A stretch of DNA of 64,000 bases from Ferroacidibacillus organovorans (GTDB taxonomy: Bacteria > Bacillota > Bacilli > Alicyclobacillales > SLC66): positions 1-64,000 of the forward strand of contig NZ_LSUQ01000002.1 of NCBI RefSeq assembly GCF_001642725.1. Direction: 5' to 3'. The notes under the pieces are model-generated. The model was not told the origin of the DNA, did no database searches, and worked only from the letters and a program-made list of their open reading frames with translations. Positions within the stretch are counted from its first letter, which is position 1. Every line of letters starts with the position of its first letter. Of the stretch, positions 1 through 64,000 are shown piece by piece. The position numbers and the translations under genes were made by a program.

Positions 1-161
1 AGCCTCAAATGCGATTCGTGTACCTCAGGTCGAGGGTTTGCCTAAAGCTTCCTTCAGATTCCACCTCGCGATGGACACCCTTGCTCTTGGCTAACGGTAG
101 GTCTGTCGCCAACCCCCGTTCGGGACTTGCACCCTAAAGATTCCGCCCATGCCGGGCGTAC
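1..161 (-). mobile_element. 5' end (domain I) of a group IIC intron, truncated by window edge
   Basis: Minus strand reads GTACGCCCGGCATGGGCGG...TAGGGTGCAAGTCCCGAAC...GCAAGGGTGTCC...GGAATCTGAAGGAAGC...GGCAAAC...CTGAGG.ACACGAA, matching the conserved 5' region of Bacillota IIC introns; lies just downstream of a stem-loop plus T tract. Confidence 0.9.
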
Positions 162-164
162 ATC

Positions 165-196
165 AAAAATGGATCTTGTGTGTCTTCACAAGATCC
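165..196 (-). terminator. Rho-independent terminator-like hairpin, target of the IIC intron
   Basis: Perfect 10-bp stem GGATCTTGTG/CACAAGATCC (171-196) followed on the minus strand by ATTTTT, then GAT and the intron start. Confidence 0.75.
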
Positions 197-308
197 TTAC
201 AAAATCTACAAGATAGCGTGACGTAGCTTCTATAAAATAAGGGATATCTTAGTTTATCTTCCATAGCTTGCCCAGTCTTTCAAACCATACTGGAGATGAT
301 TTTTCTTC

Positions 309-1619
309 ATGCCACTTCTACAAACATCTGTCGGAATTTCAAACCTGACGCGCCTCGGAATTCGTCACGCATTGGATCGCACGCATTCCAACGCAACCAC
401 TCGCCCAGACGCGGTTGGATACCTCGAAATCAGCGAGTTTTCTACGTTTGAACTTCGGCATGGACGTGTACGGACGGATGAATTCTTGAAAGAATGGACC
501 AAACAACTCTGCAACTCATTTTCAAACGGTGATCGGGATTGCCGTGTCACGGTTTACCAAGCGCTAGATGACGGAATGTATGTCTATCTTCAAGATAGTG
601 CTGGAGATCGCCAAACCCTAGAACAAACCTTCTATGCCGCGATTCTAAAAATCGAGCAGTCGCTCAATACCTTTTTAAAGCAATCTGAACTTCCAGAATG
701 TCACCTGCGTTACGCCCTGGCGTTTCACGATGATTTCGTGAAAACTCACACTGCTTCAACAACCTCCGCTCCCTTTGAAGGGTTTCAGGAAGAGCTATTT
801 CAATGGATGATCCAGGCTTACCGAGCAGCAAAGCGTCAGTCTACACCCATTCACCCGTTGGAACACGTCGAATTGTTACAAATTCTCGAACAAGGAACCA
901 TTCGGATTTTTGAGCAACCTATTCTAAACTTGCGTACTTTAGATCCGCTCGGGCATGAGTGTCTCATGAGGGGCCCGTCATTTTCACGGCTAGAGGCGCC
1001 CCTCACACTGCTTTCGATCGCCGAAAAGGCGGGGGTCATGTTGCATCTCGAAAGAATGATCCGCCAGCGCGCCATTCACAATGCAAAAGTGGATGATCGC
1101 ATGAAACTGTTTATCAACATATCTCCCGCCATCATCTCAGACGCCTCTTTTCGCGCGGGAGAGACACTCCGCGAGCTCAAAAAAACCCAACTGCGACCTG
1201 ACCAGATCGTTTTCGAGATCACGGAGCATCACGCGATTGCAGAGTACAGTTCCTTTCTTCACCTTGTGTCCCACTACCGTTCACAAGGATTTCAGATCGC
1301 GATTGATGATGTGGGCGCAGGTCACTCTGGGCTTGTCACACTGATGCAAGTGAAACCTGACTATGTAAAAGTAGATATGGAACTCATTCGCGACATCCAC
1401 CTTGACCCCGTAAGGCAAGAAATCGCCAAGGCAATTCGCCAAATTAGCGACCGCTTCGGTGGAATCGTGATTGCAGAAGGCATTGAAACACGTGAAGAAC
1501 TGAACTGCCTGCACGAGTGCGGGATTGAATACGGCCAGGGATTTTTACTCGGACGCCCATTTCCCCGTGAAAAAGAGGGTGAGTATAACGAACAAGAACG
1601 GTTTGCGATTCCAATGTGA
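309..1619 (+). CDS. EAL-domain c-di-GMP phosphodiesterase with degenerate GGDEF-like N-terminal region
   Basis: QPI, ECLMR (ExL), FIN, FEITE, IDDVGAGHS, KVD, AEGIE and GQG motifs. Confidence 0.88.
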   Translation: MPLLQTSVGISNLTRLGIRHALDRTHSNATTRPDAVGYLEISEFSTFELRHGRVRTDEFLKEWTKQLCNSFSNGDRDCRVTVYQALDDGMYVYLQDSAGDRQTLEQTFYAAILKIEQSLNTFLKQSELPECHLRYALAFHDDFVKTHTASTTSAPFEGFQEELFQWMIQAYRAAKRQSTPIHPLEHVELLQILEQGTIRIFEQPILNLRTLDPLGHECLMRGPSFSRLEAPLTLLSIAEKAGVMLHLERMIRQRAIHNAKVDDRMKLFINISPAIISDASFRAGETLRELKKTQLRPDQIVFEITEHHAIAEYSSFLHLVSHYRSQGFQIAIDDVGAGHSGLVTLMQVKPDYVKVDMELIRDIHLDPVRQEIAKAIRQISDRFGGIVIAEGIETREELNCLHECGIEYGQGFLLGRPFPREKEGEYNEQERFAIPM

Positions 1620-1679
1620 GCGGATTTTTCTCGCCTTTTCACCCACTTCGCAAAGCCTGAAATCAACTGCCGTTCAAGC

Positions 1680-1719
1680 ATTAGAGAGTCCTAACGAAAT
1701 TATTAGAAAAAACTAACGA
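1680..1719 (+). promoter_or_regulatory. Tandem operator-like direct repeat upstream of PepSY gene
   Basis: ATTAGA-N5-CTAACGA twice, starts 22 bp apart (1680, 1702), each with a TTAG..CTAA dyad. Confidence 0.5.
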
Positions 1720-1787
1720 TAATCTCATCGTTGCCTCACTCTAACGCGCTACGCTTTTTACAAATCGAAACGGGAGGTAAAGAGCAC

Positions 1788-2450
1788 ATGAGACACTCCG
1801 TTCAGCGCGGTTCTCGAAAATGGATGCGCACTTGGACCGGCGCCGCTGCGATTGTAATCGCTGGCGCTTTCACGATTCCTGCCATGGCTCAGACAGCAAT
1901 TTCCGCACAACAAGCAGACCAGATTGCGCAAAATGCGGTATCTGGCAGCACGTTGATTCACACATCCGCCGATCACATGGGCAATACGCCTGTTTGGGAC
2001 ATCCACGTCGCGCGTGGCACACAGGTTTGGGATATCAAGGTCGATACGCAGTCAGGCGCCATATTGCTAAAACGTCTGTCATCGGAACATCATCCCACTA
2101 GCCGGGTCACCGGATCCACAGAGTTACCCTCCGCGCGTGAACACCAGCAGAGCCATGACGCACAAGATAACAAGCAACCACAGAACGGCGCAGGCTTCAC
2201 ACCGCTGTCTGGCACAATGGTATTCAATCAAAAGCTGACGGTTGTTCCTGCGGTGTATCAGTCCTATGTAACTCACGCTCTCAATTCCGTAGGCGGAACT
2301 CTGAAATGGGTCAAATTCAGCCGTCAAGCGGGCGGAAACATCCAAATGAACATCAAGATTCGCAAACTGGGCGGAGGTACGACCAAAGTTAAGGACACTT
2401 TCAACCATGCCGGACAGCTGGTGCTAAAAAACACTTCAGCGGACAACTGA
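1788..2450 (+). CDS. Secreted PepSY-domain protein
   Basis: GGAGG RBS before ATG 1788; signal peptide ending AMA; ISAQQADQIA...VWDIKVDTQSGAIL PepSY pattern. Confidence 0.75.
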   Translation: MRHSVQRGSRKWMRTWTGAAAIVIAGAFTIPAMAQTAISAQQADQIAQNAVSGSTLIHTSADHMGNTPVWDIHVARGTQVWDIKVDTQSGAILLKRLSSEHHPTSRVTGSTELPSAREHQQSHDAQDNKQPQNGAGFTPLSGTMVFNQKLTVVPAVYQSYVTHALNSVGGTLKWVKFSRQAGGNIQMNIKIRKLGGGTTKVKDTFNHAGQLVLKNTSADN

Positions 2451-2451
2451 C

Positions 2452-2507
2452 CCACCTTGTGAAAAGGCCGCCGCAGACTGATCTGCGGCGGCCTTTTCAC
2501 AAGGTGG
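2452..2507. terminator. Long perfect inverted repeat, probable bidirectional terminator
   Basis: 26-bp arms CCACCTTGTGAAAAGGCCGCCGCAGA with 4-nt loop immediately after the stop codon. Confidence 0.75.
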
Positions 2508-2636
2508 AGATACCGGCTCTCTACAACGGCGACTCTCGTCTATCCCCTATCCATCGTATGGCGTACGCACTGCGATTCCGGCACAGTAGCGGCAATTCAT
2601 GTATAATTTCAGGATGGAAGGAGTCCTTATTTTCAC

Positions 2637-3383
2637 ATGGTCATTTTAAAATCACAGAGTCAAATTGAAAAGATGGCGAAGGCAGGTCAAATTCTAGCGG
2701 CGTGTCACAAAGAGCTTGCAAAACGAATCGCTCCAGGCGTCACAACGCTTGAAATCGACCGTTTTGTGGAAGGCTACTTGGCAAAAAACGAGTGCACAGC
2801 AGAGCAAAAAGGATATAACGGTTATCCATTCGCAACATGCGCGTCCGTCAACGACGTGATTTGCCATGGTTTCCCTTCGCGCGCATCCCTCAAAAATGGT
2901 GATCTTGTGACGATCGACATGGTCGTCAACCATAAGGGATGGCTGGCAGACTCCGCGTGGACATACGAGGTGGGCACGGTTGCGCCAGAAGTTCATCGCC
3001 TGATCAGCGTTACAAAAGAAGCGCTCTACATCGGCATCGAAAATGCGGTGATCGGAAACCGGCTCGGCGATATCGGTTTTGCGATTCAATCGCACGCCGA
3101 GGCACAAGGGTTCGCCGTTGTTCGCGACTATACTGGGCATGGGATCGGCCAAAAAATGCACGAATCCCCGACCGTGCTGCACTATGGCGAGCCCGGCAAA
3201 GGGCTGCGTTTAAAAGAAGGCATGGTCATCACAATCGAACCGATGATCAATGGCGGGACGTATAAAGCAAAAACGGACGCAGATGGATGGACCGTGCGAA
3301 CCGTCGACGGCTCTCTCTCTGCGCAATTCGAGCACACGGTCGCCATAACAAGCGAAGGGCCGATGATACTCACTGAGCAGTAA
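2637..3383 (+). CDS. map: Type I methionyl aminopeptidase
   Basis: SVNDVICHGFP, D..DSAWT, GHGIG..MHE, TIEPM, SAQFEHT motifs. Confidence 0.96.
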   Translation: MVILKSQSQIEKMAKAGQILAACHKELAKRIAPGVTTLEIDRFVEGYLAKNECTAEQKGYNGYPFATCASVNDVICHGFPSRASLKNGDLVTIDMVVNHKGWLADSAWTYEVGTVAPEVHRLISVTKEALYIGIENAVIGNRLGDIGFAIQSHAEAQGFAVVRDYTGHGIGQKMHESPTVLHYGEPGKGLRLKEGMVITIEPMINGGTYKAKTDADGWTVRTVDGSLSAQFEHTVAITSEGPMILTEQ

Positions 3384-3428
3384 GTATCATCGGCAGAATT
3401 TCGTTCAAGACGCCTCACGGATGACCCT

Positions 3429-5297
3429 TTATTTCTTTTGCTGTTGCTTGAAATAGGCGTCGATCACCTGTTGCGCCATCGGAGCTGCGGCTCGGAAACC
3501 TTCACCGGTGACATTTGGAATCACCGCGGCGATTGCAATCTGCGGATTGTTGTAAGGCGCGTAACCGACAAAGACTGAGTTGTTGCGCCCAGGAATACCA
3601 CTCTCCGCAGTTCCCGTCTTTCCTGCCACATTGACAGGGTCTGATCCGAAAAAGTACGTTGCAGTACCAAGCGTTCCGTGGGTTGCCATCTCCAAACCCT
3701 TTTGAATGATCTTTAGATAGGCTGGATTTACCTTCACTTTATCAATCACGTGCGGTTTGAACACTTTTAAGACGCGCCCTGTCGGCGACGTGATTTCATG
3801 AACCATTTGAGGCTGTACACGGTACCCGCCGTTTGCAATCGCCGCGATATACGTGGCGAGACCGATCGGAGAATACGCCTCTTCCTGCCCAATGGCGGCG
3901 GCAGGCAAGTCGTAGAGTGTCGGTGGATTCGCAAAGGTGACATACCCGGGCGCTTCGCCAGGGAGATCAACGCCGGTCAAGCTCGTCAATCCAAACTGCT
4001 TGCCCATGGCATTGATGGAGCGAAGCGCAGCCACGCGCGGGCCATTCAGCCACGCACTAATATTAGCGGGTGGATTGTTGATGTTATAGTGCCCCATGTC
4101 AAGACCTACTTGATAAAAGTAGGTGTCATCCGATACTTCGAGCGCCTCGTCGAGACCAATTGGGCCAAACCCCGCCTGGTTCCAACTGCGCATATAATAC
4201 GTCCCAATCTGCAGTCCGCCCGTGTCATTAACGATCAGATTCGGCGAGATGGTATGGTTTTGCAAAGCGGTTAGTGCCGTGAGCATCTTTTGCGTGGAAC
4301 CAGGCATATACAGCCCACTGACCGCTCGATTAAAACCAGCATTGCCGTTTAAATAAGACTGGTAATTCGCGGATGAAATGCCGCCGATCCACCAGTTTGG
4401 ATTGTAGGAAGGGTAGCTCGCCATCGCCAACACGGCGCCGGTGTGCACATTCATCACGACGATCGCACCGGAGTGGACATTGTGCTCGCCGAGCCCGCGC
4501 AGATATGCGATACGACTCACCAGCGCCTGTTCAGCAACTTTTTCCAGTGGACCGTCCAGATTCAAGACGACATTGTTACCGGTTTTTGGCGACTGAGAGA
4601 TTGTTCCTCCAGGCAATGGCACGCCTGCCGGGTTTACTGGAATCCTCTTGACTCCATTTTGTCCGCGTAGAACGGACTCATATTGCTGCTCAATGCCAGA
4701 TAAACCCACTTGTGCAGACGGATAATACCCTTGCGCCTGATACGCCTGCGCCTGATTTGCAGGAATGGCTCCCGTGTAACCGATCACGTGAGCGGCGAAG
4801 CTGCCCATGGGGTAAGCGCGTTCCGGCGTTTGAATAATCTCGATCCCAGGAAGTGATTGTTTGTGCTCTTCCACGTAGGAAATTTGAAGGGGTGTCGCTT
4901 GCCGAACGAGCGTCGTGTACGCATTCCAAGAGTTTGTCTGGGTCATTTCTTTGATCAGGGCAGCCTCCGACTGACCAAGTGGATAGGCTAACCGTTTGGC
5001 GACGCCTCCAATCTTCGCGTTGTCATTCGGATAGCGAATATAAATGATGCGAAAAACCGGTTGATTTGTTGCGAGCACAGCACCTTGGCGATCCAGAATT
5101 TGTCCGCGCGGCGCTGGAATGGTAAGTGAGTCGAAGTTTTGCGCTTTGACATCCGTCGTGAATTGACTCGCCATCGCGATTTGCAGATATCCGAGCCTTA
5201 GAATAAGCAGCGCACTTCCTAAAACAATAAATGCGTAGATCCCCGCAATTCTTCTCCGAGCGATAAGCCAACTGCGCCGTTCTGAATGTTTTTTCAT
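3429..5297 (-). CDS. mrdA: Class B penicillin-binding protein (PBP2/MrdA-like)
   Basis: N-terminal TM, PRGQILDR dimerisation motif, STQK, SDD and KTGTAE transpeptidase motifs. Confidence 0.88.
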   Translation of the reverse strand: MKKHSERRSWLIARRRIAGIYAFIVLGSALLILRLGYLQIAMASQFTTDVKAQNFDSLTIPAPRGQILDRQGAVLATNQPVFRIIYIRYPNDNAKIGGVAKRLAYPLGQSEAALIKEMTQTNSWNAYTTLVRQATPLQISYVEEHKQSLPGIEIIQTPERAYPMGSFAAHVIGYTGAIPANQAQAYQAQGYYPSAQVGLSGIEQQYESVLRGQNGVKRIPVNPAGVPLPGGTISQSPKTGNNVVLNLDGPLEKVAEQALVSRIAYLRGLGEHNVHSGAIVVMNVHTGAVLAMASYPSYNPNWWIGGISSANYQSYLNGNAGFNRAVSGLYMPGSTQKMLTALTALQNHTISPNLIVNDTGGLQIGTYYMRSWNQAGFGPIGLDEALEVSDDTYFYQVGLDMGHYNINNPPANISAWLNGPRVAALRSINAMGKQFGLTSLTGVDLPGEAPGYVTFANPPTLYDLPAAAIGQEEAYSPIGLATYIAAIANGGYRVQPQMVHEITSPTGRVLKVFKPHVIDKVKVNPAYLKIIQKGLEMATHGTLGTATYFFGSDPVNVAGKTGTAESGIPGRNNSVFVGYAPYNNPQIAIAAVIPNVTGEGFRAAAPMAQQVIDAYFKQQQKK

Positions 5298-5430
5298 AAA
5301 GCATCCTCTCCCAAGTACTGAACCTTAGTATAGCGAAATTCGTTTGATATGGCTTGTGAAATTTCTTAGAGAGATGATCGATCGATAGAAAACGGTCATC
5401 CATTGGTGCGGAATGGACTGTACTTCGCAT

Positions 5431-5471
5431 AAAAAAAGTGGGACTCTCGCACAAAACACGAGAATACCCAC
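5431..5471 (-). terminator. Rho-independent terminator of rocR
   Basis: Minus strand GTGGGTATTCTCGTG...GCGAGAGTCCCAC stem followed by T7. Confidence 0.7.
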
Positions 5472-5501
5472 ATCAGCTACGCTAAACACTCCTTTGGTTT
5501 C

Positions 5502-6926
5502 TCACTCCTTGTCCGCACGCTGATCCGCCCACTTGCGCAACCGATACTGCAAACTCTGCCGACTCACGCCGAGTTCCCGCGCCGCCGCAGAAATGTTTCC
5601 CGCGTGGATCGCGAGTACGCGCTGCACATAGACGCGCTCATACTCCGCCAACTGTCGATGCAAATCACGCGCTTTATCATCCGCCTCCACATAGAGCGCT
5701 GTTTCTCCAGCGCGTTCCCGTTCACCTTCCGCGCCACTTCGCCTTCGTCGCATGTGCAGCGGAAGATGAGACATCTCGATTTCACGCGCATCCGTAACCA
5801 GATTGAGCGCCCCTTCAATCGTGTGCTCAAGCTCGCGAACGTTGCCAGGCCAGGGATAGGACATAAAAAACGACATGACCTCCGCAGAGACGCCAAGCAC
5901 ACTCATGCGAAAGAGCTCGTTATACTTGTGGATAAAATAGGATGTCAGTTGCGGGATGTCCCCCGACCGCTCCCGCAGTGGAGGTAAAAACAGCGTCACC
6001 ACGCTCAATCGATAATAGAGATCCTTGCGCAGATGCCCCTCTGTGATCGCGTCCAGCGGATCCTCACTGATCGTCGCAAGAATTCGCACGTCAATCTCGC
6101 GATCCACCGAATCGCCAAGTCGCCGAATCGTCTTCTCTTGGATCGCCCGCAACAACTTCGCCTGGAGCGAAAGCCCTAGTACGTTTAGTTCGTCTAAGAG
6201 AATTGTCCCGCCATCCGCCTGCTCCAAAAGCCCCGCGCGATCAAGTGCCCCCGAAAACGCCCCCTGCGTCGTGCCAAAAAGAATGCCTTCAATCAGTGTT
6301 TCTGGAAGCGCGGCGCAATTCTGCGAGACAAAAGGGCCTGCCGAACGCGGGCTCGCGTGGTGGATACTCTGCGCGAACAGCTCCTTGCCCGTCCCCGTTT
6401 CCCCGACAATCAAAATCGAAGAGTGCGTGCGCGCCGCCCGCTTTGCATCCTCGGTCACCTCGATAATCGCCGCGCTTTCACCGATCAGACTGGCAAACGT
6501 GTACCGCGTCTCGCTCCGACGCAAGATGGTCTGCTGCATTTGCTCAAGTTTGGTGATCTCACGCGCAATTTCCAGCGCTCCGATAATTTTTCCATCCTTT
6601 AAGATAGGCATCGTGCTGTTGATCGTCGTGATGACCTCACCGCGCAGATTAAAAAATGTCTGCTTGACGTTCGGTTTCGGTTCACCCGTTCGCAGCGCGC
6701 GCAAGAGCGTGCTATACCCTTCTTCTGGAAATGTAAATACGTCGAGCACCGAGCGACCCAGAACATCCTGCGGCTCCATAAACTCCATCTCCGCCATCTT
6801 GCGGTTATATATTACCGTTTTTCCAGCCGTGTCTACGACATGAATGCCCTCCTCTACTTGATCGAGAAGAAACGCATACATCGAAAGCAGATCCGTCCGA
6901 TTCACAGTCACCCGAATCCCTTCCAT
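5502..6926 (-). CDS. rocR: RocR-like PAS-AAA+-HTH enhancer-binding regulator
   Basis: PAS N-terminus, GETGTGKE, GAFSGA, LLDE, WPGNVREL, Fis-type HTH; divergent from roc genes. Confidence 0.9.
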   Translation of the reverse strand: MEGIRVTVNRTDLLSMYAFLLDQVEEGIHVVDTAGKTVIYNRKMAEMEFMEPQDVLGRSVLDVFTFPEEGYSTLLRALRTGEPKPNVKQTFFNLRGEVITTINSTMPILKDGKIIGALEIAREITKLEQMQQTILRRSETRYTFASLIGESAAIIEVTEDAKRAARTHSSILIVGETGTGKELFAQSIHHASPRSAGPFVSQNCAALPETLIEGILFGTTQGAFSGALDRAGLLEQADGGTILLDELNVLGLSLQAKLLRAIQEKTIRRLGDSVDREIDVRILATISEDPLDAITEGHLRKDLYYRLSVVTLFLPPLRERSGDIPQLTSYFIHKYNELFRMSVLGVSAEVMSFFMSYPWPGNVRELEHTIEGALNLVTDAREIEMSHLPLHMRRRRSGAEGERERAGETALYVEADDKARDLHRQLAEYERVYVQRVLAIHAGNISAAARELGVSRQSLQYRLRKWADQRADKE

Positions 6927-6999
6927 TCTTTACGCCCTGTCACACATGTTCCTTAATCCTGAGGAATGCGCTACCATCGTACACGACTGCCCTTCCTTG

Positions 7000-7061
7000 T
7001 GCAAAATAATTTTGCATATGCAACAAAGATCGGCAGTTGTATTCCGCAAATGAATTTTGCA
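7000..7061. promoter_or_regulatory. Two RocR-type upstream activating sequences
   Basis: TGCAAAATAATTTTGCA (7000-7016) and GCAAATGAATTTTGC (7046-7060), resembling the B. subtilis roc UAS dyad. Confidence 0.75.
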
Positions 7062-7145
7062 CAATAGATGATGAATGATCCTATATAAATCGTTCTCACA
7101 TCGACATGTACACAACCATCTTTTCATTCTAGAGGAGGCTTTTTC

Positions 7146-8696
7146 ATGAAATCGTATGCGCCAGAACCCTTTGTCAACTTTGCGGATGAAACCGTCCGCA
7201 CCCAGTTTGATCACGAACTGCAACACGTTCTTCAAAAGCTCGATCGGACGTATCCGCTAGTCATCGGTGGCCGCGAGATTTACACTGATGCACAGTGTGT
7301 GTCCTACAATCCAGCAAACCTGTCGCAAGTGATTGGCCGCGTCTCTCAAGCGACACGCGCGCACGTCGATGAGGCATTTCAAAATGCGGCAGAGACATTC
7401 AAAACCTGGTCGCGCAAGAGCGCCGAGCAGCGCGCTTTATACCTCTTTAAAGCAGCCGCGATCATCCGTCGCCGCAAGCACGAGTTCTCTTCATGGCTGC
7501 TGCTTGAAGCGGGCAAGACGCGTCCCGAGGCGGATGCAGACACGGCGGAGTGCATCGACTTTCTTGAATACTATGGTCGGCAGATCCTCACCCTCGCAGA
7601 ACGTGGAAAAGAGACACTCGTCCCTTATGCCGGTGAAGACAACCAACTGCACTACATTCCACTCGGCGTCGGCGTGGTGATTCCGCCCTGGAACTTCCCA
7701 CTCGCCATCATGGCCGGTATGACTGCCGCATCGATCGTCGCAGGAAACACGGTGCTCCTAAAACCGGCCAGCCAGACACCTGTCATCGCCTATAAGTTTC
7801 TTGAGGTGCTAAAAGAAGCTGGACTTCCTGACGGTGTCGTCAACTTTGTTCCAGGCGACGTGCTTGAGATCGGCGACTACCTCGTCGACCACAAGATGAC
7901 TCGTTTTATCTCATTCACCGGATCACAGCGCATTGGCATGCGCATCTACGAGCGTGCGTCAAAAGTGCATGACGGTCAGATCTGGCTGAAACGCGTAATC
8001 GCCGAAATGGGCGGAAAAGACGCGATCATTGTCGATGCAGACGCAGACCTTGACGCGGCAGCCCAAGCGATCGTCGCCTCCGCGTTTAATTTCAGCGGGC
8101 AAAAATGCTCCGCGTGCTCGCGCGCCATCGTGCACGAGGCGGTCTACGACGACGTTCTCGCCCGCGTCATCGAGCGCACGAAAAACCTGAGCGTTGGCAA
8201 TCCGGGTGATCCTGCCTCGATCGTCGGTCCCGTGATCGACCAAAAAGCATACGATAAGATCCAAAGCTACATTGAATTGGGCAAGACAGAAGGTCGGCTC
8301 GTATGCGGCGGAACACAAACCGCGACACCTGGCTACTTCGTAAACCCGACGATCTTTGCAGATGTTGCGCCAAATGCGCGAATTTCCCGCGAAGAGGTGT
8401 TCGGCCCCTTTCTCGCATTCACCAAAGCGAGCAGTTTCACAGAAGCGATTGAATTTGCGAATCAGACGGAGTTTGGGTTGACTGGATCTGTCTTTACACG
8501 CAACCGTGACCACATCGAAGAGGCGCGCGCAACCTTTCACGTCGGCAATCTCTATTTTAACCGCAAGTCCACAGGCGCACTCGTCGGCGTTCACCCGTTT
8601 GGCGGGTTCAACATGTCTGGCACTGACTCAAAAGCAGGCGGCCCAGACTATCTGATGCTCTTTACACAACCGAAACTCAGCTCCGAAGTGCTATAA
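7146..8696 (+). CDS. rocA: 1-pyrroline-5-carboxylate (glutamate semialdehyde) dehydrogenase
   Basis: [38 protein letters not shown] motifs; GAGGAGG RBS. Confidence 0.95.
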
Positions 8697-8743
8697 ACGA
8701 ACGGCGATCGTATATGCGCGATGTGCAAAAAGGAGGAATGAGA

Positions 8744-9955
8744 ATGTCGGCGACGCTCAATGACACGAATCACGAAGCGATGCATCTCGAAGAGACGTAC
8801 GGCGCAACCAACTACCACCCGCTTCCGATTGTTCTTGCAAAAGGCGAAGGCGTTTGGGTGGAAGATCCGGATGGCAACCGCTATATGGATATGCTGAGCG
8901 CCTACTCCGCGCTCAATCAAGGTCACAGGCACCCGAAGATCATTCAAGCGCTCAAAGATCAAGCGGATAAAATTACGCTGACATCCCGTGCGTTCCACAA
9001 TGACCAGTTGGGTCTCCTCTTCGAGCAACTCGCGAAGATTACCAAGAAAAACATGATTCTTCCGATGAACACGGGCGCAGAAGCGGTAGAAACGGCCGTC
9101 AAAGCGATTCGCCGATGGGCATACGACGTTAAAAAGGTGCCTGATCAGCAGGCGGAAATTATCGTCGCCTCAGGCAACTTTCACGGGCGCACGACGACGA
9201 TCATCTCGTTTAGCTCAGATGAAGCGTACCAGCGCGGCTTCGGTCCACTCACTCCCGGATTTCGGATTGTGCCTTACGGCGATCTTGACGCGCTGCGCGC
9301 CGCGATCACGCCGAATACGGCGGCGTTTCTCGTCGAGCCCATCCAAGGTGAAGCGGGTATCGTCATTCCTCCGAACGGCTATCTTCAAGCAGCGTTTGAA
9401 CTCTGTAAGGAAAACAGCGTACTCTTTGCCGCCGATGAGATCCAAACAGGGCTTGGTCGCACAGGCAAGATGTTCGCGTGCGATTGGGAGAATGTCATCC
9501 CTGATCTCTACATCATCGGCAAGGCACTCGGAGGAGGCGTTTTCCCCGTCTCCGCCGTGGCTGCCAACCGCGATATTCTTGGCGTTTTTGAACCCGGTTC
9601 ACACGGCTCGACATTTGGCGGAAACCCGCTCGGCAGCGCGGTTGCGGTCGCTGCGCTACGCGTGATCGAAGAAGAAGGCTTGGCCGAGCGCTCACAGACG
9701 CTCGGGGCATACTTCCTGGAGAAGCTGAAGACACTGGGCAACCCGCTGATTAAAGAAGTCCGTGGTCGCGGTCTATTTGTCGGCATGGAGTTGACAGAAA
9801 AAGCGCGCCCGTACTGTGAGAAACTAAAAGAACGCGGACTGCTCTGTAAAGAGACGCACGACAACACAATCCGCTTTGCACCGCCGCTTGTCATCACAAA
9901 AGAAGAGTTGGACTGGGCATTTACCCAGATTCAATCCGTGTTTAACCCTTCGTAA
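8744..9955 (+). CDS. rocD: Ornithine aminotransferase
   Basis: [60 protein letters not shown] supports ATG 8744. Confidence 0.95.
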
Positions 9956-9964
9956 TGCATGCCC

Positions 9965-10000
9965 TTCCTCGCGACTGCAGCACTGTCGCGAGGAATTTTT
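9965..10000 (+). terminator. Rho-independent terminator after rocD
   Basis: TTCCTCGCGAC/GTCGCGAGGAA stem followed by T5. Confidence 0.75.
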
Positions 10001-10081
10001 ATACATAGGATCAGAGCGCTTCTTACCTGACCCTTTTTGTGTGCTCGCTTAAAATAGATTCCAAGGAGTTGTCACTTCACC

Positions 10082-10981
10082 ATGAAAGAATTGCGCATCA
10101 TTGGTGTCCCGTCTGATCTTGGTCAAGGCCGACGCGGTGTCGACATGGGGCCGAGCGCCATCCGCTACGCGGGACTCTCCACCGCCCTCGAACAGCTCGG
10201 ATACACAGTAAAAGATCTCGGCAACATCAATGTTCCGACACCTGAGATGAACGAGTTAAACCGCAATAGCAAATTGCGCTACCTCCACGAAGTCAAGGAA
10301 GTCGCCGAGAATTTGAGCGCGATCATACGCAGCGTAACGGAAAACGGCCACCTCCCGATCGTACTCGGCGGCGACCACAGCATCGCGATCGGCAGTCTTG
10401 CCGGCATGGCACAGTCGAGTCAAAACTATGGGGTCATCTGGTTTGACGCGCATGGCGACATGAATACGGCGGACACCACGCCGTCTGGCAACATCCACGG
10501 CATGCCACTCGCCGTCAGTCTCGGCTATGGCGATCCGTCGCTCGTTGCGCTTGGCGGTTTGACACAAAAAGTCCAAGCAAAAAACGTCGTCCTCGTCGGC
10601 ATCCGCTCGATTGATTCGGACGAAGCAAACCTGATACGCGAGGCGGGCATCCGCTGCTACACGATGGCCGAGATTGATCGCCGGGGCATGGCAGAAGTCA
10701 TGGCAGAAGCAATCCAGATTGCGACGGACGGCACCGATGGCATTCACCTCAGCCTCGATCTTGACGCGCTCGATCCAATGTTTGCACCGGGTGTTGGCAC
10801 TCCTGTGAACGGCGGCGTCACCTACCGCGAGGGGCATCTCGCCATGGAGATGCTCGCAGCGTCTGGCGCACTTGTCTCCGTCGATGTGGTTGAGGTTAAT
10901 CCGATTCTCGATGACGGAAACCGCACAGCGCAAATGGCGGTCGAACTCGTGGAGTCACTCTTTGGAAAAACGGTCTTGTGA
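10082..10981 (+). CDS. rocF: Arginase
   Basis: GGDHS, DAHGD, SGNIHGMP, SLDLDALDP, EVNP motifs. Confidence 0.96.
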   Translation: MKELRIIGVPSDLGQGRRGVDMGPSAIRYAGLSTALEQLGYTVKDLGNINVPTPEMNELNRNSKLRYLHEVKEVAENLSAIIRSVTENGHLPIVLGGDHSIAIGSLAGMAQSSQNYGVIWFDAHGDMNTADTTPSGNIHGMPLAVSLGYGDPSLVALGGLTQKVQAKNVVLVGIRSIDSDEANLIREAGIRCYTMAEIDRRGMAEVMAEAIQIATDGTDGIHLSLDLDALDPMFAPGVGTPVNGGVTYREGHLAMEMLAASGALVSVDVVEVNPILDDGNRTAQMAVELVESLFGKTVL

Positions 10982-11042
10982 TGTCTTCTTAGAGGAGATC
11001 TGCGGGCACAGCGCGAATATTTTATAAAGCACACCATCCCGT

Positions 11043-11996
11043 ATGGTAACGTTTCGATTGTGGGTGTTATCACTGAATCACTATAAAGGCGTGGCGATGG
11101 TACTTTTCGCCACCGTTTTCTGGGGCGTTTCTGGCACCGCCGCGCAAGTTTTGTTTCAGCAGGATCACGTGAGCCCGTATTGGCTTGTCACCGTGCGCAT
11201 GAGCGTATCCGGCTTTCTCCTGCTTTTACTCGCACTCTCCCGGTTTGGCTTCGGCTCCGTTTTTTCCGTCTGGAAAAACAGGCAGGATGTTGTTCGACTC
11301 GTGCTACTCGGCTTTTTTGGACTGCTCGGCGTTCAGTATACCTATTTTGCCTCCATTCAGTACGGAAACGCGGCAACATCAACCCTTTTACAATATGTCG
11401 GCCCCATTTTCATCACCCTCTATGTCGCTTTTCGCAATCGCCGCATGCCGCGCGTGCGCGAGCTCACAGCCATCGCCTTCGCACTATTCGGCGTCTTTTT
11501 GCTCGTCACAAACGGCAACACGCGCCATTTTGAGGTCGCACCGCTCGCCGTTGTGTGGGGTCTTTTGTCAGCGCTCACTGTCGCCTTCTACACGCTGTAC
11601 CCCCAAACTCTGCTCAAACGCTACGACCCGGCCATCCTGATCGGCTGGGGGATGCTCCTTGGCGGACTCGGACTCGGACTCGGCGAAAACCCGTTTCGCA
11701 TGCCGATCCACACTACGCCGCTGCTTTGGTTACTTGTCAGTTTTGTCGTCATTTTTGGTACACTGATCGCATTCTATATGTATATCTCAAGCCTGAACCA
11801 TATCTCCGCATCCGTCGCGAGTCTGCTCGCCTGTGGAGAACCGCTCTCGGCCGCCGTGATCGCGGTGACACTCTTGCACGTACGCATGGGTCTTCCCTCT
11901 CTTCTCGGCGCCGTCTGCATCCTGATCACTGTCACGCTTTTGGCGCAAAAAGAACGCGTGACAGAGTCACCGCCAAATATCGCCACGCCACGTTAA
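11043..11996 (+). CDS. EamA/DMT family transporter (start uncertain)
   Basis: About 10 hydrophobic segments, WGVSG and EP motifs of duplicated EamA domain. Confidence 0.88.
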   Translation: MVTFRLWVLSLNHYKGVAMVLFATVFWGVSGTAAQVLFQQDHVSPYWLVTVRMSVSGFLLLLLALSRFGFGSVFSVWKNRQDVVRLVLLGFFGLLGVQYTYFASIQYGNAATSTLLQYVGPIFITLYVAFRNRRMPRVRELTAIAFALFGVFLLVTNGNTRHFEVAPLAVVWGLLSALTVAFYTLYPQTLLKRYDPAILIGWGMLLGGLGLGLGENPFRMPIHTTPLLWLLVSFVVIFGTLIAFYMYISSLNHISASVASLLACGEPLSAAVIAVTLLHVRMGLPSLLGAVCILITVTLLAQKERVTESPPNIATPR

Positions 11997-12008
11997 CGCT
12001 CCTTCTTT

Positions 12009-12038
12009 GTATAGATTAAAGCATACCTATGCATACTT
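12009..12038 (+). promoter_or_regulatory. Putative sigma-G forespore promoter of ger operon
   Basis: GTATA-N18-CATACTT upstream of AAAGGAGGTG RBS. Confidence 0.55.
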
Positions 12039-12065
12039 CCTATGTATTCCAAAGGAGGTGTGCGT

Positions 12066-13697
12066 GTGGGCAAAGGAGCTTCCGAGCAAACCGACGCGAA
12101 GGACGCTTCATCTTCCAAAGGCGACGCGCGACCACACACTTCAGAAGGATTTCTCCACTCCGAAAAATACCGTGAACATCCCATTTTTAAAGACATTGAC
12201 ATCAACGAAAAACTACTGCGCAAACAATTCGAAAAATGTTCCGATGTCGTTTTTAGGCCTTTTGCTCTTCTCGGCGCGCGCAAGGCGCTCATCGTCTACG
12301 TCGATGGACTCGTCGATTCAAAGGAACTTGAAGCAAACATTCTAAAGCCCCTCACCACGGCGCAGGGGGCGACTGCCTACGGCCGCGACGCGACACTCTC
12401 CACTGTCGAGAAATACATCCTGCCCATCGCAAACATCGAACCCATACAGACGCTGTCGCGCACTGTGACGATCATTTTGCGCTGGCAGGTCATGCTGTTT
12501 GTCGATGGTGAAGAAAAGGCGCTCGCGCTCAGCGTCAGCAAGTGGCCACAGCGCTCCGTCACCGAGCCAGAAACTGAAGCGGTGATTCGCGGCCCGCGCG
12601 AAGGATTCACCGAGAATGTGCGAACGTCCACCGCACTGATCAGGCGGCGCATTCACACGCCTGAACTCAAGACAGAGAGCATGCAAATTGGCCGATTGAC
12701 GCAGACCCAAGTGGTGCTTTGCTACATCCAGGGGCTGATCGATGACAAGGTGGTTGAAGAAGTGAAAACAAGGCTCAAGCGCATCGAGATCGACAGCGTT
12801 CTTGAGTCGGGGTACATCGAAGAATTGATTGAAGATACACCGTGGTCGCCCTTCCCACAGATTCAAAACACTGAAAAACCGGATGTTGTCACCGCGCTTT
12901 TGCTCGAGGGTCGCTTCGCCCTCTTGATCGACGGCACACCCTTCGCACTCGTCGCGCCGATCAATCTGTGGGGAGCGCTCGCCTCCCCTGAGGATTACTA
13001 TGAACGCTATTTGATCTCCACGATGATTCGCTGGCTGCGCTACACTTTCGGGCTCATCGCGCTTTTTTTGCCCGCGCTGTACGTGGCGATCACCACGTTT
13101 CACCAAGAATTTTTGCCATTCTCTCTCTTACTGTCTGTGGCGGCGGCGCGCGAGAATACCCCTTATCCAGCCGTCGTTGAGGCGCTGATCATGGAATTTA
13201 CGTTTGAGGCGATTCGCGAGGCGGGCGTCCGCATGCCAAAGGCAATCGGCTCCGCGATCAGTATTGTCGGCGCTCTCGTTATCGGGCAAGCGGCCGTGCA
13301 GGCAGGGATCGTCTCGGCGCCGATGGTGATCATCGTCGCCATCACCGGGATCGCTTCCTTCACCATTCCGAGGTTTAATTTTGCGATCGCGCTGCGCATG
13401 TTGCGTTTTCCAATCATCATACTCGCAGGGCTTTTCGGTATCTTCGGTATTCTTTTTGCAACCATTTGTATCGTGCTTCACATCTGCAGCCTGCGCTCGT
13501 TTGGCATGCCCTACACCTCACCGATAACGCCCTTGTCCATTCCCAATTTGAAAGATACATTGTTTCGCGCGCCGTGGTGGGCGATGCGTCAACGTCCTTA
13601 TCAATCGAGTAAAGCGAATCTCACAAGGCAGTCAACCGCCGCATCGCCCACCCATCGCATACCCGGTTTTAAGAAACAAAAAGAGGGGTCCGAATAG
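12066..13697 (+). CDS. Spore germinant receptor A subunit (GerA/GerKA family)
   Basis: EPETE..IRGPREGFTE, SPFPQ, TEKPD, EAGVRMP, GALVIGQAAVQAG; strong RBS before GTG 12066. Confidence 0.94.
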   Translation: MGKGASEQTDAKDASSSKGDARPHTSEGFLHSEKYREHPIFKDIDINEKLLRKQFEKCSDVVFRPFALLGARKALIVYVDGLVDSKELEANILKPLTTAQGATAYGRDATLSTVEKYILPIANIEPIQTLSRTVTIILRWQVMLFVDGEEKALALSVSKWPQRSVTEPETEAVIRGPREGFTENVRTSTALIRRRIHTPELKTESMQIGRLTQTQVVLCYIQGLIDDKVVEEVKTRLKRIEIDSVLESGYIEELIEDTPWSPFPQIQNTEKPDVVTALLLEGRFALLIDGTPFALVAPINLWGALASPEDYYERYLISTMIRWLRYTFGLIALFLPALYVAITTFHQEFLPFSLLLSVAAARENTPYPAVVEALIMEFTFEAIREAGVRMPKAIGSAISIVGALVIGQAAVQAGIVSAPMVIIVAITGIASFTIPRFNFAIALRMLRFPIIILAGLFGIFGILFATICIVLHICSLRSFGMPYTSPITPLSIPNLKDTLFRAPWWAMRQRPYQSSKANLTRQSTAASPTHRIPGFKKQKEGSE

Positions 13698-13698
13698 C

Positions 13699-14904
13699 AT
13701 GACGTGGCGAAGCTTTCAAACTGGATTCGTTGGCATGGTTATCCTCTCCTTCTTTTGTACAGGGTGTTGGGATGCTACGGAGATCAACGAGCTTGGCATT
13801 GTCGTGGCGAGCGGCGCCGATCTCGTAAAACCGTCTGATCCACACTCAAACATAAAAGCTTACGTACAGGTCGCACTGCCAAGCCAACTCGCCGGCGGCG
13901 CGACAGGCGGCCCCAGCCCTTCGGGCAGTCAGAAAACGTTTGTGCTCGAGGAGGGCGAAGGGCCGACCGCCGCATCTGCACTCACGTCCATTCAGCAAAG
14001 AATGTCTAGACGCTTCTTTTTGCGTGACCGTCGAGTGATCATCGTGGGAGAAGCGTACGCAAAACGCGGGCTGTCTGACCTGCTCGATGAGATGATACGC
14101 AACCCAGACGCGCGACTGCGCTCCTACATACTCGTGGCGCATGGGGTCACACCAAATAAGCTCCTGAAACTCGCCTACCCACTCACGCGCCTTCCCGCCG
14201 ACGCGATAGTCGAACTCGAGCAGAGCCACCAAGCGATCACGATCAACGTGGTGCAATTCGTCAAGGTGTTGACAGGAAAGAGCGATCCGTACGCGATGGG
14301 CATTCGCATGCTGAATACGTCCTCAGGCAAGCAGGGTAGGATTTTTGAATTGAATGACGTCGCCGTATTTAAAAAAGACAAGATGGTTGGCTGGCTACGT
14401 GGTGAGGCGTCTAGGGGATTTTTCTGGTTGCAGCCACAGTCCATGCAACTGCGTAGAAATTCAATGGCGGTTCCCGTTCCTGGTGGGGGGTGGGTCACAT
14501 CGCAACTGGTCATCTTAAACCATGTCATTCTTCCGTCGTGGGGAAAAGCCGGTCCGCGTTTTTCGGTCAACGTAGAGATCTCCGATGACATTCTCGAGAA
14601 TATGAGCCGTTTAAAGCTCGACCAGTCGCATGATGTGAAAATCGCAGAGCACGCAATCGAGCAAAGCATTCTAAACCAAATCGTAGCCCTTCTCACCACA
14701 TTGAAACAGACGTATCACGCGGATATCGTTGGGTTTGGCGATCTTTTATTCGCTCGCTATCCGAAGCAGTGGAGAACGATTGAGTCACACTGGGATCAGG
14801 TGTATAGCCGCATGCCTATTCAAATCAACGTCAAGGTTCACATCGTCCGCAGCGGTCTAATTGGGGACTCTGTTCTCAACAAATCTACGTCTCAAGGAAG
14901 GTGA
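13699..14904 (+). CDS. Ger(x)C germinant receptor lipoprotein subunit
   Basis: TGCWD..EINEL lipobox motif, AVFKKDKMVG, DIVGFG. Confidence 0.92.
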   Translation: MTWRSFQTGFVGMVILSFFCTGCWDATEINELGIVVASGADLVKPSDPHSNIKAYVQVALPSQLAGGATGGPSPSGSQKTFVLEEGEGPTAASALTSIQQRMSRRFFLRDRRVIIVGEAYAKRGLSDLLDEMIRNPDARLRSYILVAHGVTPNKLLKLAYPLTRLPADAIVELEQSHQAITINVVQFVKVLTGKSDPYAMGIRMLNTSSGKQGRIFELNDVAVFKKDKMVGWLRGEASRGFFWLQPQSMQLRRNSMAVPVPGGGWVTSQLVILNHVILPSWGKAGPRFSVNVEISDDILENMSRLKLDQSHDVKIAEHAIEQSILNQIVALLTTLKQTYHADIVGFGDLLFARYPKQWRTIESHWDQVYSRMPIQINVKVHIVRSGLIGDSVLNKSTSQGR

Positions 14905-14908
14905 TCTC

Positions 14909-15139
14909 GTGGGAATGCTCATTGTGCTACTCTTGTTTTTTGTTCTGCTGGCACTTCTCATCGATACACGCCAACTGCTGGAGACCAGATCGGTTAAGAT
15001 ATGGGCCGTTTATAGCCTCTTGATGCTGATCGGCGTCACCCTCGTGATCCTCTCACTGACCCCGATTCACCAAGTCAATCTGTTTTTTCCAATTGAACGG
15101 GTCATGCGTCCCGTGAGTCAGTGGGTGTTTCAACTTTGA
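14909..15139 (+). CDS. Small two-TM protein, putative germinant receptor D subunit
   Basis: 76 aa, two hydrophobic helices, RBS overlapping gerC stop, stop overlaps gerB start. Confidence 0.65.
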   Translation: MGMLIVLLLFFVLLALLIDTRQLLETRSVKIWAVYSLLMLIGVTLVILSLTPIHQVNLFFPIERVMRPVSQWVFQL

Positions 15140-16272
15140 AGACAAGCAATCGCACGGTGATCTCCAATCTTCAATACTTTTCACTGCTCGTCGGGGGAAC
15201 GATCGCATTCGCCCATTTTATCTATTCCCATATCGTGATCGCTTACGCTGGGCGAGACGGGTGGCTGTCCGTCCTTTTTTTTGGCGTTCTCTGTCAGGTC
15301 ATGGCGTTTGCCTTTACAAAGTTAGGCGTACTCCAAGGTGAACGTTCTCTCGTGCAACACATCACATACGTGTGGGGGAAATGGATTGGTTTGTTTCTCT
15401 CCACGCTCTACATCGTCTACTTTATCTTCATAGCGTCCCTCACGCTACACCTGTTTGCCTCCTTTCTCGGGATCATCTATCCGCGTACACCCACCGTGAT
15501 TTGGCTCTTTTTCCTCACCATCGCAATCGTCTGGGCGATGTACAGCGGACTCGAAGTGATGGCGCGAAGCGTCGAGATGATCCTGCCGTTCCTATTATTC
15601 TTGGGAATCCTTGCAACCATTCTCGCGATGCCCGATCGCGACTATTCGCAACTCATGCCAATCCTCAACAACGGCCTGCTTCCGGTGTGGCGCGGTTCCC
15701 TGATTCTCGTCACAATGGTCAGTGAGATGGTCGTTTTTAATATGATTGCACCGGATGTTCAAAACCAAAAAAACCTTGTCAAGCAAGGTTTTATCATGGC
15801 ATTCGTGTTAATGATTATGATGTTAGGACCGATCACGGGGCCAGTGATGATCTTTGGTGAAAAAATCGCTCAGATTCTCGCCTACCCAACCTTTGCAGAG
15901 CTTCAGTATCTCGACGCCAAACCGCTGCTTGAGCGACTCGACCTGTTTGGCGTCGTGCTTTGGACATTCGGCGCCTATTTTCGCGTCTCCATTTTCGGCA
16001 TCTGTGCGATGCGCGCCGTTTCTGAAACGACAAAAACGAAGCGCTACAACGCGTATAGCATCCCAATTTCACTTGTAATTGTTGGTTTAGGCCTGGTCAT
16101 GCCGATCGATCGCGCAGACGATTTTGGTTTCCTCTCAGCGACCTATCCGGTCATCTCGATCATCATGGGTCTCCTGATTCCGAGCCTTCTGCTCGTCTCG
16201 ACATGGATCAAAAACGCAGTAGCGAAGCGAAAACAAATGGGGAGAAAACGCGCGCAACCGGATCCCGCATAG
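15136..16272 (+). CDS. Spore germinant receptor B subunit (GerAB/APC family)
   Basis: GRDGWLS, GLEVMAR, YPT, ERLD motifs, about 10 TMs; start 15136 or 15121. Confidence 0.9.
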   Translation: MKTSNRTVISNLQYFSLLVGGTIAFAHFIYSHIVIAYAGRDGWLSVLFFGVLCQVMAFAFTKLGVLQGERSLVQHITYVWGKWIGLFLSTLYIVYFIFIASLTLHLFASFLGIIYPRTPTVIWLFFLTIAIVWAMYSGLEVMARSVEMILPFLLFLGILATILAMPDRDYSQLMPILNNGLLPVWRGSLILVTMVSEMVVFNMIAPDVQNQKNLVKQGFIMAFVLMIMMLGPITGPVMIFGEKIAQILAYPTFAELQYLDAKPLLERLDLFGVVLWTFGAYFRVSIFGICAMRAVSETTKTKRYNAYSIPISLVIVGLGLVMPIDRADDFGFLSATYPVISIIMGLLIPSLLLVSTWIKNAVAKRKQMGRKRAQPDPA

Positions 16273-16296
16273 ATGATTACCGCGCCTCATTTCATG

Positions 16297-17463
16297 CTAC
16301 ACTGATCCATCATCCTGAGAATCTACCTCGCGGATGTCGACGGCAAACGTGGCGGTCAACCTCTGCAAGTCGGCAGAAAGCCGTTCGAGCTGCGACGTTT
16401 GGCGATTCACTTGTTGAATCCACGCCAGTTGCCCGTTTGCCGTCGCGCGAACAGTGCGCAACGCCTCACTCAGCGTCTCAACGCGCAGCGCCATCCGTTC
16501 CGCCCCTTGCAACCAAACCTCGACATCCTGTTCCAATTGATGGAAGGAAATCTGATTCCCCACCCCATCCACACGAAAGAGAAGCTGCCGGCTCATCGTC
16601 ACCAACTCGTCTGCCGACTGTCTGTGCGCCGTAAGCGCTTTCTCCATGTGATCCATCACGTCTGAGACATGAAGTGCGCCGCGCACCGTGGCGTCGCCGC
16701 CCGCGACGAGCGTATGAAACGCCAGCTTGAGTTGATCAGATGTCTGAATGATCCCCGACAAGATCCCCTCAAGGTGACCCGCCATCGTCTGAAAGGTCCT
16801 AGCGAGCATCCCGATCTCGTCGCCCCTTCGATCAAACGGCGCGAGATCGACCGCGAGGTTCCCTTGCGCAATATCGTTTGCCGCCGCCGTGATCAGCAGG
16901 AGTGGCCGCGATAACATTCGGCGTGCGAACACGCCGATCAACAACGCCGCAATCCCAATACCAAGAAGCCCGATGATGAGATATTTGAGCAGCAGTTGAT
17001 CAATCGTCGAGAGATCGCGAACGATCGAATAGGTCACCGCAGTGCTGTAGAGTGTCACTCCGTTTACGAGAATGGGCGCGACGACGTAGAGATCATTCCC
17101 TGACAGCTTCGTCACCGTTTTTCCTTGCGTCATGATCCGCTCTACATTTTTAGGCGCGACAGAGCCAATTTTCTGCGGATTTGTAGAAGCGATGTCATAG
17201 AAATAGCCGTTTAACTTATAGATATCAAAGGCTTTGAAGTCTTGGTTTTGTTGACTGAGATGAAGTAAGATGGTCTCAAAGTCGAAATTGGACGCACCTG
17301 ACTGTAAATAAGAATTGATGGTTTGGATGAGGAGCACTGTTTTTTGTTCTGCCTGCCCAATCATCAACGCACGGCTTTGCGTGTAGACAATGCCAAGCGT
17401 CGATCCCAACACGATAAACATGACGAGTAGGAAAAGTGCCATTAGTTTCTTGTATAAAGACAT
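16297..17463 (-). CDS. HAMP-domain chemoreceptor-like membrane protein lacking the MCP signalling tip
   Basis: TM-extracellular-TM, HAMP (PL...IAQGNL...DEIGMLARTF), short coiled coil with MCP-like C-terminus. Confidence 0.75.
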   Translation of the reverse strand: MSLYKKLMALFLLVMFIVLGSTLGIVYTQSRALMIGQAEQKTVLLIQTINSYLQSGASNFDFETILLHLSQQNQDFKAFDIYKLNGYFYDIASTNPQKIGSVAPKNVERIMTQGKTVTKLSGNDLYVVAPILVNGVTLYSTAVTYSIVRDLSTIDQLLLKYLIIGLLGIGIAALLIGVFARRMLSRPLLLITAAANDIAQGNLAVDLAPFDRRGDEIGMLARTFQTMAGHLEGILSGIIQTSDQLKLAFHTLVAGGDATVRGALHVSDVMDHMEKALTAHRQSADELVTMSRQLLFRVDGVGNQISFHQLEQDVEVWLQGAERMALRVETLSEALRTVRATANGQLAWIQQVNRQTSQLERLSADLQRLTATFAVDIREVDSQDDGSV

Positions 17464-17608
17464 AGGAAAACCTCACCTCGTCATGAATGCGCAATTCTGC
17501 CGGCTCTCTCATGGTGACACGCGCGATTTCGTGATACATTGATTGAAACTCATCATATCATATCTACTTTATATTCTCGGTTTGTGTTCTTTGGCGAGGT
17601 GACTCCTG

Positions 17609-18802
17609 ATGAAGCTCAATGTTGATGCGCCTGCGATGAGAAGGATCAATCGCGCCACCGTCCTTCATATCATTCGCAATCAACGAACAACATCGCGGAT
17701 TGATCTCGCCCAAATCACGGGTCTGAATAAAGCGACTGTCTCCTATATTGTGGATGAATTGATCGAAGAACAGTGGGTTCAAGAGATCGGATACGGTTCG
17801 TCAACTGGCGGTAGAAAGCCAATTCTTCTGCGCTTTAACGCAAATGCGGCGTATGCGATTGGCATGGATCTTGAACTTCCGTTTCTAAAAACGGTCGTCT
17901 GCAATACGCGCGGTGAAGTGGTCTATAAGCAGGAGCGTATGCTTGACGCTTTGACAAATGCGGACACCGCGACTGCGGTCCTCGACGCGATCATGGAGGA
18001 GGTGCAGGCTGCCCAGGCCGCGGCACCGAAGAGCTCACACGGTTTGGTCGGTATCGGTCTCGCGCTTCCCGGTCTGATCAATGCGAAGACAGGCGCCTCC
18101 CACCACCTGCGCGGCATTACCGAGAGTGACTGGGATCTGCGCGCTGAACTCGCCGAACGCACCACACTGCCCGTCTTCATTGACAACAACGCAAACTGCG
18201 GCGCGTGGTCAGAGCTTTTGAAAAGCGCATCGCGCAAAGAAAACCTTGTGTATATCCATGCGGGATCGAGTATCAATACCGGGATCGTGATCCACGGTGA
18301 GCTTTATAAAGGCCGCTCTGGCGCGGCGGGTGAATTTGGACACATGACCATCTCCCCCATGGGACAGCGCTGCGTCTGCGGAAACTACGGGTGTTGGGAA
18401 CAGTATGCTTCTGAGCGCAGCCTCCTGCAATACATCAACGAAGCGGGTGGAAACCATGCAGCGATCGACTTGCGCCGAGGGCTTATGGAGCAGATCCTGG
18501 ATGGCGCTTATGCGGACAATCGCGCGTATATCCGTGCGCTAAACACGCTTGGACAGCACCTCGGCATAGGAATCGCAAACATCGTAAATGCTCTCAGCCC
18601 CGACCGGATCAGCTTGGGCGGGACGATCTCTCAGGCTTCCACTTTTATTCTCCCGGAGATTGAACGCGTTTTGCAGTATCGACTGATCGGCGCGAACAAA
18701 AACATCCCGATCTCAATCGCATCCGCACACGCCATCGCCGTCGGCGCGGCGACGCATGTGATGAATCAGACCATCTTCCTCGACGAAACGGTTACCCCTT
18801 GA
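17609..18802 (+). CDS. ROK-family transcriptional repressor (XylR/NagC-like)
   Basis: N-terminal HTH SRIDLAQITGLNKATVS, GGRKP, GEFGH, CVCGNYGCWE. Confidence 0.92.
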   Translation: MKLNVDAPAMRRINRATVLHIIRNQRTTSRIDLAQITGLNKATVSYIVDELIEEQWVQEIGYGSSTGGRKPILLRFNANAAYAIGMDLELPFLKTVVCNTRGEVVYKQERMLDALTNADTATAVLDAIMEEVQAAQAAAPKSSHGLVGIGLALPGLINAKTGASHHLRGITESDWDLRAELAERTTLPVFIDNNANCGAWSELLKSASRKENLVYIHAGSSINTGIVIHGELYKGRSGAAGEFGHMTISPMGQRCVCGNYGCWEQYASERSLLQYINEAGGNHAAIDLRRGLMEQILDGAYADNRAYIRALNTLGQHLGIGIANIVNALSPDRISLGGTISQASTFILPEIERVLQYRLIGANKNIPISIASAHAIAVGAATHVMNQTIFLDETVTP

Positions 18803-19622
18803 CCGAACCCGCCAGCAAACCGCGTACAAAAAACTTGCCAAGTAAAATGTAGACAAGCAGCGTCGGCACCGAAACGAGAAGCGCGCTCGCCATCTGCACG
18901 TTCCACTGCACAGTCTGGCTACCCGCGATATTGACGAGCGCGACTGTGACAGGTTGATCGGGCGGATTCGTGAGCGACACGGCAAACAGGAAGTTGTTCC
19001 AAATCTGCGTGAATTGCCATATGCCTGCAACGACAAACCCGGACACGGAGAGTGGCAATATGATATAGCGAAAGATCCCCCAGTATCCCGTTCCGTCGAT
19101 TTTCCCCGCTTCGATCATCTCAAGCGGAATAGACGTGTAGTAATTGCGGAAGATAAGCGTCGCAATCGGAATCCCGTAGACGACATGAACAAGGATGAGA
19201 CCGGCGATCGTGTTGTAGAGGCCGATGACGTCAAGCACCTTTAAAAGCGGGATCAGCACGCTCTGGTACGGGATGAACATGCCAAAAAGAATGAAGAAAT
19301 AGACGACAGACGAGCCTTTAAAACGCCACTTTGAAAGCGCGTATCCATTGAGTGCGCCGATGAGCGATGAGATCAGCGTCGCCGGAATCGCCAATTCAAA
19401 ACTGTTGATAAAATTGGGACCGAGTTGTGCCCACGCACTTGCAATGCTTGAAAAACTGAACACGTTTGGAAAGTTCCACATCTGCGCGAGGCTGACGGAC
19501 GCGTTCGACTTTAGGCTGGTCACGACAACGACGTAGACGGGCACAAGATAAAGCGCCGCCAAGAGAATGAGAACAACGTAGAGAAGCGTTCGTGAGACAC
19601 GGCGAAGTGCGAGCGTATTCAT
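18792..19622 (-). CDS. Carbohydrate ABC transporter permease (MalG-like)
   Basis: EAGKIDG loop, WNNFLF, 6 TMs. Confidence 0.93.
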   Translation of the reverse strand: MNTLALRRVSRTLLYVVLILLAALYLVPVYVVVVTSLKSNASVSLAQMWNFPNVFSFSSIASAWAQLGPNFINSFELAIPATLISSLIGALNGYALSKWRFKGSSVVYFFILFGMFIPYQSVLIPLLKVLDVIGLYNTIAGLILVHVVYGIPIATLIFRNYYTSIPLEMIEAGKIDGTGYWGIFRYIILPLSVSGFVVAGIWQFTQIWNNFLFAVSLTNPPDQPVTVALVNIAGSQTVQWNVQMASALLVSVPTLLVYILLGKFFVRGLLAGSVKG

Positions 19623-20599
19623 GCGTCATCCCCCTGGCGCAGCGTAACGATAAGGTATGGAACGATAAAAATGGCGATCATGAGAAGAAGGACGATCGCG
19701 ATTGCGGCGCCCTGCGCGAATTGGTCGCCTTGAAAGGTCGTCTGGAACATGTTGAGACTCGGCATATCCGTGAGAAACTGTTGACCGGGACCTGTCATCG
19801 CGTAGATCAGGCCAAAGATTTTGAGTGAAGCGGCCGTCAGAATGATAATGATCGTGGTCGTCGTGCCGCGCAGTTGCGGCAGGATGATCGAGAAAAACAT
19901 GCGAAAGACGCCTGAACCGTCGATGCGCGCAGCCTCTTTGATCTCGTCGGAGATGCCGCGTAGTCCAGCGAGATAAACGGCCATCGCGAAGCCTGACATT
20001 TGCCAGACGGCCGCGATCAAGACGGCGAGCAGCGCCACCGGAATGCCGATCTGAATCTGGCCGAAAGGCCAATTCGGCCAAATGGTTGTACTAAGAAACC
20101 AACTCGGCAGACTTTTCCACCCAAACGCCTTCAAGATCAGGTTGACACCTGTGCTCGGATTTAAAATCCACGACCAGACGACGCCTGTCACGACAAACGA
20201 GATCGCCATTGGAAAGAGGAAGATGCTGCGAAAGAAACCTTCCGCCTTGATTTTCTGGTCAATGAGAAGCGCCAAAAAGAGCCCGACAATCAGGCAGGCA
20301 ATGATGAAAAACGCGGTGAAGACGACAATGTTTCGAAGATCCGATTGAAAGCGATAGGACGAGAAGATGATGGAGTAGTTCAAGAATCCCGCAGAATTAA
20401 AGTTTGGAATGAGACTATTCCACTGTGAAAAGGATACATACGTCGTCCAACCAATAAATCCGTAGACAAAAACGCCGAGCAAAATCAGCGAAGGAATCAA
20501 TGTCGCGACGGAGGAAAACATGTCCCAGGAGAACTTTTTTCTCTTTGACGCTGGCATTTTGGGGATTGATTTTGCATTCAACTCGGTTGCCGTTTTCAC
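19619..20599 (-). CDS. Carbohydrate ABC transporter permease (MalF-like, glucose/mannose type)
   Basis: EAARIDG loop, PMAISFVVTG, MTGPG; ATGA overlap with next gene. Confidence 0.93.
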   Translation of the reverse strand: MKTATELNAKSIPKMPASKRKKFSWDMFSSVATLIPSLILLGVFVYGFIGWTTYVSFSQWNSLIPNFNSAGFLNYSIIFSSYRFQSDLRNIVVFTAFFIIACLIVGLFLALLIDQKIKAEGFFRSIFLFPMAISFVVTGVVWSWILNPSTGVNLILKAFGWKSLPSWFLSTTIWPNWPFGQIQIGIPVALLAVLIAAVWQMSGFAMAVYLAGLRGISDEIKEAARIDGSGVFRMFFSIILPQLRGTTTTIIIILTAASLKIFGLIYAMTGPGQQFLTDMPSLNMFQTTFQGDQFAQGAAIAIVLLLMIAIFIVPYLIVTLRQGDDA

Positions 20600-20630
20600 G
20601 CGACACCTCCAAACTGTGAAGAGTACTTAC

Positions 20631-20670
20631 AGAAAAGACGCGCACAGCCGAGTGCATCAGGCTGTGCGCG
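20631..20670 (-). terminator. Stem-loop between binding-protein and permease genes
   Basis: 11-bp stem CGCGCACAGCC/GGCTGTGCGCG followed by TCTTTTCT on the minus strand. Confidence 0.6.
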
Positions 20671-20693
20671 CACGATTGAATCGACGCTCTCGA

Positions 20694-21968
20694 TTAGCTG
20701 AGCGGATTAGACTGCGCGGCGCTCACGATCGCGCTCACGAAATTGTTGACATTGTGATTGCTTACGAAGATTTCCATCGCATTGTTAAAGTTGTTCGTGA
20801 ACCCTGGGTTGACTGCACCTTGACCAATGATCAGGACGAGTCGGTCGCGCTTGTAAGACATCATCGCAGAGCGTGAGTAGGCGTTATATTTCGCCATATT
20901 GGAGTCAAGCCGCGGCGAGAAGGTGCCTTTGAGCGGGTTGAACGTATCCTGACCCACTTTGGAACCCAGCACTTTCAAGAAGTTGATCGTCGGCGTATCG
21001 TTTTTCAGTTTTGACGGAAGTCCAAAGACGTCCGAGACTGCGCCAAACACGCCGTGGGTTTGCGGGGTCGCTGCCCAACCGAAACCAACACCTGGTTTGA
21101 GGTGCAACGCAGTCGAGAAGTAGCCTTGCGCCCAGTCGCCCATGACGTTCATGGCCGCTTTGCCTTGAGCCACAGCTTGATCCGCCTGTTGCCAGTGAAG
21201 CGCAGTGTAGTCCTTGTTCGCGTAACCGAGCATTCTTACGAACGTGTTCGCGGCTGCTTTTACGCCAGGAATGTTCCAGGAGGCGTGTCCTGTCAGCAGT
21301 TGGTCGTATTTCACTGGACCAACTGTGCCCAAGAGAACGTCACTGAAAAGAAGCGTTGCTTCCCAGTTGCCGTGGTTCGCGAGCTCCAGCGGCGTGATGC
21401 CGTGGCTTTTTAGAACCGCCGCGTCGTGGAAGAACTGCGGGAATGTTTTTGGCGCGGTGAGATGGTACTTTTTAAAGATCGTCGGATTGTACCAGAGGAC
21501 GTTCGCGCGCTGCATGTCAACCGGAACACCGTAGATCTTCCCGTTAAACGTCATCAAGTTCAGAAGCGAGCGAGGGAACACTTTGTACCAACCCTCAGAC
21601 TTATACAGTGCGTTGAGCGGTTTCATATCCCCCGCCTGCACCCAACTAAGAAGCGAACCGCCACCTGCGTGCACTTGGAAGGTGCCCGGTGGGTTGCCCG
21701 CCTCCATGCGTCCCGCGAGAACGGCTTTCGCGTTTGAACCAGCGCCACCCGCGACAGCGTCATTCGTGACTGTGGAACCTTTGTACTGGTGCTCATAAAT
21801 CGTCATGAGTGACTTCAGTGCCTTGCTGCTGGCGACTCCCGTCCACCAACTAAAAATCTGAAGATCCGATTTGGCTGGCGCCGCCGCGAATGCAGGCAAT
21901 GCGCTCCCCGCCATCGTCAGTGTCAAAAGCGCTGCTGAACTAAGTGCAATCAGACGGTTGCGTTTCAT
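20694..21968 (-). CDS. Sugar ABC transporter substrate-binding protein (glucose/mannose type)
   Basis: FSWWT, AVAGGAG, PPGTFQ, MGDW motifs; GGGGGA RBS before ATG 21968. Confidence 0.9.
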   Translation of the reverse strand: MKRNRLIALSSAALLTLTMAGSALPAFAAAPAKSDLQIFSWWTGVASSKALKSLMTIYEHQYKGSTVTNDAVAGGAGSNAKAVLAGRMEAGNPPGTFQVHAGGGSLLSWVQAGDMKPLNALYKSEGWYKVFPRSLLNLMTFNGKIYGVPVDMQRANVLWYNPTIFKKYHLTAPKTFPQFFHDAAVLKSHGITPLELANHGNWEATLLFSDVLLGTVGPVKYDQLLTGHASWNIPGVKAAANTFVRMLGYANKDYTALHWQQADQAVAQGKAAMNVMGDWAQGYFSTALHLKPGVGFGWAATPQTHGVFGAVSDVFGLPSKLKNDTPTINFLKVLGSKVGQDTFNPLKGTFSPRLDSNMAKYNAYSRSAMMSYKRDRLVLIIGQGAVNPGFTNNFNNAMEIFVSNHNVNNFVSAIVSAAQSNPLS

Positions 21969-22004
21969 GAATAATCCCCCTTGTCGATTGTTCGTGATAA
22001 CTCT

Positions 22005-22018
22005 TGTGAACGCTTTCA
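22005..22018 (-). promoter_or_regulatory. cre (CcpA) site upstream of sugar ABC operon
   Basis: TGAAAGCGTTCACA fits the TGWAARCGYTNWCA-type consensus. Confidence 0.7.
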
Positions 22019-22311
22019 AAATTAAGTGAAAATCCATGCGCTTTAGACAAACGCCCCATGCCACGGATGTATGTAAAACCAATCAACCAAGATAACAAAA
22101 TATGGGTTGATCCGGTCTAATTTCACCTATTTTGCGTCCATCAGAGATCTTACTTTGGATATTAAACTATGTATCTATGGATTGCAATCCTTTTGTAATC
22201 TTTTTCGCACGGACAATGCCAAATTTTTGCCTTTCGTCTCACCTTTTACATAAGCAAGATGACTTTGGACACCCTCTTTAGTGAATGCAGATGTACAGGA
22301 GGAGTGCTCGC

Positions 22312-22893
22312 TTGAAAAAAACAAATCAATTTATGTACTCTGTGTTGCTCTGTACAGCCCTTCAGCTTCCCATTGCTGTCAATACGTTCGCCGCGACACC
22401 TTCGGACGAGTACAAGGGACCTCCGAACGGCGAGATCGAGTTTCGCGTTGGCTCTCCAAAAACCACAGTCATCGCGGGCGCTCGCGTGATCGTCATCAAT
22501 CCTGACGGCAAGATCCTAACGACCGGTCTGACCGATTCAACTGGAACGTTTCGCGCGAACGTCCCTTTTTATATCACAGAGTGGAATGAAAATCTGAAAA
22601 CGAAGGGTATCGTTACGGCGATTGCTGTGGCAACCGGCTTCAACGGTCAGGTTGTGTTCATCGTCCCGATCACCAACCACACGGTGCAACCCATCATCTT
22701 GCAGCCAATTACTCCGAACGCGCGCAATTTTCCATCCGCGTCACTCGGCAATATCCACCAGCAAGACTTGCGCGGGTTTGTCGCGCACTATGCCGAGGAA
22801 TTGAAGCTAAAACAGCAGCCGGCCATTCCGGGTGACCCTGGTTACCTGCCGTGGAGCCCAGAGCAAAAGAAATCTGGGGCAGCCAAACCATGA
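22312..22893 (+). CDS. Secreted hypothetical protein (beta-rich, carboxypeptidase-regulatory-like segment)
   Basis: AGGAGGAG RBS before TTG 22312, signal peptide, IAGARVIV...GLTDSTGTF pattern. Confidence 0.65.
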   Translation: MKKTNQFMYSVLLCTALQLPIAVNTFAATPSDEYKGPPNGEIEFRVGSPKTTVIAGARVIVINPDGKILTTGLTDSTGTFRANVPFYITEWNENLKTKGIVTAIAVATGFNGQVVFIVPITNHTVQPIILQPITPNARNFPSASLGNIHQQDLRGFVAHYAEELKLKQQPAIPGDPGYLPWSPEQKKSGAAKP

Positions 22894-23507
22894 AGAGAGC
22901 GAAAAACACGCTTCTCGCGGGATTCATCGCAATGGGTAGCCTGTGTGTTGCCAGTCCTAGACCCGCGTCGGCACAAATGCAATCCGTCTACAACACATCG
23001 TACCCATCCGTCATTCGCGTCGCCATTCGCGCGTATAACAACCCGGTCAGCCCAATTCTCTATGTGCAAACGGTCGGCTTTGAGGAATATTGCAAAGACG
23101 TCCTGCCCAATGAGTGGTATCCAACCTGGAGTCCCGAGGCGCTCAAAGCGGGGGCCATCGCCGTCAAAATGTTCGCCTGGTATCACACGCTTCACCCCGT
23201 CACGCAGAGTGGTTTCACCTATGATGTCGACAACACGACCAATTTCCAGCAGTTCAGATATTTGAGCGGCCAAACCGTGACCGATCAGGCGGTGCAAGAC
23301 ACGTGGAATTATGTTTATGCGCCGTCAACGGGAGAGATCATGGAATTATCGTATCGCGCCGGGTTTCCGAATCGCGAAAATCGCGGATTTATCGGAACGA
23401 ACATCATGGCGCAGTGGGGATCAGAATACTTTGGCCAAATCGCCAAAATGCTGTTCCCAAACATCCTCAATCTGTACTATCCGAGCTATCTGCTCAAATT
23501 TGTGTAA
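22890..23507 (+). CDS. Secreted SpoIID/LytB-domain protein
   Basis: EEYCKDVLPNEW...PEALKAGAIAVK, TTNFQ, MAQWGS, ILNLYYP; ATGA overlap with upstream gene. Confidence 0.8.
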   Translation: MKRAKNTLLAGFIAMGSLCVASPRPASAQMQSVYNTSYPSVIRVAIRAYNNPVSPILYVQTVGFEEYCKDVLPNEWYPTWSPEALKAGAIAVKMFAWYHTLHPVTQSGFTYDVDNTTNFQQFRYLSGQTVTDQAVQDTWNYVYAPSTGEIMELSYRAGFPNRENRGFIGTNIMAQWGSEYFGQIAKMLFPNILNLYYPSYLLKFV

Positions 23508-23539
23508 AGCAACGTCCCACGCCACGCCTCTTCGCGCTG

Positions 23540-25459
23540 CTAGCGATCACGGGTGTGGTATGGGATTGTCGACACGACAACATCCTGATTGCGCAAAAAC
23601 CATGCCTGAATGACGAAATTCCTCTGATTGTGAAGCCCAAACTGCCACCACACGCTCGGCACCAACTGTGGCAAAAGAATATGAATATGGTCTGGCTCTC
23701 TCCCTTCACGCGTCTGCAATCGCTTGACAAGACGCGTTAACGGTTGAAGGACAGACCGATACTCATTCTTAAAGGCGAGCAGTCGGCACGGCTCTCCCCA
23801 GGCTTTCCACTTTGCTTCCACAGCGGCGATCGACTCATCATCAAATCCTATGTACACAGCGATCAAATCCTGTGCGATGCTCTTTGCAAACGAGACCGAT
23901 TGCAGGGCGATGCGATCAATATCAGACAGGAGCAGCACAGAGATCACGTGGTGCTCTTCTGCCAGTTCTGTCTGCACATCAAGCGCAAGCTCACGCTCAA
24001 GCCGCGCATAGTGACGCCTGATCATGAGCGCCAAACTCACCATCAGCGGGATGGCAAAAAGCACAATCCATGCGCCTTGTGAAAATTTTGTCGCCGAAAA
24101 GACGATCGTAACAAGCGCCGTGACGACAGCGCCAACCGCATTGACAAATGCCTTCCCCTGCCAACGCTTCGTTCTAAGCTTCATCCAGCGTTTCATCATG
24201 CCGATTTGGGCGATCGTAAACGACATAAACACGCCGATGGCAAAAAGCGGAATCAGTGCATTGGTTTGCGCCTGAAAGACCACGAGCAAGACAGAGGACA
24301 GCAGTGCGAGCACCATCAAGCCGTTTGAAAACCCGAGTCGGTCACCGCGCAAACTGAGCGCTTCCGGCAAAAACTTATCCCTCGCAACCAGCGCCATGAG
24401 TTGCGGAAACCCAGTAAACGTGGAGTTTGCCGCGATGATCAAAACAAGAAATGTGCTCCACGTGATGATCTGATAGATTGGACCGTGACCGAAGTAGACG
24501 GCAGTCAGTTGGGAGAGCATCGTATTGTTCGGTTTTACGGTGATTCCTTTGACATACAACTGGTAACCAATACCGACAAGCGTGATGCCTGTGACGATCG
24601 TCATCGTGACATAGGCCTTGATTGCGCCCATTTGCTTTGGCTCCCGAAAAATGGGAACTGCATTCGAGATGGTTTCGATCCCTGTCAACGACGAACAGGC
24701 TGAACTGAATGCCTTCAATATCAGCAGCAGCGTAAAACCCTTAGGCAACACGCCAAAAGGTGGGGTTTGCGGCTGGACAAATCCGTGAGACACGTCATTC
24801 GTCACGCCCCAACCGATGAGAAAGAGCATGCATGCGGCAAATAAAAAGTTGGGCCACGAAAACAGGGTGGCTGACTCCGACACACCGCGCAGATTGACAA
24901 GCGCAATCAACGCGACGCAAATGACCGACAAGACGGTCTCATCAGGCACGAGCGCAGGATAGGCCGATGCGATCGCCAGAATCCCCGCCGAGACAGACAC
25001 CGCGACGGTCAGCACGTAGTCGATCATGAGGGCGCTTGCCGCGACGAGTGAGATCCACGGTGACTTGAAGTTGTCGCGCGCAATCGAGTACCCCCCGCCT
25101 CCGTTCGGATAGGCGAGAATCCCCATGATGTAAGAGAGCACGATGATGAGAAGAAGCAATACGGTGGCGCCGACAATTGGCAGGATGAGCCACTCTGCAC
25201 CTCGTCCCAAGCCGACAAGCTCCGTGGCGCCCGCCTCAGGACCATACGCGACAGACGAGTAGAGATCCGCAGACAAAATCGGTAGCGCCAGATACCAGAC
25301 TAAATGTTGCTGGGCCTGGCCAAGTTCTCTCGTTTTAAGCGGTCTTCCGACGAGCAGTCGTTTGACCATGCGAAACCCCGTGATTCTCCCCACAATAAAA
25401 AGGGTGGCGATCAGAAGGAGCGCAATGAGTTGCCAAATGGGTACTCCGATATCATTCAC
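23540..25459 (-). CDS. kimA: KimA/YdaO-like APC-family K+/H+ symporter
   Basis: KRLLVGRPLK, LSADLYSSVAYG, YPNGGGGY, IDYVLTVAVS, NLRGV.ES, TGIETISN, LHNQ. Confidence 0.82.
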   Translation of the reverse strand: MNDIGVPIWQLIALLLIATLFIVGRITGFRMVKRLLVGRPLKTRELGQAQQHLVWYLALPILSADLYSSVAYGPEAGATELVGLGRGAEWLILPIVGATVLLLLIIVLSYIMGILAYPNGGGGYSIARDNFKSPWISLVAASALMIDYVLTVAVSVSAGILAIASAYPALVPDETVLSVICVALIALVNLRGVSESATLFSWPNFLFAACMLFLIGWGVTNDVSHGFVQPQTPPFGVLPKGFTLLLILKAFSSACSSLTGIETISNAVPIFREPKQMGAIKAYVTMTIVTGITLVGIGYQLYVKGITVKPNNTMLSQLTAVYFGHGPIYQIITWSTFLVLIIAANSTFTGFPQLMALVARDKFLPEALSLRGDRLGFSNGLMVLALLSSVLLVVFQAQTNALIPLFAIGVFMSFTIAQIGMMKRWMKLRTKRWQGKAFVNAVGAVVTALVTIVFSATKFSQGAWIVLFAIPLMVSLALMIRRHYARLERELALDVQTELAEEHHVISVLLLSDIDRIALQSVSFAKSIAQDLIAVYIGFDDESIAAVEAKWKAWGEPCRLLAFKNEYRSVLQPLTRLVKRLQTREGREPDHIHILLPQLVPSVWWQFGLHNQRNFVIQAWFLRNQDVVVSTIPYHTRDR

Positions 25460-25495
25460 CCCAACTGCCTGTATCGTGAAATCGCACGTGCGAGA

Positions 25496-25534
25496 TGAGA
25501 AAAAATGCCTGCTGTATCGCGGGCATTTTTCTCA
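25496..25534 (-). terminator. Terminator between kdpC and kimA
   Basis: Minus strand AAAAATGCCCGC-GATACA-GCAGGCATTTTTT. Confidence 0.7.
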
Positions 25535-25549
25535 CTCACACCATCTGAC

Positions 25550-26152
25550 TCAACTATGCAGCGCTTTGTAAAGCGCCAAATTGAGTTCCAAAACGTTGAT
25601 ACGTGTACGTCCAAAAAGTCCCATGCTTGGTCCTAAGGTATTATTTTTAACCAATCCCGTCAAGAACGACTCACTCAAATGCGTGTATTTAGCGACGCGT
25701 GGGATCTGAATGAGCGCGGATTGCACGCTGATGTCAGGATCAAGTCCCGATCCGGAGCTCTCCACCAAACTGACAGGGATTTGACCTGTCGTCAAGCCAG
25801 GCGTCGTTTTTAGCAAATAAGCGATACGCTGCTTAATATCCGAAATCAGCGCAGAACTTGTCGGTCCATTATTGCTTGGCGCAGAGGCAAACGCGTTATA
25901 CGGTTTTGCTTTACCTGTTGAAACGGACAGCGTGGCAGATGGCCTTCCCCAAAAGTAATCGGGACTCGGTTGGAAATTCTGTCCGACATGCGCCGCGCCC
26001 ACCAAAACGCCGTTAACATACACGGGACTTCCCTGCGCCTGATACGGCATCACGAGATTGCTGACCCCGGTCATCACCAAGGGGAAGAGTAACCCCAACA
26101 AAACCCAAAGCAAAAGCGTGACGCCGATCATCGGTCTGAACATTCTTACCAT
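25550..26152 (-). CDS. kdpC: K+-transporting ATPase subunit C
   Basis: QAQGS, YFWGRPSA, SSGSGLDPDIS, QIPRVA, NVLELNLAL. Confidence 0.96.
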   Translation of the reverse strand: MVRMFRPMIGVTLLLWVLLGLLFPLVMTGVSNLVMPYQAQGSPVYVNGVLVGAAHVGQNFQPSPDYFWGRPSATLSVSTGKAKPYNAFASAPSNNGPTSSALISDIKQRIAYLLKTTPGLTTGQIPVSLVESSGSGLDPDISVQSALIQIPRVAKYTHLSESFLTGLVKNNTLGPSMGLFGRTRINVLELNLALYKALHS

Positions 26153-26187
26153 CGATCTTCCTCCTATCTCCTCGTGATCCTTGCGCG

Positions 26188-28203
26188 TTACGCGAGACCA
26201 AAGATGCCAAGGACTCGATCAATCACCCATATACCCGCAAACGGAATGATGACGCCAAGCACTCCCCAATTGAAGATGTTGCGGGCGAGCATCCGATCCG
26301 CCGATTCTGCGCGATACTTGACACCGCGAACCGCAAACGGAATCAGCGCTGGGATGATCAACGCGTTAAAGATCAGAGCCGACAAGATGGCGCCGTGCGG
26401 GGTCTTTAGCCCCATGATGTTCAGCGCGCCAAGCACGTGAAGAAGAGGCACGGACGCAAACATGGCAGGAATGATCGCGAAATACTTTGCGACGTCATTC
26501 GCAATCGAAAACGTCGTCAGCGCGCCGCGCGTGATCAGGAGTTGCTTGCCGACCATCACCACTTCCAGAAGCTTGGTCGGATTTGAGTCGAGATCGATCA
26601 TGTTGCCCGCCTCTTTGGCGGCCATCGTCCCGGAATTCATCGCGAGCCCTACGTCCGCTTGGGCGAGCGCCGGAGCGTCGTTCGTGCCGTCGCCCGTCAT
26701 GGCAACCAATTTTCCTTCCGCCTGTTCACGGCGAATCAACTCGATTTTGTCTTCCGGTTTTGCCTCTGCGATGAAGTCGTCAACGCCCGCCTCTTCCGCG
26801 ATGACCGCCGCCGTGATGCGGTTGTCGCCTGTCGCCATCACCGTGCGGATCCCCATTTCGCGAAAATCGCGAAACTTTTCTTTTAGGCCTGGTTTGACCA
26901 CGTCTTTTAAACAGATGATTCCAAGCGCCCGACCATCCACGGAACAGCCAAGGGGTGTCGCACCCTGACGTGCAACGTGCTCTGCGTATTGATCGAGTTC
27001 ATCTTGCGCGCCCGCGACGATCTCTTTGATGGCGCTCACCGCGCCTTTGCGAATCTGCCGACCATCGACGAGGTCGATGCCGCTCATCCGCGTGTGCGCC
27101 GAGAACGGGATCGGTTCGCCGTCCGCCTTCGGTAGCAGTTGAAGATTCAACATGCGCTGCGAAAGCTCGACCACCGAACGCCCTTCAGGCGTCGTGTCCG
27201 CAAGCGAAGACAAAAGCGCTGCGTCTGCCAGTTCCGCAAGCGTCACGCCAGAGACTGGAAAGAATTCTGTCGCCATGCGATTGCCAATGGTAATCGTTCC
27301 CGTTTTATCGAGAATGATCGTATCGATATCGCCCGCCGCTTCTACGGCGCGTCCACTCTTTGCAACGACATTCACTTGCGATACGCGGTTCATCCCAGCG
27401 ATCCCAATCGCCGACAAGAGCGCGCCAATGGTCGTTGGAATGAGACACACCAGCAGCGCGACGAGTGTCGTCGTGTCCGTCGCCCCCGATCCGTAATACC
27501 CGGCAATTGGTGCCAGTGTCACGACCACGAGCACAAAGATCAGCGTGAGCACGCCGAGTAGCGCAGAGAGCGCGATCTCGTTCGGTGTCTTTTGTCGCTT
27601 GGCGCCTTCGACCAGCGCGATCATGCGATCGAGGAACGACTCGCCCGGATGCGTCGTGATCTCGATGACCAAGCGATCGGACATAAGCGTCGTCCCGCCT
27701 GTCACACTGTCTTCGACCGTTTTCACGACAGGCGCCGATTCACCTGTGATCGCTGACTCGTCGATCGACCCGATTCCCTCGATAACCATGCCATCTCCCG
27801 GAATGACATCCCCGGCTTCGACGAGACAGCGCGTTCCCTTCTCAAGGCTCGCCGATTCGACGAGATCAAAGCCGCCGTCCGCGCGCAGAATCTTCGCCTT
27901 TGTCGAAGACTTCGTCTTGCGCAAAAAATCCGCCTGGGCGCGTCCGCGCGCCTCAGCATACGCCTCGGCAAACGTCGCAAACAGGATGGTGAAAAACAGG
28001 ATAACTGTCACCAATCCATTATAGAAGCGCGTTCCCGGCGTTGACGCCTGGATGGTGAACCAGAGGGTGACAAGCGTCCCGATCTCAACGACCATCATCA
28101 CCGGATTACGCACCATTTCCACTGGATTCAGCTTACGAAAGGTGTCTTTTAGCACTTGCATATTGTACCCTTTGGCCAACCGCAAGTCGTTTGTCTTTGC
28201 CAT
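26188..28203 (-). CDS. kdpB: K+-transporting P-type ATPase subunit B
   Basis: [31 protein letters not shown]. Confidence 0.97.
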
Positions 28204-28228
28204 GTGACTCGTTTCCCTCCCCTTTCAA

Positions 28229-29929
<1,701 letters not shown>

Positions 29930-29945
29930 TCAACTCCTTATCCTG

Positions 29946-30029
29946 CTAAAATTTCTCTGGTCGAACGATGACAAAAACGAGATAAAGCATGACCACAATC
30001 GAAAGCGTCAATAATACCCAGTTCTCCAC
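29946..30029 (-). CDS. kdpF: KdpF small membrane peptide (27 aa)
   Basis: GGGGGAG RBS, GTG start, single TM ending YLVFVIVRPEKF. Confidence 0.88.
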   Translation of the reverse strand: MENWVLLTLSIVVMLYLVFVIVRPEKF

Positions 30030-30043
30030 GTCCACTCCCCCGT

Positions 30044-30127
30044 TCACAGCTTGTCGAGATAGCGCATCAGCGCTAGGGAAAAGCCAAATCCAATCAGTAA
30101 CAATGCGATCATGTAGAGATCGGACAT
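30044..30127 (-). CDS. KdpZ-like second small membrane peptide (27 aa)
   Basis: GGGAGG RBS, MSDLYMIALLLIGFGFSLALMRYLDKL, directly upstream of kdpF. Confidence 0.72.
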   Translation of the reverse strand: MSDLYMIALLLIGFGFSLALMRYLDKL

Positions 30128-30220
30128 AAAGCGCGACCCCCTCCCTAAATTTACAAGTCGCTTGTGCCTCACGTATTGTACCTCCCACCTCGTAAATAAC
30201 TTGCTAGATAGACGGCACAC

Positions 30221-30267
30221 AAACGTGAAAAAAAAATAAAAACGTGAACCTTTTTGGGGGTTCACGC
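30221..30267 (-). terminator. Terminator after kdpE whose T tract overlaps a putative KdpE box
   Basis: CGTGAACC/GGTTCACG stem then TTTTTATTTTTTTTTTCACG; TACAAT -10 downstream at 30180-30175. Confidence 0.6.
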
Positions 30268-30313
30268 TGTGTATCAAACTTGTGAATGGTATTTTCTTCA
30301 TATCCTTCACGAT

Positions 30314-31024
30314 TTATTCATCGTGGGCGGAAGCGTAGAGGATGTACCCGATTCCCGCAATCGTCACGAGATAGACGGGACGTTTGGGGTTAGGTTCAAG
30401 GTAAGAGCGTAGGCGGCGTACATACACCCGCAAATACTCATGCTGATCCTGATACTCTGGTCCCCAGATCTTGCCGAGCAGATGTTCGTGCGTGAGCACC
30501 TTTCCCGCGTGCTGCACCAACTCTTTCAAAAGGTTCCACTCGGTCGGCGTCAGCCTTGTCCGCTGTTCGAACGCTTCGACCTCACGCGTCTCATGCAGAA
30601 GGCGAAACGGTCCGCACGTCAGTTCCTCCTCAATGAGCAGGCTCTGACTTCTGCGCAGCAATGCGCGAATCCTCGCCATCAGTTCTTGGAGCGAGAATGG
30701 TTTTGTCATATAATCATCCGCGCCAAAATCAAGCGCGTGAATCAGATCAGACTCCGTGTTGAGCGCTGTCAGCGCCAAAATCGGAACGGACGTTATCTTC
30801 CTGAGTCGCTTGCAAAGCTCGAATCCATCCATCTCAGGCATCCGCATGTCGAGCACGACGAGACTTGGCTCTCGCTCAAACACCTGCTCAAGCGCCGCGT
30901 GGCCGTCACCGACTGCCGTCACGCGGTACCCTTCGAGTTCGAGATTCATCGAGAGCAAGCGACGGTATCTCTCTTCGTCCTCCACAATCAAGATCGACTC
31001 TGCCTGCTGCACCATTTTCTCCAC
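30314..31024 (-). CDS. kdpE: OmpR-family response regulator KdpE
   Basis: Receiver domain plus winged helix with HAGKVLTH...IWGPEY...YLRVYV. Confidence 0.9.
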   Translation of the reverse strand: MEKMVQQAESILIVEDEERYRRLLSMNLELEGYRVTAVGDGHAALEQVFEREPSLVVLDMRMPEMDGFELCKRLRKITSVPILALTALNTESDLIHALDFGADDYMTKPFSLQELMARIRALLRRSQSLLIEEELTCGPFRLLHETREVEAFEQRTRLTPTEWNLLKELVQHAGKVLTHEHLLGKIWGPEYQDQHEYLRVYVRRLRSYLEPNPKRPVYLVTIAGIGYILYASAHDE

Positions 31025-31027
31025 CTT

Positions 31028-32638
31028 TTACACCATGGGTATTTCAAAGCCGACTTCAAAGCCGCTCTTCGTATTTTGCGCAAAGACCCGACCGTTGTGT
31101 GCCTCAATAATCTCTTTGACAATGCTAAGCCCTAGCCCCGATCCGCGAATCTCAGAGCGGGCATGCTCATCGCCGCGATAAAAACGCTCAAAGATTCGCT
31201 CAAGGTCTTTACCCTGAACGCCTTTTCCGCAGTCCCGCACGCGGACGCGCAGGGTATCCGGGCGCATTTCAATGAAAAGATCAATGTGATCCGCCGAGTA
31301 TTTCAGTGCGTTATCAAGCAGGTTAAACGTTGCGTCCATCAATTCATCCGGGTCGCCCAAGAGGAATTCCCCGTGTTCATCGCAAAGGTGCAACGCGACA
31401 CGCGTTTGCGTCGAGAGTCTCTTTTGGATGCGTTTGATCCACTCGGCGCCGAGAAACGGACGTTTTTGAAGATGCGCGCCCGTCGCTTTCCACGTGGAGA
31501 CTTTCAAGAGTTTATCAATCTGATTCTCTAATTGTACACTCTCATCTACGATGAATTGCGCAAACTCTGCATGCTGGTCTTCAGACAGCCGTTTTCCGCG
31601 ATACACGAGCGTCTCCGCATACCCTTGGATCAACCCGAGGGGCGTCCGCAGTTCGTGCGAGACGTTTGCGAGCAAATCCGATCGCAGACGGTCCATCTCG
31701 CGATAGCGCGCAACATTCGCCGCATCCTCTTCCATCGCTCCATAGGTGAGAAGCACCGCGATCTCACGCGCAATAATCGCGAGCAAATCCGAGAGTTGAG
31801 CGTTCCACTGGCCCCCGTGCCCGCGCAAAACCAAGACACCGCGCGCGCGGTCGCGATCGATGAGCGGGTACACTGCCGTGTTGGGAATGCGAATTCCCGG
31901 CAGGATGGTGCCCACCTCAGCGTAGACTCCACTGTACCAGACCCTTCGCGTGCGCATGACTTCGTTGATCGCGCCTGCCTCGACATGCAAAAGCGCGTTT
32001 GGGATCTCGCGAATCGAGTCAGAAATAAGTGGACCACTTCTGCAGTATGAGCGCAGAGACACCCCGTCCTCCCCTTGAACCTGCTGTAACACCTCCGCAG
32101 AAGAGAGATCCGTGTAGATGGTCACCTGCTCAAGGATGTGTGTCATCACTTCTTTGACGCTGCCCGGTTTTACCGTCGCCAGCATCCAGCCGCCCGAGAT
32201 GGCCAGTAGCTTATCGCGAAGCAACTCCTGCTCGCGGATCAGTCGCGTAAGTTTCTTCTCTTTTACGATGTAAACCATCAGCACAAGGAAAATCGCGATC
32301 ATCCAACTAGCCTGCTCTGCAATTACGGCGCTGGGCGACGCGATCGCTCCCGCTTGCGCGATGGCGATGCGCTCCAAGGATGAAACATCATAGGTTAACG
32401 GCCCGCGAAAGGACGCGCCAAGCGCCTGGTTTGCCGCGCGCAACAGGTGCGTCACAAGCGCTGGATGGTGAAGTTCGCGCTGTCTCATCGCTTCAAACAG
32501 GCAGAGGAGTGCAAAATGGGATGCCCGCAGTCGCTCTGTCGCCACACTCCACGCGTCAGAAATCTTCCAGACGATGATGGATACGGTGACGACAAGCGCC
32601 AAGGTCATCCATATACGCTGCGTTCCTTGTTTCGACAT
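31028..32638 (-). CDS. Sensor histidine kinase (2 TM, GAF, HisKA, HATPase), kinase half of a split KdpD
   Basis: VSHELRTPL, NLLDNALKYS, GSGLGL; RBS before ATG 32638; 3 bp upstream of kdpE. Confidence 0.88.
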   Translation of the reverse strand: MSKQGTQRIWMTLALVVTVSIIVWKISDAWSVATERLRASHFALLCLFEAMRQRELHHPALVTHLLRAANQALGASFRGPLTYDVSSLERIAIAQAGAIASPSAVIAEQASWMIAIFLVLMVYIVKEKKLTRLIREQELLRDKLLAISGGWMLATVKPGSVKEVMTHILEQVTIYTDLSSAEVLQQVQGEDGVSLRSYCRSGPLISDSIREIPNALLHVEAGAINEVMRTRRVWYSGVYAEVGTILPGIRIPNTAVYPLIDRDRARGVLVLRGHGGQWNAQLSDLLAIIAREIAVLLTYGAMEEDAANVARYREMDRLRSDLLANVSHELRTPLGLIQGYAETLVYRGKRLSEDQHAEFAQFIVDESVQLENQIDKLLKVSTWKATGAHLQKRPFLGAEWIKRIQKRLSTQTRVALHLCDEHGEFLLGDPDELMDATFNLLDNALKYSADHIDLFIEMRPDTLRVRVRDCGKGVQGKDLERIFERFYRGDEHARSEIRGSGLGLSIVKEIIEAHNGRVFAQNTKSGFEVGFEIPMV

Positions 32639-32745
32639 TCTTCTTACCTCTTGGCGATTGTGATATGATTTCATGATATCACGGTGCAAGGACAAGGCAA
32701 TCTTGACGTTGATGGAAAGCGGATGTTCAAAAAGGAGACGTCGCG

Positions 32746-35055
32746 ATGTCGAGTGACCCCTTCCGGAGAAAATCACATGCAGAAATCATGGAGGAGATGT
32801 CCTTTCTTAAGAAGGGACACCTTAAAATCTACTTAGGCGCGGGTAGTAAAACGGGCAAAACCTACACGATGCTTCATGACGGATACGATCTGCTCGCATC
32901 CGGAATGAATGTGGTACTCTCTGGCGTCAGTGAAGAGCATCCACTTGAGGAATTTGTGAATGAAGCGCCCCTCTCCTCGATCCCGATCATCAAGGCAACA
33001 GCCCATGAGGCATCCGCAGATCTCGACGTTCAGGCGATTCTTGCGCACAAGCCAGATCTCCTGCTTGTTGATGATCTGGCGCACGCAAATCAACCGAGTG
33101 CGCGTTTCCCGACGCGTCTTGATGATGTAACCTTTTTGCTAGAGCATGGCATCCATGTGATGACGACCTTGAATATCTATGACATTGAAGAATTGCGACA
33201 AAACATCAAAAAATTGACAGGCATTGAAGTCAGGCATACGGTGCCGCTGTCCGCAGTGGCAGGCGCACACGAGATCAAACTGATCGATGTCGACCCCGAA
33301 GCGGTCCTCAAACGGCTGGAAAAAGAAAAAAAGGGCGACGCGCGCCTCACACCCGAGTTGAGCCAGGATGCGCTCTCGATTCTGCGAGAGTTTGCGCTGC
33401 GGCTTATCGCGGACGATGTGAATGAACGATTAGAACAGTACCGCAAGACGCACGCCCTGCAAAACGCATCGCCTGCGGCCGAGAAGATTCTCGTCGCACT
33501 CAGCTATAACTCGAATGGCACCCTTCTGATAAGACGCGGCCAGCAACTCGCCAATCGCTTGAATGGTGAACTTCACATCATGACAGTCACCGAAGAAAAG
33601 CAAAAGAAAACGACGGAAGAAATCGCGTTTAAAGACGCGATTCTAAAACTGGCGGATAAAGTGGACGCGACATTCCACGAAGCATTGCGCACACCCGCAG
33701 CGTCGATCTCAAGGATCATTGTGGACTATGCGTTGGCGCACGCGATATCGCGGATCGTCATCGGGCAGTCACGCCGCAGCCGCTTTGAAGAGTGGAGAAA
33801 AGGGTCAATCCTCAATGAACTGCTGGAGCAGGCCAAGCAAATCGATCTGATGGTGATCGCAGATCGCCACTCCACGCACGGTGAGCGGCTCTTGACGTAT
33901 CGTCAACGCAGCAGAAATGCGCACCCCTACGCAGCGATAAAGCAGGGCGATCTCTCGCATGTGCTACAGAAATTGCGACGCGGGCGCTTCAAGATCTATA
34001 TTGGCGCGGCGCCCGGCGTCGGCAAGACGTTCATGATGCTCGAAGAGGCGTACGATCTGAAGCGGCGGCACATCGACGTCGTCGGCGGCCTGATCGAGAC
34101 GCACAAACGTAAAGGAACCGAGGCGCAGATCCGGGATCTTGATGTGCTGCCTAGAAAGTCACTTGATTACCGTGGAACGATGTTTGAAGAAATGGATCTG
34201 GAGGGAATCCTGCGGCGGAATCCAGAAGTCGTCCTGATCGATGAACTCGCGCACACGAATATCGTGGGGAGCAAACACCAGAAGCGCTACGAGGATGTGG
34301 AAGAGATTCTCGAAGCGGGAATTTCAGTCATATCGACGGTCAACGTGCAACACCTGGAGAGCTTGCGCGACACCATTTTTCAGATTACGGGTGTCAGGGT
34401 CCGCGAGACAATCCCTGACTTCATTTTGCGCATGGCCGATGAGGTGGTGCTGATCGACGTTCCACCCGAGACCTTACAGCAGCGGATGCGGGAAGGGAAA
34501 ATTTATACGCTCGACAAGGCGGAACAGGCGCTCGCAAACTTTTTTCGGCAAGGCAACCTGATTGCACTGCGTGAACTGGCGCTGCGCGAAGTGGCCGATC
34601 ACATTGACGATCGGCTCGAAGCGCACGACGATCGAAGCGCACTGCGCGGGCCGTGGCGCAGGATGGAAGTCGTCTATGTGTGTGTCAATGCGTCGCATAA
34701 AGCGGAGTTTCTCATTCGCCGCGGATTTCGCACCGCGCACCGTATGAAGGCGACCATGTTTGTGAGTTTCGTCCAAGTGGGAACTACGCATAGCGATGAG
34801 GAACGATCCTGCTTGGAGAGTCTGCGCGCACTGACGGAACGTCTCGGGGGAACGTTCATCCTTTTGCACGCGCAAACCGCGCGGGAGATTCCGCTGACAC
34901 TCGTCAATGACATGGAGGAGAAACTCGCCACGCAAGTGGTGCTTGGCCACTCGTCGCGCTCGCGCATGGAGATCAAGCGGCGTGGCAACACCCTGCGCAC
35001 GCTGCTTCGCTCGATTCGAAGTGTCGACGTGGTTGTACTCGCACTCGCGCCGTGA
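32746..35055 (+). CDS. kdpD: Soluble tandem (KdpD-N + Usp) x2 protein, sensor half of split KdpD
   Basis: Two repeats beginning GHLKIYLGAGSKTGKT and GRFKIYIGAAPGVGKT, each with D.LAH.N and LRE.ALR and a Usp-like domain; no TM or kinase domain. Confidence 0.88.
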   Translation: MSSDPFRRKSHAEIMEEMSFLKKGHLKIYLGAGSKTGKTYTMLHDGYDLLASGMNVVLSGVSEEHPLEEFVNEAPLSSIPIIKATAHEASADLDVQAILAHKPDLLLVDDLAHANQPSARFPTRLDDVTFLLEHGIHVMTTLNIYDIEELRQNIKKLTGIEVRHTVPLSAVAGAHEIKLIDVDPEAVLKRLEKEKKGDARLTPELSQDALSILREFALRLIADDVNERLEQYRKTHALQNASPAAEKILVALSYNSNGTLLIRRGQQLANRLNGELHIMTVTEEKQKKTTEEIAFKDAILKLADKVDATFHEALRTPAASISRIIVDYALAHAISRIVIGQSRRSRFEEWRKGSILNELLEQAKQIDLMVIADRHSTHGERLLTYRQRSRNAHPYAAIKQGDLSHVLQKLRRGRFKIYIGAAPGVGKTFMMLEEAYDLKRRHIDVVGGLIETHKRKGTEAQIRDLDVLPRKSLDYRGTMFEEMDLEGILRRNPEVVLIDELAHTNIVGSKHQKRYEDVEEILEAGISVISTVNVQHLESLRDTIFQITGVRVRETIPDFILRMADEVVLIDVPPETLQQRMREGKIYTLDKAEQALANFFRQGNLIALRELALREVADHIDDRLEAHDDRSALRGPWRRMEVVYVCVNASHKAEFLIRRGFRTAHRMKATMFVSFVQVGTTHSDEERSCLESLRALTERLGGTFILLHAQTAREIPLTLVNDMEEKLATQVVLGHSSRSRMEIKRRGNTLRTLLRSIRSVDVVVLALAP

Positions 35056-35087
35056 GTCTGCGCGCCAACAGGCGACCGCGATCCGGC

Positions 35088-35699
35088 TCACGCGCGAAAC
35101 AGCGCGGGTAACATGGGGATTACCTCCATGAGAATGACTGGAGGTAGCGCACGCCATTTAGACACCCCGTTGAATACACTTACTGCAACGGTAAAAACAT
35201 ACACCTGCCAGATCGAAAATACCCCAATGCTGCTAAGTAAGGTCGACCATTTAGAATTACTTGATACAAACATGCCAAGCGTCAAAAAGTGAAGTTGATT
35301 ACCGCTACTAAAAAACTCCACCAGTAAGATGATGACAAAATTCAAAAATGAGATCAGCGATGCGTGAATCACGATCCTCATACATTGCTTATAGGTGAGT
35401 GAAAGGCGAAACATTTTCAAACTGAGCCACATCCAAAACCCCTGGACGATGATGTAAATTGTGAAAATCAACAAACTAACGATTGGTCCAACTAGAAAAG
35501 TAAACAGTCCCAAGACACTTTTAAGGTTGGCCGCACCAAATCGATTGCCTCCAAAATAAATCAAAAAGGAAATCATCAAGGCATACCCAATCCATTGAAT
35601 GACAAACGTTCTTCGCCACGCCGGATGCTCTCTCAGAGACGTGAAATACTGCCCGGGATGGCGCAAAAATTGAAAATAGTCATGCCATGCTTCGCTCAA
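35088..35699 (-). CDS. Yip1-family membrane protein
   Basis: LRHPGQYF.SL.E.P N-terminal pattern, 5 TMs, visibly AT-richer than neighbours. Confidence 0.7.
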   Translation of the reverse strand: MSEAWHDYFQFLRHPGQYFTSLREHPAWRRTFVIQWIGYALMISFLIYFGGNRFGAANLKSVLGLFTFLVGPIVSLLIFTIYIIVQGFWMWLSLKMFRLSLTYKQCMRIVIHASLISFLNFVIILLVEFFSSGNQLHFLTLGMFVSSNSKWSTLLSSIGVFSIWQVYVFTVAVSVFNGVSKWRALPPVILMEVIPMLPALFRA

Positions 35700-35792
35700 A
35701 TCGATCTGTTCCTTTCTGGATGCGCAACGTATGGTTCTGTTTCCTGTTGTACCATGCGCCGTAACGATCCTTTCTAGTCATCTTTGACTTGT

Positions 35793-35835
35793 AAAAAAAG
35801 CCCGCGTATCAAGCATGATGCTCGACACGCGGGCT
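35793..35835 (-). terminator. Terminator after VIT1 gene
   Basis: AGCCCGCGT...ACGCGGGCT stem followed by T tract on minus strand. Confidence 0.72.
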
Positions 35836-35885
35836 GAAGCTTTGCGGGTTGAATTTTTATAAAAGATGTTTAAAACTGTGCGGTA

Positions 35886-37034
35886 TCACCCGTGAATGAG
35901 CAACGAACCTAGAAGTCCAATTCCATATGAAACGATACCGACAATGACGCCGGCTGCCGTCATTTCAAGCCCACTCGTCCACCAGCGGCGAACAGTAATC
36001 AAGCTCTTTGCCGCGCCCACGGCAAAGTGCGCAACGATGCTCACAATCGCAGCGAGCACAATCGCTGTGACGCCACCCGTAAAGAAAAACGGAATAAGTG
36101 GAAGAATCCCGCCCACAAATGTTGAAAGACTGCCAATGCCGGCAGACGTCCACGGATTGCCGCCTTCATCCGTGATGCCAAGCTCCTCTTGGCTCATCGC
36201 CTTTAGAAACTGCTCGGGATCCTTTGACAAGCGTTCCGTAATCTCTACCGCCTCATTCTCTGTAAAACCTTTCAATTGATACAAAAGGCGCAACTCTTCC
36301 TTTTCAAGCTCCGGGTTCTCCCTGATCTCTTTGCGCTCGAAATGCAGCTCACTATGCGCCAATTCGTTCTTTGAGCGCGTCGAGAGCCACGCCCCTACCC
36401 CCATCGACAAGGTGCTTGCAATCGCGCCAAACAAACCGCTGACGAGCACCGTATGTCCGTTTGCCGTGTATCCGGCAACCCCTGAAATGATCCCAAAGAT
36501 CGCGCCAAGGCCGTCGTTCACACCATAGATCGCGTCGCCGACCCACCCTCCAGCCGACTGTTTGTGCCAGCGCTCAGCCCCCCACAAACTGCTCAAACGC
36601 TCGCCAATATGCGCTGTTGGCGCCGCAAACAGTCCGCGAACACTGCTGTCGTGGTTCGATTCATCCTCATCGATCTGGTCGATGATTTGCAGAATCTCAG
36701 GATCCTCAAACACATGCTTTAAAGATTCATACCACGCCGCGTTGCTGTGCTCGAGTGCATCCAGTCGCTTTAGCAACTGCTCACTTGAAGCGTGTTCCAC
36801 TGGCGGCGCTTGATACGCTGACGCGGGCGCCTGCTCTCCAATTTCCTTCAACTTTCGCGCCCACATCTCTGCGTGCGTCTGCTCAATCTTCGAAAGCTGC
36901 AAAAGGATGGACTTGCGACCCGAATCCTTTTCAAGCGCTGCGGCCTGCGCGTAGAGACGCGTCGCATCCATCTCGCGTCGCCAACTCTCGAGCAACGTCT
37001 TTTTAACCATCCGGTCCTGCATTCCAAGACTCAA
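35886..37034 (-). CDS. Rubrerythrin/ferritin-like domain fused to VIT1/CCC1 metal transporter
   Basis: N-terminal E..A..LY, EQTH, ESNH; C-terminal DAIYGVNDGL, SMGVG, EEL, LPLIPF. Confidence 0.9.
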   Translation of the reverse strand: MSLGMQDRMVKKTLLESWRREMDATRLYAQAAALEKDSGRKSILLQLSKIEQTHAEMWARKLKEIGEQAPASAYQAPPVEHASSEQLLKRLDALEHSNAAWYESLKHVFEDPEILQIIDQIDEDESNHDSSVRGLFAAPTAHIGERLSSLWGAERWHKQSAGGWVGDAIYGVNDGLGAIFGIISGVAGYTANGHTVLVSGLFGAIASTLSMGVGAWLSTRSKNELAHSELHFERKEIRENPELEKEELRLLYQLKGFTENEAVEITERLSKDPEQFLKAMSQEELGITDEGGNPWTSAGIGSLSTFVGGILPLIPFFFTGGVTAIVLAAIVSIVAHFAVGAAKSLITVRRWWTSGLEMTAAGVIVGIVSYGIGLLGSLLIHG

Positions 37035-37090
37035 GAAGCGCTTCCTCCACTTTCATTTTTTCATTGCAACATCAATCAAGTTCCATGAGA

Positions 37091-38170
37091 TCATGACGTC
37101 TTTCGAGCAACAGCAAGGCATCGCTCCACATCATACTGCAACGTGATCTGACTGCCTGTCGCCCACTCCACAGGCGACCAGCACTCCAGCATCTGACCTG
37201 ACCCATCTGTCGCGAGTTCTAGACGATACTGCCACTGTGCGCCGTGGTAGGCGCGCTGGCGAACGATCACTGGCAACCCGCGCGCCTCATCGCAATCCGT
37301 CATTACCATATCCTGCGGGCGGATGACAAGCGTCACCTCATCGCCAAGATCCTGCTCTTCCGTCCCTTCCATCGTTACCCCGTGACAGGAAATCGCCACG
37401 CGCCCTGCCGTCCGTCGAATCACTCGTCCTGACAACAAATTCGCCGCGCCAAGAAATGTCGCGGTAAACGCCGTGTGCGGCCGCTTATACATTGGCTCCG
37501 GCGCCCCTTGTTGCTCCACAACACCATTATGCATGAGTACGATATGATCGGCCATACTCAACGCCTCTGTTTGGTCGTGTGTAACATAAATGGTGGTGAT
37601 CTGCGCCTCTTGCGTGATCCGCCGAAGCTCCCAGCGCATCTGTTCGCGCAGTCCCGCATCAAGCGAACTGAGCGGCTCATCCATCAGCATGAGCGCCGGA
37701 CCAGGAGCAAGTGCGCGGGCGATGGCCACGCGCTGTTTTTGACCACCTGACAGCTGATGCGGAAACAGTTTCTCATACCCCGGAAGCGCCACTTGCTCGA
37801 GCACTTCTTCGACACGCTTTACAATCGCCGCCTTGTTCATCTTGCGAACGCGTAACCCGAAAGCGATGTTATCAAACACCGTCAAATGTGGCCAGAGCGC
37901 AAAATCCTGAAACACCATTCCAATCTTGCGCTCTTCAGGCGGCAGCGTGAAACTCGCGCTTGACACCACGTTACCGCCGATTGAAATCTGGCCTTCCTCA
38001 ATCGGAACGAGTCCTGCGATCGCGCTGAGCATGGTCGTTTTCCCGCATCCTGACGGTCCGAGCAATGCGACAAACTGTCCCTCCTCAATCTCAAGCGACA
38101 CCCGTGAAAGCACGTTTCGCGCGCCGTACTTCTTCACAACATCGTTTAATACAACGTGAGTATTTGCCAT
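37091..38170 (-). CDS. ABC transporter ATP-binding protein (FbpC/AfuC/PotA class)
   Basis: GPSGCGKT, LSGGQ, DEP, VTHDQ, C-terminal TOBE. Confidence 0.94.
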   Translation of the reverse strand: MANTHVVLNDVVKKYGARNVLSRVSLEIEEGQFVALLGPSGCGKTTMLSAIAGLVPIEEGQISIGGNVVSSASFTLPPEERKIGMVFQDFALWPHLTVFDNIAFGLRVRKMNKAAIVKRVEEVLEQVALPGYEKLFPHQLSGGQKQRVAIARALAPGPALMLMDEPLSSLDAGLREQMRWELRRITQEAQITTIYVTHDQTEALSMADHIVLMHNGVVEQQGAPEPMYKRPHTAFTATFLGAANLLSGRVIRRTAGRVAISCHGVTMEGTEEQDLGDEVTLVIRPQDMVMTDCDEARGLPVIVRQRAYHGAQWQYRLELATDGSGQMLECWSPVEWATGSQITLQYDVERCLAVARKTS

Positions 38171-39949
38171 TTAAGAACCCTCCACACGCATCGACGAGAC
38201 ACGTTTTTCAACCCGCAAGGCCACGCGCCATGTTCTGATTCGCCACGCGCGGATTCTCACGATCAGTTGGCCAAGTCCATACACGGCGATCAAAATCGTC
38301 ATGCCAAGCAGTGTGAGCGCCGACCCCTGTGACCATAGAAACGCGTTAAACTTTGCGGCGATCAAGACGGGAAACGGCGGCTGACCGGGCGGATAGAGCA
38401 AGGAGGATGCGGGCAGTTCAAAAAAGGTCCCGATGAACGCCAACAACCACGTCGAGAGCACCGTTCCCCGAATGAGTGGAAAAACGATGACGCGAAGCAG
38501 GCGCAGACGTTTTGCACCCAACACCTGCGCGGCGCGCAGAAGGTTGACCGAAACTTGACTGAGCGCGCCCATCTGCAGGCGTATCGAGTACGGCAGCGAC
38601 CCCGCGATATAGGCAAGCGAGAGGCACACTGGCGTTCCGTAGAGTACGAGATGCAGCGGGATCAACCACACGCCATTCCACGCGAGCACAAAACCCGCCG
38701 CCATGACGACGCCTGGAACTGCGATCGAACCAATGATGATGATACTGAGAACGCGATTCAGCGCAGTTTTTACGAATGACATTTGAAAAGAAATCAAAAG
38801 CCCCAATCCAGCAGCGGCGAAACCGCTGATGAGCGCATATGCGACCGAGTTTCCGAGCGCCGCCATCCCACCGCCCGTGATGAGCGCGTGGTTAAAATGT
38901 TGGAATGTCCAGTTGTTGCTCGCAATCCCACTCGTCATGTTTTTCCAGAGCGCGGCACAGAGCGTCGCGCCCATCGGCAAGATCAAGGAACCAAGAGCGA
39001 TCCCATATGCGAGAACGACCCACAGCTTGCCGCCGGCCATGCGAACGCTTGGCCGCTGCGAGGTTGAGATGGTGGCGAATCCTCGCCTTGACAAGATAAA
39101 AAACTGAAGCCACAGCGCCATGCCTGTGACGACAAGCAGCACGAGAGACAAGACAGCAGCGGCTGAAAAATTGACGGGCGCCTGACTGAGTGCCGCATAG
39201 ATCTGATACGAGAGAAGGGGAATCTGCATCTGCGGCGTGATCGCGGCGGCAAACCCAAAATCGCCGAAGCCTTCTGCGAAGGCGATCGAAGTCCCTGCCA
39301 GAAGCGCCGGAAGCAACAGGGGAAGAATCACGCTGCGCAACACGCGAGCAGGTTTCCCGCCGCTAAGCCGCGCTGCATCGACCAATTCGCCGCCGATGTT
39401 TGCAATCGCCTGCTCCACTGCAAAGTGAACAAATGGAAAATAGCGAAAGCCCATGACGACCACCAGTCCAGTCGGCGAAAAGAACCAGCCGGAAAAACCG
39501 TTTGGCATGTGAAAGAGTTGCGCCAGAATCCCGTTATCTTGCATCAGGATGACCCACCCCTGAGCGATGATGTACGATGGCGCAAAAAAGACGACCCAAA
39601 TGCAGACGCGAAGGATCGTTCGCGCGATGCCCCTTGTACGCGCTAATCCGATGGCTGTTATCACGCCCAAGATGCTGGCAAGGAGCGCAGAGAGAACGCC
39701 AAACAACAGGCTGTTCACAATCGCGCTCGCGTTTCCTGGGTCGGAAAAGGTACCAGAGAATGCGCTCAGTGAGAAGCGAAAGGAAGGCGTCATGTCAAAC
39801 GCGTGGGGGAACGCTACCAGTAGCAGTAGCGTCCCCATGGGATAGATCATCAAAATGAAGAGGATGAGAAGACTTGGCGTCGCCCCGACGGCGCGCAGGC
39901 GGCGCGCAATTCTCTCATAGCGCGCGCGATTATTGGACAATGTTGTCAT
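38171..39949 (-). CDS. ABC transporter fused double permease (FbpB/AfuB class)
   Basis: Two EAA-like loops (DAARLSGG, RAAQVLGA), about 12 TMs. Confidence 0.9.
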   Translation of the reverse strand: MTTLSNNRARYERIARRLRAVGATPSLLILFILMIYPMGTLLLLVAFPHAFDMTPSFRFSLSAFSGTFSDPGNASAIVNSLLFGVLSALLASILGVITAIGLARTRGIARTILRVCIWVVFFAPSYIIAQGWVILMQDNGILAQLFHMPNGFSGWFFSPTGLVVVMGFRYFPFVHFAVEQAIANIGGELVDAARLSGGKPARVLRSVILPLLLPALLAGTSIAFAEGFGDFGFAAAITPQMQIPLLSYQIYAALSQAPVNFSAAAVLSLVLLVVTGMALWLQFFILSRRGFATISTSQRPSVRMAGGKLWVVLAYGIALGSLILPMGATLCAALWKNMTSGIASNNWTFQHFNHALITGGGMAALGNSVAYALISGFAAAGLGLLISFQMSFVKTALNRVLSIIIIGSIAVPGVVMAAGFVLAWNGVWLIPLHLVLYGTPVCLSLAYIAGSLPYSIRLQMGALSQVSVNLLRAAQVLGAKRLRLLRVIVFPLIRGTVLSTWLLAFIGTFFELPASSLLYPPGQPPFPVLIAAKFNAFLWSQGSALTLLGMTILIAVYGLGQLIVRIRAWRIRTWRVALRVEKRVSSMRVEGS

Positions 39950-41024
39950 GGAACCATGTCTTGATCTGATTTTCAGTCGCGGCAGCGCGCACCGGGTTTA
40001 CGCGAACCCAGTGAATGCCTGCCTGTTGCCGCTGCGGATCGGGCTTCAATCCCTTGATGATCGGATTAAAATACGAATCGCCGCCGCCGTTGGCTGGATT
40101 CAACATGATCTTTTGCCCCTGTGGTGAGAGGACAAACTGGACAAACGCTTTGGCGGCCGCCATATCCGGCGCGTTTTTGTCAATCGCCATCACGCCTGGC
40201 AGCATCGCAACGCCAGTCGATGGATACACGATGCGGATCGGTTCACCAGACGCTTTTGCTTTCGTCAGTGCGGAGTCTTGAATCATGATCACCTTGACTT
40301 GGCCAGTCAAAAGGGCATTGAGCGTCACGCCGTTTGTCGGGAAAACCTTCAGTCCATTTGCTTTGAGCGCTTTAAAGTAAGCTTCTCCACCTTTGACGCC
40401 GCGCTGCTGCATGATGCCTGCGACGAATGGATAGGTCGGACCAGAAATGCTTGGATCATTCATCGCCACTTGACCTTTGAAACGCGGTGAGAGCAAATCA
40501 TTCCACGAGGTAGGCGCCTGTTTTGGCGAGAGATATTTTGTGTTATAGGCGATCGCCGCCGCCGCAGTTACGGATGCCGGAAAATAGGCGTGATCCTTCG
40601 GGAGCAAGGAGTGCCCGAGCGGCGTATAGTTTGACATATCGGATGGAGTAAAACCTTTTAGGAGCATGCCTTGGTTGGCGAGGGATTGCATGGTGGAGTC
40701 GCCGTCAAACCATGCGATGTCCCAGTGCGGATTGGTGCGCTCTGCCTCCATGCGGGCTACGATGTTTCCTGTCGAGTCATCCACGAGGTTCACTTGAATG
40801 CCCGTCTTCTTTTGAAACGCCGCCGCCATCGCCGCATCGTAGCCTTGCGCTGAGTACAGCACCAGATGACCCTTGGCTGCGGAAGCGCGCTTGGCGCTCG
40901 ACGCGTGCGGTTGTTGTGCGTTTGCAGGCACGCTTGTCGTAGATGCGTGGAGTGCAAAAGGAACAATCACAAGCGTTGCGAGTACGCCTGCTCCAAGCGT
41001 TATCCCCGTACGTGTTTTCAACAT
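39930..41024 (-). CDS. ABC substrate-binding protein (AfuA/PhnS/FbpA fold)
   Basis: LVLYS, FQKKTGI.V, STG, P.SWNDLL, DPSISG, YPSTG, FVLSPQGQ. Confidence 0.88.
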   Translation of the reverse strand: MLKTRTGITLGAGVLATLVIVPFALHASTTSVPANAQQPHASSAKRASAAKGHLVLYSAQGYDAAMAAAFQKKTGIQVNLVDDSTGNIVARMEAERTNPHWDIAWFDGDSTMQSLANQGMLLKGFTPSDMSNYTPLGHSLLPKDHAYFPASVTAAAAIAYNTKYLSPKQAPTSWNDLLSPRFKGQVAMNDPSISGPTYPFVAGIMQQRGVKGGEAYFKALKANGLKVFPTNGVTLNALLTGQVKVIMIQDSALTKAKASGEPIRIVYPSTGVAMLPGVMAIDKNAPDMAAAKAFVQFVLSPQGQKIMLNPANGGGDSYFNPIIKGLKPDPQRQQAGIHWVRVNPVRAAATENQIKTWFHDNIVQ

Positions 41025-41174
41025 AAATCCCCCTCGTGTCTGATTCGTGATTGCGTTCTATCATTCTCTTAACCTTCACGCGTCTAAGCATACGGTCGCT
41101 TTGTAAACCTAACGTGTGGGGAGTATCTACATCAGGTAAATATTCGGTATAGAATGCCTTGGCAGATCGTTACA

Positions 41175-41191
41175 TTTACAAAACCTTTACA
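41175..41191 (+). promoter_or_regulatory. Pho-box-like direct repeat
   Basis: TTTACA-N5-TTTACA, matching the Bacillus PhoP TTHACA 11-bp repeat, upstream of the phosphate symporter. Confidence 0.6.
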
Positions 41192-41305
41192 CATTGATTA
41201 TCCTTTCTTCACGAAAGAGCGATAAACTTACGTTGTATTCATCAAGTGCGGTTGAAGACACAGCCGCGTGCTATAAAACCTATTTTTTAAAGGAGCGTAC
41301 ATTCA

Positions 41306-42703
41306 GTGGCAACAAACTCAGGGGTCTTACATGCGTTCGATGAGAGTGGGCTGCAAAAATTCCACTGGAAAACCATGTTTACCACGGGAATGGGTTTCTT
41401 TACAGATGCATACGATCTCTTTATTATCGGTACCGTAACTGCAATCCTTACTCCTCTATGGCATTTGAGCACGACCGAATTGGCCATTCTAAACAGCACA
41501 TCCTTAGCGGCGGCGGCACTCGGCGCACTTTTTTTTGGCAAACTGATGGATGTCCTTGGCCGCAAAGCCATGTATGGCATCGAAGTGATCCTCTTGACGC
41601 TCGGTGCTGTATTATCCGCGTTCGCGCCTTCCTTTGGCTGGCTCGTCCTCTTTCGCTTCCTTGTAGGTCTTGGCGTAGGCGGTGACTATCCTACCAGTTC
41701 TGTCATTATGAGTGAATACTCCAATCGCAAAAATCGCGGTTTACTTGTCACCATGGTGTTCTCGATGCAAGGCCTCGGCCTTTTGGCAGGTCCATTGATC
41801 GCGTCCATTCTCCTCTCGACAGGAATGTCTCACGCAATCGCATGGCGCGTCATGCTTGGCCTCGGCGCCATCCCTGCCGCTTCTGTCATTTATCTGCGCA
41901 GAAAATTGTCCGAAACACCGCGCTATCTCGTTTCTGTAAAACAGGATCAAGCCAAAGCGGCAGAGATCGTGAGTGGACTGACTGGCGCGACGGTTTCGGC
42001 TGTAGAAAGCACGCCGCAAGCAACGCAAAAGCCTACCTTCTTAACGCGTAAAAATATTGTCCGCCTCATCGGAACAGCGGGTAGCTGGTTTCTGATCGAC
42101 GTGGCATTCTATGGCAATGGCGTTTCTTCGCAGCTTATCTTAAAGGCTCTGTTACCAAATGCATCACTTGTCACGACCACGCTCGTGGCCGCCGCAATCT
42201 TCCTGGTCGCCGCGGTTCCCGGATACTTTGTCGCCGCAAAATACATGGATCGCATCGGTCGCAAAGTGATTCAAAGCGTTGGCTTTGGCGTTATGGCGCT
42301 CGCATACCTCTCTTTGTTCCTGGTGCCCGCCATCGCAAAGCTTCCCATTCTGTTTTTAATCATCTATGGTGTCAGCTACTTCTTCATTGAATTTGGCCCG
42401 AACACAACGACCTTCTTAGTCCCATCCGAAGTCTTCCCGACCCGCTTGCGCGGCACGGGCCACGGCATGTCCGCCGCAGGCGGAAAGATCGGCGCCTTCC
42501 TTGGCGCCTTCGTGCTCCCAGGCATTCTAAAATCAGCAGGTCTTAGCAGCACCATGGGACTTCTGGCTGGCGTGTCAGCACTCGGTATTCTACTCACCTT
42601 GATCACACTGCCAGAAATGAAGCAACGCTCCCTGGAAGAAAACGAGTTACCGATCGCCCAACAGCCTTCTGCAGCAAAAAGCCTGTCTGTAACCTACTCT
42701 TAA
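41306..42703 (+). CDS. MFS phosphate:H+ symporter family protein (Pho84-like)
   Basis: GMGFFTDAYDLF, GGDYP.S, FSMQG, WFL.DVAFYG, FGPNTTTF..PSE.FPT. Confidence 0.85.
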   Translation: MATNSGVLHAFDESGLQKFHWKTMFTTGMGFFTDAYDLFIIGTVTAILTPLWHLSTTELAILNSTSLAAAALGALFFGKLMDVLGRKAMYGIEVILLTLGAVLSAFAPSFGWLVLFRFLVGLGVGGDYPTSSVIMSEYSNRKNRGLLVTMVFSMQGLGLLAGPLIASILLSTGMSHAIAWRVMLGLGAIPAASVIYLRRKLSETPRYLVSVKQDQAKAAEIVSGLTGATVSAVESTPQATQKPTFLTRKNIVRLIGTAGSWFLIDVAFYGNGVSSQLILKALLPNASLVTTTLVAAAIFLVAAVPGYFVAAKYMDRIGRKVIQSVGFGVMALAYLSLFLVPAIAKLPILFLIIYGVSYFFIEFGPNTTTFLVPSEVFPTRLRGTGHGMSAAGGKIGAFLGAFVLPGILKSAGLSSTMGLLAGVSALGILLTLITLPEMKQRSLEENELPIAQQPSAAKSLSVTYS

Positions 42704-42707
42704 TACG

Positions 42708-42766
42708 ACACAAAAAACACCTGACGTTTTGCTCGAGCGACGAGCGACGTCAGGTGTTTTTTGTGT
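42708..42766. terminator. Bidirectional terminator between convergent MFS and hutP
   Basis: 20-bp perfect arms ACACAAAAAACACCTGACGT/ACGTCAGGTGTTTTTTGTGT. Confidence 0.8.
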
Positions 42767-42788
42767 TCACGCTCCATAACAGAACAGA

Positions 42789-43235
42789 CTACATGTGATT
42801 GATCCCGATGCCAAGCGCCTCATGCTCCCACCCTTTGACGGGCGCGCCGATCGTGCCATAAAAAGCGACGGCGATCCACTCCCCTTCGTCAGGCGACGCA
42901 TAGGGCCTCCCACGCACAATCGAAAAGCGCAGCCCCACCGTTCGCAACTGTGCCCCAAACGAGACGACGCCGCGCCCCACACCCAGTAACGCTTCCATAA
43001 TCGCGTGATACAGCGCGTGTTCCTCGCGATACCGCTCTGAACTGATGATTCCATTTTTCTTCGCCGCCGTCTCCACTGCCGCAACAATCTTTTGCGAATC
43101 CATCGTGCCCACTCTACCCAGGGCCACCGTAAAGCCGCTCTCATCAAGCGCTTTGAGCAGGCGATCCTGCTCCTCTCCCTCACCGGAGAGTACGAGTAGC
43201 ATCGCCGCTTTACCGATTTGATTTTTAGGAAACAT
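42789..43235 (-). CDS. hutP: Hut operon RNA-binding antiterminator HutP
   Basis: IGKAAMLL, G.VG.M, YREEHALYHA..EAL.G, LRTVGLRFSIVRG, YGTIGAP.KG.EHE..G.GINH. Confidence 0.95.
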   Translation of the reverse strand: MFPKNQIGKAAMLLVLSGEGEEQDRLLKALDESGFTVALGRVGTMDSQKIVAAVETAAKKNGIISSERYREEHALYHAIMEALLGVGRGVVSFGAQLRTVGLRFSIVRGRPYASPDEGEWIAVAFYGTIGAPVKGWEHEALGIGINHM

Positions 43236-43331
43236 CGCGCCCACCCCACTTGTCAATCCAAATCACGCCTATAGCTTACCACGAAGCGTCGCAGCGACGT
43301 TCCCTGCAGTTTTCTCATGTGACAATGATCC

Positions 43332-44819
43332 TCAGACAAACGATTGGCTGATCCAGTGGGCAAGACGCTCAATGTCTTCGGAATAGGCGCGATCCTGATC
43401 GATAAAAGGGACGCTCGCGCGAATCTGCTGATGCAGTTTGCGCGTTTTTGGCGCCAGTCGATCGACGCCGCGAAGATCGGCCGCCTGCGCGGCGCAAATT
43501 CCCTCGATGGCGAGCACCCGCCGAACATTATGGATGATCTGATGCGCGTGGCGTGCGCCGATCGTTCCCATACTCACGTGATCCTCCTGATTGGCCGAAG
43601 AGGGGATGGAATCCACGCTCGCCGGATGCGCCAACGTCTTGTTTTCTGATACCAACGATGCGGCAGCGTACTGTGTGATCATCAGTCCCGATTGAAGGCC
43701 TGGCTGTGGACTCAAAAAGGCTGGCAGATCATTTAGCTGCGGATTGACCAGACGCTCAATCCGGCGCTCGGAAATGTTGGCGAGCTCTGCCATCGCGATT
43801 CCGAGGAAATCCATCGCAAACGCGATGGGCTGCCCGTGGAAATTACCTCCGGATATCACGCGTCCAGTGTCTGAGAAAATGAGCGGGTTGTCGGTTGCAG
43901 CATTCATCTCAATGAGTAATTTCTCCTTGACATAAGTAAGTACCTGACGGATCGCTCCGTGCACCTGCGGAATACAGCGCAGCGAGTACGCATCCTGTAC
44001 GCGAATCTCTCCCTGTCTTGTCGTCAACTGGCTCCCTTCCACATATGAAAGCACCCGATCGGCAACCTCGCGCTGCTCAGGATAGGGGCGAACATCCTGC
44101 GCTTCTGGCGCGAACGCGTCAACGACACCGCGCAACGCCTCTAAAGTGAGCGCGGCGACGCCATCCGCAAATTCCGCCAGGCGCTCCGCCTCAAGGTAGG
44201 CGATCACGCCCACCGCGGTCATCGCCTGCGTGCCATTGATCAGCGCCAAACCTTCTTTTGCCTGCAGGCGAATCGGCGTCAGTCCCGCTTGCGAGAGCGC
44301 CTCCCCACCGCTCATCACTCTCCCGTCATAGTGCGCCTTGCCTTCGCCGATCAGCACGAGCGCCAAGTGAGCAAGCGGCGCCAGATCGCCACTCGCGCCG
44401 AGCGACCCTTGGCTCGGAATCACCGGATGGATTTGCTGGTTCAGGCAATCCACCAAGCGCTGCAATGTCTCTTTGCGACAGCCCGAGTAGCCTTTGGCAA
44501 GCGCGTTTGCGCGCAACAGCAGCATGGCGCGGCTGACTCTTTCTGAAAACGGATCGCCGATGCCACACGCGTGACTGCGGATCAGATTCAGTTGCAGCGC
44601 TTCAACGTCACCGACTGGAATCACAACGTCACTGAATTTGCCAAACCCTGTCGTGACACCATAGATCACGTTCCCCTCCGCGAGATTGCGCTCGACAACC
44701 GCTCTACTTTTCTCGATGTTTTGCCAGGCGTTCGGGTGAATCTCAACGGATTCAAAGTCGTACAGAACACGCGCCACCTGATCGAGGGTGAGTCCGTTTC
44801 CATCCAAATAAATCGTCAT
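43332..44819 (-). CDS. hutH: Histidine ammonia-lyase
   Basis: [17 protein letters not shown] (MIO), [32 protein letters not shown]. Confidence 0.97.
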
Positions 44820-44871
44820 CTCGTCAACTCCTATTGGAATACCGTTCCGAAACAGCGCGCGTGCTATGCGT

Positions 44872-44951
44872 AAAAAGATAGAGAGGACTAGAGCAAGAAA
44901 CCGAAGTTTCCTACCCTAGCCCCCTACTCACACATCGCTATGGGCTGTTTT
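44872..44951 (-). terminator. HutP-dependent attenuator (UAG repeats plus terminator) in hutH leader
   Basis: Minus strand AAAACAGCCCATAG...TAGGGGGCTAGGGTAGGAAAC-TTCG-GTTTCTTGCTCTAGTCCTCT-CTATCTTTTT: 20-bp stem with G-U pairs, cUUCGg loop, five TAG triplets. Confidence 0.8.
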
Positions 44952-45001
44952 ATCTCATCGCGTTCATTTCACTCATGACTTGTGACTACCTACCTTGTTA
45001 A

Positions 45002-45030
45002 AACCTATGCCGCGCGCGGCGAATTGTCAA
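45002..45030 (-). promoter_or_regulatory. Putative sigma-A promoter for hutH
   Basis: TTGACA-N17-TAGGTT, the -35 overlapping the hutG stop codon. Confidence 0.6.
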
Positions 45031-45989
45031 ACGTTCGCACCTTTTGCGAGTGATTTTCCCGCTAAAAACGCCAAAAGGAGGTTTGTCGCCACACGCGTCG
45101 TAAAATCCCGCACGTCCTGCGCAGGATCGGCGCACACAAAATCAACGGCTTGAACGTTCGATTTTGCCCCGAGCCACTCCAGTGCCTCGAGCGCATCCCA
45201 GACCGTGAGACCACCCGGCCCCGGCGCCGGAACACCTGGCACGAAGCTCTGATCGAGCACATCCATGTCAAAGCTCACATACACGCCATCCGTCTCTTTG
45301 CTCACGTGAGCATACGCTTCTTCGAGCACCTGTGCGAGCCCCGTCCGAAACACCTGCCGCGCCGTCACAACCGTGACGCCTTCCTGCACAACATACGCGT
45401 GATACGCCTTTGCGTTCACGTAGTCGCGGATGCCGATTTGCACCACGTGTCTCCCGGCAATCGCGCCTGAGTCGAGCAATGTCCGAAACGGTGTGCCGTT
45501 GGAACGTCCGCCATCCTCCAGATTCCGCACGTCATGGTGCGCGTCAAAGTGAATGACCCCATACGTCCGCTTGGTGGCGCGCGTCAGTCCGAGCAGCGCA
45601 GCGCCTGTGATCGAGTGGTCACCGCCAAGTAGCACGAGCGGCTGTGCATGCGTCTCGCCATAAGAGTACACCGCATCTTCGATCCACTTCTGGCACAGTG
45701 CGAGATCCGTAAGATGCATCTGCACATTTCCGAGATCCGCAACGCGCAGTCGCTCGCTCAGATCCATTTGGTGATGGACACTGTACGGGCTGTAGCTGTG
45801 AAACAGCGCACGAATCGCGTCCGGAAGCCGGAAAGCGGCTGAGTGGCTGATCGATGTCTTACTGAGCGGCGCCCCGAGCAAGGCGATGTCAAACCTGCTC
45901 GCGCTGTCATACGGAAACACCCAATCCGCGACCTTCGGGTCAAGGCGATCGCGAAATCGCGAAAATGGAGGTTCAACACGTTGTATCAA
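45027..45989 (-). CDS. hutG: Formimidoylglutamase (arginase/agmatinase family)
   Basis: GGDHS, FDAHHD, SNGTPF, SFDMD; TTG 45989 overlaps hutI stop with GGAAAGGTGG RBS. Confidence 0.88.
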   Translation of the reverse strand: MIQRVEPPFSRFRDRLDPKVADWVFPYDSASRFDIALLGAPLSKTSISHSAAFRLPDAIRALFHSYSPYSVHHQMDLSERLRVADLGNVQMHLTDLALCQKWIEDAVYSYGETHAQPLVLLGGDHSITGAALLGLTRATKRTYGVIHFDAHHDVRNLEDGGRSNGTPFRTLLDSGAIAGRHVVQIGIRDYVNAKAYHAYVVQEGVTVVTARQVFRTGLAQVLEEAYAHVSKETDGVYVSFDMDVLDQSFVPGVPAPGPGGLTVWDALEALEWLGAKSNVQAVDFVCADPAQDVRDFTTRVATNLLLAFLAGKSLAKGANV

Positions 45990-47272
45990 AAGGGTACCAC
46001 CTTTCCATCTGTGACGACGATTCTCCCTTTTTTCACCACCGTATCGACGTGATTGATCCCAAAGTGATACGGAAGGTAGGCGAGATTTGGCGCGTGATAA
46101 AGGACAAGATCCGCCTGCTTGCCAACTTCCAGGCTGCCAATCTGATCCGCCCGTCCGATCGCGTGCGCCGCGTTGATTGTAAGCGCCGTGATTACCTCTT
46201 CTGGCGTCATCCGCAGATGAAGACACGCCAAGGTCATCACAAGTTGGAGTGACTCCGTCGGCGAACTCCCCGGGTTATAGTCGGTCGAAAGTGCGACTGA
46301 CACGCCCATCTCAATCATCGCGCGCGCCCGCGCGTGATTGGCCACACGCAGGTTAAACGAGGTGGCCGGCAGACAGACGGCGACGACACCCGCGCGCGCC
46401 ATCGCGTTCAGTCCTTCGTCAGTCGCCGCCAGCAGGTGTTCCGCAGAGATACAACCAAGCTCCGCCGCCAGTTCCGCGCCGCCCATCGATTCAATCTCGT
46501 CTGCGTGGATTTTCAGCCCGAACCCAAGCGTGCGCGCCGCGCGCAGGATCGCACGTGACTGCTCCACGGTGAACACGCCGTGCTCGCAAAACACGTCACA
46601 AAACTCCGCGAGGCCAAGCCGTTTGATCTCGGGAAGCATCGTGTCGATCACGGTCGACACATACGCGTCCGCGCGCTCCTTGTACTCAGTAGGCACCGCG
46701 TGCGCGCCCATGAATGTTGACACCACGTCGACCGCGTGCGTCTCTTGCAAACGCTTTGCGACGCGCAGTTGTTTCAGTTCATCCTCGAGCGTGAGGCCAT
46801 ACCCACTTTTCGCCTCGACCGTCGTCGCGCCATAAAGCAGCATCGTGTCAAGACTCTTTTTTGCCTTCACATAGAGTTCATCCTCTGTCGCCGCGCGCGT
46901 CATTTCCACCGTGCTAAGGATTCCTCCGCCTTGCGCCAGAATCTCTAAGTAGGTTACACCCCGTAACTTTAGCGCAAGCTCGTGCTCCCGCGATCCGCCG
47001 TGCACGAGGTGTGTGTGCGGATCGATAAGACCTGGCGTCACCAGCCGCCCCTGCGCGTCCAGTTCTTGCAAAATCGCGCGCCCTGCGATCTGATCGCGCA
47101 CATCCTCCTCGCGCCCTGCCGCGAGGATCAAGCCATCGCCAATCGCCACGGCGCCGCCTGCGACCGCGCCGATTTCTGCCATGCTCGCACCTGAGCGCGG
47201 ACCTGGCCCTCCGCGCATCGTGATCAGCGTCCCGACATTGTGCACCAGCAGGTCCACTGCGCCTTCTGCCAC
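45986..47272 (-). CDS. hutI: Imidazolonepropionase
   Basis: PGLIDPHTH, GGGILSTV, KSGYGL, GAHA, DVFCE, HADE, TDYNPGS; RBS before GTG 47272. Confidence 0.95.
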   Translation of the reverse strand: MAEGAVDLLVHNVGTLITMRGGPGPRSGASMAEIGAVAGGAVAIGDGLILAAGREEDVRDQIAGRAILQELDAQGRLVTPGLIDPHTHLVHGGSREHELALKLRGVTYLEILAQGGGILSTVEMTRAATEDELYVKAKKSLDTMLLYGATTVEAKSGYGLTLEDELKQLRVAKRLQETHAVDVVSTFMGAHAVPTEYKERADAYVSTVIDTMLPEIKRLGLAEFCDVFCEHGVFTVEQSRAILRAARTLGFGLKIHADEIESMGGAELAAELGCISAEHLLAATDEGLNAMARAGVVAVCLPATSFNLRVANHARARAMIEMGVSVALSTDYNPGSSPTESLQLVMTLACLHLRMTPEEVITALTINAAHAIGRADQIGSLEVGKQADLVLYHAPNLAYLPYHFGINHVDTVVKKGRIVVTDGKVVPF

Positions 47273-47288
47273 GTTCTTCCCTCCCGTC

Positions 47289-48962
47289 TCAGATCCCAAG
47301 CATTGGAACGCGCACCCCACGCTCCTTTGCCACGTCGATCGCCTTCTCGTACCCAGCGTCCGCATGCCGGATGATCCCCATGCCAGGGTCTGTCGTCAAC
47401 ACGCGCGACAATCGTTCGTCCGCCTCATCGGTTCCATCGGCCACGACCACCATTCCGGCGTGCAGCGAATAACCCATCCCGACGCCCCCGCCGTGGTGAA
47501 ACGAGACCCAACTCGCGCCAGAAGCGGTGTTCACAAGTGCGTTCAAAACGGCCCAGTCGGCCACCGCGTCGCTGCCATCCTTCATCGCCTCTGTTTCACG
47601 ATTGGGCGAGGCGACCGATCCGCAGTCCAGATGGTCGCGGCCAATCACGATCGGGGCCAGCAACTCGCCATTTCGCACCATCTCGTTGATCGCGAGACCA
47701 AACTTCATCCGCTCGCCATAGCCAAGCCAGCAGATTCGGGCTGGCAGTCCCTGAAACGCCACTTTTTCACGAGCGAGCTTGATCCAACGGTGAAGCGCCT
47801 CATTCTCAGGAAAGAGCTTTAGCACCAATTCATCCGTTTTTTCGATATCGCGCGGGTCGCCAGAAAGTGCCGCCCAACGAAACGGCCCTTTGCCCTCGCA
47901 AAAAAGCGGTCGAATGTACGCGGGAACAAAGCCTGGAAAAGAAAACGCGTCCTGCACGCCTTCGTCAAACGCCACCTGCCGGATGTTATTGCCATAGTCA
48001 AAAACGACCGAACCCATCCTCTTGAAATCAAGCATCGCCTGCACGTGCGTTGCCATCGCCTTTTTCGCGAGCGCCACATATGCTTTTGGGTCGCTTTTGC
48101 GAAGTTCTGCCGCCGCGTCAAGCGTATATCCGACAGGAATGTAGCCGTTGAGTGGATCGTGCGCCGACGTTTGATCTGTCACAAAATCCGGCACAATACC
48201 GCGGCGAACCATCTCCGGCAAAACTTCAGCCGCGTTGCCGACAAGTCCGATTGAGAGCGGCTCCCCTCTCTCCTGTGCGGCGCGCGCGCGCGAAAGCGCC
48301 TCATCCAGATCATGCACAAGCACGTCACAGTAGCGCGTCTCGACACGACGCTTGATGCGCGACGGGTCGATCTCAACCCCGATGAACACACCTTCATTCA
48401 TGGTGACGGCAAGCGGTTGCGCGCCGCCCATTCCGCCAAGTCCGGCGCTCAGCGTAAGCGTCCCTCTAAGCGTGCCCCCGCTGTGCTGGCGCGCCGCTTC
48501 CGCGAATGTCTCGTAAGTGCCTTGGAGGATGCCTTGACTACCAATATAGATCCAGCTTCCCGCGGTCATCTGGCCGAACATGATGAGTCCCTTTTGATCC
48601 AATTCGTGAAACGTCTCCCAGTTCGCGAATGCCGGCACCAACACGGAATTCGAAAGGAGCACGCGCGGCGCGTGGCGGTGCGTGCGAAAGACGCCCACCG
48701 GTTTCCCAGATTGGATCAAGAGGGTTTCATCCGCCTCAAGATCGCGCAGGCACTCCACAATCTTGTCAAAGCTTGCCCAGTTTCGCGCGGCTTTTCCAAT
48801 TCCGCCGTACACGACGAGATCTTCGGGGCGTTCCGCCACCTCCGGGTCAAGGTTGTTCATCAGCATCCGCAATACCGCCTCTTGCTGCCAGCCTTTTGCG
48901 CTGATCTCCGTTCCGCGCGGCGCTCGAATGACGCGCGCTGTCGATGTCAATCCATCACTCAT
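47289..48962 (-). CDS. hutU: Urocanate hydratase
   Basis: [54 protein letters not shown] before ATG 48962. Confidence 0.97.
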
Positions 48963-49007
48963 GTCTTCCGTCTCCTTTGCCATGCGAACGTATAATCCCA
49001 TCGTACG

Positions 49008-49021
49008 CGGAAACGCTTACA
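49008..49021 (-). promoter_or_regulatory. cre-like site upstream of hutU
   Basis: TGTAAGCGTTTCCG, one terminal mismatch to cre consensus. Confidence 0.55.
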
Positions 49022-49075
49022 CAAAAACGGTCGCGGATTGTTCTTTCCTAGCACAATCTTGCGGTCGTTCACGTC

Positions 49076-50278
49076 TCAGACCGCGTGCGCAGCCCGATAC
49101 GCTTTGGGCGTACAGCCGTATTCCTTTTTGAACATCCTGCCAAAATAGTTTGCGTCAGAAAACCCCGCAAGCGTTGCGATCTGTTGCAGGGAGAGGGTCG
49201 AGGAGGTGAGATAAAAAGCGGCTTTTTCAAGTCGAATGCGGCGAACGTAGTCCATCACGCTAAGGCCTACCTCCTGCTTGAAGCGATGGCTGAGATGATA
49301 CTTGCTAAGACACGCCACCTTTGCAATCTGATCAAGGGTCAAGGGGTCCTGGTGGTGGTGATGGATATACTGAAGCGCATCGCGAATCACTGGCGAACAC
49401 GCCGACATTCGCGAAGTGTCAACACGTGACGTAAGCCACTGCGCATACGCCAGGACATGGCCGACAAACGTGTCGTAGCGAATGGTCTGATAGAGGTCGT
49501 GGACAAACCGGGCATTCTTTGAGAGGATTTCCGCCGCGCTGATCCCCGCGTTAACGACCTCTCGCGACATCTGCATCAGCAGATCAATGACTTCCGATTT
49601 GAAGCCCTCAACCTTCCTCTGGCAATCCTCCGCCAGTCGCAAAAGGATCATCGGCACCAAGACGCTGACGCCGCGCACATCCCCAAGCTTTACGCGCGCG
49701 ATCAATTCGAGCTTTTCTTCCGCGCGCAATGGATTTGGCACAACGCCAACATCCTGTACGTCGCACGCGCGGTAAAGCTGCTGATTGCCCTGAAAGAATC
49801 GCCCGCTCATCGCGCGCAGCGCTTCTTGATACGCGCGACGCAATTGAAGTGGCTCCGCGCAGAGCGCGCTGATGCCGATTGACACAGCGAGATCACGCGC
49901 TGCAAGCGCATGCTGAAGTAGCTTTGCAGTCTGTGTCACGCGTGCCTCGGTATGAAGGAGCTGCGATCCGCACGCGTGATCCATCTGAAAAAGCACCACG
50001 AGCACGCCTTCTTCTGTCCAGATGCAGGTGGTTGGCACGCCTTCGCGCGCCATGGTGTTAGCAACCGTCTCGCGCAGCGCGTGACCGACCTCTTTAGGCC
50101 ACGAAGGCGGATACTCGTTGACTCGCTGTGGGTAGCGGTCGATCGACACGATGAAGATCCCGTTTGGGCAAAGCGAGATGCCACACGCTTCTTGCAGCTT
50201 TGCGAAGTCCCCTTCGTGAACAAACGTTCCTGAGATCAACCCGTGCGCAAACGCAATCTCCGCGTGACGCATCTCCAC
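49076..50278 (-). CDS. AraC-family regulator with CdaR/GGDEF-like sensor region
   Basis: VSIGIS...AYQEA.RA segment; C-terminal double HTH ending GFSDANYFGRMFKK.YG.TP..YR. Confidence 0.9.
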   Translation of the reverse strand: MEMRHAEIAFAHGLISGTFVHEGDFAKLQEACGISLCPNGIFIVSIDRYPQRVNEYPPSWPKEVGHALRETVANTMAREGVPTTCIWTEEGVLVVLFQMDHACGSQLLHTEARVTQTAKLLQHALAARDLAVSIGISALCAEPLQLRRAYQEALRAMSGRFFQGNQQLYRACDVQDVGVVPNPLRAEEKLELIARVKLGDVRGVSVLVPMILLRLAEDCQRKVEGFKSEVIDLLMQMSREVVNAGISAAEILSKNARFVHDLYQTIRYDTFVGHVLAYAQWLTSRVDTSRMSACSPVIRDALQYIHHHHQDPLTLDQIAKVACLSKYHLSHRFKQEVGLSVMDYVRRIRLEKAAFYLTSSTLSLQQIATLAGFSDANYFGRMFKKEYGCTPKAYRAAHAV

Positions 50279-50327
50279 GTTTCAACACCTCTGCTGTTCG
50301 ACCTATTCGCGGCGCAAGCGTTTGCCT

Positions 50328-50795
50328 TCAATCCCCCTTTTTCTGCGGCGGCTGGTATGTTCCCGGCAGGGCGCCTGTCGCGATGGACAAACGATTCCAA
50401 CTGTTGATCGTGTTGATCGCCATGACGAGCTGGATGTACTGTTTCTCGCTAAAGTGTTCGCGCACGCGCGCAAAGAGTTCATCCGACACGTGATGCGTCG
50501 AGATCTGCGTGAGCGTTTCCGTCAGTTCCAGCGCTGCCCGCTCGGCGTCGGAGTAAAACGGGGATTCGCGCCAGGCGTTTAGCAGATAGAGGCGCTGCTC
50601 GGTCTCTTCCCCCGCGCGCGCATCGATCGTGTGCATGTCGATGCAAAACGCGCAGCCATTGATTTGAGAGGCGCGAATTTTGACCAGTTCGAGCATCTTG
50701 GGATCAAGCCCGCTCTGGCGGACATAACGTTCCAGATGCATCATGGCGTTCCTGACGTCCGGATCAACCTGTGCATAATTCATGCGTGGTTCCAT
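50328..50795 (-). CDS. Carboxymuconolactone decarboxylase/AhpD family protein (YdfG-like)
   Basis: ELVKIRASQINGCAFCIDMH, WRES, ERAAL, INSWNR. Confidence 0.92.
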   Translation of the reverse strand: MEPRMNYAQVDPDVRNAMMHLERYVRQSGLDPKMLELVKIRASQINGCAFCIDMHTIDARAGEETEQRLYLLNAWRESPFYSDAERAALELTETLTQISTHHVSDELFARVREHFSEKQYIQLVMAINTINSWNRLSIATGALPGTYQPPQKKGD

Positions 50796-50938
50796 GGCAA
50801 AGACCCCCCCGTGCGAATTTGGTATGATAGACAGCGCAACCGTCACGCGAAAAGGGCGCTCGGCGCCGTTTCGCGAAGTATCATCCTATTATGACACAAC
50901 CATAATGACACTGTACCATCGATCAGGGGGAATGAACC

Positions 50939-51502
50939 GTGGAGAATCAGCGCTCGGCGCTGCTCGTGATGGACCTGCAAAACGGAATTGTTTCGCGTTT
51001 TGCGCAGAGTGACGAAGTGTTGGCACCGTTTGCAAAAGCTGTCGCAGCCGCGCGGCAGGCAAAGATGCCTGTCATCTACGTGCGCGTAGCGTTTCGCGAA
51101 GGCTATCCAGAGGTGAGTGCGCGCAACAAGTCGTTCGCGGCGATTGCGGGCCACGGTGGAATGACCGAAGGGGATGCGGCAACACAGATCCATGCGTCAG
51201 TTGCGCCGCGCCAGGATGAACCGATCGTCACAAAACGACGCGTGAGCGCGTTTGCCGGAAGTGATCTCGATGTGATCTTGCGCGCGCGACGGATTGACAC
51301 GCTTGTCCTGTGCGGGATCGCCACGAGCGGCGTCGTCCTCTCCACCGTGCGAGAGGCGGCAGATATGGACTTCGGGCTGATCGTACTCTCTGACGCGTGC
51401 CTCGACGCCGACCCTGAGGTGCATCGTGTTCTCGTGGAAAAGGTGTTTCCGCGACAGGCGGACGTCTTGTGTGTCGACGAGTGGATCGCGACGCTTACCT
51501 AA
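50939..51502 (+). CDS. Isochorismatase-family hydrolase
   Basis: ALLVMDLQ, KRRVSAF.GSDL, GIATSGVVLST.REA.D. Confidence 0.9.
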   Translation: MENQRSALLVMDLQNGIVSRFAQSDEVLAPFAKAVAAARQAKMPVIYVRVAFREGYPEVSARNKSFAAIAGHGGMTEGDAATQIHASVAPRQDEPIVTKRRVSAFAGSDLDVILRARRIDTLVLCGIATSGVVLSTVREAADMDFGLIVLSDACLDADPEVHRVLVEKVFPRQADVLCVDEWIATLT

Positions 51503-52493
51503 GCGACTCTTCTTCGAGCCATGTGCGCATCATGGCGCGATAGTGAACGGTGGGACCGTCTGAGCGGACGTGCGCCTCACGGTGCAGATCATAAGGCGGC
51601 GCCACGGGCCGGATGCTCTCGATGATCGCCTGATCTTGCCCCATCACAAAGCGTGTGTGGCTTAGATGAAACTCGTCAAGGAGTGGCGAGTCCATGTCAA
51701 AATTGCGCGCGACCGCTCCAAAGATCTCGGTCGTTTGCGTATCGCACGGCGTAAACGTGAGGAACGTGCACATCGCATTTCCATCCCCCATTGGGGTGCG
51801 GATGATCCAGAGGTTTGGCGCGCGCAGTTCGATTTCTGTGCGCTCATCTTCTGTTTCAACGGCTTCCACAGGTTCCATCGGATGGACAGGGGCAAACGGT
51901 TTGGGGTGAATGAGGATGCGGTTAGACGTCAACGCGTACTCAGGGCCATCCACCTCTGGGTTCACACCTGCGCCTGTCGTTTGCGGGTGGACAAACGGCA
52001 GATGGGAGACATCGAGAACGCTTTCCACGACCCGCACGAAATGCGCATGCCACGTCGCCCGAAACGGCGTGCGCGTCCAGTTATCCGAACACAGTTCCGG
52101 AAACAAGTCAGGCTCCGTTGAAGCGTCCATATCCACACGTTTCGGCGCTGTGTAAAGCCACACCCATTCCGCTTTCTCGCACGCTTCGTAGGTCGCGCGC
52201 GCCGCATTTTTCGGCACATCCCAAACACCACGATTCGCAGGCACGCGCGTGCAGCGTCCGTCGCGGTCAAAGCGCCAGCCGTGAAAAGGGCAGATGAGTT
52301 CGGCGCCTTCCACCGTCCCCAGCGACAGGTCACACCCGCGATGCGGGCAGTAGGCATCCCCGGCGCAGACCATCCCCTTCTCATCCCGGTAGAGAACATA
52401 ATCCTGCCCGTGAATTGTCACCTTCATCGGTTTTGTTGTCAGGTTTTCTCGCTGCGTCACAGCGTACCAGGCACCTCGAATCACATCGCTCAC
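51495..52493 (-). CDS. Rieske non-heme iron oxygenase subunit (VanA-like)
   Basis: CPHRG...CPFHGW Rieske motif, E..LD.SH..FVH iron site, QD near C-terminus. Confidence 0.9.
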   Translation of the reverse strand: MSDVIRGAWYAVTQRENLTTKPMKVTIHGQDYVLYRDEKGMVCAGDAYCPHRGCDLSLGTVEGAELICPFHGWRFDRDGRCTRVPANRGVWDVPKNAARATYEACEKAEWVWLYTAPKRVDMDASTEPDLFPELCSDNWTRTPFRATWHAHFVRVVESVLDVSHLPFVHPQTTGAGVNPEVDGPEYALTSNRILIHPKPFAPVHPMEPVEAVETEDERTEIELRAPNLWIIRTPMGDGNAMCTFLTFTPCDTQTTEIFGAVARNFDMDSPLLDEFHLSHTRFVMGQDQAIIESIRPVAPPYDLHREAHVRSDGPTVHYRAMMRTWLEEESLR

Positions 52494-52590
52494 CCCGCAA
52501 GATCACTCAGCCAAATCCTTTCTTTATCGTATGGCGAGTACGCGATAAACTCCCGCGGCAAGTACCCATTGCAACCACAAAACGCTGAGA

Positions 52591-53466
52591 TCAATCAACT
52601 TGTGCCATTGCGTTTCGATGGAAGCGAACCGAAAGCCAACGCGCGGTTAGCACGACAAACAAGAGGACAAGCAATCTGGATGCCACGCTTAGAAGAATGA
52701 TATGATTTGGAGATTCGAGTGGTGGGGGATTCTTGAATAGTAGATCATGGAAAGTTCGCCACAGTAAAAATTTCACTGTATCTCGCACCACAGGCCACAC
52801 GCTTATCGCAATAGAGTAAATCAAAGGTACGGCGCTGCTCCACACATTTTTTGTCCAGCCAAATAAGACTAAACCAAATCCATAAAGCGTGATCAAACCA
52901 AAGAAACTCTCGTAAACAACTCTGAAGTAAGGTGAGGTATACAAAAACCAACTCGGCAATAAAATATTTCCCAAAATGGATGGTTGATTGGTAGATGCTG
53001 ACGGTTCCATAAGCGCAAAAATGGATCGATCATGGGATTGAAGATAAGCAATACAAAAGGGTATCAAGCCAACGTACAACGCCCATCGATCTTTACGTTT
53101 TCTCGTAGTACTAAACATGATTGACAATATAGCAAGACAGAGCATAAGCGAAGGAGAAAACAGTGGCACGCGCGGCGTGAGAATTACAAAAATAAAGAAT
53201 AATACAACAAAGAGGCTCGCAATTCGCACAATCCAAGCACTGGACATGCCAAACGCACTCGCCGTCAATTGTCTGCGAAGTTTTGAAGGATTTCCACACT
53301 GTTGGATGGCTATCTCCAACGCATCTGGTTGGCTGAAACCTCGCGACATAAAATCTTCTACGGTTTCTTCAAGATGTACCCTCAACTCATCCGCTCGATC
53401 CTGCCGCTCGCGTTTGCTGAAGAAACTCCAATAAAAAACTCGCTCAAGATAATCATCAATTTTCAC
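52591..53466 (-). CDS. Membrane protein with N-terminal permease-prefix/HAAS-like domain
   Basis: IDDYL...ELRVHLEE.....G.S...A...AI...GNP then about 6 TMs; GTGA overlap with PadR. Confidence 0.78.
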   Translation of the reverse strand: MKIDDYLERVFYWSFFSKRERQDRADELRVHLEETVEDFMSRGFSQPDALEIAIQQCGNPSKLRRQLTASAFGMSSAWIVRIASLFVVLFFIFVILTPRVPLFSPSLMLCLAILSIMFSTTRKRKDRWALYVGLIPFCIAYLQSHDRSIFALMEPSASTNQPSILGNILLPSWFLYTSPYFRVVYESFFGLITLYGFGLVLFGWTKNVWSSAVPLIYSIAISVWPVVRDTVKFLLWRTFHDLLFKNPPPLESPNHIILLSVASRLLVLLFVVLTARWLSVRFHRNAMAQVD

Positions 53467-53795
53467 AAGGAATAATCCTCCTTCAAAAAGGTATGAATAA
53501 CGCGGTAATTCTTGCTCCACGATGCTTTTATTCGTTGTAATTCGTCCTTACCATTTTGTGTGATGTGATAATATCGCCTTCGTGCGCCCTGTTCGTGTGT
53601 AGCCCATTTTCCCACAATTAAGCCTTCTGCTTCTAAACGCCGCAAGGCAGGATACAATGTCCCTTCCTTGATTTCCAACTGCCTATCGGTGCGTTCCTGA
53701 ACCGTCTTCATCATATCGTAGCCATACGACTCTCTTTCGGATAGAATCGAGAGCAAAATTCCATCAATAAAACCCTTTAACATTTGACCTTCCAA
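53463..53795 (-). CDS. PadR-family transcriptional regulator
   Basis: LKG...ILLSIL, YGY, EGTLYPALRRLE, RRRYY.IT..G; start approximate. Confidence 0.93.
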   Translation of the reverse strand: MEGQMLKGFIDGILLSILSERESYGYDMMKTVQERTDRQLEIKEGTLYPALRRLEAEGLIVGKWATHEQGARRRYYHITQNGKDELQRIKASWSKNYRVIHTFLKEDYSL

Positions 53796-53932
53796 GATGA
53801 TTGAACCCCCAAAATCAATTTGCATATATATCGATATACACAGTATATAGCTACGCAAGATAATTATGCAAGTTTCTCATTTCTTTGTATAAAGAAAAAT
53901 AAAGAACCGTATTGATTGGATTTGCAGCCAAC

Positions 53933-53962
53933 GCATAAATACGGCACGCGCAGGGAAAACGA
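53933..53962 (+). promoter_or_regulatory. Putative sigma-F promoter
   Basis: GCATA-N15-GGGAAAACGA upstream of yhfW-like gene. Confidence 0.5.
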
Positions 53963-53998
53963 TGGAAGATCAATCCAAAACCTTACGGAGGATGCCGC

Positions 53999-55537
53999 GT
54001 GACCAAAACTTCTGGCGCTACAATGCTTCCACAAACATCCCAATCGTACTGGCGAGACTCTGTCGAACTGCCAGCCTTCCCATCGCTTGATCGCGACATC
54101 ACTGTCGACGTCACCGTCGTCGGTGGCGGTATCACGGGCATCACCGCCGCCTATCTCCTGTGTAAGGAAGGCTTGCGCGTCGCGCTGCTCGAGGCGGATC
54201 ACCTGTTAAACGGCACGACGGGGCACACCACGGCAAAGATCAGCGCGCAGCACGATCTGATTTATGATGAGTTGATCCACCATATGGGCCGGGAAAAAGC
54301 GAAACTCTACTATGAGGCGACAACCAGCGCAAGCCGTTTTATCGAGAACATCGTCCGCGAGCAATCCATCTCCTGCCAACTCGACAGTGAAGACGCCTAT
54401 ATTTACGCAACGACCGATACCACGGCAAGAAAGCTGGAGCGAGAGTACGACGCGTATCAGAAACTCGGCATCGAGGGCTTTCTCACCGACACGCTACCGT
54501 TTGATTTTTCCATTCAGCGCGCGCTGTGCATGAAGGGGCAGGCACAGTTTCATCCACTGGAGTATCTCGCACACCTCACTCGCGAGATCGCAAACATGAG
54601 TGGGCAAATTTTCGAGCAAACCGTCGCCGTGGATGTCGAGGATGGAGAGCGTCCAACCGTCGTCACGCGCGAAGGGCATCGCGTATCGACAAACCACGTC
54701 CTCGCCTGCTCTCACTTCCCCTTTTATGACGGACTCGGTTTCTACTTTGCGCGGATGCACGCCGAGCGATCGTATGTCATCGCGGCAAAAACAGATAAAC
54801 GCTATCCAGGCGGCGTGTATGTAAACGTCGATGCACCCTATCAGTCCCTACGCTCTGTAAATATCGGCCGCGAAGACGCCGTGCTGATTGGCGGTGGCAA
54901 TCACATCACAGGACAAGGGAAAGACACCCTCACCTACTACGAAGACCTCGCAACCTTCGGACAGAGCGTTTTCGGTCTGCGCGATGTGCTCTATCGCTGG
55001 TCAGCCCAAGACCTCGTGACACTGGATAAGGTTGCATACATCGGAGAGATCACATCAGGCAACCCTAGCGTATTGGTGGCAACCGGGTATCGAAAGTGGG
55101 GAATGACTACAGGGACGGCTGCTGCGCTTCTCTTGAGGGACATCGTGATGAACCGTGACAATCCCTACCGCGATCTTTACACGCCTTCGCGCATGTACGT
55201 CGACCCGAGCCTGAAGCGATTTTTTGCGCAGAATGCAAACGTGACTGCCCATCTCATCAAAGGGAAATTTGAACTACCGCTTCGGCAAATCGGCGACTTG
55301 GCAAACGGCGAAGGGGATTTGGTCACCTATGAGGGGAGGCGCGCAGGCGCCTTTCGCGACGAGAACGGGGTTGTCCATCTCGTCGATACGACATGCACTC
55401 ATCTCGGATGCGAAGTCTCATGGAATCACGGCGATCGCACCTGGGACTGTCCTTGCCACGGCTCTCGATTTTCCGTGGACGGCGGCGTGATCGAAGGGCC
55501 TGCACAAAAACCGCTCGAAACCCTGAACTGCCACTGA
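53999..55537 (+). CDS. yhfW: FAD-dependent oxidoreductase with C-terminal Rieske domain (YhfW-like)
   Basis: GGGITG, GTTGHTTAK, FHPL, WSAQD, KWGMT, CTHLGC...WDCPCHGSRF. Confidence 0.88.
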   Translation: MTKTSGATMLPQTSQSYWRDSVELPAFPSLDRDITVDVTVVGGGITGITAAYLLCKEGLRVALLEADHLLNGTTGHTTAKISAQHDLIYDELIHHMGREKAKLYYEATTSASRFIENIVREQSISCQLDSEDAYIYATTDTTARKLEREYDAYQKLGIEGFLTDTLPFDFSIQRALCMKGQAQFHPLEYLAHLTREIANMSGQIFEQTVAVDVEDGERPTVVTREGHRVSTNHVLACSHFPFYDGLGFYFARMHAERSYVIAAKTDKRYPGGVYVNVDAPYQSLRSVNIGREDAVLIGGGNHITGQGKDTLTYYEDLATFGQSVFGLRDVLYRWSAQDLVTLDKVAYIGEITSGNPSVLVATGYRKWGMTTGTAAALLLRDIVMNRDNPYRDLYTPSRMYVDPSLKRFFAQNANVTAHLIKGKFELPLRQIGDLANGEGDLVTYEGRRAGAFRDENGVVHLVDTTCTHLGCEVSWNHGDRTWDCPCHGSRFSVDGGVIEGPAQKPLETLNCH

Positions 55538-55622
55538 GGAAGGATTTTATCTCAACGTTGACAAACACAAGGCCCGCTCGGTCACTTGCGTAGACGTCGC
55601 GAACGAGCATCGATGGGTAGGT

Positions 55623-55988
55623 TTACTTCTCTTCGACAAACTCCAGGCGATTCCCGAACGGGTCAAATGCGTGGCAACGACGCACCCCAGGAAGCGGATC
55701 TTCGATCGTTTCAAAGCCTTGATCTGAGAGCTCTTTTCGCACCTTATCAAGATCCTTCACGCGAAACGCCGGGTGCGCCTTTTTGGCTGGGGCAAATTCT
55801 GTCTCGACACCGATATGGAGTTGCTGTGCGCCGCAAAGAAACCAGACACCACCGCGAGTCCTTAACTTCTCCGGTTTTTCTATTTCCACCAAGCCTAGAA
55901 GATCGCTAAAAAAATGCCGCGCCTGCGCCTCACACCCCGCAGGAGCCGCGAGTTGGACATGATCAATACCAAGGACGAAAGGTTCCAT
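55623..55988 (-). CDS. VOC/glyoxalase family protein
   Basis: IDHVQL, LHIG, HPAF, DPFGNRLE. Confidence 0.92.
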   Translation of the reverse strand: MEPFVLGIDHVQLAAPAGCEAQARHFFSDLLGLVEIEKPEKLRTRGGVWFLCGAQQLHIGVETEFAPAKKAHPAFRVKDLDKVRKELSDQGFETIEDPLPGVRRCHAFDPFGNRLEFVEEK

Positions 55989-56065
55989 TCGAGTGACCTC
56001 CGCGCTCCATCGATTCGTGATTTCAGTTTACACCACATGTAGGGCTGCGTCACTCAATACGAAGA

Positions 56066-56329
56066 TTAGACCTGCCACGGCCACGGTCCTTTCGCCCACG
56101 CAAAGCCCGCTCCCCCCTTGCCCTCACCGTAGTGATACAGTGGCCCGTGGCGATGTTCAAACTGTGCGACGAGATTCTTTTTGCCGCGTTGAAACAGCTC
56201 AAACTGCGCCAATGCGTTCGCGTCCGCAGGGTGCGTGTCAAGATACAGCGTGAGTTCGACGAGGACAAAGTCGATCGCCTGGAGCTCATGCAAATCCTGA
56301 TAGTACGATTCGGAGATAAATTGTGCCAT
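56066..56329 (-). CDS. cotJB: Spore coat protein CotJB
   Basis: LQAIDFVLVELTLYLDTHP, GPL, W..GPWPWQ. Confidence 0.94.
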   Translation of the reverse strand: MAQFISESYYQDLHELQAIDFVLVELTLYLDTHPADANALAQFELFQRGKKNLVAQFEHRHGPLYHYGEGKGGAGFAWAKGPWPWQV

Positions 56330-56332
56330 CGT

Positions 56333-56557
56333 CTATCCCCTCCAATCGCCGTGATCATACGGACTGTAGAGCACGGGCCACAGCGTCCCTAATTGAAGTG
56401 CCTGCATTGGTGTGCACTGCGGCAGATTTTCGGGTTGAAAAACGATGTATTGATTCGGTGGAACAATGAATCGCTTCGGCTCAAGCGGCGGACACGGGTC
56501 GTACGGACTGCGATACGTCTCATAGAATCTCCACTGCGTCTGATCCATGATGGACAC
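56333..56557 (-). CDS. cotJA: Spore coat protein CotJA
   Basis: SPYDPCPP, PPNQY..FQ, AL..GTLWP. Confidence 0.9.
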   Translation of the reverse strand: MSIMDQTQWRFYETYRSPYDPCPPLEPKRFIVPPNQYIVFQPENLPQCTPMQALQLGTLWPVLYSPYDHGDWRG

Positions 56558-56610
56558 GCGCCTTTCTCAGTCAGTGTGGCAATCGATGATCAAAACCCTC
56601 TCAAAAAGCG

Positions 56611-57180
56611 TCAAAACACGCGCTGTGTATCGTTGTACTCCTTGAGAATCTCCACCGCCTCGCGAAAACGTATCGCGTGGATCACCTCGCGCTGACGCAA
56701 AAATTTCAGACTGTCTTGTAGGTCCACGTCATCCGTCATCTCGATCAGCCACTGATAGGTCGCGCGCGCCTTTTCTTCTGCCGCGATGTCTTCATACAAA
56801 TCGGTGATTGGATCTCCCTTCGCCGCAAAATAGGGCGCCATGAAAGGCGTACCCGCCGCATTGTGCGGATACAGATCATAACCGTGATCCGCAAAATGAC
56901 CGCCAAGCCCCGCCTCTCTGAGCTGCATCGGCGTCACATCTTTCGTCAACTTGTAAACCATCGTCGCAATCATCTCTAGATGTGCAAACTCTTCGGTGCC
57001 GATGTCGGTCAAGAGGCCGATGACCCTGTCAGGAAGCGTGTACCGCTGATTCAGGTAGCGGAGCGCTGCGGCGAGTTCCCCGTCGGCGCCGCCGTACTGC
57101 TCGATCAGCAACTTGGCCATTTGCGGGTCACACTTGCTGACGCGCACCGGATACTGCAACTTTTTTTCATACACCCACAT
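56611..57180 (-). CDS. cotJC: Manganese catalase family spore coat protein CotJC
   Basis: MWVYEKKLQYPV, QYGGADGEL, GTEEFAH, EDIAAEEKA, REVIH. Confidence 0.95.
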   Translation of the reverse strand: MWVYEKKLQYPVRVSKCDPQMAKLLIEQYGGADGELAAALRYLNQRYTLPDRVIGLLTDIGTEEFAHLEMIATMVYKLTKDVTPMQLREAGLGGHFADHGYDLYPHNAAGTPFMAPYFAAKGDPITDLYEDIAAEEKARATYQWLIEMTDDVDLQDSLKFLRQREVIHAIRFREAVEILKEYNDTQRVF

Positions 57181-57353
57181 GTTTCAATCACCTCCGTCGC
57201 ACGTGCCTGTAGGGATGGGTATGCGGCGAGGGATTGTACCTATTCGACGAGGCGGCAACCCACAAGAACCCATTCAGACTAAAAACGTCCAACCACGCTG
57301 AAAAATCGGATATAATGCAAATATAGAAGGGTAGTGATTCACGGTGGAGATTT

Positions 57354-57683
57354 GTGAGCTATGTGGTGCCGTTCTGGATTCCTTTGCTTCAAACGCAAGA
57401 GAGCCCAAGGTATGTAAACGTCATCTACCTCCACCCCACATCATCAACCACATTTCGCCCATCGTTCGGACATGGGGACTCGACGCAAAGGAATACGCCG
57501 TTATCCACGACTCCCCCAGAGTGGATTTTGGAGTTTTGCGGCGAAATGAACGTATATCAAACTGCGGGTAGATACCCAAGTGAGCGCTCAAAAGTGGCTA
57601 GCGTAACGACAGACGAATTTGTGATCTCTGCATTACAAAAGACAGAGGAGGTGTTGTCATGGTTGGCAACACAGATGAAATAG
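57354..57683 (+). pseudogene. Shortened/degenerate HEPN-domain gene
   Basis: C-terminus LEFCGEMNVYQTAGRYP...LQKTEEVLSWL is HEPN-like; the central EK.LKA helix is not visible; overlaps an MNT gene. Confidence 0.5.
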
Positions 57684-57979
57684 TCCGAACAGGACAAGAG
57701 TATTCAAAACTCCTACAAGAAATCATGCAAATCAACTCCATTTGGATATTTGGATCAAGAATCGCGGGAACCGAAAAATCCGATAGCGATTTAGACATCG
57801 CTGTTGTGTCTAATGAATTTGAAACCGATTTTCTTACGGCATTTAGGAAGGCAAATCGAGTGCTATATAACTTGGAAACGCCCTTCGACATCGAAATTCA
57901 TGGGTTCTATCCGCGAGAGTTTGAACAAGATTCGGGTATGGCTCAAAATATTCAAAAGCATGGATTGCAGGTATCGTGA
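57659..57979 (+). CDS. Minimal nucleotidyltransferase (MNT, Pol-beta family)
   Basis: FGSRIAG...SDLDIAVVS motif; GAGGAGGTG RBS. Confidence 0.9.
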   Translation: MVGNTDEIVRTGQEYSKLLQEIMQINSIWIFGSRIAGTEKSDSDLDIAVVSNEFETDFLTAFRKANRVLYNLETPFDIEIHGFYPREFEQDSGMAQNIQKHGLQVS

Positions 57980-58062
57980 AAAAGGGACGGTCAGCATTGA
58001 TTTGTCTGGAAAATACGAGAAGGGGGAGAAATCAACCTGAAACACACTCAACACAATCTGTA

Positions 58063-60090
58063 TTATTGAATTCCACTGACCCCGTTCAGCAAGGATGCAA
58101 ACTGCGCCGCGCGCCAGCCTGTCGCGTAAAGCGCATAGGTCGCATCATACGTATGCAGCACCACTTGTGACGGGGCGTCTGGGCCATACCCGAAGATGCC
58201 AAAACCTGTTGCGCCTGATAGAAAGTGCAGATGCGCCAGCCGTGCGACTTGCGCGCTCGCATCCGCCAGCGGATGAACCGAACGCCAACTCGACGGCGGA
58301 ATGATCCACGTCAGCCCATCCTGCCGCCACGCGACACCCTCCACTTTTGTTCCTTGATATACACCCGTCCAGACTGTGCCGACAACGCCTGCACCAAGCT
58401 GGACACGCGACGCGCGACTCCCGGGAAAAGACGCATGTGCGGGCCAACGCATCCCTTGCGGCAGAGCCGATCCGGCGGGCACACCCACCAGCGAATAGAG
58501 CATCTCAGCGTTTCCCGCGTTGATCTTTGGCGAGTTTGCCGGAAGCTTCGGCCCAAAGGAAACGGTCACTGAATACCCATCAAGCACCTGACCGCCATTC
58601 ACCTGATCCTGCACATTGAAATAGGCCCCACGCGGAGGATTCAGTCCACCTGCTGCTTGCCCTTTTGCCACATCCTGCGGAAGCAACACAGGAATCGTCG
58701 AACGCGTGCCAAGAAGCGCACCGACCGATTGCGCGAACTCCGAATAGGAAGAAAAACGAGCGGGCAGCGGCGGTGCGCCGAGGTTTAACACACTCGCTCG
58801 TATCGGCCAGTACACGTTCTGTTTCACCACATACCCCGGCAACGAAAGCGGCGCGTGACCCGCAAACGCCTTGCGCTCACCCGCATAAGTGTTTTCCACA
58901 GGCGACCACGCGTAACCGTTCAATCGACTGGTGAGCAGTGCCATCATCGAGCTTTCCAACCGCGTGCGCTCTTGATCCTGAACACTACCGCGCACAAACG
59001 GATACTCCATCGCCCACGTGAGTGCGGCAGGCAGTGCATCGTGATTGAAGACGACTGGATCAGTGTTCCACGAAACAGGCGCCTGCCCATTGCAATAAAA
59101 CGGCATGCCAGGAACCCGTTTGCCCATGATGCTGTTCCAGTAGGCAGCCAAACTGTTGATCTCCTGCCAGTCGAGCATTTTCAAGTCCATTAGCGCCTCA
59201 CTCCCGCGCCGTGCGAGGCTCGCCTTTGGCGCCGCAACAAGAATGGGGGAAGCGGTCGAAGCGGATGAAACCGCGCCTGGATCTGCCGGAAAGATTCCGA
59301 TCCAGGAACCCACCGAAATGGCCACCTGAGAACCGAGACTCGCAAAAGCTGGCACAGCCACACCCCATGAACTTTGATACAGCGAGTAGGTTTGCGGAAG
59401 GGTGAACCATCGGTAGGCGCCCGTGTGCACATTGAGCGCGACAAGCCGATTCCAGTGGCGAAAGCCAAAGATGAGTGGGCCTTGTTTCGGATACAGCGGC
59501 GGAAACTGCGGACCTTTCAGTGCGACCCAAAGCCAGGCACCACTTTGTCCGATAATTTGATTATCAAGCGATCCGGGCGCTGCGCTCTGTGGATTCTGTG
59601 CAGATCCGTAGAGCGGGATCGCTTTTGGCCATGCGACAACCGGGCGTGACGCCGACTTTGTCCCTTGTACAATCTTGACCGATTGAACATTGAACTGCAT
59701 GGGGAATGTCGCAGGAAACACGAGTTGGATCGGACCATGGTATCCTTTGGGGGCATCTTTCGTCGCGACAGGAGCAGAGAAAGAGTCACTCTTTTCCTTC
59801 CAGAGGGCTGTTCGATACGTCGTGATCAAAGAGCCATTGCCCGAAACGGCATGGTGACTCACCGTCACCTGGAGTTCCCCGCGCACGTTCGCAAGTCCTG
59901 CAAAGGACGCATCCGCGCCGAATTGCGGCGTGAGTGGCGCATAGCGCCAACCTGTCTGTAGAGGACGCGCGACGGCACGATGCGCCACACTTTTCGACAT
60001 CTTCGCGAAAGAGACCGCTGAAGGCAATACTCCGACGCATAGTGCGAGGGCGATCAACGCCACCCTTTTTTTCTTTTCATTCGTGAACAT
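58063..60090 (-). CDS. Large secreted hypothetical protein
   Basis: 675-aa ORF, KKKR plus hydrophobic signal ending SFA; Pro/Gly/Trp-rich, few acidic residues. Confidence 0.7.
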   Translation of the reverse strand: MFTNEKKKRVALIALALCVGVLPSAVSFAKMSKSVAHRAVARPLQTGWRYAPLTPQFGADASFAGLANVRGELQVTVSHHAVSGNGSLITTYRTALWKEKSDSFSAPVATKDAPKGYHGPIQLVFPATFPMQFNVQSVKIVQGTKSASRPVVAWPKAIPLYGSAQNPQSAAPGSLDNQIIGQSGAWLWVALKGPQFPPLYPKQGPLIFGFRHWNRLVALNVHTGAYRWFTLPQTYSLYQSSWGVAVPAFASLGSQVAISVGSWIGIFPADPGAVSSASTASPILVAAPKASLARRGSEALMDLKMLDWQEINSLAAYWNSIMGKRVPGMPFYCNGQAPVSWNTDPVVFNHDALPAALTWAMEYPFVRGSVQDQERTRLESSMMALLTSRLNGYAWSPVENTYAGERKAFAGHAPLSLPGYVVKQNVYWPIRASVLNLGAPPLPARFSSYSEFAQSVGALLGTRSTIPVLLPQDVAKGQAAGGLNPPRGAYFNVQDQVNGGQVLDGYSVTVSFGPKLPANSPKINAGNAEMLYSLVGVPAGSALPQGMRWPAHASFPGSRASRVQLGAGVVGTVWTGVYQGTKVEGVAWRQDGLTWIIPPSSWRSVHPLADASAQVARLAHLHFLSGATGFGIFGYGPDAPSQVVLHTYDATYALYATGWRAAQFASLLNGVSGIQ

Positions 60091-60160
60091 CCCATGATAA
60101 CCTCGATTCTTTCAAACCATCCAAGCATAAGACGAACGACAAGCCAATTCGGTTACACCA

Positions 60161-60847
60161 TCAAGGTGTCTCATCCGCTTCCATCGTCAGCCAGCCGCAG
60201 CGCGCCGCAGCGACGACCGCCTGCGTTCGATCAGATACGCAAAGCTTTCTCAAGATGTTACTCACGTGAACCTTGACCGTCTTATCTGTGATGCGTAGTT
60301 TTGCGGCGATCTCCTTATTGGACAGCCCCTTGCCCATGGCGTCTAACACCTCGGTCTCACGATGCGTCAGGGATTCAAACGCGGGATCTTTTTGTTTCTC
60401 GGTTTTTCGGAACGCGTCAAACACTCGCGTCTCGATCAGCATTCGACCTTGAACCGACTGACGGATGGCGAATAACAGTTCTTCAGGAGAGACGTCTTTA
60501 TGCAAAAAACCGCTCGCCCCCAGTTGAATGGCGGTTTGGGATTTGCCGTAACTCGCATACGAAGTGAGCGCGATCACGCGAATCCCGTCGCGAAACGCGA
60601 GAATTTTGCGCATGGCTTCAACACCGTCGAGTGGTCCTGGCATGACGAGATCCATGAGGATCACGTCAATCGCTTCCGTTTGACAGATCTGTACAGCCTC
60701 GACGCCAGAAGACGCCTCCGCCACAACATCCATATCCTCTGCCAGTTGCAAGAAAGCGCGCAACCCTTCACGCACCATCGGATGATCGTCGACAATCGCG
60801 ATTCGAATGCGTCGGCCACACTGCGACGGGACGTTCACCTGATCCAT
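60161..60847 (-). CDS. NarL/LuxR-family response regulator (YhcZ/AirR-like)
   Basis: VDDH, LMDL.MP, LT.RE.EVL, SNKEIA, TVKVHVSNIL.KL. Confidence 0.94.
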   Translation of the reverse strand: MDQVNVPSQCGRRIRIAIVDDHPMVREGLRAFLQLAEDMDVVAEASSGVEAVQICQTEAIDVILMDLVMPGPLDGVEAMRKILAFRDGIRVIALTSYASYGKSQTAIQLGASGFLHKDVSPEELLFAIRQSVQGRMLIETRVFDAFRKTEKQKDPAFESLTHRETEVLDAMGKGLSNKEIAAKLRITDKTVKVHVSNILRKLCVSDRTQAVVAAARCGWLTMEADETP

Positions 60848-60850
60848 GCC

Positions 60851-62479
60851 TTACACCTTCTTCGCCTCAAGAAAATTCAAGCTGATTTGCGCAACAATCG
60901 TCGTGCCACAGTCCGCGTGACTCTGAATGAGCAATTGCCCATCCACACTCTGCATCCGTTCCGTCATGGTCACCAGCCCATAGCGTCGATGGGTGTCCTG
61001 CGCATCACGCGCGGGCAGACCCACACCGTCATCCGCCACCGTCAGACACAGCCTATCCAATATGAACTGAACACTCACCCTAACCGTTTTCGCTTGGGCA
61101 TGCCTCAGTGCATTGTGCAGCGCCTCATCTGCGACATGCAGCAGCGCCTTTTCAACCAACAGCGGGAGATGCTTTGGAACCTGTGGAGCGATGGATAGCG
61201 TCACGCGCGGGGAAGATTGATGCATCAGCGGCTCGATACGATCGCCTAGCTGTTCAAGCCACGTACGTTCCTCATCCGGGTGCAGCGCGTCAATCCACAG
61301 GCGCATTTCGTGTTGGCTCTGCACAATGAGCTTTTGCACGCGCGCCGTGACCCGCGCGACCTCACTCATGCTTTCTTCGTCGCTCTTTGCCGCAAGCATC
61401 CCGGCCGTTTGCGCGAGAAGACTCGCAGAAAACAGCCGCTGGCTCACAGAGTCATGCAAATCCGCAGCCAACTGCCGTCTCTCTGCCCATTTGGCGTTTG
61501 CAACTGCGTATTCGTGCAGGCGTATCGTCTCGTCAGCCGCGTGCAGCAGCCAGGCAAACGCAGTGAGAAGCTCCACGTCTGTCTCGTGAAACGAGTGAGC
61601 GAGTGAGCTCTCAACGCGGACATGCACATTCGAGTGCCCAATCGGTTGAGTCAGCGCGCTGCGCGCATCCGACAAGAAGAGTCGCTCGCTCTCCGGCAAG
61701 AGAGGAGCGGGGGATTTCGAGTCGTACGCGTATTCTGATCTCCCACTCTTTTTGTCGACGACAAAAACGAGCGTGCGCGGCGGCTGATCTTCATCCGCAC
61801 GCACCGTGACACCAGCCGCTTCATATCCGAGCTTATGGATGAATCCCTCAATCGCGATTTGATGCAGTCGATGCTGATCAAACTCCCCGACCAGCACACC
61901 TGCCAATTCAGAGAGCGCGCGAAACCTTTTGCTACGCATCCGCTCTTCAAACAAAATGGCGGCCCGGTCAATGGCGATGGCCACCTGATGGCCGACGGTC
62001 ATCAAAAGTTCCAGCGCTTCAGGTGTAAACGCGTCAATCCCTGAAGACGCGACATTAAGAATGCCGAGCGGCTTCCCTTTGCTGCGCAGCGGAATGCTCG
62101 CGTGAAACAAAAGTCCCTGTGTATCCCCGACGGCGTCGCGCAATCGGCTACAGCGCACAAGGTTAATCGCCCGATCGAGTTCCCCTTGGATAAACTGATT
62201 CTGACACTCGCACCAACCTGTTTTCAGCGCAGCCTCATCATCCCATGCCAAAGCAGGAGGTAAGCCGCTCGCACCAACCTCGACAAATGCGTGGTAGTTC
62301 TCGTCATACCGAAAGACCCACGCCGTTTGCAATCCAAGTTCCTGCGCCAAGCGCGAAAGAATCGCCTCCATGGCGGATGGAATATCGCTCGTGTCATTCA
62401 ATGCTTCTGCAGTATCTTTGAGCAGTTCAATCTGGGACGCTTTTTTTAGATACGCATCCCCGGCAAACGCGTTGTCCAT
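60851..62479 (-). CDS. Soluble GAF-GAF-HisKA_3 sensor kinase (YhcY/AirS-like)
   Basis: GLPPAL...WCEC...CSRL...HASIPL GAF; ERRQLAADLHDSVSQ H box; EAL.N..RH, DDGVG. Confidence 0.9.
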   Translation of the reverse strand: MDNAFAGDAYLKKASQIELLKDTAEALNDTSDIPSAMEAILSRLAQELGLQTAWVFRYDENYHAFVEVGASGLPPALAWDDEAALKTGWCECQNQFIQGELDRAINLVRCSRLRDAVGDTQGLLFHASIPLRSKGKPLGILNVASSGIDAFTPEALELLMTVGHQVAIAIDRAAILFEERMRSKRFRALSELAGVLVGEFDQHRLHQIAIEGFIHKLGYEAAGVTVRADEDQPPRTLVFVVDKKSGRSEYAYDSKSPAPLLPESERLFLSDARSALTQPIGHSNVHVRVESSLAHSFHETDVELLTAFAWLLHAADETIRLHEYAVANAKWAERRQLAADLHDSVSQRLFSASLLAQTAGMLAAKSDEESMSEVARVTARVQKLIVQSQHEMRLWIDALHPDEERTWLEQLGDRIEPLMHQSSPRVTLSIAPQVPKHLPLLVEKALLHVADEALHNALRHAQAKTVRVSVQFILDRLCLTVADDGVGLPARDAQDTHRRYGLVTMTERMQSVDGQLLIQSHADCGTTIVAQISLNFLEAKKV

Positions 62480-62558
62480 TTCGCTCAAGCCCCGTTCGCA
62501 GTTTCTTTTAAAAGTGTAGCAGAAATCACCGCGCAAGAGATACGTTTGCGCGAAGTCC

Positions 62559-62574
62559 TACGTCCAATGGCGTA
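62559..62574. promoter_or_regulatory. Imperfect 16-bp palindrome, candidate NarL-type regulator site
   Basis: TACGTCCAATGGCGTA in the divergent intergenic region, upstream of a TATGGT -10-like hexamer. Confidence 0.3.
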
Positions 62575-62650
62575 TGGAGAATCTGCGATTCCTGCGTTAT
62601 GGTCAATGGAGAGAGACAAAACGAGAGTTAGAAAATGGAGGCTTTGAAAC

Positions 62651-64000
62651 ATGCATCAAACCTATCCGTGGAACCCAAAAACGCTTGAACGTCTGTGTGA
62701 AATCGAAGACCTTTCTCCCCATTCCATCCTCCCGTGGATTCGCGCCATGCGGGCCGACGAATGGTCTGACAGCGACATCCACCGTTTGCTTGCGCTCGCC
62801 TCTGCGCGCTCGATTGATCATCACGGTCCATTCATCGGTCACGGCACGTTTAACGGCGGCCCCGTGCTGCGCGCATCGTCCATCCTCTCCCCACACTTCA
62901 AAGACTTGGCCCTCTTGCAAACGGCTGTCTACGTCGTTGAACTCTTCAATCACCCGAACTACGGCCCGTATCGACTGATGGCGATGAACCCTGTCATGGA
63001 AGAAACGCTCGATCGCTCAAAGCAGGCATGGATGGAAGATGTCGAATCTGGCCAAAGGCCCCTGCAATCTGAACATCGCGTGGTCGGCTTGTTCAAAGCC
63101 ATGGGAAAGCAGATTCGCTGGCTGTTGACAGAAGCCGCGCTTCGCCAATACCCTGAGAACGAACACCGCTTGCTCATGGTCCATCGCGCCTGTCAACTGC
63201 TTGACGACACCAACGGATGGAACGAAGCCGAACCACTTCTGCGCGCAGCCGTGCAGTATCTCGCCTCGCGCCCGAATACCCAGTTCACGTCTGAAAAACT
63301 CAGCTTCCTTCCACAGTGGCCAGAAGCAGGAAGGGCTGACGCGACGCTCGTGGCGCGCGCCATCGAACAACTCGCCGAGGTGGCGTACGGTCAAGAGGTG
63401 GATGTCCTTTTAGAACTGATCGCATCCGGCGCGAGTGGCACCTCTCTCCATGAAGCGATCGCTTTGACATCATCCGATTGGCTGCGGCGGACGCACTTTG
63501 ACGCACACGCTGTCACCGGTGTGCACTGTGCGCTTGATCTCTTGTCCGATAAGGAAACGCCGGCAAATCTGCGCGCATTGGCGGGAACCCTCGCCCTGTC
63601 GAGTTCACGCGCGCGACGACAAAAGGAAAACAGGGATGCGTGGCGCATACCCTTACCCGTAGAGGGAAAGGCGATCCTTCTCGACGAGGTCAGAACCATT
63701 GTGCTGAGTGACCCTGAGGGACAGCGGGCGGCACAGGCGGCAGGAAACTTTGTCCGCTCAGGCGGCGACGCCACTTCTCTCGCGCGCAGCCTGATGGAAA
63801 TCGCACTGACCACATCCGGGCCGTTTGACGCGATTCACAATGTAAAGATGCTCTGGGGGCTCCTCCTTGAGACACAGCGTTCAACACTGCCACAACAGGC
63901 GTGGGTGCATCTTGCGGCTGGCGCAAGAGTAGTGGCAGAGACAGCCGCTGCCGAAAAAGAGAAAGCCGCGCCGATTCTCACGCAGTGGAAGGAGTCATTG
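62651..64000 (+). CDS. Hypothetical alpha-helical protein with four His-containing repeats (3' truncated by window, absent from ORF track)
   Basis: GGAGG RBS, ATG 62651, frame open for 450 codons to the window end: MHQTYPWNPKTLERL...APILTQWKESL. Confidence 0.85.
   Translation, partial: MHQTYPWNPKTLERLCEIEDLSPHSILPWIRAMRADEWSDSDIHRLLALASARSIDHHGPFIGHGTFNGGPVLRASSILSPHFKDLALLQTAVYVVELFNHPNYGPYRLMAMNPVMEETLDRSKQAWMEDVESGQRPLQSEHRVVGLFKAMGKQIRWLLTEAALRQYPENEHRLLMVHRACQLLDDTNGWNEAEPLLRAAVQYLASRPNTQFTSEKLSFLPQWPEAGRADATLVARAIEQLAEVAYGQEVDVLLELIASGASGTSLHEAIALTSSDWLRRTHFDAHAVTGVHCALDLLSDKETPANLRALAGTLALSSSRARRQKENRDAWRIPLPVEGKAILLDEVRTIVLSDPEGQRAAQAAGNFVRSGGDATSLARSLMEIALTTSGPFDAIHNVKMLWGLLLETQRSTLPQQAWVHLAAGARVVAETAAAEKEKAAPILTQWKESL

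Follow-up and report, generated by a model that had tools for sequence, protein, structure and literature searches.

Candidate two-module control of a rearranged hut cluster in Ferroacidibacillus organovorans by an AraC-type regulator and HutP

Genes and the leader before hutH

The window analysed was the whole 64,000-nt stretch from positions 1 to 64,000 of contig NZ_LSUQ01000002.1 of F. organovorans (assembly GCF_001642725.1). The gene order araC-hutU-hutI-hutG followed by hutH-hutP, all on the minus strand, had been proposed from the letters and open reading frames alone (hereafter, the sequence-only reading) and was confirmed by family-model matches for all six genes, which are listed below together with the end of the cluster.

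49076..50278, minus strand, AraC-type regulator of 400 aa (HTH_18, 86.8 bits; HTH_AraC; N-terminal GGDEF_2, 36 bits)
47289..48962, minus strand, hutU, urocanate hydratase (TIGR01228, 1002.8 bits; ATG at 48962 picked by its ribosome-binding site)
45986..47272, minus strand, hutI, imidazolonepropionase (TIGR01224, 477.7 bits; GTG at 47272)
45027..45989, minus strand, hutG, formimidoylglutamase of the arginase fold (PF00491, 223.7 bits; TTG at 45989)
43332..44819, minus strand, hutH, histidine ammonia-lyase (TIGR01225, 711.4 bits)
42789..43235, minus strand, hutP, histidine- and Mg-activated RNA-binding antiterminator of 148 aa, 3' of hutH (NF002838, 214.2 bits)
42709..42765, no strand assigned, bidirectional terminator hairpin shared by hutP and the MFS transporter gene convergent with it (from the sequence)

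The starts of hutU, hutI, hutG and hutP were assigned from ribosome-binding sites and are likely the true ones. The hutG product scored slightly below the cut-off of TIGR01227 (221.9 against 229.15 bits), and a search of the organism's own genome returned no second hutH, the copy in the cluster being the sole one. The lack of hutM that had been claimed holds within the cluster, which contains no permease gene, and the claimed lack of hutC was upheld: no match reached the his_ut_repres cut-off (220 bits) in the 96.8%-complete genome, the best (127.8 bits) lying on a different contig. The convergent MFS gene (41306-42703) was rejected as a member of the system; its product was 26-29% identical to those of operator-controlled MFS genes elsewhere, and no operator match within 3 mismatches was found near it. 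An Rfam scan of positions 40000-53000 (E ≤ 1) gave mir-87 on both strands at the hutP terminator as its sole matches, which were dismissed as spurious reflections of the hairpin.

The hutP product exceeded the NF002838 cut-off of 155 bits (PF09021, 115.1 bits) and was aligned over its full length, residues 4-148, with the B. subtilis HutP structure 1WMQ (E 4.6e-52). The two His of HALYHA, the His of EHE, the Glu of MEAL and the Arg of TRG/GRG, which we take to be the histidine- and Mg-binding residues, are identical in the two proteins. It is rare for hutP to follow hutH and its own terminator, hutP being first in 46 of the 49 sampled loci.

Between hutG and hutH, both the internal promoter and the UAG-rich terminator described in the sequence-only reading were seen, the promoter as a candidate with a weak -10 hexamer. 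Only hutH and hutP lie downstream of this terminator, and hutUIG lies upstream.

45002..45030, minus strand, candidate internal promoter TTGACA-17-TAGGTT (-35 at 45030-45025, overlapping the hutG stop; -10 at 45007-45002)
44972..44996, minus strand, predicted HutP site-I-like element AAG-g-UAG-g-UAG-ucac-AAG-ucau-GAG (core UAG-N4-AAG-N4-GAG at 44988-44972)
44911..44942, minus strand, second XAG cluster, extending from just ahead of the terminator 5' arm into it (UAG at 44940, 44926, 44918 and 44913; spacers 11, 5 and 2)
44872..44925, minus strand, intrinsic terminator with a 20-bp stem, a 4-nt loop and a T-run (stem-loop 44925-44882, then CTATCTTTTT)

With 10 TAG triplets in 207 nt, this spacer is the densest on either strand of the window (mean 0.97 in this length; a count of 10 in 1 of 6380 sliding windows), and 10 triplets were reached in 30 of 10000 mononucleotide shuffles. 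The leader before hutH folds at -71.2 kcal/mol (z -3.25), and a search of 128 kb (both strands) gave 4 matches to the pattern TAG-N4-NAG-N4-NAG. In the sister species (genome G001), the terminator stem is kept, with U:G pairs changed to C:G; the first XAG cluster retains its triplets with altered spacers, and two of the four triplets of the second cluster are GAG and CAG, hence still XAG. The HutP mechanism and site rules applied here were those given in PMC2425495 and PMC12591593. According to the latter, XAG spacers in B. subtilis are 2-4 nt, against which the second cluster is irregular, and according to the former, the gap between XAG clusters in Bacillus is 12-17 nt, against about 45 nt here. 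Paenibacillus relatives with the order hutH-hutP carry textbook UAG-N4-UAG-N4-UAG sites after the equivalent promoter. The earlier proposal that HutP gates histidase only is favoured by these features: a canonical HutP-type site and terminator, kept in the sister species, precede hutH, and hutU has no such leader. With no terminator found in the stretch from hutG to the leader, transcription started at the hutU promoter would reach the HutP-controlled terminator as well.

The AraC-type regulator and its predicted operator

The regulator consists of an N-terminal GGDEF-like (PF17853) putative sensor region, a helical linker and a C-terminal domain with two HTH motifs (PF12833, 86.8 bits; PF00165, 67.3 bits). 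In the AlphaFold2 model (mean pLDDT 89.3), the N-terminal GGDEF-like fold was confidently modelled. Foldseek matched this model to the DNA-binding domains of AraT, YesN, AraC and MarA (TM to target 0.73-0.88), and its matches to GGDEF and to an Rv2242 fragment were weak; the search was dominated by the DNA-binding domain and is uninformative on the ligand. None of the NCBIfam equivalog models matched at cut-off, and members of the family carry generic source names only ('AraC family', 'YesN').

Co-conservation of the regulator with hut genes was assessed by a synteny survey and proved consistent, contrary to the refuting case named in the sequence-only reading, in which the two would not be conserved together. 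Of 52 orthologue loci, 51 had hut genes no more than 10 kb away, compared with 1 of 28 loci at which the same scan had matched unrelated AraC-family proteins, and in an unbiased class-wide sample of 401 genomes, all 20 with an orthologue had it adjoining hut genes. At 27 of these 52 loci, a divergent histidase gene, often accompanied by an MFS transporter gene, stands immediately before that of the regulator and is under the same type of operator. A split into an AraC-type module and a HutP module was also found with the canonical hutP-hutH order in four loci (L168, L165, L152 and L148), and in genome G149 the two modules sit on separate contigs; judged from gene content and order, the split two-regulator layout is recurrent in related bacteria.

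A conserved bipartite direct-repeat operator was found in the orthologous loci between the regulator stop codon and an activator-type promoter, with the consensus AGCAAnATTGTGCTA-N7/8-CAAnnTTnnGCTAGA derived from 36 distinct bipartite sites. It is placed ahead of hutU or hutG and, in other lineages, ahead of an MFS transporter gene and the divergent histidase gene. The full operator matrix gave 23.5-53.6 bits at all 15 sampled loci, at least 5 of which are on the same contigs as training loci, against a background maximum of 6.7 bits (3.03 Mb). The corresponding elements in the window are as follows.

49048..49063, minus strand, predicted distal operator site CGCAAGATTGTGCTAG, family consensus (23.9 bits, half-site matrix)
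49026..49042, minus strand, counterpart of the proximal operator half, AACAATCCGCGACCGTT, spaced 21 bp 3' of the distal site and adjoining the -35 region, with a sequence that departs from the family consensus (-14.3 bits, proximal half matrix)
49008..49021, minus strand, cre-like site TGTAAGCGTTTCCG between the -35 and -10 positions of the hutU promoter (12/14 consensus positions)
49000..49005, minus strand, hutU promoter -10 hexamer TACGAT (TAAGAT, TACGAT or TATGAT at this position in orthologous loci)

The distal site begins 13 nt past the regulator stop codon, at the same place as in the orthologous loci, and is the only position of at least 20 bits in the 3.03-Mb genome. The full site scored just 0.2 bits with its diverged proximal half, which makes dimer binding, and activation with it, less certain for this genus than for other lineages. 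No position in the genome exceeded 6.7 bits with the full matrix, and a regulon beyond hutUIG is therefore not definable in this genome. The half-sites ranking next were attributed to chance, since their neighbours are unrelated genes (for a thioredoxin-like protein, a 3H-domain regulator and MarC); no operator was found at the hutH promoter, where the best half-site scored -10.2 bits.

The -35 position of the hutU promoter (GTTTTT) is poor, in line with an activator-dependent promoter, and a consensus promoter scan listed neither this promoter nor the one between hutG and hutH. The cre-like site that had been noted before hutU is present, its score being relative to the cre consensus as we presume it to be, and is not significant as a single match (69 matches at 12/14 stringency in the window, 52 expected); equivalent elements such as TGAAAGCGGTTTC occur at this offset elsewhere, in several of the orthologous loci, some of them stronger matches. 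The absence of an attenuator hairpin before hutU, likewise claimed earlier, stands: the short 5' UTR folds at -3 kcal/mol (z 0.22) and has no XAG/terminator leader, and no terminator-like site was found between the regulator gene and hutU. Dedicated control of hutUIG by the AraC-type protein, as the sequence-only reading had it, is supported by co-location and by the conserved operator before hutU or hutG, with activation itself presumed.

Two-module interpretation and its alternatives

We favour an explanation with two modules, to which as a whole a probability of about 0.7 was assigned. In the first module, the AraC-type protein would bind the direct-repeat operator reaching the -35 region of the promoter with its poor -35 element and, once bound, would activate hutU-hutI-hutG, and the cre-like site may add catabolite repression. 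In the second, hutH-hutP would be transcribed from TTGACA-17-TAGGTT and by read-through from hutG into the leader with the strong terminator, where HutP loaded with histidine and Mg would bind the XAG triplets at the leader 5' end and within the 5' stem arm, stop formation of the hairpin and let RNA polymerase proceed into hutH and hutP. The position of hutP behind its own terminator implies a positive-feedback loop and requires leakiness; basal read-through would seed HutP, after which induction would be self-reinforcing. In net terms, histidine would turn on histidase, and the three downstream enzymes would respond to the histidase product or to histidine itself, so that external urocanate could be used without histidase synthesis. 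The analysis shows the gene identities, the terminator, the enriched and conserved XAG triplets, the clustering of the regulator family and hut genes, and the conserved operator; we infer activation (as opposed to repression), the ligand, HutP binding and the activity of the internal promoter, and the two-tier interpretation made earlier appears, on this comparative evidence, to be partly supported.

The GGDEF-like N-terminal region would bind a compound of the pathway as effector, most likely urocanate, with histidine second. That both switches instead read one signal in parallel, the regulator sensing histidine, was considered rather unlikely. Such control would be simple, and a histidine sensor also fits the 27 of 52 loci in which the regulator adjoins a divergent histidase gene with the same operator before that operon. 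However, at loci that have HutP as well, another sensor of histidine would seem superfluous, and the urocanate-sensing HutC, according to PMC12591593, also controls histidase genes in Proteobacteria, so linkage to histidase is no argument for histidine. Indirect hints of urocanate as the candidate ligand come from operons that join a transporter with hutGUI and lack hutH: in locus L026 (Pfam-checked), the operator precedes an ABC transporter and hutGUI without histidase, seven further loci have this layout with the same gap of about 4.6 kb, and L021 shares the ORF pattern. In addition, a 97%-complete genome (G376) has the regulon and no histidase match at E ≤ 1e-50. A wider proposal is offered tentatively and judged less likely than not: the AraC family with the GGDEF-like sensor, undescribed to our knowledge, would be a urocanate-responsive activator of hutUIG and of urocanate or histidine transporters across spore-forming Bacilli, and in this lineage it would act in series with a HutP module that comprises just hutH and, likewise behind the terminator, hutP. 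If it were true, a self-reinforcing histidine switch would feed a second, product-sensing switch, and growth on external urocanate without histidase would be allowed.

An improbable arrangement is one long operon from the hutU promoter, in which TTGACA-17-TAGGTT is inactive, the terminator is an internal attenuator, and hutH needs both the AraC signal and HutP with histidine. The terminator-free stretch from hutG to the leader would suit it, as would the weak -10 hexamer of the internal promoter (3/6), which was missed by the promoter scan, but the perfect -35 element and the 17-nt spacing are kept despite diverged surroundings, TTGAC(A/G/T)-17-TAnnnT being found at the equivalent place before the leader in the sister species, in L032 (a named Alicyclobacillus record) and in three Paenibacillus loci. 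Moreover, if the AraC signal is urocanate, histidine could not induce histidase without an independent promoter. Loss of control of hutUIG by the AraC-type protein in this genus, or repression by it, with the proximal half decayed and hutUIG constitutive or only catabolite-controlled, was regarded as still less probable. The scores of the full site and of the proximal half favour it; against it, the operator-promoter stretch, which includes the proximal position, is identical at 87 of 87 nt in the two species, whereas the hutG-hutH and hutH-hutP spacers are identical at 160 of 222 (72%) and 72 of 149 nt (48%), respectively, no site in the genome scores higher than the distal one, and the gene for the regulator is intact, with 99% identity to that of the sister species. 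A strong distal and a weak proximal site, moreover, are also the layout of E. coli araI1-araI2.

Significance and comparison with known systems

Histidine utilization is a textbook case of regulation, known to be achieved in two ways, through HutC as repressor or HutP as antiterminator. The present data point to a third dedicated family of hut regulators in Bacilli with a recognisable predicted operator, and its regulon varies by lineage (hutUIG; hutGUI with an ABC transporter; an MFS transporter with divergent histidase). They also suggest that HutP control can be restricted to histidase alone, with a HutP variant that is autoregulated via its own terminator. Proteins labelled 'AraC family' or 'YesN' would gain a testable name and target site, and the cluster would offer a natural two-step cascade for comparing substrate with product sensing. 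No description of an AraC-type hut regulator or of the order hutH-hutP was found in the searchable literature.

The cluster resembles B. subtilis hutPHUIGM in its full-length HutP orthologue, in the XAG-rich RNA before and inside a terminator ahead of hutH, and in a putative cre-type element. Unlike in B. subtilis, hutP comes after hutH, behind the terminator, and would be autoregulated; hutUIG lies upstream under another promoter, the cluster is without a permease gene, spacing in the second XAG cluster is irregular, and a longer linker separates the clusters. As with HutC of Proteobacteria, a urocanate-responsive repressor of the GntR family, a DNA-binding regulator dedicated to hut may by analogy read the first pathway intermediate; the regulator here is of another family, and its operator layout points to an activator, not a repressor. 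Other hut regulators in Gram-positive bacteria besides HutP, HutR of Corynebacterium resistens (IclR type) and HutR of Staphylococcus, reportedly belong to the IclR/LysR families, not to AraC. PucR-type regulators (Rv2242 fragment, PDB 9f80; Foldseek E 2.9e-3) share a GGDEF_2-type putative sensor before the DNA-binding domain, but that domain is of the AraC type here, and the structural match to Rv2242 is weak (TM 0.26 to query, rmsd 15.9). The regulator is also like AraC/XylS activators such as E. coli AraC, with a C-terminal double HTH and direct repeats 21 bp apart, the proximal one reaching a poor -35 element, and the strong distal and weak proximal sites of araI1-araI2 are mirrored in this genome; unlike in E. 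coli AraC, the N-terminus is a GGDEF-like fold (PF17853) with helices, not a cupin.

Gene content of the hut cluster

Six genes, all on the minus strand, were assigned in 42789-50278 by Pfam and NCBIfam family matches, and a hairpin was located at their downstream end.

AraC-type regulator, minus strand: 400 aa; C-terminal HTH_18 and HTH_AraC; GGDEF_2 match to residues 62-157
hutU, minus strand, start 48962 (ribosome-binding site): TIGR01228, 1002.8 bits
hutI, minus strand, start 47272 (ribosome-binding site): TIGR01224, 477.7 bits
hutG, minus strand, start 45989 (ribosome-binding site): arginase fold; TIGR01227, 221.9 bits against a cut-off of 229.15
hutH, minus strand: TIGR01225, 711.4 bits
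hutP, minus strand, start 43235 (ribosome-binding site): NF002838, 214.2 bits against a cut-off of 155
42709-42765: hairpin at the 3' end of hutP and of the convergent MFS gene

This order, in which the regulator and hutUIG are followed by a leader with a terminator and then by hutH-hutP, is that claimed in the sequence-only reading. The lack of hutC claimed there also held, the top HutC match in the source genome (96.8% complete) scoring 127.8 bits against a cut-off of 220, and a search of the same genome returned no second hutH. Upstream on the strand of the regulator, 50328-52493 carries a CMD/AhpD-family gene, an unannotated ORF of 116 aa and a Rieske/VanA-type oxygenase gene; the gap between the CMD and regulator genes is only about 50 nt, so that the regulator may be co-transcribed with the upstream genes.

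The AlphaFold2 model of the regulator was confident (mean pLDDT 89.3), and most of its Foldseek matches were AraC-type DNA-binding domains. For the N-terminal part, matches were weak throughout; they comprised GGDEF domains and a fragment of the regulator Rv2242, agree with the Pfam GGDEF_2 match and are uninformative as to the ligand.

Regulator family and predicted operator

A protein search returned 69 relatives of the regulator, all named generically at source, of which 35 were aligned; a scan with this alignment over one genome per species yielded 80 loci. Hut genes lie within 10 kb in 51 of the 52 orthologue-like loci (L013-L064) and in 1 of the 28 loci with a match to the HTH domain only or with identity of 28% or less. 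Among the 52, hutU, within hutUIG or hutGUI, lies downstream of the regulator in 27, a divergent histidase gene, often with an MFS gene, is directly upstream in 27, and both arrangements occur in 5. The divergent histidases are 40-47% identical to HutH of the window and reach or come close to the histidase models (NF006871: 568, 579 and 552 bits, against 524). Of the 401 genomes of an independent class-wide sample, 20 have an orthologue of the regulator (E ≤ 1e-50), which is adjoined by hut genes in all 20. The AraC protein is thus co-conserved with hut genes, as the sequence-only reading needed it to be. Regulator and HutP occur together in only 4 of the 401 genomes (G000, G136, G149 and G238); neither was found in the 7 other same-family genomes of that sample, and in the relatives search a full-length orthologue occurred in only one (G001, a sister species) of 18 other same-family genomes.

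In orthologous loci, the predicted operator is a bipartite direct repeat, AGCAAnATTGTGCTA-N7/8-CAAnnTTnnGCTAGA, with halves 21 bp apart, which starts at or just past the regulator stop codon; next come a cre-like element, present in several loci, and a TAnGAT -10 region, with no good -35 region. The same motif is found upstream of the MFS-histidase operon in loci that have one. When a matrix built from 36 distinct sites was applied to 15 loci of the independent sample, all 15 scored 23.5-53.6 bits where the site was expected, although at least 5 of them are on contigs that also supplied training loci. On these grounds, the AraC-type proteins are predicted to constitute a family of hut regulators with its own operator.

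The best full-matrix score in the 3.03-Mb genome of the window was 6.7 bits. The half nearer the regulator stop codon occupies the sole position of that genome with at least 20 bits.

49063-49048, minus strand: distal operator half, 23.9 bits

For the proximal half, nearer the -35 region, the score was -14.3 bits, and for both halves together 0.2 bits. G001 is identical over the 87 nt that run from the regulator stop codon to just past the -10 region, the corresponding identities being 72% in the hutG-hutH spacer and 48% in the hutH-hutP spacer. The window site is read as a putatively functional operator in which the distal half is strong and the proximal half either weak or specific to the lineage. 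Half-site matrix scoring detected no operator-like site upstream of the hutH promoter. The 5' UTR of hutU is short and unstructured, which agrees with the earlier claim that no attenuator hairpin precedes this gene.

Several further sites and genes were observed in these loci. In many orthologous loci (e.g. L018:10973), the regulator gene contains a distal-half-like sequence, AACAATATTGTGCTA, on the opposite strand some 225 nt ahead of its stop codon, and the window lacks this sequence at up to 3 mismatches; it coincides with the conserved protein motif A-Q-Y-C-C and is thus probably a coding coincidence, an autoregulatory site being the alternative. Between hutG and the operator-controlled promoter, L033, L034, L056 and L062 share a conserved leader some 300 nt long. 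In L165, L168, L152 and L081, hutP or hutU is directly adjoined by a further, distant AraC-like gene (24-25% identical), which in L168 occurs alongside the orthologue itself; hut genes may be tied to more than one AraC lineage. In one Paenibacillus genome (L060:5248-11185), a third regulator paralogue is accompanied by the same operator and a cre-like site, which here precede non-hut genes (NCS1 permease, M20 amidohydrolase and flavin amine oxidase); other imidazole or amine compounds may also be sensed within the family.

HutP leader and hutH-hutP order

Three features were placed between hutG and hutH.

45030-45002, minus strand: candidate internal promoter upstream of the leader, TTGACA-17-TAGGTT, with a weak -10 region
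44988-44972, minus strand: HutP-type site, UAG-ucac-AAG-ucau-GAG
44925-44882, minus strand: intrinsic terminator, 20-bp stem and T-run

The spacer is 207 nt long, and the leader has a folding energy of -71.2 kcal/mol (z -3.25). With 10 TAG triplets the spacer surpasses every other stretch of this length on both strands of the window, the mean being 0.97 and 10 being reached in 1 of 6380 sliding windows; 30 of 10000 mononucleotide shuffles reached this number. The pattern UAG-N4-NAG-N4-NAG occurs only 4 times in 128 kb (the window, both strands). The second XAG cluster, four UAG separated by 11, 5 and 2 nt, lies partly just ahead of and partly inside the 5' arm of the stem. In the G001 leader, the XAG triplets are conserved, spacers and first bases vary (ucau to ccac, UAG to GAG or CAG), and substitutions in the terminator stem are compensated. 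The alignment of HutP of the window with the solved B. subtilis HutP is full-length (E 4.6e-52), and what we take to be the histidine- and Mg-ligand residues are identical in it. A consensus promoter scan did not list the candidate promoter; TTGAC(A/G/T)-17-TAnnnT is present at the equivalent place in G001, in L032 (a named Alicyclobacillus record) and in three loci from Paenibacillus, where textbook UAG-N4-UAG-N4-UAG sites are found as well. According to two sources, HutP recognises two clusters, each of three XAG triplets, around the terminator (PMC2425495; PMC12591593), with 12-17 nt between clusters in Bacillus (PMC2425495). The window leader agrees with this two-cluster rule in general, but its second cluster is irregular and its inter-cluster gap, about 45 nt, is longer than the range given there.

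HutP is present in 50 of the 401 sampled genomes. In the 49 loci other than that of the window, hutP is 5' of hutH in 46 (in one case across a 3-kb gap), alone in 2, and after hutH in only 1 (L171); further hutH-hutP loci are those of G001 (L012), L032, L043, L045 and L051. In L043 and L045, both from Paenibacillus, hutP has its own promoter, UAG leader and terminator; this promoter, in the hutH-hutP spacer, is strong (TTGACA-17-TATAAT), the leader is distinct from that before hutH, and the L051 spacer has neither the promoter nor the UAG stretch. In the window, the gap is 96 nt and no terminator was found in it, so that hutP is most likely co-transcribed with hutH and autoregulated via the leader. 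A block common to the window (43257-43331) and L012, CTTCGTG(G/A)TAAGCT...GATTTGGAT, in this otherwise poorly conserved spacer, might be a weak extended -10 promoter for basal hutP expression.

Candidate effectors and known hut systems

In L026, the operator precedes a Liv-type ABC transporter and then hutG-hutU-hutI, with no histidase (Pfam); the same 4.6-kb gap recurs in seven more loci, and the ORF layout of L021 is also alike, the Pfam scan being of L026 alone. Among 10 genomes with the regulator and without HutP or an adjacent histidase, 9 have a canonical histidase elsewhere; G376 (97% complete; L200), which has the regulator, the 4.6-kb gap and hutG-hutU-hutI, gave no histidase match at E ≤ 1e-50 and is a candidate urocanate-only user. 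The unlinked histidase genes of those genomes have their own leader and terminator, and no operator was found upstream, which argues that there too histidase is controlled apart from hutUIG. The L026-type loci, G376 and this separate control hint at urocanate as the ligand of the regulator, whereas the many loci in which the operator controls histidase hint at histidine. Urocanate is given a probability of roughly 0.45, histidine is a less likely candidate, and another compound of the pathway is slightly less likely again.

In L204-L211 (oriented with the hutH start near 3001), from genomes with the AraC-type regulator and without HutP, the region upstream of the unlinked histidase gene holds a promoter, a leader roughly 100 nt long, a strong terminator and then a conserved GTTCTCTGCTCTGCTAAAGGAGG-like stretch common to several genera. 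Rfam gave no match at E ≤ 0.1, and near the histidase of L205 no obvious gene for a regulator was seen; histidase may here be under an undescribed attenuator or riboswitch.

The two-tier control proposed earlier, in which the AraC-type protein would drive hutUIG and HutP would gate hutH-hutP only, is well supported by these comparisons as to which regulator would govern which genes, with a sequential cascade as one possible form of it. The literature searched yielded no account of an AraC-type hut regulator or of the present layout; a recent review of RNA-binding antiterminators covers, in its sections 25-27, only the hutPHUIGM layout (PMC12591593). What is added is a predicted new family of hut regulators together with its operator. 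By analogy, the HutP half of the window would work as in B. subtilis, but it departs from two layout features that define that system: hutP is not the first gene, and only some of the enzyme genes lie behind the terminator. The regulator is a true member of the AraC/XylS family with an unusual sensor domain; it is a different protein from the proteobacterial repressor HutC, with which it may share the reading of urocanate, but as an activator.
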